IMG/VR virus record: IMGVR_UViG_3300020718_000024
Span: 1 to 39,117 of that record
Length of the DNA stretch: 39,117 bases
Reading direction: 5' to 3' (one strand)
From: a virus
Taxonomy: Duplodnaviria > Caudoviricetes
How positions within the stretch are numbered: the stretch's first letter is position 1; each line of letters begins with the position of its first letter. The translations under genes were made by a program, and so were the position numbers. Of this stretch, positions 1 to 39,117 are shown piece by piece. The notes under the pieces were generated by a model that was not told where the DNA came from, did not search any database, and saw nothing but the letters and a program-made list of their open reading frames with translations.

Positions 1-100
1 GTCCCACCACCAGTTGTGGTTGTGCCACCGCCCGTTGTCGTCGTCCCACCGCCTGTAGTTGTCCCACCACCCGTTGGCAACGTACCGCCGCCTGTTGTGG
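1..100 (-). repeat. Coding tandem repeat encoding GGG-T(3-4) units
   Basis: Five GGG blocks separated by short Thr-rich spacers, with codon variation between units. Confidence 0.75.
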
Positions 101-371
101 CATTAATTGCCGATCCCAAATAAGGGCCATTTTGAGGATTTTGAAGAAGCGCACTGGTGCGCGCAATGTTGACATTGTTCAACAACGGCATCAATTGTTG
201 ATACATCTCATTGCTTAAGTTTTGGCCCGTTCTATTGCCCGTGTCAGGATGCGTTACGGCCCCGTGGCTGCCTACGCCAGAATACGTGCTGCCATCCGCG
301 TTACCTTGATCTGCACCACCGGACGCTGGAGCGCCACTGTAGCTAAATAGTTGATCAAACATGTTCGCCAT
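1..371 (-). CDS. Partial (runs off left edge) Gly/Thr-rich protein, probably virion-associated
   Basis: Not in the ORF track. ATG at 369-371 preceded by GAGAGG, and the frame is open to the window edge: MANMFDQLFSYSGAPASGG...NATTGGGTLPTGGGTTTGGGTTTTGGGTTTTGGG. Confidence 0.75.
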   Translation of the reverse strand, partial: MANMFDQLFSYSGAPASGGADQGNADGSTYSGVGSHGAVTHPDTGNRTGQNLSNEMYQQLMPLLNNVNIARTSALLQNPQNGPYLGSAINATTGGGTLPTGGGTTTGGGTTTTGGGTTTTGGG

Positions 372-401
372 TTTAGTGCCTCTCAATACGGGTTAGCATG
401 A

Positions 402-3400
402 TTATACCTTACCTTTTGCAATTCTTAAAGCATGGACAATTGCATCATCATGCATATGAAGCATGGATTTCGTGTGACCATCCAATTCCCGTTTAGCGGC
501 TTTAAAAACCTTATCAACCTCAGGAATACGACCACCCGTTGCGCGGGTTACGCGACCGCCCTTATTTTGGAAGGTGCGGCCAGCCGTAGGCGCACTAGGA
601 GCCGTAGGGGCCTTAGCCATTACGCTTTGCGTATGATTAAGGAAATCGTTAACCGACATTCCTTGCAACTTATTTCCGGTAATTGCTTTTGGATTGATAC
701 CAGTGTCTTGAAGGCTAGAACCACCGTTTGACCGCAACACCTTCATCGCGTCATTCACACCCAACATATGGGCGGCATAAACATTTTGAGGCGATGTATC
801 AAATCCATTCGCCGCCAATGTTGCCATATTTTGCTGCGTAAGGTTTGTGACCAAATCCCTTTGCAAATTACGGTCAAGGACAATGTTCCTAAGTAATGTG
901 GAGTTAGAAACGCCCGAAGGATCTTGACTGGTATCCAAACCACCCGTGCTTACGTCGCCGGGATTAACTTGGCCCGTTGCCTGATTAAGCATTTCAGGAT
1001 GCGTCTGCGTTAGTTGGCTCAAAGCGGTCGCGGGGGTTAGTCCCCACGGTCCAAATGCACCGGAACTCATATTGTACGTATTTTGTCCGTACGAACTTTC
1101 CGGTCCCTGAATCTTATCAACTAAACTATTGACGTAATCCAAATGCGGCGTAGCGATTGATGAAGGGTCGCCTTGAGAAGGGGCGGCTCCAACGTTTCCG
1201 GAAACGTTTACATCCTTGCCAAAAGCAAATGGACTTACGTCTTGGCGGTTTGCCTTGTCATTTGCCGCCGCTTGTGAGTCACTGGATGCTTGTTGTGATT
1301 GCGAAACAGTATCGGCGCGAACGTTTTCGTTCCCACCCGAATCTCCACTGGAACCGCCTGTATCACCTTTATACCCACCAACGCTATCCCCAGCACGGAC
1401 ATCGCCGCCCTCGTCATAGCCCACGCGGCCACCCTCTTTGCGGCCCATAGCTGTAGCACCCGCTACCGTTGCGCGTTGACGTATAGCTTTGCCAAGATTG
1501 TCGTTAACAAACATTTTCGCTTTGTTGGACATATTCTGGTTTTGATATAAATCGCGATACGCCGCCTGAAGATCATCAATATTATTGGACTTCATTTGCT
1601 TCAATATGCGGCTAGCATATCTTCTTTGTGCGCTATCGGCGGAGAATTGAGCAATTTTGTTTAAAGCTTCCGCCCACAAACTGTGCGTCCCAATAAGAAG
1701 ATCCAACGGGGAAAATGTGAAGGCGGAAGGGGTGCGGCCCGTCATGCCATTAACAATCTTATTGGTATCATTTTGCAATGATTCCATTCGCGCAAAAGTT
1801 TCCATATGCTTAACTTCTTGCGGCCCAAAGATATTTGTTAATGCTTTACGGGCTTGAGCATTGTCAAAATACTTATTCACAATGGCCGAATTAAACCGAT
1901 CACCAATTTTTGCTTTGTTTAATAGGTTAAGCATAAACGCTTTTTGCATGAAGTTTTTTTCTTCAGCGCCAAGAATTTTTGAAACATTAACCAATTCGTG
2001 GACTTTTTTCGTGTCCCCAATGCTATTAATCAATCGGGTGGCCAATTTAGCAGCGTTCTCTTGATCGCGTTTGAAAACATATCCATTGTGTGCATTTGTA
2101 AATGCTTGGTTAAATACAGAACTTTTTGGGTTTTTAAGATCATTGACGATCTTTTCGCCCATAGCTTTTACGCCTTTTCCGGAGCCAAATTGGGTACCGC
2201 CAGATTGGGTAATTTTATTTTCACCAAGGATATTAAGTTCCCGTTGAAGTTGATCCAATACGCGAACATTGACTTTATTGGGGTCCACCGCAAATTTGAA
2301 TGGAACTTTATTCATTGCATTTTGAACAGAAGTAACACGTTTATCGGCAACATTTTTGGCGGCTAAATAATCGGCCCCCTCAACATCTTCACCCTGCGGA
2401 TGTTCGTAAAACATATTAAAAAGGTCTTTTTCTGATTTTCCCTCAAGGTCAGAAACATTGAATATTTTGTTTTGATATAAGGCTTCTTTATTGGCGTCAG
2501 ACAAACGCAAAGATCCAATTGGAAGATCAGGCAATAAGTTGCCGGTACCCGGCTCACGAATGACGCGGGAAAATGGTGAATTATAACCAGAAACAGTTTG
2601 GCCTAATTCCGTATCTGTATTCCGAATGGCTTGTTGAAAATCTGGGTTTTGCAAAAACCCGTTCCATTCTTTACTCCACTTGCCCAAACCATTGTTAGGG
2701 GCGTCGGAGATTTTATAATTGTCGTTATTAATCTCATTGCGGCGTCTTGTAGCGTCAGCCTCAAGATCCGCCAAATTCATGTGTTCATTGACGCCATACA
2801 TTCTGTCCAAAAAGTCGGAAAACCTATTCCCGGACGAACCAGCGCGGCTTTGATACATTTTCTGAATGGCATCAATCTGATCTTGGCTGCCATTTGAAAT
2901 AATATCATTAATATGATTTTGCCAAACATCACCGCCAATGTCTCCCCATTGCGGCATTTGGGTTGCTGCGGGGTCTTGCAAATTAGCGGTTCTTTGAGCT
3001 TGGAATTGGTCAAGATCCAATCCCTTCATTTCCTGAGGCGTTCCAGCATTCCGGGTATGGCCGTTTTGACGATCCTGCTCCCATACGTCCGCAAGACTTT
3101 TTGCAAACTGAGGATCTTTTTGGAAGAAGCTAGTCATCCATTCCGGCGCATGTTCAAGCGCAAGGTTTCCCGCTGCACCTGCCGCCCGTGCTCCGACGCC
3201 TAAACCAGCACCAAGTGCGCCACCAAGCACCGCACCCTGAGTGATACTTGTGTCGGCAGCATTTGGCTCCGTTCCAAAATACTTTTCACCCGCCGCAGAA
3301 GCTGCTCCATAACCAGCACCTTCCAATCCAAGGCCAGCTATGTCTGTTGCTGCGCGACCTAAGGTGGTCGTGGGGGCGATAACCGTTTCCAAACCCTTTG

Positions 3401-3869
3401 TAACTTCCCCAGCGGGCAATGCTAAAGAAGGGCCAAATTCCTGAGCGGCGGAAGCAATGGGCTGTTGTTCTTGTTGTGCGCGTTTTAACGCTTCTGAACG
3501 TGCTTGAATATTTTGCAACCGCTCCGCGTAATCTTTTGCGGGGCCATAATCACCACCAGATCCAATCCCAACCGCAGCCGCCAAATGATCCGCCGCATTA
3601 GCAACCAATGGGCCTACAAATGGAATTGAAGATGCGGGCATATTAACTCCCGCAGCCCCTTGTCTTTTTACCTGTTCTTCAGCAGCGGGGGTATAACCCT
3701 GTATTTTTTCTTCATACGCCGTTTGTTTTTGTTGTTTCTCATTAATAGCACCGTACGCATCTTCAAACGGGTTCCCCTCCTCAGAAGAAGATTGAGATTT
3801 TGAAGGCGCAGGGGCTACCTGCGAATCCATTGATCCGTATTGAGAGATAAACGGGTTTTGGTCGTCCAT
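402..3869 (-). CDS. Large internal virion/DNA-ejection protein with C-terminal lytic transglycosylase (SLT/lysozyme-like) domain and an internal alpha-CTD-like domain
   Basis: 1155 aa, GGAG-type SD. Ala/Gly-rich hydrophobic N-terminal segments. IQGPES...SSGAFGPWGL...YAAHMLG resembles phage SLT-like domains with a catalytic Glu. Lies downstream of the nozzle and GNAT genes as in podoviruses. Confidence 0.7.
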   Translation of the reverse strand: MDDQNPFISQYGSMDSQVAPAPSKSQSSSEEGNPFEDAYGAINEKQQKQTAYEEKIQGYTPAAEEQVKRQGAAGVNMPASSIPFVGPLVANAADHLAAAVGIGSGGDYGPAKDYAERLQNIQARSEALKRAQQEQQPIASAAQEFGPSLALPAGEVTKGLETVIAPTTTLGRAATDIAGLGLEGAGYGAASAAGEKYFGTEPNAADTSITQGAVLGGALGAGLGVGARAAGAAGNLALEHAPEWMTSFFQKDPQFAKSLADVWEQDRQNGHTRNAGTPQEMKGLDLDQFQAQRTANLQDPAATQMPQWGDIGGDVWQNHINDIISNGSQDQIDAIQKMYQSRAGSSGNRFSDFLDRMYGVNEHMNLADLEADATRRRNEINNDNYKISDAPNNGLGKWSKEWNGFLQNPDFQQAIRNTDTELGQTVSGYNSPFSRVIREPGTGNLLPDLPIGSLRLSDANKEALYQNKIFNVSDLEGKSEKDLFNMFYEHPQGEDVEGADYLAAKNVADKRVTSVQNAMNKVPFKFAVDPNKVNVRVLDQLQRELNILGENKITQSGGTQFGSGKGVKAMGEKIVNDLKNPKSSVFNQAFTNAHNGYVFKRDQENAAKLATRLINSIGDTKKVHELVNVSKILGAEEKNFMQKAFMLNLLNKAKIGDRFNSAIVNKYFDNAQARKALTNIFGPQEVKHMETFARMESLQNDTNKIVNGMTGRTPSAFTFSPLDLLIGTHSLWAEALNKIAQFSADSAQRRYASRILKQMKSNNIDDLQAAYRDLYQNQNMSNKAKMFVNDNLGKAIRQRATVAGATAMGRKEGGRVGYDEGGDVRAGDSVGGYKGDTGGSSGDSGGNENVRADTVSQSQQASSDSQAAANDKANRQDVSPFAFGKDVNVSGNVGAAPSQGDPSSIATPHLDYVNSLVDKIQGPESSYGQNTYNMSSGAFGPWGLTPATALSQLTQTHPEMLNQATGQVNPGDVSTGGLDTSQDPSGVSNSTLLRNIVLDRNLQRDLVTNLTQQNMATLAANGFDTSPQNVYAAHMLGVNDAMKVLRSNGGSSLQDTGINPKAITGNKLQGMSVNDFLNHTQSVMAKAPTAPSAPTAGRTFQNKGGRVTRATGGRIPEVDKVFKAAKRELDGHTKSMLHMHDDAIVHALRIAKGKV

Positions 3870-3881
3870 TTACCACTCCTA

Positions 3882-6800
3882 CTATTCAAAATAACGGGAA
3901 AGATTGTGAACCGCAAAGCGTGGGTCGCCCGTTTTGACATACAGATTGTGGACATATTGGTCAAAATACTCAGCCGATTTTGCGCCATACTTACGGTTCA
4001 TCAAATCCGTAATTGGGTTTGGATGCAAATTACCTTGTCCGGCAGGAGTTTTATCCGACAAATCCATAAGTGCAGCGATAGCTGAAGCATCCCGCGCATA
4101 TTCGCTTGGCGGGTTTGTTTTTTGGAACACATTCTCAGCATTCCAGCCCAAATTATTAGTCTTCTGATTATAATCAGTCGTAAACTTTTGCATGTCTTGC
4201 GCGCGCTTGCTTTGCGTAATCATGCTTGCAAGTAATGAACGCTGGGTTTCTGGTTGCAACGCACCTGTTGGGAATGCATTTTCCAAACCTTGCGTAATAA
4301 ACCCGGCATGGCGGCCTTGCTGGACTGACGCCCAAGTAGCAATCTTATTTGCCTGTTCTTGAGCGCTTAATTTATCAGACAAACCTAAATCATTGCCCGT
4401 CATTGCACCAACCGTTTGGGCATAGTTAGCCATACGGTCACGGAATGCTTTCTGAATACCAGAAGCAAGCAAGCCAGTTGAATCTTGAGACGCCACCACT
4501 TTTGTTAAGGTCTGAAGATCCTGCCTACCATTGTAAGCGGCGGTACCTTCTTTATTTGCGGTTTTCTGCGCTTCATCAGATTGTGTAGCTAATTGCTGTT
4601 GGCGCGGGCCATATTGAGCAGATACGTCATTATTGATCGCGTCAATTTCTTGCTGAATGGCCGCGTATTTTTTATCAGCGTTCATCCCGTCATCGCGAAC
4701 TGATCCATATGCAAAAGTTTGCAACGGTTGTGGTTTTGTTGGCGCAGAAGGGGCGTTTGGAGTTTGTGGGGTGCCTCCGCCAGATGGACCAGCACCACCG
4801 CCAGATGGGGTTGCTGCTGGGCCAGATTGACTTGCGGGTGGAACGTTAAATTCACCGCCGCCCGCCGATGGTATAGCCGGAGTTGGCTGTCCGCCTCCCA
4901 TACCGCCTATTGGAATTTGCTGCAATGAAATAGAGCCGTCTGGGTTCATAGTGCTTACTAAAGCGCCAGCGCGACCAAGTGTTGCACGTTTGGTAATCGC
5001 TTCGCCCTTTTGCGCTTCTGCCTGAGCCGCGCGTAAATTGCTTTCCGATGCAAGTTTCTGCGACTCAACCAATTGATTCGCATACGCATCAGCAGCCTTG
5101 GCTAATCCCATACCAAACGAACCCGGTGTTCCCATAAGGGTTGTACCAAACTTAAACATCGCGAGACGTTCTGGGTCATTTAAGCTGGGGAAAATACCAG
5201 ATAAAATACTCTTGTTTTGAGGCGTTTGATCCGCCGCTGGAGCGGAGGCATTCTTTGCATTAACATAAGGCATATCAGCTTGATTAGCACCAAGAAGACC
5301 TTGTTGACGTGCTACAGTCCAAGCATTTGCCCCATTCTTTGCAATTTCATTTGCGGTCCAATCCGACGTTTCTTGTAAGTGGGATGGATCGTTTATGTAT
5401 GCGGCCTTTTGTTGAGGCGTTAATTTTTCCGCCAAATCAGGATGCATTTCATTAAAAAAATCATCGCCTTTCCCGGGATTAGGATATTTGTCCGAAGCAC
5501 CACCTACGTGAAGTTGGAACGGACCTGCGGATGAATTATCATCACCTAATTTAAAACGGCGACCGCTTTCACCTTGCGATAATTTAACAAATTGATCCAC
5601 TGGGATACCAGCGTTTTTGGCGGACCCCTGTATTACCGATGTATCCGCTATTGGCGTGTCATCTGATGAATCATCTGATGAATCATCTGTCGCCGCACCA
5701 CCCGGCGCAAAATGTCCGACAACCCCACCACGCCGCATTCCGCTTAAAATATCAGCACTAGCGAAAGCTTCCTCAGATGGGGTTGCATCCGACGTTCCTG
5801 AACCAAAAGATTCTTGATTTAATTGCGATAAATCATCTTTTGTCACAAGACCGTACGCATAGGGGATAACACCGCCTTTGGCTTTCTCAATTCTACCACC
5901 GCGATTTGATGGATTGTCATCTTTGGTTAATGATTTGTCCAGAAAACCGCCCACATCCGTTTTGTCAACGGGCGTATCCATGCTTGACACAACGCCAGTG
6001 TAACCGGGTTCAGCGGGGGTTGTGTTGACGTTTGTCGTGCCTTCCAAGCCAGCGGCTATTGAGCTAATTAAATTTCCAAACACCCCGCCACTGTTAAATG
6101 CATAGCCCGGCCCACCGCCATTATTGTAAGGGCCGTTAGCCATGCTAGTGGTGTTGCCGCCCAATTTATTATTTACACCACCACTTGCCACCCTAGCTAA
6201 AGATGGATCAGGTGTTGTCGTTGATGCCGTAGTATTTGTCGGAGTTGTATTTGTCGTAGCAGCTACAACGCCAGTAGTTGGCGCGGGGCCTGTGACTGCT
6301 TTTGTTGGCAATGCAGCACCCGGCGTGGGTTGCAATGTACCAACATAAGCATTGTACGCATTCCGCAAATCATGCAGTGACGCATTGCCGGAATTAGCAA
6401 GAGCCATATATGTATTGTATGCCGCCTCAATAGGTTGATTAGCGGGATTATTGGTTGGGGCAACAGAATTGGCGGCTGATGGGACAACGCCACCACCATC
6501 ATAATGATTTACCGCACCACCTGATTTAAATCCTAATGCTTGGCCAAAAATACTATTTGTCCCCATTGATCCTATCGTGGTGCCAAGACCAAGAATTGTG
6601 GACCCTAATGCAGGCGTTGCGGCAGTACCTGTGGTTGTTCCACCCAATCCCGACGACGCACCTGATACAAGCCCGCCATAAAAACCCAATTGATTGTACG
6701 GGAATTGGTATTGATTGAGATACTGTTGATAAGCGGTTGAAAGATTTGCTTGCTGCTGTTGTTGTTCCGTTGCACCCGCCCCATATTGAGCTTGCGCTTG

Positions 6801-7472
6801 TTGCAATGCTGCAGTTTGACCAGCCGTCCCAAGATTTGCTAAGTTCATCGCGTTGGATGACAGCAAATTACGATTCTGCAATTGGTTTGTAATATCAACA
6901 CCTTGCTGTTGGTTAAATTCACCCAAAGCTTGGCCGTAACCTTGGCTAAGAAGGTTAGCAATCGTAGCATTGCCAGCTAAACCCTGTTGCCGCGCTAATT
7001 CAGCTTGAGCAATGCCCGCACGGTCACCACCAAATGCACCCCGTTGAATTGAATTGCCCAACACCTGTTGTTGTTGTTGGGCATTAGTTTGATTGATGTT
7101 TTGCACCGCAGAATTAACAACATCATTCATGTACGGTGACATGTATTGGTTAATTGCATCAGGCGAAAATTGCTGCATCTGCACAGGCGCGGCGGCACTT
7201 GTCGTCAACGCTGTCGCGGCGGCAAAATTAGGGTCAGTGTAACCCTGTAAATTTGTAATATTATTAATCGCGTTAATCTGTTCCGGCGTCTGTTGAGCGA
7301 CTAGTCCGGGGACAAATCCCGCATATGCTTGTGCGGTTGATGGGTCGTAATACGGAGCGCCCGTGCTTAAAAGTCCACCAGCCCTATTTATAAGGTCGGT
7401 ATAAGCAGCCGTTACCGCCGCAGGTGGTTGATATGTCGTGGTTGATGGACCGGGACTTAATAAACTACCCAT
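3882..7472 (-). CDS. Internal virion/DNA-ejection (pilot-like) protein with central lytic transglycosylase-like domain
   Basis: 1196 aa. Q/A-rich N-terminus with YMSPYMNDVV...GAFGGDRAGIAQAE as in podoviral ejection proteins. Muramidase-like motif set AKNAGIP...SQGES...SAGPFQLH...AWT at about 5300-5635. Confidence 0.7.
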   Translation of the reverse strand: MGSLLSPGPSTTTYQPPAAVTAAYTDLINRAGGLLSTGAPYYDPSTAQAYAGFVPGLVAQQTPEQINAINNITNLQGYTDPNFAAATALTTSAAAPVQMQQFSPDAINQYMSPYMNDVVNSAVQNINQTNAQQQQQVLGNSIQRGAFGGDRAGIAQAELARQQGLAGNATIANLLSQGYGQALGEFNQQQGVDITNQLQNRNLLSSNAMNLANLGTAGQTAALQQAQAQYGAGATEQQQQQANLSTAYQQYLNQYQFPYNQLGFYGGLVSGASSGLGGTTTGTAATPALGSTILGLGTTIGSMGTNSIFGQALGFKSGGAVNHYDGGGVVPSAANSVAPTNNPANQPIEAAYNTYMALANSGNASLHDLRNAYNAYVGTLQPTPGAALPTKAVTGPAPTTGVVAATTNTTPTNTTASTTTPDPSLARVASGGVNNKLGGNTTSMANGPYNNGGGPGYAFNSGGVFGNLISSIAAGLEGTTNVNTTPAEPGYTGVVSSMDTPVDKTDVGGFLDKSLTKDDNPSNRGGRIEKAKGGVIPYAYGLVTKDDLSQLNQESFGSGTSDATPSEEAFASADILSGMRRGGVVGHFAPGGAATDDSSDDSSDDTPIADTSVIQGSAKNAGIPVDQFVKLSQGESGRRFKLGDDNSSAGPFQLHVGGASDKYPNPGKGDDFFNEMHPDLAEKLTPQQKAAYINDPSHLQETSDWTANEIAKNGANAWTVARQQGLLGANQADMPYVNAKNASAPAADQTPQNKSILSGIFPSLNDPERLAMFKFGTTLMGTPGSFGMGLAKAADAYANQLVESQKLASESNLRAAQAEAQKGEAITKRATLGRAGALVSTMNPDGSISLQQIPIGGMGGGQPTPAIPSAGGGEFNVPPASQSGPAATPSGGGAGPSGGGTPQTPNAPSAPTKPQPLQTFAYGSVRDDGMNADKKYAAIQQEIDAINNDVSAQYGPRQQQLATQSDEAQKTANKEGTAAYNGRQDLQTLTKVVASQDSTGLLASGIQKAFRDRMANYAQTVGAMTGNDLGLSDKLSAQEQANKIATWASVQQGRHAGFITQGLENAFPTGALQPETQRSLLASMITQSKRAQDMQKFTTDYNQKTNNLGWNAENVFQKTNPPSEYARDASAIAALMDLSDKTPAGQGNLHPNPITDLMNRKYGAKSAEYFDQYVHNLYVKTGDPRFAVHNLSRYFE

Positions 7473-7941
7473 GACTGTTTACCCTTGCATAATCTTCGTT
7501 ATATAAAAAGAAAGATCCCGCTTTTGGGAAATGTCTTTCGTACAGTTTAACCTTTGCCTCAGTCCGGTGATTAGCCACAACGCCAATCACTAAAGGTATT
7601 TGCATTTCATCCGAACACTTTTTAGCAAAAGAAATCAACGATTTGACGCGAGTAGACCTGCGAAAATCAGGGTGAACAAAATTAAATAATTCATTGAGAT
7701 GAAAATCTTTCCCGTACCACAATTGGTCAATAATTAAACCAATCATAGCCTCAATTTGATCATCGCCAATAACCCCAACAATGCCTTTGCCATTACTTAT
7801 CATGTTTAAAATGATATCACGTGTTCGTTCTTCATCGTATTGAAAAACGCCATTTTCATCGTGCATCATTTTTAGCAGATCAATGATTTGATCCACATCA
7901 TCTTCAGTAGCTACCTTGACCTTATAATCAGTCATTCTCAA
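7465..7941 (-). CDS. GNAT-family acetyltransferase
   Basis: Motif A FVHPDFRRSTRVKSLI, N-terminal VATEDDVDQIIDLL and C-terminal KLYERHF. Position ahead of ejection genes as seen in podoviruses. Confidence 0.8.
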   Translation of the reverse strand: MRMTDYKVKVATEDDVDQIIDLLKMMHDENGVFQYDEERTRDIILNMISNGKGIVGVIGDDQIEAMIGLIIDQLWYGKDFHLNELFNFVHPDFRRSTRVKSLISFAKKCSDEMQIPLVIGVVANHRTEAKVKLYERHFPKAGSFFLYNEDYARVNSHG

Positions 7942-9422
7942 TCTCTTTTAGGGCCGGGGAGGTTTTTAAGCGTCTTAATCAAATGAGACCGAACATATTT
8001 AACAAAATTGTCCAATTTGTTGTGGCCTGTGTTTAAATTTCCGCCGCCGTACCGCGCGACATCATCGGGATGAACAACATATTCACCACCCGCCGCCACA
8101 ATAGGAACAGGGCGGTGTTTGCCCGATGTAACCACACCACCCGTCGCCCTTGAAGCTTGCGATAATGTTTCATTTCCGGGAACCGGAAACATCAAGCTTG
8201 GATAACGTGGATTAGCCCGGAAATCAGGGATTTTTGAGCCACCGGGCCCTTGAGAAAACATGCTGTCCAAAATCTTAGCACCCGCTAAGGTATTACCCTC
8301 ACCAAGACCAGAAACAATGTCCGCTGGTAACACATATGAACCTTCAAGAACGTTCATTGGGAGGTGGTCTGTGCGACCGCCTACCGCCATATGGATAATT
8401 CCCGTATGGCAAGGGGTTGCCTTTTCGCGCGCAAGTTTATCCGCCATTTCAACATGGCCGCCTGACGCATATCCCGCCCCCACTTCGGGGCCAGACGTTT
8501 TGCGGGTAGGTTGTTGATTTGGATTAAACGTAATGGCGTTTTTACCCGGCGTTTCAAAAGCACCGCGAATAAACTTTTCACCGCCATTCATGTCCGCTGG
8601 CTCCCAGATACGGGCAATATTAGCGGGATCAAGCTTTGACGTATCCGCACCAACACCAAGACGGCGCATCTGACCGCCGCCATGCTCAGTGTTTGGTTCC
8701 GTATAATAAATAGCTTGCTGCAATGGGCGGTTAGGGAACAACTTCATTGCTTCACCCAATGAACCCGGACGAGTATCATTTGGGTCGTTATTTAAATATG
8801 GCGCATTGGCATCAGCCGCTGGCTTCTGTTGAGGTACTACGCCCATATTTTTTGGACGAGCGGTTGGCATTGGAACTTTGCTATTAGGATATTGAGTATC
8901 CGTATTTGCCCCACCCATTGCAATCGTGGTGTTTTGGGGTGTATTGCCCGTCAAAGCTTTAATAAAAGGGTTTGGGGCAGGTGCGGCGGCGGGAGTTGCT
9001 GGCGCGGCTGGTGTTGTTGGAGCAGGTTGCCCCGTCAAAGCCCCCACCATTGTATTGCTTGATGAAGGGGCACCTTGTCCTGCGGGATTATTAGGGTGTG
9101 ACCAATGAAAAATATCCGTTAATTTTTCAAAAGTGGACTTTTCATGTGGTTTATACGCATATTCCGACCGATCTCGGGGGGTGATCGCTTGAGTTTTGGA
9201 CGTTTCGGCCGGGTATACGGTCGCACCCACATCATCCGCCGAACTTGGCGAATAGTTAAAAGAGGGGGCGGCATTGTACAAAGATTTGGCCGTATTTGTA
9301 ATATCGGTGCCTAAACGGCGGCTGAAATCAATCGCATTTGTGGGAAACAATCCCTGCAAATTTGGCCCGGTGGTATCTGGAAACGCATCGCGTTCGTCAC
9401 CGTATTGGAATGCGTCTGACAT
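7938..9422 (-). CDS. Putative internal virion protein with a duplicated C-terminal AxGG...G(E/S)YV domain
   Basis: Likely start is ATG 9422 (GGAG 6 nt upstream) rather than 9434. Pro/Ala/Thr-rich N-half; two related segments GSYVLPADIVSGLGEGNTLAGAKILD and GEYVVHPDDVARYGGGNLNTGHNKLD. Confidence 0.65.
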   Translation of the reverse strand: MSDAFQYGDERDAFPDTTGPNLQGLFPTNAIDFSRRLGTDITNTAKSLYNAAPSFNYSPSSADDVGATVYPAETSKTQAITPRDRSEYAYKPHEKSTFEKLTDIFHWSHPNNPAGQGAPSSSNTMVGALTGQPAPTTPAAPATPAAAPAPNPFIKALTGNTPQNTTIAMGGANTDTQYPNSKVPMPTARPKNMGVVPQQKPAADANAPYLNNDPNDTRPGSLGEAMKLFPNRPLQQAIYYTEPNTEHGGGQMRRLGVGADTSKLDPANIARIWEPADMNGGEKFIRGAFETPGKNAITFNPNQQPTRKTSGPEVGAGYASGGHVEMADKLAREKATPCHTGIIHMAVGGRTDHLPMNVLEGSYVLPADIVSGLGEGNTLAGAKILDSMFSQGPGGSKIPDFRANPRYPSLMFPVPGNETLSQASRATGGVVTSGKHRPVPIVAAGGEYVVHPDDVARYGGGNLNTGHNKLDNFVKYVRSHLIKTLKNLPGPKRD

Positions 9423-9487
9423 ATGAAACTCCACCTATCCGATAATTCTGTATAATTACACCTAAATTGCGTTTTTTGATAGCCCAA

Positions 9488-9853
9488 TTACGTATATGTC
9501 AAAGATACAATTGACCCCGTTCCTGTAACGATAGTCAGACCCGTCGTAAATGGCACTTGTATCTGGTAAATCCCAATCCCCAATGTGGCGGGTATGGCAT
9601 AAATACGGTTGCCCGTCAGTAGGGATGCATTGGCGGTGTCGTAAATGTATCCGGTGGTTGAACCCGCCGCTATTACGGAAATAGTAGCCAGCCAGCCAGA
9701 TGATGGCTTTATTACCTTGGTCGTTGCGGCGGCTATTTCTTTGGTGTTGTTCGTCCCAAAATAACCGTTTCTCAACCCATCGTAGTTAGCAATGGAGTTA
9801 AGGGCTACAACCCCGTTCTTTTGTGCGGATAGGATATCGTCAAGTGATGCGAT
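9488..9853 (-). CDS. Small virion structural protein (121 aa), apparently starting at a non-canonical ATC
   Basis: AGGAGG (9859-9864) lies 5 nt before ATC (9851-9853). Frame open: (M)ASLDDILSAQKNGVVALNSIANYDGLRNGY... followed by a beta-rich domain. The track's TTG start at 9775 lacks a comparable SD. Confidence 0.7.
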   Translation of the reverse strand: MASLDDILSAQKNGVVALNSIANYDGLRNGYFGTNNTKEIAAATTKVIKPSSGWLATISVIAAGSTTGYIYDTANASLLTGNRIYAIPATLGIGIYQIQVPFTTGLTIVTGTGSIVSLTYT

Positions 9854-9876
9854 AGTAACCTCCTACTTGATTCATG

Positions 9877-12138
9877 TTAGTATTTTCCATCTGCGCTGGC
9901 CCTATAGCGGATACCGCCTAGTCGCCAGAATGTGCCTACGTCATTGGAGGATATGCTTATGGCAATGAGACGTGCCCGTATACGGCAACTGATATATTCC
10001 GTTGCTTGCGTCATGGGGAACGTAGCGGAGGATACCAAGTTGCTAGGGTATCCTGAGTAAGACCCTGTCGTAACCGTTGGGTCACCCGCATAGTTCGTCC
10101 AGTATAACGTCATGTTTACGGTGGCATTTTGATTGCCGGAGTACGTACCCCACTTCATGTCGGGCCAAATTTGGTCCACGTACATGATGTTGTCGCCTTC
10201 AGCTATACTGAAGAAACCCGTTTGCATGGCGGACTGCATTGCGGTGGTGGTTGTGCCAGACGCCGCGTCGTTGCCTATTTCGTGCTGATATAAGTAATTA
10301 TCAGTCCCAGCACCAATGGGAGGCCCAAGCACAGACTGGTCAATCCAAGCGCTACGACCCAAAGAGCCAAAGTCCCACTGATTAAGTACAGTGTTATATT
10401 TAACGTACGAATCATTTTCTCCGTTACCAGCCGCCGACGGATAAAACCACATAATTTCATTAAACTGTGAGTTAGGGGCGCAACGGATATGCTGGGTATA
10501 TGGAATGCCATTAGCATCACTCCCCGTGTTAAGGTTTTGGAAAATAACGTCCCAAACAGGGCATGGTAAAGGTTGCGGGCCATTACCTGCATTCATAAAG
10601 AATTGTTTCTGGGACATCCAATAAACGGTGTTACCCATTTGACCAACGCATTTGCGGGAGATTGCACCGCAGTTTGATCCAATCTTGTTGAATCCATATA
10701 CCAACGGAGCACCGATATACTGCATCGCCCACAGGTCAAGATCCGTCCAAATAAGACCTTGTTGCGGACCTTGGATACACGTAACAATTTTGGAACCCGT
10801 AGGGATACGGTAAGATCCCGCCTGATTGGTGGCGGTTCCTATCCATACGGTGCTATCCGCTACGTCAGACCAACGAATCAATAATGGATCAGGCTGCAAC
10901 GTAAAAGATGAACCCCAGGCAACCACTTGGCGCTGCGGCATAGCGACAAAGATACCATCGTTAACCAAGGGAACTTGGCCGCTCAAAATCTGAGCATTTT
11001 GCAACGCACCCGACGGCGACCAATAGTAAATTGGACCACCCGCAGGGCAAGCGATAAGGTTTTCGCCAAAGTTATCCAATGTCCAATCTGATGCGGTAAT
11101 GGCCGTTCCGGGGGTAGAGGCTGGTGCAACACCGACACCAAAGCCGCCCGTTCCAAACCCGCCAACACCAAATCCAGCACTTGTAGGTTGCGGCCCAACC
11201 GCAATGTAAAACTTTGATTGAACGTTACCGCTGTTAATCGCCGTTGGACCAGCCGATGAAGAAGCCGTATTTGGAGCGGAAAATGTAAACGTTCCAGAAT
11301 TTACAACGCTAAGAACGGTGTAAAGGCCAGATAATGTTAATCCGCCTATTGATGTGGAAACGCCAACGTAAAAAGTTGAACCTACGGAATACCCGTGGTT
11401 ATCAAGGTAACCTGTTACAACGTTAGAGCCTGAAGTTGTTTGAAAGGAATATACACTCACCAATTTGGCGGTACCCGTGCCAGTACCGACCCCCGTAGCG
11501 TTGAATATTACACCCACCGTATTGGAGGAAGCGCCAATTAATGTAAAATCCGTCGTTCCAACAGATACAATTTTATAGGTGTTTCCTACGACAAATGACC
11601 CCGCAACTGTATTGGTTGTGGTATTTGCGGTTGATGTCGCATTAGAGCCAGCCGTAATGGTGTAAGTTGTACTTGCTACAGATTGGATTAAATACGATCC
11701 CGTAAGAACAATTCCGCCTACAGATACGGGGGTTACGTAATCCACGTAATCAAAAATGGACGCGGTAATTCCAGAATCCACAACCGTAACCGTTGATGAT
11801 CCGGATGTTGTAGCAAAGTTAGGGGCCGTGTTGGTCGTAAGGGTCTGCGGCGTAATGTTTTGGTTAACGTTACCCGTCAGGACGTTAAGAGATGTTGTGC
11901 ACCCCACCGCCAAATGGTTAACTGCATTAAGATCCGCCCAGCCTTTAAGCGCCCGTATAGCGGATGAATACGCGGAATTATAATACGCAACCCAGCCACC
12001 TAGCTTTTGCACTAACCCCAAATTGTTGCGGTCAGGCATAAACCGGACAAGATTAGTGGAAGAAAGAGCCGCCTCATTCAGGGTCGGCGTCTTGATTACA
12101 TCAACGCCGGGGATGAGTTTAAGCGTACTGCGGGACAT
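9877..12138 (-). CDS. Tail nozzle/tail tubular protein B-like (P22 gp10-like DNA stabilisation protein)
   Basis: 753 aa. N-terminal LKLIPGV...VRF...QKLGGW and propeller-like motifs WTLDNFGENLIAC, LIRWSD, NQAG, VYWMS, FNEIMWFYPS; ends ADGKY. Directly follows the adaptor-like gene. Confidence 0.75.
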   Translation of the reverse strand: MSRSTLKLIPGVDVIKTPTLNEAALSSTNLVRFMPDRNNLGLVQKLGGWVAYYNSAYSSAIRALKGWADLNAVNHLAVGCTTSLNVLTGNVNQNITPQTLTTNTAPNFATTSGSSTVTVVDSGITASIFDYVDYVTPVSVGGIVLTGSYLIQSVASTTYTITAGSNATSTANTTTNTVAGSFVVGNTYKIVSVGTTDFTLIGASSNTVGVIFNATGVGTGTGTAKLVSVYSFQTTSGSNVVTGYLDNHGYSVGSTFYVGVSTSIGGLTLSGLYTVLSVVNSGTFTFSAPNTASSSAGPTAINSGNVQSKFYIAVGPQPTSAGFGVGGFGTGGFGVGVAPASTPGTAITASDWTLDNFGENLIACPAGGPIYYWSPSGALQNAQILSGQVPLVNDGIFVAMPQRQVVAWGSSFTLQPDPLLIRWSDVADSTVWIGTATNQAGSYRIPTGSKIVTCIQGPQQGLIWTDLDLWAMQYIGAPLVYGFNKIGSNCGAISRKCVGQMGNTVYWMSQKQFFMNAGNGPQPLPCPVWDVIFQNLNTGSDANGIPYTQHIRCAPNSQFNEIMWFYPSAAGNGENDSYVKYNTVLNQWDFGSLGRSAWIDQSVLGPPIGAGTDNYLYQHEIGNDAASGTTTTAMQSAMQTGFFSIAEGDNIMYVDQIWPDMKWGTYSGNQNATVNMTLYWTNYAGDPTVTTGSYSGYPSNLVSSATFPMTQATEYISCRIRARLIAISISSNDVGTFWRLGGIRYRASADGKY

Positions 12139-12141
12139 TGT

Positions 12142-12864
12142 TTATCCCCTTGGCGGCGTAGCAATAGGAGAAGGTGACTGCGGACCCCATGCGGCGGATT
12201 GGAATTTCTTACGATATTCCTCAACCGTAGCACCCTTAAGAAGCGTTTGATATTGCTGTTCCCAATTAATAGGCATCTGAGGGTCAGCGCCTGTAGAAGA
12301 GAAATTGCGCTGATATCCACCAATATATACCATACTGGCACAGATAAAGAGATCCGGCAGGTAGGTGGAGATAAAGGTCGTAGGGTTGGACGCGGACAAG
12401 GACGACGCATGAATCGTCCCCGTAAACGTCAATGGATAAGCTGAGTCAGGATACGGCCCAAACAAAATGTTTTGGCTTGTGTTTCCAGTCGTGGCCGAAT
12501 CGCCGCCGTAAACAGCAAAGACACTTGGAACTCCTGCGCTTGCGGTGCTGTTAAACACATTCTGAATGTATTCCTTCGCCACCGGGGACAGAGGGTACGT
12601 TACACCATTTACGGTAACCTGAATGGTCTGAAGCGTAATAAATGCCGCCGTAGGTATGGATAAAATGTTCTGATTCTGCGTTGTGGTAAAGGACGTATTG
12701 TCGTAAATCTGGGTGGACAAAAAGTCCAAATCACGTTGCATCCGCAATTCCGCGTAGGATATTGCTTGCGGCAATATGATTTGGAAATTAGTGTCAGTCG
12801 TAGGGACAACCGCCAACGTGGCAATTTGCTGCACGTAACTATTGTAATTAAGGCCAGTTGTCAT
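12142..12864 (-). CDS. Head-tail adaptor/tail tubular protein A-like
   Basis: 240 aa. ISYAELRMQRDL, FGPYPDSAY and YLPDLFICASM pattern of podoviral adaptors; immediately upstream of the nozzle gene. Confidence 0.65.
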   Translation of the reverse strand: MTTGLNYNSYVQQIATLAVVPTTDTNFQIILPQAISYAELRMQRDLDFLSTQIYDNTSFTTTQNQNILSIPTAAFITLQTIQVTVNGVTYPLSPVAKEYIQNVFNSTASAGVPSVFAVYGGDSATTGNTSQNILFGPYPDSAYPLTFTGTIHASSLSASNPTTFISTYLPDLFICASMVYIGGYQRNFSSTGADPQMPINWEQQYQTLLKGATVEEYRKKFQSAAWGPQSPSPIATPPRG

Positions 12865-12875
12865 AACCCACGTCC

Positions 12876-13061
12876 TTATTCTTCAGGCTTTTCTTCCGCA
12901 ACAGGTGCTGGAGTAGTAGCCGCCTGTACTTGTGGAACAGACTGAGAATGCAAATGATTGATCAGATCCGCCACTTCCGAATAAACCCCTTGACCCAAAT
13001 GCTTCAAAATCGCATTTACATGGGCTACCGTTAGCTTAAGTTCTAGTTCCAAATTATCCAT
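12876..13061 (-). CDS. Small hypothetical protein
   Basis: 61 aa with GGAG SD, tightly packed in the operon. Confidence 0.7.
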   Translation of the reverse strand: MDNLELELKLTVAHVNAILKHLGQGVYSEVADLINHLHSQSVPQVQAATTPAPVAEEKPEE

Positions 13062-13070
13062 TATTTTCTC

Positions 13071-13379
13071 CTAAAATGGTGGATTCTGTGGTTGTAATTG
13101 CGGTGCAGATATCTGTTTTATTTGTGCGGCTATGGCGGATTCCACCCCAGATACACTAATTGATTGAGATACCCAGTTAAATGCCATTTCCTGCGTAATT
13201 TGATCGTAAGGTACAAATTCTGCGGGATTTGGCGACCCTAATTGCACTGTACCAGAACTTGACGACGTAACCAAGCCATCTGTACCCGTACAAATCCAAT
13301 TAATAGCGGTTACCACATTTGATAACCCACCAGATGTAGGGTTTACGATGAATTGGGGAAATGACCAAGTGTATTTCAT
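13071..13379 (-). CDS. Hypothetical tail-module protein (possible fibre assembly chaperone)
   Basis: 102 aa, YTW...NVVTAINW...FVPYDQITQEMAFNWV pattern that I associate with phage tail fibre loci. Confidence 0.55.
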   Translation of the reverse strand: MKYTWSFPQFIVNPTSGGLSNVVTAINWICTGTDGLVTSSSSGTVQLGSPNPAEFVPYDQITQEMAFNWVSQSISVSGVESAIAAQIKQISAPQLQPQNPPF

Positions 13380-13389
13380 GTACCGCCCC

Positions 13390-13887
13390 TTAGAGGCCCA
13401 ATATCATGGAGTACGCAATCGCCTGTGCTTGGGAGATACCGGAATTTGTGCTGGACGAGCTGGCAAGGCCAATATTGGTTCCATCAGAATAAATAATGAT
13501 GCTATAAGCGGTTGGAATAGCTAAAATCCCACCAGCCGCAGCATTGCTACCATTGTTGGAACCCATTGTAACGGTGTACGATCCCGTGCAATTGTTGGTG
13601 ACAATCCACATACCCGCCACGTTTTGCGGCAAAAGAACAAGCTGATTCGCCGCCAAAGACCCAGTTAGGCTGAATCTCATGCACTGGGACGTATTACCCG
13701 CCGCCGTGGAACTAGGGGCCGCAATATTGGTGTATGTAGGGCTACCGCTAGTGCTGACCGATACGCTGGTTGTATTGCCAAACATCTGGTCAAGAATGGT
13801 GGCGTTATAGTTAAGCGGCTGATCCCACGTAGGGGATGTGCTATTATACGCTGGTTCGTTAAGGGCAAGGTTGGTGGTAATACTCAT
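13390..13887 (-). CDS. Short tail-fibre proximal/attachment protein
   Basis: 165 aa, TTNLALNEPA...TWDQPLNYN...LD N-terminus typical of fibre anchors. C-terminal SQAQAIAYSMILGL is shared with the 858-aa fibre. Confidence 0.6.
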   Translation of the reverse strand: MSITTNLALNEPAYNSTSPTWDQPLNYNATILDQMFGNTTSVSVSTSGSPTYTNIAAPSSTAAGNTSQCMRFSLTGSLAANQLVLLPQNVAGMWIVTNNCTGSYTVTMGSNNGSNAAAGGILAIPTAYSIIIYSDGTNIGLASSSSTNSGISQAQAIAYSMILGL

Positions 13888-14120
13888 TTGTCAGCCTTCC
13901 CATCCAGCTTGTCGTAAATACGCTGGAACATGCTTTCAATGTGATCCATGCGTTTGTCCAAATCTTCTTTAAGGACGTATTCTTTTGGCAAGGCGGCTTC
14001 TAGTTTGCTTAAATCCCGCTGTAGTTCTTTAACAGCACCCCATAATTCCCGCATGAGCCACCCAGCTACGGCCAGAATAGCACCTAATCCAAAATTTATG
14101 AGGTTCTGAAAATCAACCAT
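13884..14120 (-). CDS. Small membrane protein (N-terminal TM helix plus coiled coil; holin-like candidate)
   Basis: LINFGLGAILAVAGWLM hydrophobic helix followed by a heptad-like charged region. Confidence 0.55.
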   Translation of the reverse strand: MVDFQNLINFGLGAILAVAGWLMRELWGAVKELQRDLSKLEAALPKEYVLKEDLDKRMDHIESMFQRIYDKLDGKADK

Positions 14121-14122
14121 AA

Positions 14123-14353
14123 TTAAGATTCCCGGATGATCGCGGTAGAAGTATCCCTGTCAATGGATAGTACACCATAACAGACAATATTCCAATCCAT
14201 ACCATCCCGTTCATCCTTTACGGGAACATTAATATCCAAGTGCTTGAACAGGTATTCTTTGCCGCCATTTTCAAACACCCGCCAGACATGATCTTCCGTC
14301 CCGCGTCCCGGCTGGCCCCGTGTTTTATTAAAGCGGATGCCATACTTGTTCAT
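14123..14353 (-). CDS. Hypothetical protein
   Basis: 76 aa, ATGA overlap with the oxygenase gene, GGAGG SD. Confidence 0.7.
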   Translation of the reverse strand: MNKYGIRFNKTRGQPGRGTEDHVWRVFENGGKEYLFKHLDINVPVKDERDGMDWNIVCYGVLSIDRDTSTAIIRES

Positions 14354-14994
14354 ATAACCTCCGCCGCGGGCATAGGTGGATTAGCCACTGCCGTCAGGTT
14401 AAAGTGTATGAAAGTCATTGGATCGTTGGAGGCATTACGGGTGAAGCTGTGTGCCAACCAAGCATTGGTAAAGATTAACGTGCCATCTTCTGGGGCAACA
14501 TTAATAGCATTGCTTGCATGGGTAATGTTGGCGGGATCAAATTCTGGCAGTCCTATCTGAACCTTACCAGCACGGGGATCATGGAATGTAGCTACAGAAC
14601 CGTTTTGCGGCGTCCTAAGGAAGTAAAACCCGACAATCTGTGCCCCATGTGCATGAACATGCTGATCCATGCCGCTGTATTTATAATGCTGTTGCGCCCA
14701 CATTTCGGTAAATGACGTGCTGAAATTACGCACATCGTACCCCTGTTCACCCAAAATGTTCCAAGACGTTGACCCAATATACGCACAAAGGTCTTCCAAA
14801 CGCGGATCGTCGTATAGGTTATCCGTCATATAAACAGGGTACACCTCATGGGTGCCGCCCTGTTCTTTTTTACGTTTTTCAATATATTCATCAACAACCT
14901 TGCGGGTGTTGTCCAAAAATTCGGGCTTTTTAATTACGTAAATGGTCGTTGGAAAGCAGTGAATAGGGTTTAGTTCATCTTTTGCGTCTGCCAT
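14350..14994 (-). CDS. Putative 2OG-Fe(II) oxygenase (TIGR02466-like)
   Basis: CFPTTIY start, EMWAQ, H-x-H (QHVH), GFYFL, FHDPR, LIFTNAWLAH and FIHFN motif series. Confidence 0.8.
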   Translation of the reverse strand: MADAKDELNPIHCFPTTIYVIKKPEFLDNTRKVVDEYIEKRKKEQGGTHEVYPVYMTDNLYDDPRLEDLCAYIGSTSWNILGEQGYDVRNFSTSFTEMWAQQHYKYSGMDQHVHAHGAQIVGFYFLRTPQNGSVATFHDPRAGKVQIGLPEFDPANITHASNAINVAPEDGTLIFTNAWLAHSFTRNASNDPMTFIHFNLTAVANPPMPAAEVI

Positions 14995-14997
14995 CGT

Positions 14998-15342
14998 TTA
15001 TCCCCGTTGTTGCATTTCTTGCTGCATCTTCTCCATATTTGCAATTTCTTCCGCCGTCAAATCACGGACATTCCAAGAAAATACCCACTTGCCGTCCCGT
15101 ACAAATGGCTGTTCTGAACGTGACACGGTTTGTGTTTTTCCGTCATAGGTCGGGTCTGCATCAATCTCCACATACTGGATGCGGAAGCCATGCACATTAT
15201 ATGCGTCAGTGGTCGGGAATATCTCCACAAAGTCACTGTATGGCGTATAGCCCAAGCCGGGATTATCCCGCATCAGTTCTTCTGCGCCGTATGGATATTC
15301 AACAAACTGATTGTCGGTGGTGGTTTTAACGTATCCGGTCAT
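14998..15342 (-). CDS. Putative tail fibre assembly/chaperone-like protein
   Basis: 114 aa, EYPYG...LMRDNP...PTYDGKTQ...P...DGKWVFSWNVRDLT pattern; located downstream of fibre-type genes. Confidence 0.55.
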   Translation of the reverse strand: MTGYVKTTTDNQFVEYPYGAEELMRDNPGLGYTPYSDFVEIFPTTDAYNVHGFRIQYVEIDADPTYDGKTQTVSRSEQPFVRDGKWVFSWNVRDLTAEEIANMEKMQQEMQQRG

Positions 15343-15956
15343 GATGATTTGTCCTCAAGAAATGCTGGTGCTTGCTTGGTAAGGAGATCAAGGCGTTCAC
15401 CTTTCCCTGCCAGTTGGGTAAATACCTGTTTGATATGCGGCACAATGTGCGTTTCAAAGTCTGGGTGGCACCGCATTGTATTCAAATGGTCATGCGGAAT
15501 ATTGCCTTGGGACAAAATAAAGTTTTCCACCCGCCCCTGTAGTTCACCTAGCCATTCTTCCCGCTGCATGGCTTCATTGGCTTCCAGCATAGGCAGATGA
15601 CCGAATTTACGCTGCGGCTCAAGTTCCGCCATAATCTGGTTAATGGTGTTTAGTTCCATTATAGCGGCTTCATGGTTGTTTTTCCATGTGTCTTCCGCTG
15701 ATTTACATTCAATGATCGTGGCCTCCGCAACCATCTTTTCCCAAGGCTTGGCGTTTTCATCCGCTATGATCGCCTCATTCTCCATGATTTTGGCATCACG
15801 TTTCATCTTCTGGGCTTTGGAATGTTCAACCTTGACCTCCATGTCAATGCGTTGACCATATAACAATGCCCATGCGCCATCAGGCGTATAGCAAGACCCT
15901 GCCATGAAGTGACGGAGTTGAAAATCAGAATTATTACGATGCGGTTTACTATTCAT
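15339..15956 (-). CDS. Coiled-coil hypothetical protein following the propeller genes
   Basis: 205 aa, helical and charged; starts 1 nt after the stop of the last propeller gene. Confidence 0.7.
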   Translation of the reverse strand: MNSKPHRNNSDFQLRHFMAGSCYTPDGAWALLYGQRIDMEVKVEHSKAQKMKRDAKIMENEAIIADENAKPWEKMVAEATIIECKSAEDTWKNNHEAAIMELNTINQIMAELEPQRKFGHLPMLEANEAMQREEWLGELQGRVENFILSQGNIPHDHLNTMRCHPDFETHIVPHIKQVFTQLAGKGERLDLLTKQAPAFLEDKSS

Positions 15957-15957
15957 C

Positions 15958-16974
15958 TTACGTGTTTACCCCTATTGTACCATTTGAAGCAGCGGAACCA
16001 TTACCAGAAACTGCGCTTGATGCTGTTGCGGAAGCATTTACATCGCCAGAATATGTATATTTATTACGGGTCGTTGAAGGAGCAAAACTAATATTTCCCA
16101 ACGCAAAAATACCAATAGTAGAATTGCCCGTTGCCGCCCCACCGTATGACGCATTACTAGCTGCCGTTCCTGATGTTACTACGCACCCCGAATATGTGTA
16201 TTTGTCACGGGTGGTTGAGGCTGTACAAGTAACACCTAAAGCAAATATGCCAACAGTAGAATTGCCTGTAGCTGATGATTGCTGTGATGCTGCACTTGCC
16301 GCTGTTCCAGAAGAATTTACACAACCAGAATAGGTGTATTTATCACGGGTAGTTATTGAGGTAGAAGAAGCATTCATTCCTAAAGAAAAAATACCAACAG
16401 TGGAATTGCCTGTAGCCGATCCTTTATTTGAAGCAACGCTAGCTGCCGCACCAGATGACACAACGCAACCAGAATATGTATATTTATCGCGGGTTGTTAC
16501 GATGTTACAAGCTGTATGTCCTATAGCAAAAATACCAACAGAAGAATTTCCCGCAGCTGACCCAAAATATTCTGCTGAACTAGCGGCGGTTGCTGAGCCA
16601 TTTGTACAACCTGCATACGTGTATTTGTTGCGGATGGTGGATGCGGCACTACAAACATATCCTAAAGCAAATATTCCAACAGTAGGCGTACCAGCTGCCG
16701 AACCATAAGTTGATGCGTTACTAGCCGCTGTTGCAGAACTATTTACACAACCTGAATATGTATATTTATTGCGGGTAGTTGAAGCAGAAGATGAAAGTCC
16801 TAAAGCAAATATGCCAACTGTTCCAACTGCATTCCCCGCCGTGGGCCACAATCCCGCCTTCTGCCAGCCCACCATTTGGTCAATAGTCCATACACCAGAT
16901 GCAGCACCACATTGGTAAGGACCAGCAGGTGTTATAGGTGATTTGGTGATGAAAGACCCCTGATATGTCCTCAC
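15958..16974 (-). CDS. Six-repeat Kelch-like beta-propeller protein 3 (putative receptor-binding/tail appendage)
   Basis: GTG start with AGGGG SD. Six copies of GIFALG-x(n)-TR[ND]KYTYSG[CD]-x-GSAAGNSTV; N-terminal SGVWT...LWP motif. Confidence 0.7.
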   Translation of the reverse strand: MRTYQGSFITKSPITPAGPYQCGAASGVWTIDQMVGWQKAGLWPTAGNAVGTVGIFALGLSSSASTTRNKYTYSGCVNSSATAASNASTYGSAAGTPTVGIFALGYVCSAASTIRNKYTYAGCTNGSATAASSAEYFGSAAGNSSVGIFAIGHTACNIVTTRDKYTYSGCVVSSGAAASVASNKGSATGNSTVGIFSLGMNASSTSITTRDKYTYSGCVNSSGTAASAASQQSSATGNSTVGIFALGVTCTASTTRDKYTYSGCVVTSGTAASNASYGGAATGNSTIGIFALGNISFAPSTTRNKYTYSGDVNASATASSAVSGNGSAASNGTIGVNT

Positions 16975-18770
16975 AGCGCAGCCCCTAAGATAATCATACG
17001 TTTACTCCCGTAGTACCGTTGGATGCGGCGGATCCAGCAAGAGAATTAGCACTTGATGACGTTGCTGTTGCGTTTGTATCACCAGAATAGGTATACTTAT
17101 TGCGGGTTGCTGAATTACCTGTTCCGTTTATAAAACCTAAAGCAAAAATTCCAACGGTTGAATTGCCAGCAGCCGCTCCTTCAGCTGAATTGGCGTTTGA
17201 AGCTGTCGCACTGGCATTTGTATCGCCGGAATAAGTGTATTTATTGCGGGTTGTTGTACAACCTCCTAATGCAAATATACCAACTGAACATGTTCCTGTT
17301 GCTGCGCCTTGATATGATGTAGCAGAAGAAGCCGTAGCAGAAGCGTTTGTGTCACCGGAATAAGTATATTTATTACGGGTTGTAGATCCAGAATTTCCGG
17401 CCAACGCAAAAATACCTACTGTTGAATTGCCTGAAGCAGAACCGTTTGCCGAAACTGCGCTTGATGCTGTTGCGGAAGCATTTACGCAATTAGAATAAGT
17501 ATATTTATTTCTAGTGGTAGATGAATCGCATAATGGAGACCAACCCAATGCAAATATACCAACAGTTGAATTTCCAGTTGCAGCTCCCAAATATGAATTA
17601 GCTGTAGAAACCGCCCCCGATGATACTACGCATCCAGAATAAGTATATTTATTTCGGGTGGTTGATCCACTAGTGCTAATAAATCCTAAAGCAAAAATGC
17701 CAACTGTGGAATTTCCAGCTGCCGAACCATAGTAAGAAACAGCGGTTGCTGATGCGGCGGTAGAATTTACGCAACCAGAAAATGTATATTTGTTGCGGGT
17801 TGTGGAACCATTGCAACCAGTTGTGCAGCCCAAAGAAAATATAGCAATAGAACCCGGCGCAATACTGCCCGGCCAGTTATAAGCCGCCACCGCTTGCATC
17901 TGCTGTACTAAGTTCCATGAGCCGGAGTAATTAGGCATTATACGTTTACTCCACAGGTTCCATTGGAGGCGGCGGAGCCAAATTTTGATGCCGCACAAGA
18001 TGCCGTACCAGAAACAACTACACACCCAGAATATGTGTATTTATCACGGGAAGTTAAATTATTTCCTAAAGCAAAAATACCAACCGTAGAATTTCCTGCT
18101 GCTGCTCCTGCATGAGCAGCACTAGTAGCTGCGGTAGCTGTTGCATTTGTATCCCCAGAATATGTGTATTTGTTTCTTGTTGTAGATTCTCCAGTTGTAA
18201 AACCTAAAGCAAATATTCCTACTGTTGAATTCCCAGTGGCGGATTGATAGTAAGATGCAGTTGTAGCTGATGTTCCCGAAGTTACAGAATCGCCAGAATA
18301 AGTATATTTATTTCGGGTAGTAGCCCCGGCAGTTGTATAGCCTAAAGCAAATATCCCCACTGTTGAATTCCCAACGGCAGAACCAGTATAAGAATTTGCA
18401 GTGGCAGATGTTGCCGAAGAAACCGAACATCCAGAATATGTATATTTTTCACGGGTACTTGTTTCACCACAAGTTCCACCCGAACTGCTTCCTAAAGAAA
18501 ATATGCCAATTACACTATTTCCGGCAGCTGTAGTGCCGTAACTATTTGTCCCGGAAGCTGTCGCAGAAGTAACTGAACAACCCGAATAAATGTATTTTTC
18601 ACGGGTTTTAGTTGCGTTACCTAATGCAAAAATTCCTGAAGCGGGAATACCTGTTGCCGCACCTCCAGTAGACGCTGCGTTAGAAGCAGTGGCAGATGAA
18701 TTAACATCCCCTGAATATGTATATTTGTTTCGGGTGGTTCCGTTTCCTAAAGCAAATATAGCAAGTGTTC
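15970..18770 (-). repeat. 18 coding repeats of roughly 42-50 aa across three tandem paralogs
   Basis: Counted the R[NDE]KY[TI][YF] core: six per gene. Confidence 0.9.
16994..17938 (-). CDS. Six-repeat Kelch-like beta-propeller protein 2
   Basis: True start most likely MPNYSGSWNL at 17938 (TAATG overlap with the upstream stop), giving 314 aa. Six repeats. Confidence 0.7.
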   Translation of the reverse strand: MPNYSGSWNLVQQMQAVAAYNWPGSIAPGSIAIFSLGCTTGCNGSTTRNKYTFSGCVNSTAASATAVSYYGSAAGNSTVGIFALGFISTSGSTTRNKYTYSGCVVSSGAVSTANSYLGAATGNSTVGIFALGWSPLCDSSTTRNKYTYSNCVNASATASSAVSANGSASGNSTVGIFALAGNSGSTTRNKYTYSGDTNASATASSATSYQGAATGTCSVGIFALGGCTTTRNKYTYSGDTNASATASNANSAEGAAAGNSTVGIFALGFINGTGNSATRNKYTYSGDTNATATSSSANSLAGSAASNGTTGVNV

Positions 18771-19098
18771 CAGATGCCACAGGTGTTACACTGCTACTGG
18801 CAGCACTAAAAGCAGATGGCCCATAAGCATTGTTGGCACTTACGGTGAATGTATAAGCCGCTCCGTTGGTAAGGCACGTTACTTGTACAGGTGATGTTGT
18901 TCCGGTACCAGTTTTAAAACCGGGGCAGGATACAGCAGTGTATGATGTAATCGCCCCACCACCAACGCAGCTAGGAGCGGTAAACGCTACACAAGCTTTT
19001 GCATTAACGGCACCGTTGACCGCACCAATAGTAGGCGCATTTGCTACTTTTAAGCTATTAAAAGCACTGATTAAGCCGCCAATATACCGCTTGGACAT
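17938..19098 (-). CDS. Fibronectin type III domain plus six-repeat Kelch-like beta-propeller protein 1
   Basis: APTIG...VAFTAP...ITSYT...LTNGAAYTFTVSANNAYGPS is an FN3 pattern, followed by six repeats. Confidence 0.72.
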   Translation of the reverse strand: MSKRYIGGLISAFNSLKVANAPTIGAVNGAVNAKACVAFTAPSCVGGGAITSYTAVSCPGFKTGTGTTSPVQVTCLTNGAAYTFTVSANNAYGPSAFSAASSSVTPVASGTLAIFALGNGTTRNKYTYSGDVNSSATASNAASTGGAATGIPASGIFALGNATKTREKYIYSGCSVTSATASGTNSYGTTAAGNSVIGIFSLGSSSGGTCGETSTREKYTYSGCSVSSATSATANSYTGSAVGNSTVGIFALGYTTAGATTRNKYTYSGDSVTSGTSATTASYYQSATGNSTVGIFALGFTTGESTTRNKYTYSGDTNATATAATSAAHAGAAAGNSTVGIFALGNNLTSRDKYTYSGCVVVSGTASCAASKFGSAASNGTCGVNV

Positions 19099-19112
19099 AA
19101 TGTTACCTTGCG

Positions 19113-19508
19113 TCAGCTAATTGCTTCATAACTTATGCTGTAGGTTATTCCGCTTGCCGTACCAGACGTAACCGTAATGGACGTGCCTTCTGTCAGATAA
19201 ATCGCCGTCGTCTTATCCGTTACGATCAATGATGCGTTTGCTGGAACGGACACAGTGGATACAACTGGGTATGCTGTACCGCCTGATGGAGCCGAACCTT
19301 GCGCTACCGCACCGTTGGTATAAATGGATACCGTGGCATTGACCGCCGTGGAGCCGTTTACGTTGGCGGCTACAATTTGGTCAATACGATAAACCGTGTT
19401 GGAACCGGAAGCATTGGCAAGCAGCACCACGGCAGACGTTCCCGACGGGGTGTAGTAGGTAGTGTTACCTGTGAGCGTTGTTAGTGCCGCCAAATTTGGA
19501 TTTGACAT
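19113..19508 (-). CDS. Small beta-rich tail fibre adaptor/connector protein
   Basis: 131 aa, MSNPNL...IVAANVNG...VSVPANASLIV...IYLTEG...SYEAIS; sits between the fibre and the propeller genes; GGAG SD. Confidence 0.6.
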   Translation of the reverse strand: MSNPNLAALTTLTGNTTYYTPSGTSAVVLLANASGSNTVYRIDQIVAANVNGSTAVNATVSIYTNGAVAQGSAPSGGTAYPVVSTVSVPANASLIVTDKTTAIYLTEGTSITVTSGTASGITYSISYEAIS

Positions 19509-19517
19509 TTATAACTC

Positions 19518-22094
19518 CTAAAAACCCAGAATCATGGAATATGCTATCGCCTGTGCCTTGCTAGGTCCAGACGCAGCAGGTGTTGAAGATACCCACGTCG
19601 TACCGTTTGACGTTAACACATTGCCAGATGTTCCCGGCGCAACAACTTGTAAAGCCGATGTGCCATTTCCTAACAATACATTATTTGCGGTTAAACTACT
19701 AGCCCCTGTGCCGCCGTAAGCTACACCAATTACACTGGCATTCCATGTTCCGCTGGTAATTGTGCCAATGCTGACCAAGGATGATAGCGTTGTGACCGCC
19801 GTGTTAACCAATGTGCCGGATGTGGGCAGCGTTACGTTGGTGGCGGCTGTTGTCGTCAAGGTTAAAGAAAAAGCGCCTGACGTAGCAAGGGTTGAGCCAT
19901 CCGCCAAGGTTAAAGTAGAGCCCGTGGCAGGGGCCGTAATAGTGACTTTGTTAATGGATGTAGCGGAAGCAACACCCAATGTCGGCGTTACAAGCGTTGG
20001 CGAATTTGACAACACGTTGGAGCCGGACCCCGTGGATGTCGTAACACCCGTCCCGCCATTGGCTACGTTAAGTGTACCACTTAGTGTTATAGCGCCAGTT
20101 GTGGCGGAATTTGGCGTAAATCCTGTGGTGCCAGCACTAAATGACGTTACACCGCCCGTGGATGCGGCCCATGTAGCGGTTGTTCCATTGGATGTAAGCA
20201 CATAACCACTAGTGCCGATGGCAAGGCGGGTGGCGGTATTTGTTCCGCTACCAATAATCAGATCACCTAATGATGTAATAGGCGATAACGCATTAAACCC
20301 AGCAGATGCGGTTGTCTGGCCCGTACCGCCATAAGCAATACCGATAGCGGTAGCCGTCCATGTTCCCGCACTGACCGTGCCAAGGCCAGTGATGCCCGTA
20401 TAAGATCCACTAAGATACGATGAACCAATCGTTCCAGACGTAATTTGTGAACCGGAAATAGCAATGTTTGTGCTGGATGCCGCCGTTAGCTGGCCCTGTG
20501 CATTAACCGTAAAGGTTCCAACCGATGATGCGGAGCCATAAGAAGATGCAGTTACCGCCGTATTGGTAATGCTAAACGTATTGCCCGTAAGGGTGAGGCC
20601 CGTACCAGCAGAATAAGATACAGTTGCGCCAACTTGGATGAAATTAATGGCCGTTGTGCCAATCGTAATAGGAAGCGGCGTTGTTTGAATCCAAGATGTG
20701 CTGGCGTTTGCGGTCCCAAAAATAACAAAGATAAAATCGCCCGGCGCAATTTCATTTTGCCCCGTTCCCACTTGGTCATAGTCCGTAGCACGGGTTAAAA
20801 CCCAGTTTGTTGAGCCCGAACCTTGGTTAGTACACGTATAAACACCGTTATACGCCGCGTTTGATTCATTTTTAACCAAAACACGGGTGGCATTCGTTAC
20901 ATCCGTGGCGGTAAATGTATGCCCATCAATAACAAGTGCAGCCTGTGTACCCGCATTAGTAATTGTAGCACCAACACCAGAAGTTCCATTATTGTATGTA
21001 ACGGACCCTAAATCTGCCGTTGTAGCGTAGGATGCCGCCGTATGATAATTGACGTTGTTTAACGCATTATCAACATAAGCCTTGTTGGCAATATCATTGG
21101 CGTTGGACGGCGTAGTCGTAATTGTACCCGTGGTAAGGGTTACGGCATTGATTGTCGTATTAGTAGCGGACGTAATGCGGCCCTGTGCGTCCACCGTAAT
21201 GGCGGGAACAACAGATGAACTACCATACGTACCCGCAGATACCGCCGTATTAGCAAGGCTGATTGTGCCAGTGGTCGTAATTGGACCACCCGTTAAGCCA
21301 GTTCCCGTGTTAATCTGCTGAACTGTACCCGTACCAGTCAGGGTTAGCCATGCTGGATTGGCACTTGCGCCGCCAGAAGCAAGAACTTGCCCAGATGTAC
21401 CCGGCCCTAATGCCGACCAAGCCGATGCGCTACGGTATAAAACAGAACCTTGCGTACTGCTGGTTGCGCTATCAATAACGGATGAAAGTGAATTAGCGGA
21501 AGGAGCCGCCGATGACCCACTGACGTTTGCAAGCAACGTATTATTAGCAATAGAAGCTAAACTTAACGTCCGGGAGGTTGTTAATGTGCCGCCCCCAGTA
21601 AGTCCCGTTCCCGCATTAATGGATACGGTATTTGATGCATAACCTTGCGCCTGAACATAAGCTGTCGTCGCCAAAGTTGTGCTTGAATCGCCCGTTGATG
21701 GCGTTGGGGCAGTAGGTGTACCCGTAAATGCAGGGGAGGCTAACGGTGCCGCCCCTAATAGACTCATTGTTTGAGCTACAGTTAAATCCACTGGCGTACC
21801 GGACGAACCAGAATTGTTGCCCTTAATTGTACTGGCGGGCATATTCGCCAAATACGAATTGGTTAAACTGCCCGTCGTAAGACCAATGGTTCCAGTGGAC
21901 GTAATAGTGCCGCCCGATAACGGTGCTTGGGCGGTAATGGACGTAATACCCGTGATTGGGTACGTTGTCTGCGTATATTTGGCAATCTGATCAACCGTTA
22001 AATATACGGTTGTGCCATTTTGCACCGCAGGGATTTGGTTATTTGCGGTTGCCGCTGTCGTTGATGGCAGGTTTGAAATGGAAACATTTGACAT
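19518..22094 (-). CDS. Long tail fibre protein
   Basis: 858 aa, T/S/G/A-rich. Fibre motifs SPAFTGTPTAPT...LATTAYV, AGTGLTGGG, TVDAQGRITSA, ANKAYVD, RVLVKNE...NGVY...WVLTRATDYD, and repeated GGTG. Confidence 0.8.
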   Translation of the reverse strand: MSNVSISNLPSTTAATANNQIPAVQNGTTVYLTVDQIAKYTQTTYPITGITSITAQAPLSGGTITSTGTIGLTTGSLTNSYLANMPASTIKGNNSGSSGTPVDLTVAQTMSLLGAAPLASPAFTGTPTAPTPSTGDSSTTLATTAYVQAQGYASNTVSINAGTGLTGGGTLTTSRTLSLASIANNTLLANVSGSSAAPSANSLSSVIDSATSSTQGSVLYRSASAWSALGPGTSGQVLASGGASANPAWLTLTGTGTVQQINTGTGLTGGPITTTGTISLANTAVSAGTYGSSSVVPAITVDAQGRITSATNTTINAVTLTTGTITTTPSNANDIANKAYVDNALNNVNYHTAASYATTADLGSVTYNNGTSGVGATITNAGTQAALVIDGHTFTATDVTNATRVLVKNESNAAYNGVYTCTNQGSGSTNWVLTRATDYDQVGTGQNEIAPGDFIFVIFGTANASTSWIQTTPLPITIGTTAINFIQVGATVSYSAGTGLTLTGNTFSITNTAVTASSYGSASSVGTFTVNAQGQLTAASSTNIAISGSQITSGTIGSSYLSGSYTGITGLGTVSAGTWTATAIGIAYGGTGQTTASAGFNALSPITSLGDLIIGSGTNTATRLAIGTSGYVLTSNGTTATWAASTGGVTSFSAGTTGFTPNSATTGAITLSGTLNVANGGTGVTTSTGSGSNVLSNSPTLVTPTLGVASATSINKVTITAPATGSTLTLADGSTLATSGAFSLTLTTTAATNVTLPTSGTLVNTAVTTLSSLVSIGTITSGTWNASVIGVAYGGTGASSLTANNVLLGNGTSALQVVAPGTSGNVLTSNGTTWVSSTPAASGPSKAQAIAYSMILGF

Positions 22095-22823
22095 TTACGC
22101 ACCTGTCTGAACGATTTGCGTATACTGCGGAGGTATACCAACGGATGCCGTTACTATACGGGTATTTGGCCCTAAAAGTCCACCGGAAGGTATAGCAGAA
22201 TTAGCTTGATATGTAAAAACTGTAGCTGACAGAACAGTGATGCTATACATCCCCATAGCATTATTATTCGTCGTCCCCGTAACTGATATCTGGCTATTGG
22301 TTACAAGGCTGCTTGCGGATGAAAGTGTTACGGTAATATTAGTTGTGCCATCGGCGGTGATGGACATAACGGGCAACAAAATATCGTATTGCGTTTGGTT
22401 GATCAGCGGCATCAATGCATTTGGATCAAGGTCCGCTGGCTTACCAATAGGTTGAGCGGTAAGGTTTTGCCCATCTTCCGTAATCAAATCCACATTGTTA
22501 GGCACCGGAATGCCCGTTTGCGTATTAATGGTAAATCCGGGTTCCGCCAAATTGCTGGTATTGTATATGTCATACGAATCAGGGCGGGCGTTCAACACAG
22601 GAACTGGGTCTTGTGTAGTCAAAATAGGTTTCAACTGAGCCTGTGGCTTGTCATAGCATTTTTCGCAAACCAAGAATCGCAGGTTCTGCAACTGCGGGCC
22701 ACGGAAATCAAATTGCCATTTCAATGTTTTGTGTAAAAAAATGAACGAACACCTGTCGCATCTTCCCCATGCGGACGGAGCATTTGGATTTACATACGCA
22801 TGTCCATGAGGCCTATACGCCAT
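22095..22823 (-). CDS. Virion protein with N-terminal CxxC...CxxC zinc-binding motif and C-terminal beta domain
   Basis: Likely start MAYRPH at 22823 (GAGG SD). CDRC and CEKC motifs, then DPVPVLNARPD. Confidence 0.65.
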   Translation of the reverse strand: MAYRPHGHAYVNPNAPSAWGRCDRCSFIFLHKTLKWQFDFRGPQLQNLRFLVCEKCYDKPQAQLKPILTTQDPVPVLNARPDSYDIYNTSNLAEPGFTINTQTGIPVPNNVDLITEDGQNLTAQPIGKPADLDPNALMPLINQTQYDILLPVMSITADGTTNITVTLSSASSLVTNSQISVTGTTNNNAMGMYSITVLSATVFTYQANSAIPSGGLLGPNTRIVTASVGIPPQYTQIVQTGA

Positions 22824-23442
22824 AATTAACCTCATAACAAAAACGTTTTCCGCCTACAGTTTTCCTATGTCTTTTTCCCAAACACAATTCAATTAAAGCA
22901 CTTTTTGCTACATTATAAAATTTTGCCGCTTCACTAGCAGATGCATAAATTTTTTCATCGTCCAAACAAATGACTTTTTTTGCTGAAGCTGCCGGACCTT
23001 TAATTGCATGTTCTTTCCATTTATGAAAATTTTTATATGCAGCTTCTTTCAATTTTTGACGGGTTTCTTGAGTATGCGATTTGCCCAACCTGTAGGTGTT
23101 TCCTGCATGTGTTTCTCTAATTTTTTGTTTAGCTTCCTCAGACATAATTCCACCAAGACGACCGCCCCCGCCGCAAGTTGAATTATATTCTGGCCGCAAC
23201 TCAGAAATAACTTTTATTTCTAATTTTTTAGCGTCTTCCAAAGAATCCGCAAAATCCGCCTCATAAACATCAAACCCGTCAGGACCATATTTGCGAATTG
23301 CTTTGTAAAAAACACCCTCATTATGCCCCAATTTTGCATGAGACATATGTTCTGTCCAACGACGCAAAATTGAACGGCCCGTTATACCCACATAACGTTT
23401 ACCATTTAATTTATTTTCAGCGACGTATAGGGTGTAAACCAT
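22813..23442 (-). mobile_element. Free-standing GIY-YIG homing endonuclease with NUMOD3- and NUMOD1-like DNA-binding modules
   Basis: TLY-x10-YVG, conserved R, E and YN; SEEAKQKIR/HTQETRQKLK repeats; KKVICLD...YASASEAA...C. AT-rich and wedged between two structural genes. Confidence 0.88.
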
Positions 23443-23444
23443 TG

Positions 23445-24143
23445 CTATGATACTCTAAAATATGTTGAAAGCCCCGGCATAATATACAGCGGAACATTTT
23501 CCGTATCTTGCGTTGCGGCAATCGTATAAGCCTGATCCGCCTTTGCTTCCAGCATCTGCATCCGTTCCGGCGCATAAATTACCGCCAAACGTGCAGCCAA
23601 ACCAGATGCTAACGCATCCAACCAACGGTATGGAATACCAACGGTTTGAGCATCCGTTAGTTCCGCGTCCTGAATCTGCGTAACCGCATAGTAATTCAAT
23701 GTATATACATTGCTTTGGTCAGGAACGGGCCACAATGTCACCGTTGGATTAATTAAACGGTCAAACCAAAACACCGTAGGCGGTGCTTGTTGCAATTTAT
23801 TAGGCGTTTGGCTGTATTCTGTGCGGGAAATAGGCATAATGGCACGGTCAAACTGCGATGAAGTACCAGTATTTTGCTGAATAACGGCATCAAGAATCAT
23901 CACAACTTTGGCGGGAACCGTATACGTTGTCTGCCCCTGCACCAATGGTACAGAAATCAGTACAACTTCCCACAGATTGACCCCTTGGTTAGCCCAAGAG
24001 GCAAGCATAAAGTTGGTTTCAAACCGTGCATCCGTCATATGCTCCTGCATAATGGCGGTTCTGCGTACACCGCAACGTGCATACGCATTCAAGACGATTT
24101 CGCCAAGCGACGGATTGAAATTATACGTGCCGCTGGAAGTCAT
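23445..24143 (-). CDS. Head-tail adaptor/neck protein
   Basis: 232 aa. TSSGTYNF, WANQGVNLW, ISRTEY...PNK, LWPVPD and PYRWLDALASGLA pattern of podoviral adaptors. Confidence 0.7.
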   Translation of the reverse strand: MTSSGTYNFNPSLGEIVLNAYARCGVRRTAIMQEHMTDARFETNFMLASWANQGVNLWEVVLISVPLVQGQTTYTVPAKVVMILDAVIQQNTGTSSQFDRAIMPISRTEYSQTPNKLQQAPPTVFWFDRLINPTVTLWPVPDQSNVYTLNYYAVTQIQDAELTDAQTVGIPYRWLDALASGLAARLAVIYAPERMQMLEAKADQAYTIAATQDTENVPLYIMPGLSTYFRVS

Positions 24144-24152
24144 TTGCTATCC

Positions 24153-24950
24153 TTAAAAGATAGTACCGTCGTTTGCTACTAAAACACCGCCAATATTAAT
24201 GCTAACAACCGCTTGCGCCGTAACACTTGATGCAATTTGGAAGCGCAAATCAGTTTTTTCAACATATCCAAATGGAAAATGACGCTGCACTTCATATGTT
24301 GTATTAAATGGTGTAGCTACAATTAACTTTTGAACACCTGACGATGAATTGGTGATTGCCCGATACGTTGTATAATTTGCGGTATTTCCGTTAAAAGAAG
24401 AATAAGCGCCATAACGATAACCGTAAAATGTATAACCTGCGGGAACCGTATATACAGCCTGTTGAGATGCGCCAAGGCTTGATGTTGTTCCGTTAAATAC
24501 ACCTGTATTAATTTGTGCGTATGTTACGCCGCCGTTAATTAATGTTATGACACCGGATGGGTTGGTTGCGCTTCCAACAGAAACAAACATACTATTAATG
24601 CGAAAATACTGGTTTACCGTCGGCACGTTGGTTGTGCCATTTAAAACAAGGTTTTCGGTAATTACATTGTAATTAGCATCCAAACCAACAATTGTAATTG
24701 TTGCGGTATCGGTAATCACCGTACTAACAAGGTTCATTGTCACAGCGGAAGATGGAAACACATATTCCGTTGTAGCCATGTTCTCCCAAACGGTACGGAA
24801 TACACCAGCCGTTGCGGAGGTAGTGCCGTAACCAAAAATATTGGTGGGTGTATGGCCCGTAATTTGATTGCGGGAAACCTGCAATTCAAATGGTTCATAA
24901 TAACCACGTTTGGTGACGGAATCGTTAATTACATATGCTTGGCTGGTCAT
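24153..24950 (-). CDS. Virion structural protein (beta-rich)
   Basis: 265 aa, FELQVSRNQITGH...IFGY...VWE...GLDANY...YTVPAG...EKTDL. Confidence 0.6.
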   Translation of the reverse strand: MTSQAYVINDSVTKRGYYEPFELQVSRNQITGHTPTNIFGYGTTSATAGVFRTVWENMATTEYVFPSSAVTMNLVSTVITDTATITIVGLDANYNVITENLVLNGTTNVPTVNQYFRINSMFVSVGSATNPSGVITLINGGVTYAQINTGVFNGTTSSLGASQQAVYTVPAGYTFYGYRYGAYSSFNGNTANYTTYRAITNSSSGVQKLIVATPFNTTYEVQRHFPFGYVEKTDLRFQIASSVTAQAVVSINIGGVLVANDGTIF

Positions 24951-24952
24951 AA

Positions 24953-25117
24953 TTATTTACCTTTTTTACGTGCTACTGCAATATTATCAACAGCATTTGG
25001 ATAAGGGCGACCTGCCGCCCGTGCATGCGCTTTTGCAGTTGATTTCTGTTTTGCCGTCAAATGTTTGTGATGAGCATCTTTCTCAGCAGGCTGCTCCCAA
25101 AAAGGTTTTTTTTCCAT
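24953..25117 (-). CDS. Small basic protein (54 aa), below the ORF-track cutoff
   Basis: MEKKPFWEQPAEKDAHHKHLTAKQKSTAKAHARAAGRPYPNAVDNIAVARKKGK. TAATG-coupled to the upstream micro-ORF and ends 2 nt before the next ATG. Confidence 0.8.
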   Translation of the reverse strand: MEKKPFWEQPAEKDAHHKHLTAKQKSTAKAHARAAGRPYPNAVDNIAVARKKGK

Positions 25118-25197
25118 TATTTTTGCACCAATAAAATAATAATAATGCCGGAAAGGATAACATTGACGATTTCACCGAATGATAAACCTACAACCAT
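25117..25197 (-). CDS. 26-aa hydrophobic micro-protein (single TM helix)
   Basis: MVVGLSFGEIVNVILSGIIIILLVQK. Starts 1 nt after the upstream stop and overlaps the downstream start (TAATG). Confidence 0.65.
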   Translation of the reverse strand: MVVGLSFGEIVNVILSGIIIILLVQK

Positions 25198-25198
25198 G

Positions 25199-25444
25199 TT
25201 AGCAACCCCATTTGCGTAATGCTTTATTAACCCGGCTTTCAGGGTCGTGGGCATTTTTGTGATTGGTCATCTTGGAACGAACCCCCTCCATCCGACTACA
25301 AAATGACTTATGTCGGGAATTATGCGTATCTTTGGTCGGGGCTTTTAACGTGCCGCCCGTTTCAGAATGATAAGAAGCCCGTCCTTTGGCATTTAAGCCG
25401 CCAGAGGGTGATTTGCCTTCCGATCTTGTCCATGCAGCAGTCAT
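25199..25444 (-). CDS. Small basic phage protein (resembles DUF6321-type)
   Basis: AWTRSEGKSPSGGLNAKGRASY...LKAP...RHKSFCSRM...DPESRVNKALRKWGC; GGAGG SD. Family label is from recall. Confidence 0.7.
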   Translation of the reverse strand: MTAAWTRSEGKSPSGGLNAKGRASYHSETGGTLKAPTKDTHNSRHKSFCSRMEGVRSKMTNHKNAHDPESRVNKALRKWGC

Positions 25445-25455
25445 AAAAACCTCCG

Positions 25456-25482
25456 AAAGAAAGAAGGGGGCCGCAGCCCCCC
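25456..25482 (-). terminator. Intrinsic terminator-like hairpin
   Basis: Minus strand GGGGGC-TGCG-GCCCCC followed by TTCTTTCTTT, just after the stop at 25485. Confidence 0.65.
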
Positions 25483-25484
25483 AC

Positions 25485-25697
25485 TTAATGCTTAAATGTC
25501 TTCAACGTCTGAGCTAATCTGGCACGTTTAGCAAGAGTAGGGTTCTCACTATGCGCCGCTTTAGCTAACTTCTTGGCGGGGATTTTTTCCCCAGCCGGGA
25601 CGTGAAGCTGTCGGTGAAGTGCACCCGGATGCTTAATAGCACCCTGAATCCACTTGGTACCGCCGCCATCCGCATGATGCGGACGGCTTACGACTCC
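25485..25697 (-). CDS. Start-less basic domain, predicted -1 frameshift extension of the His-rich protein
   Basis: Frame reads GVVSRPHHADGGGTKWIQGAIKHPGALHRQLHVPAGEKIPAKKLAKAAHSENPTLAKRARLAQTLKTFKH*. No in-frame ATG/GTG/TTG near its 5' end, and an in-frame TAA lies shortly upstream. Confidence 0.7.
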   Translation of the reverse strand, partial: GVVSRPHHADGGGTKWIQGAIKHPGALHRQLHVPAGEKIPAKKLAKAAHSENPTLAKRARLAQTLKTFKH

Positions 25698-25702
25698 CCC
25701 GG
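25665..25702 (-). promoter_or_regulatory. Candidate programmed -1 ribosomal frameshift signal
   Basis: CCG GGG GAG, 6-nt spacer TCGTAA, then 10-bp hairpin GCCGTCCGCA-TCA-TGCGGATGGC. Confidence 0.6.
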
Positions 25703-26110
25703 CTCCACCATGCGGCCAGCAGGTGTCTTAACCTTGTTGGCAGCAGAAAATGGGCGCATCTCAGAACCACCAACTGCACCACCCGATTTACGGGCAGGGC
25801 GGTCAAGGCGGTGATGAGCATGGTGACCGTGCATTTCAAGGTGCTTATGCGCCTTGTGAGTACGACCGCCGCGTTTGCGGGCTGCATGCTTTTCTTTAGC
25901 TTCATGAACCGTTGGCGAATTGCCGCCAGCGTACACGTCCGAAGGCGTTTCGTCGTGATCTACTTCACCATGCATTGGCGATTCAACAGCGCCGCCCTTT
26001 TTGTGGGCAGCACGTTTCATGCTGTGCATGCTGTGCTTCTTAACCATGTGGTGAACATGATGACCGTGATGGTGTTCACCATGCATTTCGTGATGCTTAT
26101 GACCTTTCAT
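25688..26110 (-). CDS. His-rich basic protein with three K-x-G-G motifs (putative capsid-internal protein)
   Basis: 140 aa with 26 His counted; AAGGAG SD; motifs HKKGGAV, RKRGGRT, RKSGGAV. Confidence 0.8.
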   Translation of the reverse strand: MKGHKHHEMHGEHHHGHHVHHMVKKHSMHSMKRAAHKKGGAVESPMHGEVDHDETPSDVYAGGNSPTVHEAKEKHAARKRGGRTHKAHKHLEMHGHHAHHRLDRPARKSGGAVGGSEMRPFSAANKVKTPAGRMVEPGES

Positions 26111-26120
26111 GGTCTACTCC

Positions 26121-27308
26121 TTAAAAGTTACTATACTGGGTGACACCAAACAGGCCCGGATTAGCGGTTTGAACCATGTAAGGTTGAGGAGACTGACGAA
26201 CAATCAGTTTGTTAGCGCCCGTACCAGAGGTAAATGCGCCAAACGTACCGCGTACGTCGCCAGTTGTGCTTGTTGCTACCGTACGATCCGATGCGACGTA
26301 GTTGGTGGCGGCAGTAATCAACGTCGTAGCCGTCAAAGATGCTGCGTAGTTGACCAAGATATCACCAAATGCGTCCGAACGAATTGGAAAACCAAAAACG
26401 TCCGTCGTATCAACCGAATAAGCATGTGTAGCATCAGCGGCATTGAGAACAACGCTTTTGATGTACTTAAATGCTTTTTTACCCGACACTTGAGAACCAG
26501 CCGTAAGAGTAATGGCCTCAACTAATGGGTAACCATAGCAATCATACCCAGAAACCGTAGCGGTCGTAGCGGTTGCACTTGCTGCGGCGGTAACCGCAAC
26601 AGCACGACCCGCAACAGCCGCCGGATTCCAAAGTGCAATACCCGGAGTCTGTGCATTGTTTGGCACAACGCATTGCTGCACGTTTTGATATGCCAAAGTA
26701 ACCGTACCGGAAGTAGCCGTTAGGTTGGTCGTTGTTTGATATGTACCAGCAACGCCTTGACCAGCAGAACCGCCAGTCAACTGAGATACAACCTGTGTAC
26801 CAGCCGCAGTGCCCTGAGATACCGTACCCGTCGTTGCAATAACAACCATACCAGCCGTAACTGGCATCGCTGAGTTTGCGGTGATGGTCATAACACCGTT
26901 TGAGAACGATGCGGTAACCGACGTGTAAGCATCCGTAGCCAGAACCGTGTCAGTTGCGCCCGTATCCGAACGAACAAAGTTCGTTGAATAGTAGACGCCC
27001 GTCGTAGCGCTGTTGCTGCTATTCAGCGTCAAAGTGGCGCTGGTAGCATTAGCGGAAGTAACGATTGCACCAGCCGCCTTAGTATAAGGAACAGCATTAA
27101 TCGTCGTGATGTTGTCAAAACCCAACCAGCCAAAATCAGCAGCCGATTGAGCTTCACCCGGAAGATAGGTGAATGGAGTGCGGGGGTCCATGATCCCCGC
27201 ACCAGCATAAAATAAAGATGAGCCGCCAATATCCGGATTGTACTCATTCGGAGTAAACGGACTCTGCCCAAAAACCATAACTGGTCCGGAGAATGCAGTA
27301 ATAGACAT
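26121..27308 (-). CDS. Virion structural protein (head decoration/fibre-like)
   Basis: 395 aa, T/A/G-rich, immediately after the MCP; MSITAFSGP start, GKKAFKYI and TGDVRGT motifs. Confidence 0.6.
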   Translation of the reverse strand: MSITAFSGPVMVFGQSPFTPNEYNPDIGGSSLFYAGAGIMDPRTPFTYLPGEAQSAADFGWLGFDNITTINAVPYTKAAGAIVTSANATSATLTLNSSNSATTGVYYSTNFVRSDTGATDTVLATDAYTSVTASFSNGVMTITANSAMPVTAGMVVIATTGTVSQGTAAGTQVVSQLTGGSAGQGVAGTYQTTTNLTATSGTVTLAYQNVQQCVVPNNAQTPGIALWNPAAVAGRAVAVTAAASATATTATVSGYDCYGYPLVEAITLTAGSQVSGKKAFKYIKSVVLNAADATHAYSVDTTDVFGFPIRSDAFGDILVNYAASLTATTLITAATNYVASDRTVATSTTGDVRGTFGAFTSGTGANKLIVRQSPQPYMVQTANPGLFGVTQYSNF

Positions 27309-27320
27309 GGTGCCTTCTCC

Positions 27321-28238
27321 TTACGAGGTTGGGAATGAACCGTAAATTGAACGCCAGTTGTAATAGCCAAGAGAATAACGCTCATAGCCCTTAACAAGAA
27401 GGTTGTCTGTCGTGAAATCCACCTGCATGTCCATTTCAAATGGAATACGCTCCATATATACCAGACCCTTGATGTTTGTCAGCAAGAACCATGCATAGTT
27501 GGAGGTCAAGAAGTCCATGACCATGTAGCCTTCTGGCAGACCGCCACCCGTAAAGAGGATCGCGTTAGTGTCGTTATCTGCCGTGCCCGGACGGAGTTGC
27601 GTCTTCGTAAGACGAATAGCAACTGGTTCAAGCGAAGGAGGAACGATTAACTTACGACCACGGGCAAAGATCTTGATGCCAGCGATATCACGGAAGTTCT
27701 GGCGGATAGAAACCATTGCGTTAAGCAAGGTAGCTTCGTTCAGATCAACCTGTACAGTTGGGGTATTAGCAATCGTCAGACCGCCATCAATAGGATGCGA
27801 CGTGGAGCAAAGTGCCACACCGTCAGCGCCGATGGATGCATTGTACGTGGTTGCCGTGTTGAGCACGTTTGCCGCGTAAATTTCTTTGGTCTGATGGAAC
27901 GATTCAGTCAAACCAAGGTTGGTTGGCTTGAACTGTGCCTTGTAAAGGTTGTCATCAATTGCCTTACGGGTGATAGCGTAGCCAAGCGCAATTTCATTGT
28001 GCTCTTGGTTGTACACATAACGCTCACCAGCGGCGTTATCAAACTGAGTGTTACCACCTTCTTGCTTCAACTGAGCAAGACCAAGGTAACGCATTTCAGC
28101 GGTGCGTTCCAAAGCCATGTTTGACTTGGTGATTTCAAACACCTTGTCGTACTGGGATGGAATCTGCGAATACTTGCCTTCAACTCCACGGAGGCCGGGG
28201 AGGAGAAGGTCACGAATCTGACTGAGATTAATAGCCAT
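27321..28238 (-). CDS. Major capsid protein
   Basis: 305 aa. LLLPGL, KQEGG, ALGYAITRKAIDDNLY, DGVALCSTSHP, KLIVPPSL, WFL and ERYSLG...WRSIYGS, a Mu gpT-like HK97-fold pattern. Confidence 0.9.
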   Translation of the reverse strand: MAINLSQIRDLLLPGLRGVEGKYSQIPSQYDKVFEITKSNMALERTAEMRYLGLAQLKQEGGNTQFDNAAGERYVYNQEHNEIALGYAITRKAIDDNLYKAQFKPTNLGLTESFHQTKEIYAANVLNTATTYNASIGADGVALCSTSHPIDGGLTIANTPTVQVDLNEATLLNAMVSIRQNFRDIAGIKIFARGRKLIVPPSLEPVAIRLTKTQLRPGTADNDTNAILFTGGGLPEGYMVMDFLTSNYAWFLLTNIKGLVYMERIPFEMDMQVDFTTDNLLVKGYERYSLGYYNWRSIYGSFPTS

Positions 28239-28253
28239 TTGAACTTACTCCTA

Positions 28254-28865
28254 TTACGACCCAGCCGTCAGACGGAAGGACTGGTTGTTGAAGGCAACAA
28301 TAATACGATTATATGCGGTCGTCGTATCCGTGCCGTTTGCGCCCGGAGGTGCAGTGACGAGCGACAAGATGCGGAAAGCATACGTTGTAGAAGTGCTGAT
28401 GTTGGCTTGGTTTGCATAAGCCGTGGACTGACCAGTCAAGAGCTGGTAAGCGGCTGGCGATGCAGGTGAGTTACCAGCGTAGTCAATGTTAGAATTGACC
28501 TGAGCCTGAGTAACGGCTGCCGAACCCGACGACTGAACGTTAAACGTTGCCTGCGGGTCAATGATTACGTAAGCCGTAATCGTTGTGCCCGTTGGGACGG
28601 TCGTGCTGGCGGGCCAGTAAGGCGACCAAACAACTTTGTTAACTGAAGAATTGTAATATTCGCAGCCGATGAAAATGCCAAGAACAGCGTTTGTGCCAGC
28701 GGCACCCGCAATTACATAGCCGCCAGAAATCTGGACGGGATCGCCTGAGAAAATGTTTGAAGAATAGCCGGATTGAATGGCGTAGGTTGACTGTCCAAGT
28801 GAACCGTTACGTCCGTCCAAAAATCCTGCAAGTACGAAACCATTGGGCGCAGAAGTGTTCGCCAT
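28254..28865 (-). CDS. Capsid decoration/cement protein
   Basis: 203 aa, MANTSAPNGF...IFSGDPV...GIFIGCEY...YWP...DPQATFNVQ; directly upstream of the MCP; AAGGAG SD. Confidence 0.7.
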   Translation of the reverse strand: MANTSAPNGFVLAGFLDGRNGSLGQSTYAIQSGYSSNIFSGDPVQISGGYVIAGAAGTNAVLGIFIGCEYYNSSVNKVVWSPYWPASTTVPTGTTITAYVIIDPQATFNVQSSGSAAVTQAQVNSNIDYAGNSPASPAAYQLLTGQSTAYANQANISTSTTYAFRILSLVTAPPGANGTDTTTAYNRIIVAFNNQSFRLTAGS

Positions 28866-28961
28866 AGGTCGCTCCTTTTCGGTAGGATAAAATCAGACAG
28901 CGCGTCTGCATATATCCAACGAGGGAAGCCCCCTACGGCGCGTAGAGGAGTTATGAAACAT

Positions 28962-28990
28962 CCTATAACATTATGTTTAAAACAATGCAA
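28962..28990 (-). promoter_or_regulatory. Possible sigma70-like promoter for the capsid operon
   Basis: TTGCAT-17nt-TATAGG (or TAGGAT at 19 nt). Same -35 hexamer as the terS promoter candidate. Confidence 0.35.
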
Positions 28991-28997
28991 TAGGGGT

Positions 28998-29024
28998 AAG
29001 GGGGATAAAAATCCCCCTTTTTTA
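28998..29024. terminator. Hairpin after the 194-aa gene (U-tract is better on the + strand)
   Basis: AAGGGGGAT-AAAA-ATCCCCCTT perfect 9-bp stem, followed by TTTT on the + strand. Confidence 0.55.
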
Positions 29025-29609
29025 TTAGCGTGGAACCTGCATTGGTTCGTAAGATTTACGGATACCCGTCTGCTTACGGTCACGTTCAAAAGTACCAGCG
29101 GGGGCAATACCCAACGCTTTTTCTTTTTGGTTAACCAATTCACGGGCGGTAGAAAGTTCCCGATCTTGAGCAATATTCGTAATTTCTTTAGGGCGTTCCA
29201 TAAGAATCATGCCCTTTTTACGAATAGCACCGCTATGACCAATAGGCATCATGTCCGGATGACGGCGGGTATCCACTGGTTCCCAACCGCCAGACCGCAT
29301 TTCAATCATATGCTGGTCATCCGTCATGCCCGCAATGGATTCGCGCTTCCAATTGTAGTCCCAACCTTCTGGAACCTTGCGCGGATCAATGTAAAACTCA
29401 TCATACATTGATGGGTCCATTGAATCGTCGTTCATTCTGGCCCGCAACTCTTCAGCACGGAGCGCAGCTTCACGAAGACCACGGGTTACGGGTGCTACAC
29501 CCAGTTCTTGGGTGTCATTTTGGCGCAATTCGGTCATGTTTTCTTCCATTTGTTCTGTAATTGGGGTTCTGGCTGGCCGTCCGGGGCCACGTTTAATTGT
29601 TTCTGACAT
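29025..29609 (-). CDS. Head-module hypothetical protein
   Basis: 194 aa between scaffold and decoration protein; GWDYNWKR...GWEPV...GMILMERP. Confidence 0.7.
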   Translation of the reverse strand: MSETIKRGPGRPARTPITEQMEENMTELRQNDTQELGVAPVTRGLREAALRAEELRARMNDDSMDPSMYDEFYIDPRKVPEGWDYNWKRESIAGMTDDQHMIEMRSGGWEPVDTRRHPDMMPIGHSGAIRKKGMILMERPKEITNIAQDRELSTARELVNQKEKALGIAPAGTFERDRKQTGIRKSYEPMQVPR

Positions 29610-29617
29610 GGATTACC

Positions 29618-30553
29618 TCACAGCATGTTCTTTTGTTGATAATACAACTTAGCTTCAAGGTATTCCTCATCGCTCATGTCAATATCACGGGCAGCTTGGC
29701 GTTCAGCGGGGGACAAAGTCATGGTAACCTGTTGTCCAGCACGGAAATTCTGTGCCGAATTGGTCCTTGACACTGGTGCCGCCGCCATAGCTTGGCGGGA
29801 ACGGGGCTGTTGTGCCGCTGGGCGGGAAGGTTCAGCGTCGTAAACACGACTTTCAATGAAAGCAAAGTATTCTGGGGAATCCAATTGAATATTATCCGCC
29901 ACAGCATCATAATGAGCGGCTGTCATGCGGGCTGTTTTAACTGGATCAGTCAATGCATCACGGTGGGAACGTAACCAAGCTTGTGAAGTTGGACTTTGAA
30001 CCGCTTGAATTTGTGCTTCAACAGGGTCAATCGGCTGTTGTTCAACGCGCGGTTGTGGTTGACGTTTTTGTTGTTCAAGGGCTTGAAGTTCATAAGTAAG
30101 TTTTTCTTGAAGAGCTTCTTTGCCTTGAGCCAATTGTGTCAATCTTGACTCAACTTGAGCCATTTGGCGCTGTATTTTGGCGGCTTTTGCATAATCACCT
30201 TCTGATAAAGTGTTTGCATAATCCCTTTCAAGCATTTCAGCATCGCGTTCAAAACTAGCAATAGCATTAACAAACGCAACTAATTGATTGTCTTGTGCCT
30301 GATATTGATAATTTTTAACCTGTAACTGCGCTTGTTGCGCGTATCGCTCAACTTCAGTTTTTTGGCGACGAATTTCTTCTGCCTCACGCCGTTTTTCTTC
30401 CAATTGTTGTTTTAAAAGTTGAATCCCATCTTCATCTTTTAATTTTTCAACTTTAGTGGAAGGTTGCGTGGGAACTGCACCAAGATCCACATCCGCCATT
30501 TGTGATACATTTGGTGCTGTTACGGTAACTTCGGCGGCTTCTAATTCTGACAT
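29618..30553 (-). CDS. Capsid scaffolding protein
   Basis: 311 aa, E/Q-rich coiled coil with C-terminal TLSPAERQAARDIDMSDEEY helix pair; GGAGG SD; upstream of the capsid genes. Confidence 0.72.
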   Translation of the reverse strand: MSELEAAEVTVTAPNVSQMADVDLGAVPTQPSTKVEKLKDEDGIQLLKQQLEEKRREAEEIRRQKTEVERYAQQAQLQVKNYQYQAQDNQLVAFVNAIASFERDAEMLERDYANTLSEGDYAKAAKIQRQMAQVESRLTQLAQGKEALQEKLTYELQALEQQKRQPQPRVEQQPIDPVEAQIQAVQSPTSQAWLRSHRDALTDPVKTARMTAAHYDAVADNIQLDSPEYFAFIESRVYDAEPSRPAAQQPRSRQAMAAAPVSRTNSAQNFRAGQQVTMTLSPAERQAARDIDMSDEEYLEAKLYYQQKNML

Positions 30554-30563
30554 TTATACCTCC

Positions 30564-30962
30564 TCAGAACGCCATATCTGGCTCAGGAATGACCATTTTA
30601 ATTTGAACATCTTGAATAACGTGGCAAAGAACACCGTTAATGTTCAACTTCCAACCGTCTGAGGACCGAAGGACAATCCAGTCACCTTCGTTCACGTCCT
30701 GACCAGCAAAAGCGGTTTTGTCGTCATCAATAAACGCAATCGGACCTTTTTTCAGCACAAGAACTACCTTGCCCTGATATTCGTCTTCTTTGCGGATGCC
30801 ATCTGAGAGGTAAAGGCCGGAGGCCGTACGTTCTGGCCGTTTATATACGGCGCAGAGAATGTTGTTATGCATTACCTTAATTTTGGAAATGTCACCAATT
30901 GCAGTTTTTAACTCCGCTGCGGGGTCAGCCGCATGGAGCATCTTCATAGTCGCAGTCTTCAT
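30564..30962 (-). CDS. groES: GroES-like co-chaperonin
   Basis: RTASGLYLSD mobile loop, GKVVLVLKKGP, VNEGDWIV. Confidence 0.8.
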   Translation of the reverse strand: MKTATMKMLHAADPAAELKTAIGDISKIKVMHNNILCAVYKRPERTASGLYLSDGIRKEDEYQGKVVLVLKKGPIAFIDDDKTAFAGQDVNEGDWIVLRSSDGWKLNINGVLCHVIQDVQIKMVIPEPDMAF

Positions 30963-30965
30963 AAT

Positions 30966-31178
30966 TTATCTCGCTTTTCTATCAATGCCGACAATGTCAT
31001 CCATTGTCTCTTTCGCCCAGATAAGTGCGTCGGATAATCCTTTTAAATACCCAACGCGATTTTTGTAGTCCTCATAGTTTTGGGAGAAACCGTTCAGAAT
31101 GCTTTCTGCCTGTTTCTCCCTTTCTTCTTCAATACGCTCCTCCAATTTGCGGTAGAGGAGCAGGTCCAATGAAGCCAT
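30966..31178 (-). CDS. Small helical hypothetical protein
   Basis: 70 aa, NYEDYKNRVGYLKGL; between the portal-adjacent gene and groES. Confidence 0.7.
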   Translation of the reverse strand: MASLDLLLYRKLEERIEEEREKQAESILNGFSQNYEDYKNRVGYLKGLSDALIWAKETMDDIVGIDRKAR

Positions 31179-31186
31179 AAAACCCC

Positions 31187-32614
31187 TTATTCAGTTCCGT
31201 TTGCTGTAGGCCATTTTTTCTTTTCCAACCTACCAAGACCGGACCCGGAACCATAATCTTTCTCTTGGTATTTTGGCATTACATTACCTACGCGACCGCC
31301 TGACTTGCGGGCCATAGGAGGCATACCACCACGGCCAGCCATCGCCGCCATAAGTTGTGGAGGTAATCCGCCACCCGGTGCTCCGCCCATTGGAGGTGCT
31401 GGAGGCATCATTGGAGGAGCGCCGCCCGGAGGCATTCCGCCGGGAGGCATACCGCCCGCAGGAGGCATCATTGGCGGGACAGGAGGCTGACCCATTCCAA
31501 CACCAGCGCCCAAAGGCCCAGCTTGACCGGATTGTGGGGAAATGATGATGTTGACATTGGTTTTACCCGCTTTAGTGCGACCGCCCGAAGCACGCATTGG
31601 GCGGTTGCCCATTGGATTAAATGGACCTTGACCCATAGGGGGTTGGCCCACACCCGGACGCTGCATCATGCCGGGACGTTGCATCATGCCGGGGCGTTGC
31701 ATCATGCCGGGGCGTTGCATCATAGGATTCATCGCCGTTAATGGTCCGCCATCCATTTTTTTGGAACGGGTTGCCATGCCACCGCTGCACATTTTGCATG
31801 AGCAATCCTTGTGATGCATAGCGCGGCCACCTTCAGCCTTAAATGCTTTTGGCTTAAGGATTTTGTGCATTAACTTTTTATCTTGCGCTTCATCCGTATG
31901 CATAGCGGCACCACCAGATTTACGCATTGGGCGAACTGGCGGGATCATTGGGCTGCCACCCGGAAGTCCCGCAGCGCGTGGGGCTGGGGGAGCGGAAGGA
32001 AGACCCATTTTATTTTTCCGCGCAACCATTGCACCAATTGCCGCTTTTTTCTTTGCGGGGTCCATAGCAAGTAAACCACCGCCAGCTTTATGAATGCGGC
32101 CACCTTTTTTGGCGTTTTGGTTAGGAACTTCAAATTGAGTGTTAGGCTTATCGCGGGTCGGTAATGGGGTATCCGTATCTTGCATAAACCAAGCGGGGCC
32201 ATTTTTTGTAGGCAAACCACGGCCCATACGGTTATCCATTGGATAATTTGATGGGTTTTTCTTTCCAGTTGTTGGAATTTGTGGTTGATTTGGAACCGTT
32301 TCAGGGGCGGTCATTTGACCAACGCGGTTAACGCCATCAAGACCAGAATGATGTTCACGACCCTTACGGGCGGATTTGCCAAGATTCTTATGGGCTTTAT
32401 GACCTTCAACGTTAGCATGTTTGCTAACTTTACCGCCGCGCTTAAAGCGGGATGGGGTAATAGGCATTTTGCCAGCATTGCCACTGTTCAACCCTTCAAA
32501 TGGGGAACCGCCGCGTTCATCCGTAAACGAAGAGCTGCCATCATCCAATTTTAACCCCATGCGCTGCATTTTTGCGGCGGATGCGGCTTTAGCTTCTTTC
32601 TTGTAATCACTCAT
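31187..32614 (-). CDS. Low-complexity basic Pro/Gly/Met-rich protein with about nine x-x-G-G tags
   Basis: 475 aa, AGGAG SD. FKRGGKV, AKKGGRI, HKAGGGL, RKSGGAA, KAEGGRA, MCSGGMA, KMDGGPL, RASGGRT, RKSGGRV; also HHKDCSCKMC. Confidence 0.8.
   Translation of the reverse strand: MSDYKKEAKAASAAKMQRMGLKLDDGSSSFTDERGGSPFEGLNSGNAGKMPITPSRFKRGGKVSKHANVEGHKAHKNLGKSARKGREHHSGLDGVNRVGQMTAPETVPNQPQIPTTGKKNPSNYPMDNRMGRGLPTKNGPAWFMQDTDTPLPTRDKPNTQFEVPNQNAKKGGRIHKAGGGLLAMDPAKKKAAIGAMVARKNKMGLPSAPPAPRAAGLPGGSPMIPPVRPMRKSGGAAMHTDEAQDKKLMHKILKPKAFKAEGGRAMHHKDCSCKMCSGGMATRSKKMDGGPLTAMNPMMQRPGMMQRPGMMQRPGMMQRPGVGQPPMGQGPFNPMGNRPMRASGGRTKAGKTNVNIIISPQSGQAGPLGAGVGMGQPPVPPMMPPAGGMPPGGMPPGGAPPMMPPAPPMGGAPGGGLPPQLMAAMAGRGGMPPMARKSGGRVGNVMPKYQEKDYGSGSGLGRLEKKKWPTANGTE
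31652..31723 (-). repeat. 18-bp tandem repeat x4 encoding MMQRPG
   Basis: + strand unit gccggggcgttgcatcat, four near-identical copies. Confidence 0.9.
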
Positions 32615-32638
32615 AATATACTCCTGCTGCGTCCAGCA

Positions 32639-34783
32639 TTAAACGTTTGGATTTTTCACCAATGATTGAAGATCCGGTTTAATTAACTGTTCCGCCGTAG
32701 AAGCGCTCTCCGGATGAACTGCAATTTCGCGGGCCAGTTGCAACATGGCAATCCGCTCCTTGCTTTCTCTATCAGCCGCATCGTTCTGAGCGTCAGAAAC
32801 GGCATGGGCTTCCTTAACTTTAACTTCCGCCATTTTGGCTTGGGAGTCAACCATTTTAGCTTGCGCTAACATCAATGCGGGGTCTGGTGGTGGCGGACCC
32901 GGAGGCATTGGCGGCATAAACAGATCCATCGCATCTTCAATGCCAAGCATTGTAAGAATCCGCTCATCAACCTTTTTGGGGTCGTAAAGCGTTGGATTCT
33001 GCGTCTGCAATTGTTTAATTGCCATCGCCTTTTGAATACGTACCGCATGAGACGGGGTATTTGGATCAGCAACGGGGACAAGGTTAATATTGTCCAACGC
33101 CGTTACTAATGTTTCCGGCGTCCATTGATAGGCTGGGTATTTGTTATTTTCCCAAAAGGCTTCTGGGCATTCCTTAAACAACTCCTTAAGAAGCTGAAAC
33201 TCACGTGCTTGCGCCGCATGCATGCGTTTATGAACCGCTGATATAACTTTTTGGGCCTGTTCAATTAACGCAATAGTCGTTCCAACGGGAGCTTCAGCAT
33301 TGCCCTCACCCACATTAGTTTCCGATGTGGAAGCCATGCGCTGGCCGCTGGTTTCAATCAATTGCAACAAATTAAGGAACTGACCATCCACACTGCGGTA
33401 TGGGAGGGGCATAATGGCGGATTGAATAGGCTGGCCCGCCGTATCAATAGGCATACCACCGCCCGGTGGGATGCGGAACTCATTGGTGTTTTGCCGCCCA
33501 GCTTGCTTTGCGTATAAGAAGCCGGGGAAGTTAGCAAACATTCCGTTATCAATGCACAACCGCCATCCGGCGGTTAGCGCCATCGTCGTGTTACCCACAA
33601 GGTGTAAAAGGCCAAGACCGTAGAAACCAAAGCCGGGTACGAAGATATAATCAACAAACACTTGCCGACGCAGACACTGTTCATCATCTTCTTTCCACCA
33701 CCGCCTAATTTCCAGAATTTCCGATGACGTTTTGTCAATGGTCACCCGATATGGCAGTTGAAGGCCCGTTGGTCCCTCATCATCCTCATGCTCATAGCCG
33801 GGAAGATCCAATTCGCAATAGCATTCATAAATTTCACGGGGCTGGTTATCCGTATTCGTCATATTGCGGGGGATAACGCCTTGCAATTGTTCAATTTTGT
33901 CCTCAACCACGTTATTCTTGGGTGGTTGCACGGAAGAGAGGGGAACGTTGCGGTACATCCCGACCAATTGCAACCGTTTTAGAGTGCTTGGGGACATTTT
34001 AATGACGTGCGTAATGCGTTGCGCGGTGGATACCGTCGTCTCCGCATTGGAGACAATAATCTCCGGGATACTGACAAATTCAGAAACCGGGCGGCGGCGA
34101 ATTGGGCAATAGTAAACCTTTTTAAAAGCGGTCCCACCAAAGCCTAGCGCAAAGAACATCCGTTCCGTATCCGGATAATATTCCGATGCTGTCACCGTAA
34201 GATAATGATTAAAATCTTTTTCTAACGCTTCCGCCTGTACATCAATATTAGCGCTGCCCAAACCGTCATTGCGGATCTTTACGGGGCCGCTGGATGGGAG
34301 AAGCTCACCACGGGCATTGGCTTGGAAACGAACAATGGACTCAAGAAGGAGGGGGTGGCGGACTGTCGCTTGACCCTCAACCGCCGTTGAACCATCCGTC
34401 GCATTGGATCTGGGCGTCTCAATTTTGGTCCCCAACAGATCAAGGCCCATAACGTATTGTTGGAGGAGTTCTTGGCGGGACTCATTATCCTGTTCAATAA
34501 GCCGTACAAGTTCATTCGCAATTTGGCCTAATGAACTGTTATCCAAATACAACGCAAGATTTTCGTGGAAATCCCCTTCCTCTTCCCCTTCTTTCTTTTG
34601 CGGGCCGCCAAAAGAAATCGTAACGGAGCCATCTGGTAGCTCAACTTTTACGTATGGGGATTTGGGATTAACCTTTACATCCGCATCGCCAGACGCGGTC
34701 AAATCCATATCCATTGCATCAAATTCGTCCGGCGTATTTCCCAAAACGGGAACTTGGCGAATGTTCATGGGCGCTAATGGCAT
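32639..34783 (-). CDS. Portal protein
   Basis: 714 aa after TerL. HPLLLESIVRFQA, GTAFKKVYY, FVPGFGFYGLGL, APVGTTIALIEQ and PVADPN; P22-like with C-terminal helical extension. Confidence 0.88.
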   Translation of the reverse strand: MPLAPMNIRQVPVLGNTPDEFDAMDMDLTASGDADVKVNPKSPYVKVELPDGSVTISFGGPQKKEGEEEGDFHENLALYLDNSSLGQIANELVRLIEQDNESRQELLQQYVMGLDLLGTKIETPRSNATDGSTAVEGQATVRHPLLLESIVRFQANARGELLPSSGPVKIRNDGLGSANIDVQAEALEKDFNHYLTVTASEYYPDTERMFFALGFGGTAFKKVYYCPIRRRPVSEFVSIPEIIVSNAETTVSTAQRITHVIKMSPSTLKRLQLVGMYRNVPLSSVQPPKNNVVEDKIEQLQGVIPRNMTNTDNQPREIYECYCELDLPGYEHEDDEGPTGLQLPYRVTIDKTSSEILEIRRWWKEDDEQCLRRQVFVDYIFVPGFGFYGLGLLHLVGNTTMALTAGWRLCIDNGMFANFPGFLYAKQAGRQNTNEFRIPPGGGMPIDTAGQPIQSAIMPLPYRSVDGQFLNLLQLIETSGQRMASTSETNVGEGNAEAPVGTTIALIEQAQKVISAVHKRMHAAQAREFQLLKELFKECPEAFWENNKYPAYQWTPETLVTALDNINLVPVADPNTPSHAVRIQKAMAIKQLQTQNPTLYDPKKVDERILTMLGIEDAMDLFMPPMPPGPPPPDPALMLAQAKMVDSQAKMAEVKVKEAHAVSDAQNDAADRESKERIAMLQLAREIAVHPESASTAEQLIKPDLQSLVKNPNV

Positions 34784-34786
34784 AGG

Positions 34787-36409
34787 TTACACCGGGTAAA
34801 GTTGCGATGGACGTGAAGACTTATATAGCATACTTTCAGTTTTTTCCGCTACTATTTCTACTGGTTTACGTGCAAAACCTATAACGCGCAAGTGTGAGAG
34901 TGCTTGCGTCATACTATCCACCAAGTCATCGTGCTTTGCTTTTGGGAAAGATTCCGCTTGTTCAATCACTTTTTCCGCCCATTCCATGTCGGGAGCGTAA
35001 ATCATTCCCTCCGCAAAAAGATGTTGAATTGCGTAGGTACGGGCAACTTTGTCCCCCCTGCCCGGGTCAACCAATTGAATACCCCAGTTTTCCCGCGCAA
35101 AATGCGTCCGAAGTTCTTGGGCGACGGACAGCCCAGCCGCCTTGGATTCAATTAAAAGTTTATCAATCTTAAATTTGTTAGATAACTCAACAGTTTTTTT
35201 AACAAGTTGTGGAAACTCCAACCTATCCTGCCATGCATATATTAACATAATGCGTTGGTTATCTTGGCGGTCTGTCCACACGCCCCATATAGTCATAGCA
35301 CTATAATCGTTTTCTTGGCGGGTGGTGTAGGCGGTGTCCAATGAGGCGATAACGTATTCAAAAGGCGGAAACACACTTTTGCGTAATCCTTCCGCGCCGG
35401 ATACGGTTTCGTCCCACAGCACCCACCAATCGCGCTTTATAATACCGCCGCCTTTAGGTTTTGGCCGTTGCTGTAATTGACCCGCCGCCGCAAATGGACC
35501 AAGGGCGGATTCTAATGACGCGACTTCGTCATCACCAAACCGATCTTGAACCAGCAACTCACCCTCTTCGCGGTCATCAATATACCACGGCGTGATACAC
35601 CGACGGTCTGATTCAAACCGCATAGGGAGGCACAAATGAACCCAATTCCCCGTATCTTTGGATAAAACGTGGCCCGTAAGATCCGATTCGTGTAGCCGCT
35701 GCATAATAACAACGTACGCACCAGTCTTAGGATCGTTAAGACGGGTAGACATGGATTGGTCCCACCATTCCAGCGTCCCTTGCCGGACAAGATCCGACTC
35801 AACTTCATTGGCGTTGTGGGGATCGTCAACTAGAATAATTGATCCACCTTCACCCGTAAGAGCGCCGTCAACCGATGTTGCTAGGCGGTAGCCACCTTTA
35901 TCATTGTCAAATCGGACTTTGGTGTTTTGGTCCGATACAATTTTAAATTTATTCCCAAAATGACGTTGGTACCACGGGGATTCCAACAAGCGCCGGGTTT
36001 TAATGGAGTCACGGATGGAAAGGGATTGCGCGTAAGAGGCGTATAGGAACTGTACATGTGGACCAGAAAGTGGTCCAATATCGGATTGCGCCCATGTCCA
36101 AGCGGGGAAACAAACGGAAACCATAGAGGATTTGGACGTACGGGGCGGGACGTTAATGACCAGCCGCCGGATCTCCCCACGGGTTACCGCCTGTAAATGT
36201 TCCGCGATAGCCTCAAGGTGCCAACCATATTTGTACGGGTTAGGGTCAATGTATTTCCAAGCCCCCGCGACAAAATCCACCATTTTTTCTTCAAAGTTAA
36301 GGCGTTCAAGCTCCCGGGCAGCATCTTCCGGATACTGCTCAATCGCTTCTTCTAACGTTTTTGCGTGTAAAATGGTGCTACTCTTCGGAAAGTTCATCAA
36401 AAACTTCAC
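34787..36409 (-). CDS. terL: Terminase large subunit
   Basis: Walker A INVPPRTSKS, Walker B IILVDDPH, IMQRLHESDL, nuclease SLDTA...DYSA and HDDLVDS. Start may be 36397. Confidence 0.93.
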   Translation of the reverse strand: MKFLMNFPKSSTILHAKTLEEAIEQYPEDAARELERLNFEEKMVDFVAGAWKYIDPNPYKYGWHLEAIAEHLQAVTRGEIRRLVINVPPRTSKSSMVSVCFPAWTWAQSDIGPLSGPHVQFLYASYAQSLSIRDSIKTRRLLESPWYQRHFGNKFKIVSDQNTKVRFDNDKGGYRLATSVDGALTGEGGSIILVDDPHNANEVESDLVRQGTLEWWDQSMSTRLNDPKTGAYVVIMQRLHESDLTGHVLSKDTGNWVHLCLPMRFESDRRCITPWYIDDREEGELLVQDRFGDDEVASLESALGPFAAAGQLQQRPKPKGGGIIKRDWWVLWDETVSGAEGLRKSVFPPFEYVIASLDTAYTTRQENDYSAMTIWGVWTDRQDNQRIMLIYAWQDRLEFPQLVKKTVELSNKFKIDKLLIESKAAGLSVAQELRTHFARENWGIQLVDPGRGDKVARTYAIQHLFAEGMIYAPDMEWAEKVIEQAESFPKAKHDDLVDSMTQALSHLRVIGFARKPVEIVAEKTESMLYKSSRPSQLYPV

Positions 36410-36878
36410 CTTCTATTATTTTAGGGCCGCCAATTTTGTCCCTAACCTTACTAATAAGGTATGCGCGTTCTTCATAAGATAATTGACCAAAATCAAAGAT
36501 AACTTGTGGGCGGCCAATATCCGTCTGGTCCGGTTTATCTTTCCATCCCATTTGAGATCTGGTCAGGTAAATCCCCGCGTTAATAGAGGATGGGGTATCT
36601 TTCATCGCTTGTTGATAAAGATTTTCCACAACCAGCGCGTTTGCAATTTGCCGCCCGTTTTTAATCTCATTTCCGTACTCACGGTGTAACCACGCGCGGG
36701 AAACCCCAACAATATCCGCGATCTCATCCAGTGTCGTACCCCGTTTAGCAAGGCCCATTATGGTCTTGCGTACCATAGCGTCGTCGGGAATCTTTCGTTT
36801 GCGGCCCCGTTTCTTACCTTTGTATTCCGGCTCGTCTGGTTTTTGAGTAAGACGATTGGCGTTGGTAATTGCTTTCAT
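36378..36878 (-). CDS. terS: Terminase small subunit (HTH)
   Basis: GRKRK, HTH TLDEIADIVGVSRAWL, LYQQAM...AGIYLTRSQMGWKD; overlaps the terL start; AAGGAG SD. Confidence 0.78.
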   Translation of the reverse strand: MKAITNANRLTQKPDEPEYKGKKRGRKRKIPDDAMVRKTIMGLAKRGTTLDEIADIVGVSRAWLHREYGNEIKNGRQIANALVVENLYQQAMKDTPSSINAGIYLTRSQMGWKDKPDQTDIGRPQVIFDFGQLSYEERAYLISKVRDKIGGPKIIEGEVFDELSEE

Positions 36879-36898
36879 TTTCCTACTCCTTTCTATTT

Positions 36899-36928
36899 AC
36901 TATATCGCAAAAGTTGATTAAAATGCAA
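36899..36928 (-). promoter_or_regulatory. Sigma70-like promoter for the packaging/late operon
   Basis: TTGCAT (36923-36928), 18 nt, TATAGT (36899-36904), just upstream of the terS SD. Confidence 0.5.
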
Positions 36929-36950
36929 GTAGCTTAAAATGGAGAACACA

Positions 36951-37160
36951 ATGTCGGATAAAATTTGCGCTAATTGTAAGTGGGTTTATGCACAAAATAT
37001 GGGGTTTAACTGCATGAACCCTATTAATGACCGCCTATACGACCATTTTAACCCGTCTTCCGGGGATATTGTACGGGATATCCGCAGGGCGGCGGTGACG
37101 TTTGAAACCAGCACATGCGAGGATTTTTCCCCCAAAAAGAAAATCCCGTCATCAAAATGA
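36951..37160 (+). CDS. Small Cys-containing (CxxC...C...C) hypothetical protein
   Basis: GGAG 6 nt before ATG 36951; ICANCKW...C...TCEDF. Confidence 0.65.
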   Translation: MSDKICANCKWVYAQNMGFNCMNPINDRLYDHFNPSSGDIVRDIRRAAVTFETSTCEDFSPKKKIPSSK

Positions 37161-37207
37161 TGAGAATCTGGTATAGTGTAGCGTTGTCCCCCTTATAGGA
37201 GGTTTGC

Positions 37208-37627
37208 ATGGGTTTGACTGCGAATAGCGTTACATTTGAATGGACTATGGAAGAAATCCCAGTTTTTACAATATCATCAGATTCTTTCAACATAGGGAAC
37301 GATAACATGTCTTGGAACTATCGCGTTATTATGGAACCCGCCGCTGAGGGTAATATTTTTGGTGAAGATTCCTACACCATTCGTGAAGTGTTTTACGATG
37401 ACGACGGCGAGATTGAATTTTGGTCGGATGAGGGTTGCACCCCTTATGGAAACACTTTTCAGGAAGTTGCGGACGATTTTGACTTGATGGCCGCCGCATT
37501 TGAGTTGCCAGTCCTTAAAATTGAAAAGGACGAAGACGGCTTGGAAAAGCTTGTTGAGATTGAAGTAGAGTACGAATATCCCGATGAGAGCGATGATTCC
37601 GAAGAGGATGAAGAAGAGGAAGAATAA
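37208..37627 (+). CDS. Highly acidic hypothetical protein
   Basis: AGGAGG before ATG 37208; alternative start MSWNYRV at 37307; D/E-rich tail. Confidence 0.7.
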   Translation: MGLTANSVTFEWTMEEIPVFTISSDSFNIGNDNMSWNYRVIMEPAAEGNIFGEDSYTIREVFYDDDGEIEFWSDEGCTPYGNTFQEVADDFDLMAAAFELPVLKIEKDEDGLEKLVEIEVEYEYPDESDDSEEDEEEEE

Positions 37628-37639
37628 TCCTTTTCTTAA

Positions 37640-38578
37640 TCAAAATACATGGTCGCCCCTAAACACGGGGCGGCCATTAATCATTTCGCACAGTTCCGGC
37701 GGGAACATTGTCCCGTCCTCATCAAAAGAAATTACCGCAAACCCTTGCTGCGACCGCGAGGGAGTCCCTTCCGCATACTGAAATTGCGGGCCAGTAGGGT
37801 CCGCCATCATCCCAGTCTCCACACCCCACCGTGATCCGCGCCTATCCCGCATAGCAGTTACCTGTAACTGGTGGGTATGTCCGGTGATAATATTTATCCC
37901 ACTATGTAGGGCATTGTTCCACCCCGCATGTATCCCCGCCCTGAACCTGTGGCGGATTTCAGTTCCGTTAATATCAAACGCAAAAGAAAAATCCCAATCT
38001 GTAAAATGCTCATGCAGGGATAAGATGTATCCATCCAGTTCCGACGCATTTGCCGCGATGTAGTTATCAATACGGATATCGTGGTTGCCTAGCGTCCATA
38101 ATTTGTATTTAGCGTTGGGGAGGAAACGGAGCCATTTCTTGGCGGTGTCAATTTCTTTTTCAATCTTGGGAGCTTTGGAATTCCGGATGGATGGGTGGCG
38201 GCTAATTCGTGCCCCGTCAATAATATCCCCGTTAAGGATAATCCCATCAACTTTAAGGGATTTAGCTAATTTAACGAATGCTTTGTAAATGAGGGTTGGA
38301 TCACCGTCCCAGACGTGGAGGTCAGATCCTATAATCCATTTTGTATCGGGGGCATCAATTATTTTAAGTCTGGGGTAAGTCCAAGAGGATGTTGGGTATT
38401 CTAATTTTACGTCATCCAACCCATTAGGGAATCGTTCAAACGCCATTTTCATTCTGTGGTTAAATGTGTTTGGCGATATGTTTCCCGCCTTAGCGGCTAT
38501 GGTTGGTCGGCGGCTATGCGCTTCCAAAAGTTTAAGGGTTTCAATTAAAACTTCCACAGATAGTTTAGGTGTCGGCAT
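37640..38578 (-). CDS. Calcineurin-like metallophosphoesterase with N-terminal HTH-like segment
   Basis: SDLH, NGDIID, GNHD, H and GHTH motifs; likely start MPTPKL at 38578. Confidence 0.85.
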   Translation of the reverse strand: MPTPKLSVEVLIETLKLLEAHSRRPTIAAKAGNISPNTFNHRMKMAFERFPNGLDDVKLEYPTSSWTYPRLKIIDAPDTKWIIGSDLHVWDGDPTLIYKAFVKLAKSLKVDGIILNGDIIDGARISRHPSIRNSKAPKIEKEIDTAKKWLRFLPNAKYKLWTLGNHDIRIDNYIAANASELDGYILSLHEHFTDWDFSFAFDINGTEIRHRFRAGIHAGWNNALHSGINIITGHTHQLQVTAMRDRRGSRWGVETGMMADPTGPQFQYAEGTPSRSQQGFAVISFDEDGTMFPPELCEMINGRPVFRGDHVF

Positions 38579-38711
38579 TTGATTTTCCCCGTTGTTTAAA
38601 GTATAATGCCTTGAAACTATGTAACTTTTATTACCCCTAATTTGGGGGAATGACAATGTCTAATGCTCCGCACTACATCACGGAACTAGAGGCCGCATGG
38701 TCTGCGGTTAG

Positions 38712-38742
38712 TTGACAATTTTTTATTGCCGCCATATATAGT
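38712..38742 (+). promoter_or_regulatory. Strong sigma70-type promoter
   Basis: TTGACA (38712-38717), 17 nt, TATATA (or TATAGT at 19 nt). Confidence 0.65.
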
Positions 38743-38746
38743 ACTC

Positions 38747-38979
38747 AAGCTTAATTAACAAACTGCATCTGGATGTAAGGTCAGGGGTTAATTACCTAGG
38801 AAATAGTTTACGGGGCCGCATGTTTCTGCTGCTTCCATGTATCAGGTAATACGAAGCAGAGCAGCGTCAGTATTACCACCCGTAAAGCATAGCCGCTAAT
38901 GGAGAACAATGGATTGCGGTCGCGTCGCGGTCGGCGGATCTCAAAGAAAGCCGTCAGGGGAAACTCTGGCGGTTTTTTT
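38747..38979 (+). ncRNA. Candidate structured non-coding RNA (~230 nt) with H-type pseudoknot
   Basis: Bounded by a promoter and an intrinsic terminator, with no convincing ORF. Three helices of 7-8 perfect pairs form a stem-enclosed pseudoknot. Confidence 0.55.
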
Positions 38980-38984
38980 GTTTT
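38949..38984 (+). terminator. Intrinsic terminator
   Basis: AGCCGTCAGGG-GAAA-CTCTGGCGGTT then TTTTTGTTTT. G-U pairs and the GNRA loop favour the + strand RNA. Confidence 0.8.
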
Positions 38985-39117
38985 AAGGGCCGCAAACATT
39001 GCCCAACAAAAAATAATTCCGTAGGGCAATAGATTATACCAAAAGGGCGGTTTGGTACAATAACCGCCAGTAGGATTGTACTTTGATATACGGGGGGTCC
39101 CAAAAAGGGGGTGGGGT

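What the first reader, a model, noticed from the sequence alone, without database searches (positions are those of the whole stretch)
38712..38984. Stand-alone ~230-nt RNA with a stem-enclosed H-type pseudoknot
Seen: a TTGACA-17-TATATA promoter and a GAAA-loop terminator bracket a region with no convincing ORF. P1 TTTACGGG (38807-38814)/CCCGTAAA (38879-38886) encloses S1 CTGCTTC (38829-38835)/GAAGCAG (38853-38859) and S2 GGTAATAC (38845-38852)/GTATTACC (38870-38877). Loops of 9, 0 and 10 nt give canonical coaxial pseudoknot geometry. Flanking hairpins carry GGA in or near loops (CTGGA, TAGGA, ATGGA twice). I do not recognise it as tRNA, tmRNA or a hammerhead. Inference: an undescribed phage ncRNA. 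Options include a CsrA/RsmA sponge, an antitoxin-like decoy (type III antitoxins are pseudoknots), a ribozyme, or a packaging-related RNA given its closeness to terS.
Basis: partly seen in the sequence, partly recalled or inferred. Interest (0 to 1): 0.75.

Follow-up and report, generated by a model that had tools for sequence, protein, structure and literature searches.

The report
Phage CyVA-1 RNA with kissing loops
This lake phage carries a roughly 240-base non-coding gene whose folded core matches the catalogued but unexplained CyVA-1 RNA; across many relatives two hairpin loops of the family keep matching each other, and the relatives' layouts suggest that the RNA likely sticks to copies of itself and is likely a bacterial stress RNA that the phage has borrowed.

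Summary
Real RNA gene, but not undescribed. The core (38808-38885) matches Rfam CyVA-1 (44 bits, cut-off 41.4). The conserved pairing is another register: a 7-bp kiss, 38828-34 with 38859-65, 99% paired, with a likely pyrimidine triple strand. Family-level results not found in my literature searches: (1) the two loop hairpins occur in both orders; (2) cyanobacterial CyVA-1 is a doubled 184-277-nt RNA whose loops pair between modules (B1:A2 perfect in 15 of 19, A1:B1 in 0 of 19), so Rfam holds only half; (3) phage B-A forms add a palindromic loop (20 of 41 against about 5 shuffled); (4) bacterial copies start right behind EcfG-type (8 of 8) or sigma54-type promoters. Best reading: a stress-induced, self-assembling RNA module taken up by phages. 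Pairing between molecules is inferred, not shown, and expression here is untested. CsrA sponge, type III antitoxin and packaging RNA are not supported. This scan has found phage CyVA-1 copies, a rearranged form and the loop pairing before on other DNA.

The parts
38712..38740 (+). sigma70-type promoter, TTGACA-17-TATATA; lacks the last T of the -10 box; predicted start near 38747
   Evidence: Sequence. The -35 box and spacing are kept in all 7 rows of alignment A3, the window included. Lack of -7T is common in Alphaproteobacteria (PMC7703639, start of abstract in search listing). Start site inferred.
38752..38794 (+). 5' hairpin; inner stem 38763-70 with 38778-84, loop GGAUGUA (38771-77); a separate module that also occurs without the CyVA-1 core
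   Evidence: Fold (z only -1.07). The stem changes while the loop is kept in L165 and L016; the same loop sits before the same terminator in L168, L182, L183 and L225, which lack the core.
38807..38886 (+). CyVA-1 core: three-way junction closed by P1 (38807-14 with 38879-86)
   Evidence: Rfam RF02965, 44.0 bits against gathering 41.4, E 8.8e-9, model positions 1-77; own model R1 75 bits; covariation.
38818..38840 (+). Hairpin A: stem 38818-22 with 38836-40; loop 38823-35 = pyrimidine tract 38823-27 (likely third strand) plus kissing strand 38828-34
   Evidence: Stem 82.6% paired, 6 of 6 counted pairs with two-sided changes. C at 38826 occurs only with G at 38861 in 26 of 26 cases.
38845..38877 (+).
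   Evidence: Stem 91.8% paired; kiss 99.0% paired with two-sided changes at all 3 variable pairs. Loop positions 3-4 (AG) kept in 86 of 86 B-A hits when not fixed by the pattern.
38902..38942 (+). 3' hairpin (inner stem 38912-19 with 38925-32); not part of CyVA-1, weak on its own
   Evidence: Fold z +0.42; stem kept with changes in close relatives; a counterpart exists in L168, which lacks the core.
38950..38984 (+). Intrinsic terminator: stem 38950-59 with 38964-73, GAAA loop, U tract
   Evidence: Fold z -5.43. The same hairpin occurs in relatives without the core (L168, L182, L183); the U tract is shortened in L160, L161, L164 and L165.
37640..38578 (-). Divergent neighbour, metallophosphoesterase gene (context only; likely start 38578)
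   Evidence: PHROG 221, E 3e-26. R1 finds the RNA beside only 12 of 80 relatives of this gene, all in the 91%-or-closer clade.

Best explanation
The stretch is the gene for a predicted 240-base stand-alone RNA whose 80-base core is a CyVA-1 three-way junction, and that core likely works by docking loop A of one molecule onto loop B of another to build a protein-free dimer or ring, likely a bacterial general-stress RNA that the phage has taken up and would make in bulk from its own promoter. Shown by sequence comparison: family membership; the three stems; the 7-bp A-B kiss; portability of the two hairpins (orders A-B and B-A); cross-module kissing in the doubled cyanobacterial RNA; palindromic loops in phage B-A forms; fixed-distance alternative-sigma promoter motifs in bacteria. 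Inferred: (a) a major-groove triple helix in which the U/C tract 38823-27 lies on the purine strand 38858-61 (about 0.8); (b) pairing between molecules rather than within one (about 0.5); (c) stress induction in hosts (about 0.65); (d) the assembled particle displays the invariant loop-B face to bind and hold a conserved host factor during stress or dormancy, and the phage uses it to steer the host's stress state (about 0.35; no partner identified).
For: Rfam hit over cut-off. Of 135 loop-A/loop-B co-occurrences with a good stem B, 125 pair at all 3 kiss positions left free by my pattern, against 1 of 32 without a stem. Kiss 99% paired in 60 A-B sequences and 100% in 31 B-A sequences, with two-sided changes at all variable pairs. 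Cyanobacterial Rfam hits (19 of 20 parsed): six Watson-Crick pairs for A2:B1 in 15, A1:B2 in 10, A1:B1 in 0, A2:B2 in 0. Their first module keeps the A-to-B spacing of single-module copies (18-20 nt in 8 of 9, against 17-23 nt), so the same junction serves cross-pairing. Hairpin-C loops hold a palindrome of 6 nt or more in 20 of 41 distinct loops against a shuffled mean of 5.1, maximum 13; the GGCC/GAUC/AGCU switch is the signature reported for intermolecular bridges of OLE and GOLLD (bioRxiv 2024.12.08.627333, passages). Short phage-borne motifs can self-assemble by kissing loops (manA; bioRxiv 2026.07.01.735769, parts 1-2 of 5). GGAAC-N15-18-NNTT lies 50-52 nt before loop A in 8 of 8 alphaproteobacterial copies (strict form 6 of 8; background 0.02-0.03); the EcfG consensus GGAAC-N16-CGTT is from PMC3892343 (passages). 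A sigma54-type motif (recalled consensus) lies upstream in 28 of 43 Acidobacteriota-and-other copies and 4 of 6 Rokubacteria/Methylomirabilota copies, background 0.03-0.04. Neighbours are heterogeneous and in mixed orientation. The family was detected as RNA in halite cyanobacteria (bioRxiv 761684, one passage).
Against: Covariation cannot tell pairing within a molecule from pairing between molecules. By my rough geometric reasoning an in-molecule kiss is feasible for the A-B form, and the cyanobacterial cross-pairing could have arisen by a swap after duplication. With G-U pairs allowed, A1:B1 still pairs fully in 7 of 19. The palindromic loop and the doubled module belong to relatives; the window's RNA has neither. 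Counts are of sequences, not independent events: 5 of the 8 alphaproteobacterial copies are Alsobacter, and many acidobacterial ones are Bryobacteraceae. No stress-type promoter was seen for cyanobacterial (0 of 11) or phage copies. The RNA is patchy (pattern in 1 of 401 genomes of Alsobacter's order; Rfam in 16 of 151 cyanobacterial genomes), and close relative L160 keeps P1 but has changed both loops, so it is dispensable. No partner protein was found.
Confidence: 0.5

Rival explanations
1. Monomeric aptamer: the kiss and triple helix fold within one molecule into a compact pocket that binds a small molecule, ion or protein, so the RNA works as a free-standing sponge or sensor.
For: In cyanobacteria the second kiss (A1:B2) holds without the invariant flanking bases, while B1:A2 keeps them, so those bases may do more than glue. 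The motif meets the multi-phylum, junction/pseudoknot and invariant-base criteria for 'sophisticated' RNAs (PMC5737381 section 17). Triple-helical pseudoknots form ligand pockets in SAM-II and preQ1-II riboswitches (recalled).
Against: No gene association points to a ligand. The invariant bases can all be read as triple-helix and minor-groove contacts (inference). A monomer does not explain the palindromic loops or the cross-module pairing.
Confidence: 0.3
2. A new self-cleaving or otherwise catalytic RNA in which hairpin B docks on hairpin A, as the substrate loop does in the VS ribozyme (recalled).
For: About 80 nt, invariant unpaired bases, several rearranged forms; among small RNAs, natural permutations are mainly known from hammerhead and twister ribozymes (PMC10085705 section 3).
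Against: No ribozyme family matches at E up to 10. Predicted starts lie right at P1 in bacteria, which leaves little to cut off. The 3' half of loop B varies in cyanobacteria.
Confidence: 0.08
3. Cis-acting leader element that controls a downstream gene, left without its gene in this phage.
For: In L016 an 84-aa ORF lies between the core and the terminator. 49 of 66 B-A loci have an ORF of 45 aa or more starting within 200 nt downstream, some within about 10 nt of the closing helix (no background control).
Against: In the window and the six close relatives of alignment A3 the terminator hairpin follows with no conserved ORF. Many bacterial copies face a convergent gene and have their own promoter motif at P1. 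No alternative pairing with a ribosome-binding site was found conserved.
Confidence: 0.07
4. One reading: CsrA/RsmA sponge, type III antitoxin decoy, or packaging RNA.
For: Two ANGGA sites at 38899 and 38909 and a conserved GGA-loop hairpin; the pseudoknot and the complementary loops on a three-way junction recall ToxI and phi29 pRNA (recalled).
Against: CsrA found in 0 of 4 host genomes with the core; the conserved loop is U/C-GGA, not ANGGA (consensus from PMC4005645, passages); no repeats; no defence-family neighbour among 6 proteins; present in bacterial chromosomes, with terS adjacent once among 45 phage neighbours scanned.
Confidence: 0.05

Closest known systems
CyVA-1 RNA motif (Rfam RF02965; Weinberg et al. 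2017, PMC5737381)
   Same: Full-length model match over the gathering score; three-way junction with the U-rich loop A and the 17-nt loop B; about 78 nt; intergenic; no gene association.
   Different: The Rfam hits I fetched from cyanobacteria are the 5' half of a doubled 184-277-nt RNA whose loops pair across modules. In the window the two loops match each other (single-module form), and the core sits in a longer phage transcript with an extra GGAUGUA hairpin and a terminator. The model's printed structure line shows no loop-loop helix; I could not read the paper's supplement or the Rfam seed annotation.
Self-assembling orphan RNAs: OLE, ROOL, GOLLD (bioRxiv 2024.12.08.627333) and manA, EGFOA (bioRxiv 2026.07.01.735769)
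   Same: Covarying kissing loops that turned out to be intermolecular; palindrome switching GGCC/GAUC/AGCU; found in phages and bacteria; function open.
   Different: No sequence or Rfam match; the core is far shorter (80 nt); assembly is solved for those RNAs and only inferred here.
phi29 prohead RNA (pRNA; properties recalled)
   Same: Three-way junction with two mutually complementary loops that could link molecules hand in hand.
   Different: Not tied to packaging genes; chromosomal in several bacterial phyla; no Rfam match.
Telomerase RNA pseudoknot and SAM-II/preQ1-II riboswitch folds (recalled)
   Same: A pyrimidine tract predicted to cross the major groove of the pseudoknot helix, with U-A-U and C-G-C interchange.
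   Different: Analogy of architecture only; no template, no expression platform, no sequence match.

Membership tests
CyVA-1 (RF02965) | Covariance-model score at or above gathering (41.4 bits) over the full model | tested here: met
   44.0 bits, positions 1-77. The whole-window scan with fast filters missed it.
CyVA-1 (RF02965) | Three-stem junction with conserved loops A and B | tested here: met
CyVA-1 (RF02965) | Intergenic, no fixed neighbouring gene | tested here: met
CyVA-1, cyanobacterial doubled form | Second module downstream with cross-pairing loops | tested here: not met
   One match only in the window; its own loops pair 7 of 7 (sequence).
Type III antitoxin (ToxI/CptI/TenpI) | Tandem pseudoknot repeats | tested here: not met
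   Only short two-copy chance-level repeats. Family features recalled.
Type III antitoxin (ToxI/CptI/TenpI) | Toxin gene behind the terminator | tested here: inconclusive
   The contig ends 133 nt after the terminator; close relatives show no conserved ORF there; 0 of 6 neighbours hit PADLOC.
CsrB/RsmZ-type sponge | Many conserved A(N)GGA loops | tested here: not met
   Two ANGGA sites, one lost in L152 and L157; the conserved loop lacks the A.
CsrB/RsmZ-type sponge | Host encodes CsrA | tested here: inconclusive
   Host unknown; PF02599 found in 0 of 4 bacterial genomes that carry the core.
Known self-cleaving ribozymes | Match to a catalytic core model | tested here: not met
   No such Rfam family at E up to 10.
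Known self-cleaving ribozymes | Site-specific cleavage | not testable with these tools
   Needs a bench assay.
phi29 pRNA | Fixed link to the packaging motor, phage-only | tested here: not met
   Chromosomal copies in Acidobacteriota, Cyanobacteria, Alphaproteobacteria, Rokubacteria/Methylomirabilota and one Gemmataceae MAG.
Self-assembling RNAs (OLE/ROOL/GOLLD/manA kind) | Covarying kissing loops or palindromic loops | tested here: met
   the palindromic loop is in relatives only.
Self-assembling RNAs (OLE/ROOL/GOLLD/manA kind) | Defined protein-free oligomer | not testable with these tools
   Needs mass photometry or cryo-EM.

The most novel reading that the evidence does not exclude
CyVA-1 is a portable 80-nt RNA assembly unit: a triple-helix-locked kissing joint that links molecules into defined dimers, rings or cages. 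Bacteria of several phyla make it under general-stress sigma factors; cyanobacteria have fused two units into a covalent pseudo-dimer; cyanophage-like forms add a palindromic third arm; and phages such as this one carry it to take over the host's stress particle.
Probability: 0.35. Interest if true: 0.85.

Novelty: new variant of a known kind. Interest (0 to 1): 0.58.

Why it matters
CyVA-1 has been an orphan since 2017; full-text searches found it named in only two works. The comparison corrects the family's structure (Rfam appears to hold half of the cyanobacterial RNA, which would hide the kiss) and gives two direct handles on function: a bench test of self-assembly on an 80-base RNA, and a named regulator (EcfG) in culturable Alsobacter. 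If it assembles, it would be among the smallest natural self-assembling RNAs reported, and a case linking such a particle to the general stress response and to phage take-over.

Tried and rejected
Whole-window Rfam scan at gathering: 0 hits, a filter miss. blastn of the region against INPHARED phages: none; of a B-A form: one weak partial hit. Sequencing runs: no RNA holder listed; the one RNA-labelled run is probably DNA and touched only the terminator region; neither says anything on expression. The loose loop-B pattern over 301 cyanobacterial genomes was mostly chance matches and was not used. Short-ORF reading rejected. Resemblance of loop B to the 16S decoding site (recalled) dropped, because the second loop position varies (78 of 86 A). 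A hammerhead-like reading of the minus strand dropped: no Rfam match, and G-U wobbles and promoters favour the plus strand. tRNA adjacency is weak: 4 of 60 loci scanned held tRNAs, two of them in the equivalent slot of core-less relatives. A partner gene was sought among 109 of 144 neighbouring ORFs (Pfam) and 11 further proteins (NCBIfam): none recurrent beyond local synteny. The structured RNA in L168/L225 matched no Rfam family. Supplements: PMC5737381 unreadable and may already draw part of this structure; PMC10085705 and PMC12510878 searched for CyVA, 0 hits, one file unsearchable; bioRxiv supplements not seen. A paper search for permuted kissing-loop phage ribozymes gave 0. Scripts 101 and 102 stopped on degenerate rows; counts use the 19 rows printed.

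Full report
Setting. The window is a 39,117-base linear virus record, 67% complete, with terminase, portal, capsid and DNA-ejection genes on the minus strand. Its TerL is closest to Roseobacter phages CRP-901 and CRP-902 (44-46%), and near-identical DNA occurs in freshwater and lake metagenomes. An alphaproteobacterial host is likely but not shown. The finding lies on the plus strand, divergent from a metallophosphoesterase gene and 1.9 kb from terS.

Check of the observation. The region folds better than all 200 shuffles. No ORF in it is conserved. The consensus scanner did not list the promoter or the terminator. The terminator hairpin nevertheless has z -5.43, and a -10 box without its last T is usual in Alphaproteobacteria (PMC7703639, start of abstract only).

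Identity. The whole-window Rfam scan found nothing, but the narrower scan gave CyVA-1 (RF02965) at 38808-38885: 44.0 bits against a cut-off of 41.4, full model. A full-text search for CyVA-1 found two works; a looser search listed 30 of 353 papers, all unrelated. Weinberg 2017 (passages and section 17 read, supplement unreadable) says in its main text only that the RNAs average 78 nt. A halite metatranscriptome paper (one passage) reports low-level expression in cyanobacteria.

The true loop pairing. Of 135 cases with at least 4 of 5 stem-B pairs, 125 pair at all three; of 32 with at most 2 of 5, one does; 30 cases with 3 of 5 were left out. Alignment A1 has 60 rows: 63 non-redundant hits, less four I judged chance matches and one with a long insertion, plus two added. 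There the helix 38828-34 with 38859-65 is 99.0% paired with two-sided changes at all three variable pairs. The fold is thus a three-way junction with kissing loops. The third base of the pyrimidine tract is C in 26 cases, always with G at the matching purine; it is U in 27 cases with G and 81 with A (Fisher p 3e-13, not corrected for kinship; seen in three groups). That fits U-A-U and C-G-C major-groove triples; the triple helix is inferred.

Rearranged forms. The same two hairpins occur in the order B-A: 44 of the 135 cases above (two of them cyanobacterial), and 86 of 94 distinct hits of a dedicated scan passed the stem and kiss filter. In 31 aligned B-A sequences (37 less six of other layout) the kiss is 100% paired and all five helices covary. 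Most carry a third hairpin. Its loop could be cut out in 60 of 86 rows (41 distinct); 20 hold a palindrome of 6 nt or more against a mean of 5.1 and a maximum of 13 in 2,000 shuffles, with GGCC, TGATCA, TAGCTA and others interchanged. The same switch marks intermolecular bridges in OLE and GOLLD. Many of these loci precede proteins that look like CP12 or DUF4278 (labels recalled), which suggests cyanophages.

Cyanobacterial form. Rfam found CyVA-1 in 16 of 151 sampled cyanobacterial genomes. The 20 first-module hits continue into a second module: A1-B1, a linker, then A2 and a reduced B2. In the 19 rows parsed, six Watson-Crick pairs form for A2:B1 in 15, A1:B2 in 10, A1:B1 in none and A2:B2 in none; with G-U allowed, A1:B1 pairs fully in 7. 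The unit is 184-277 nt long, so the Rfam model covers its first half, and the model's two consensus loops do not match each other. Two of 12 cyanobacterial pattern hits showed no A2 by the script: L338 has none in the stretch shown, L365 has a variant. The first module keeps the spacing of single-module copies, so the simplest reading is that the junction points A and B at another module and that single-module RNAs such as the window's pair with a second molecule. A swap after duplication of an in-molecule kiss remains possible.

Regulation in hosts. All 8 alphaproteobacterial copies (five Alsobacter, three other MAGs) have GGAAC followed by a -10-like motif 50-52 nt before loop A, which places the predicted start at P1 (strict form 6 of 8, background 0.02-0.03). 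This is the EcfG general-stress consensus (PMC3892343, passages). A sigma54-type motif (consensus recalled) precedes 28 of 43 Acidobacteriota-and-other copies and 4 of 6 Rokubacteria/Methylomirabilota copies, but none of 31 phage copies. Bacterial neighbours include OsmC, glucose-6-phosphate dehydrogenase, KaiC-like and release-factor-like genes among many unrelated ones; that these often belong to stress regulons is recalled. The RNA is patchy: 1 of 401 genomes in Alsobacter's order.

The phage locus. Model R1 finds the core beside 12 of 80 relatives of the phosphoesterase gene, all at 91% identity or more; many other loci are cut short. In more distant relatives the same slot, in three cases ending in the same terminator, holds tRNAs and another structured RNA (L168, L225) or only the GGAUGUA hairpin (L182, L183); L016 has an 84-aa gene between core and terminator; L160 keeps P1 but has changed both loops. 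The slot behaves as an exchangeable RNA cassette, and the core is optional cargo, unrelated to packaging.

Mechanism and rivals. I commit, at about even odds, to a self-assembling stress RNA taken up by the phage. Membership, stems, kiss, rearrangements and promoter motifs are shown by comparison. The triple helix, pairing between molecules, stress induction and a bound host factor are inferred.

Earlier notes of this scan, read after my reading had formed, already report phage CyVA-1 copies, a rearranged relative and the loop pairing on other DNA; a search for notes on dimers or stress promoters returned none. Verdict: a real RNA gene, a single-module phage variant of a known orphan family, whose value lies in the corrected family structure and the testable assembly and stress hypotheses. 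Interest 0.58.

Noticed in passing
L168:2090-2300 and L225:2930-3160 (minus strand, approximate): A shared, roughly 140-nt structured-looking non-coding stretch behind tRNA-Pro (and tRNA-Tyr in L168), in the slot where the window has CyVA-1; no Rfam match at E 0.05.
   Followed up: partly
window 38763-38784; L165, L016, L168, L182, L183, L225: Hairpin with loop GGAUGUA and a changing stem, kept independently of CyVA-1; in L182 and L183 it is all that lies before the terminator, so it may be a minimal small RNA of its own.
   Followed up: partly
window 38656-38715 (+): Remnant of a 78-aa cysteine-rich gene that is intact in L157, L160, L161, L164, L165 and L016; about 170 nt are missing in the window and in L152. 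No NCBIfam or PADLOC hit.
   Followed up: partly
L160, core region (about 470-550, minus strand): Close relative that keeps P1 and the flanks but has rewritten both loops; decay or a replaced module.
   Followed up: no
L521-L543, second module: A small hairpin with a loop of the type CUAAA/CGAAA precedes B2 in the cyanobacterial doubled RNA; possibly a further tertiary contact.
   Followed up: no
L397, L402, L414, L423, L447, L457, L459, L468: A third layout: one outer helix enclosing B then A, ending just before a start codon.
   Followed up: no
L403, L418, L420, L421, L426-L429, L441, L442, L445, L455, L469, L471, L473: Small proteins ending in a CP12-like cysteine motif (label recalled), some with an extra N-terminal CxDGFC motif, directly behind the B-A RNA.
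   Followed up: no
window 39033-39061 and 39092-39117: An 11-nt inverted repeat and a G/C-run block conserved behind the terminator in many relatives, often near contig ends; possibly a packaging or replication site.
   Followed up: no
window 22813-23442, 30564-30962, 14350-14994 (-): Homing endonuclease, GroES-like co-chaperonin and 2OG-Fe(II) oxygenase genes within the structural module.
   Followed up: no
L055:4382-4619 and L107:4421-4775: Group I introns about 2 kb from B-A type RNAs.
   Followed up: no
L303, L327, L334: A pterin-4a-carbinolamine dehydratase gene faces the RNA convergently in two cyanobacterial and one acidobacterial locus; may be chance.
   Followed up: no
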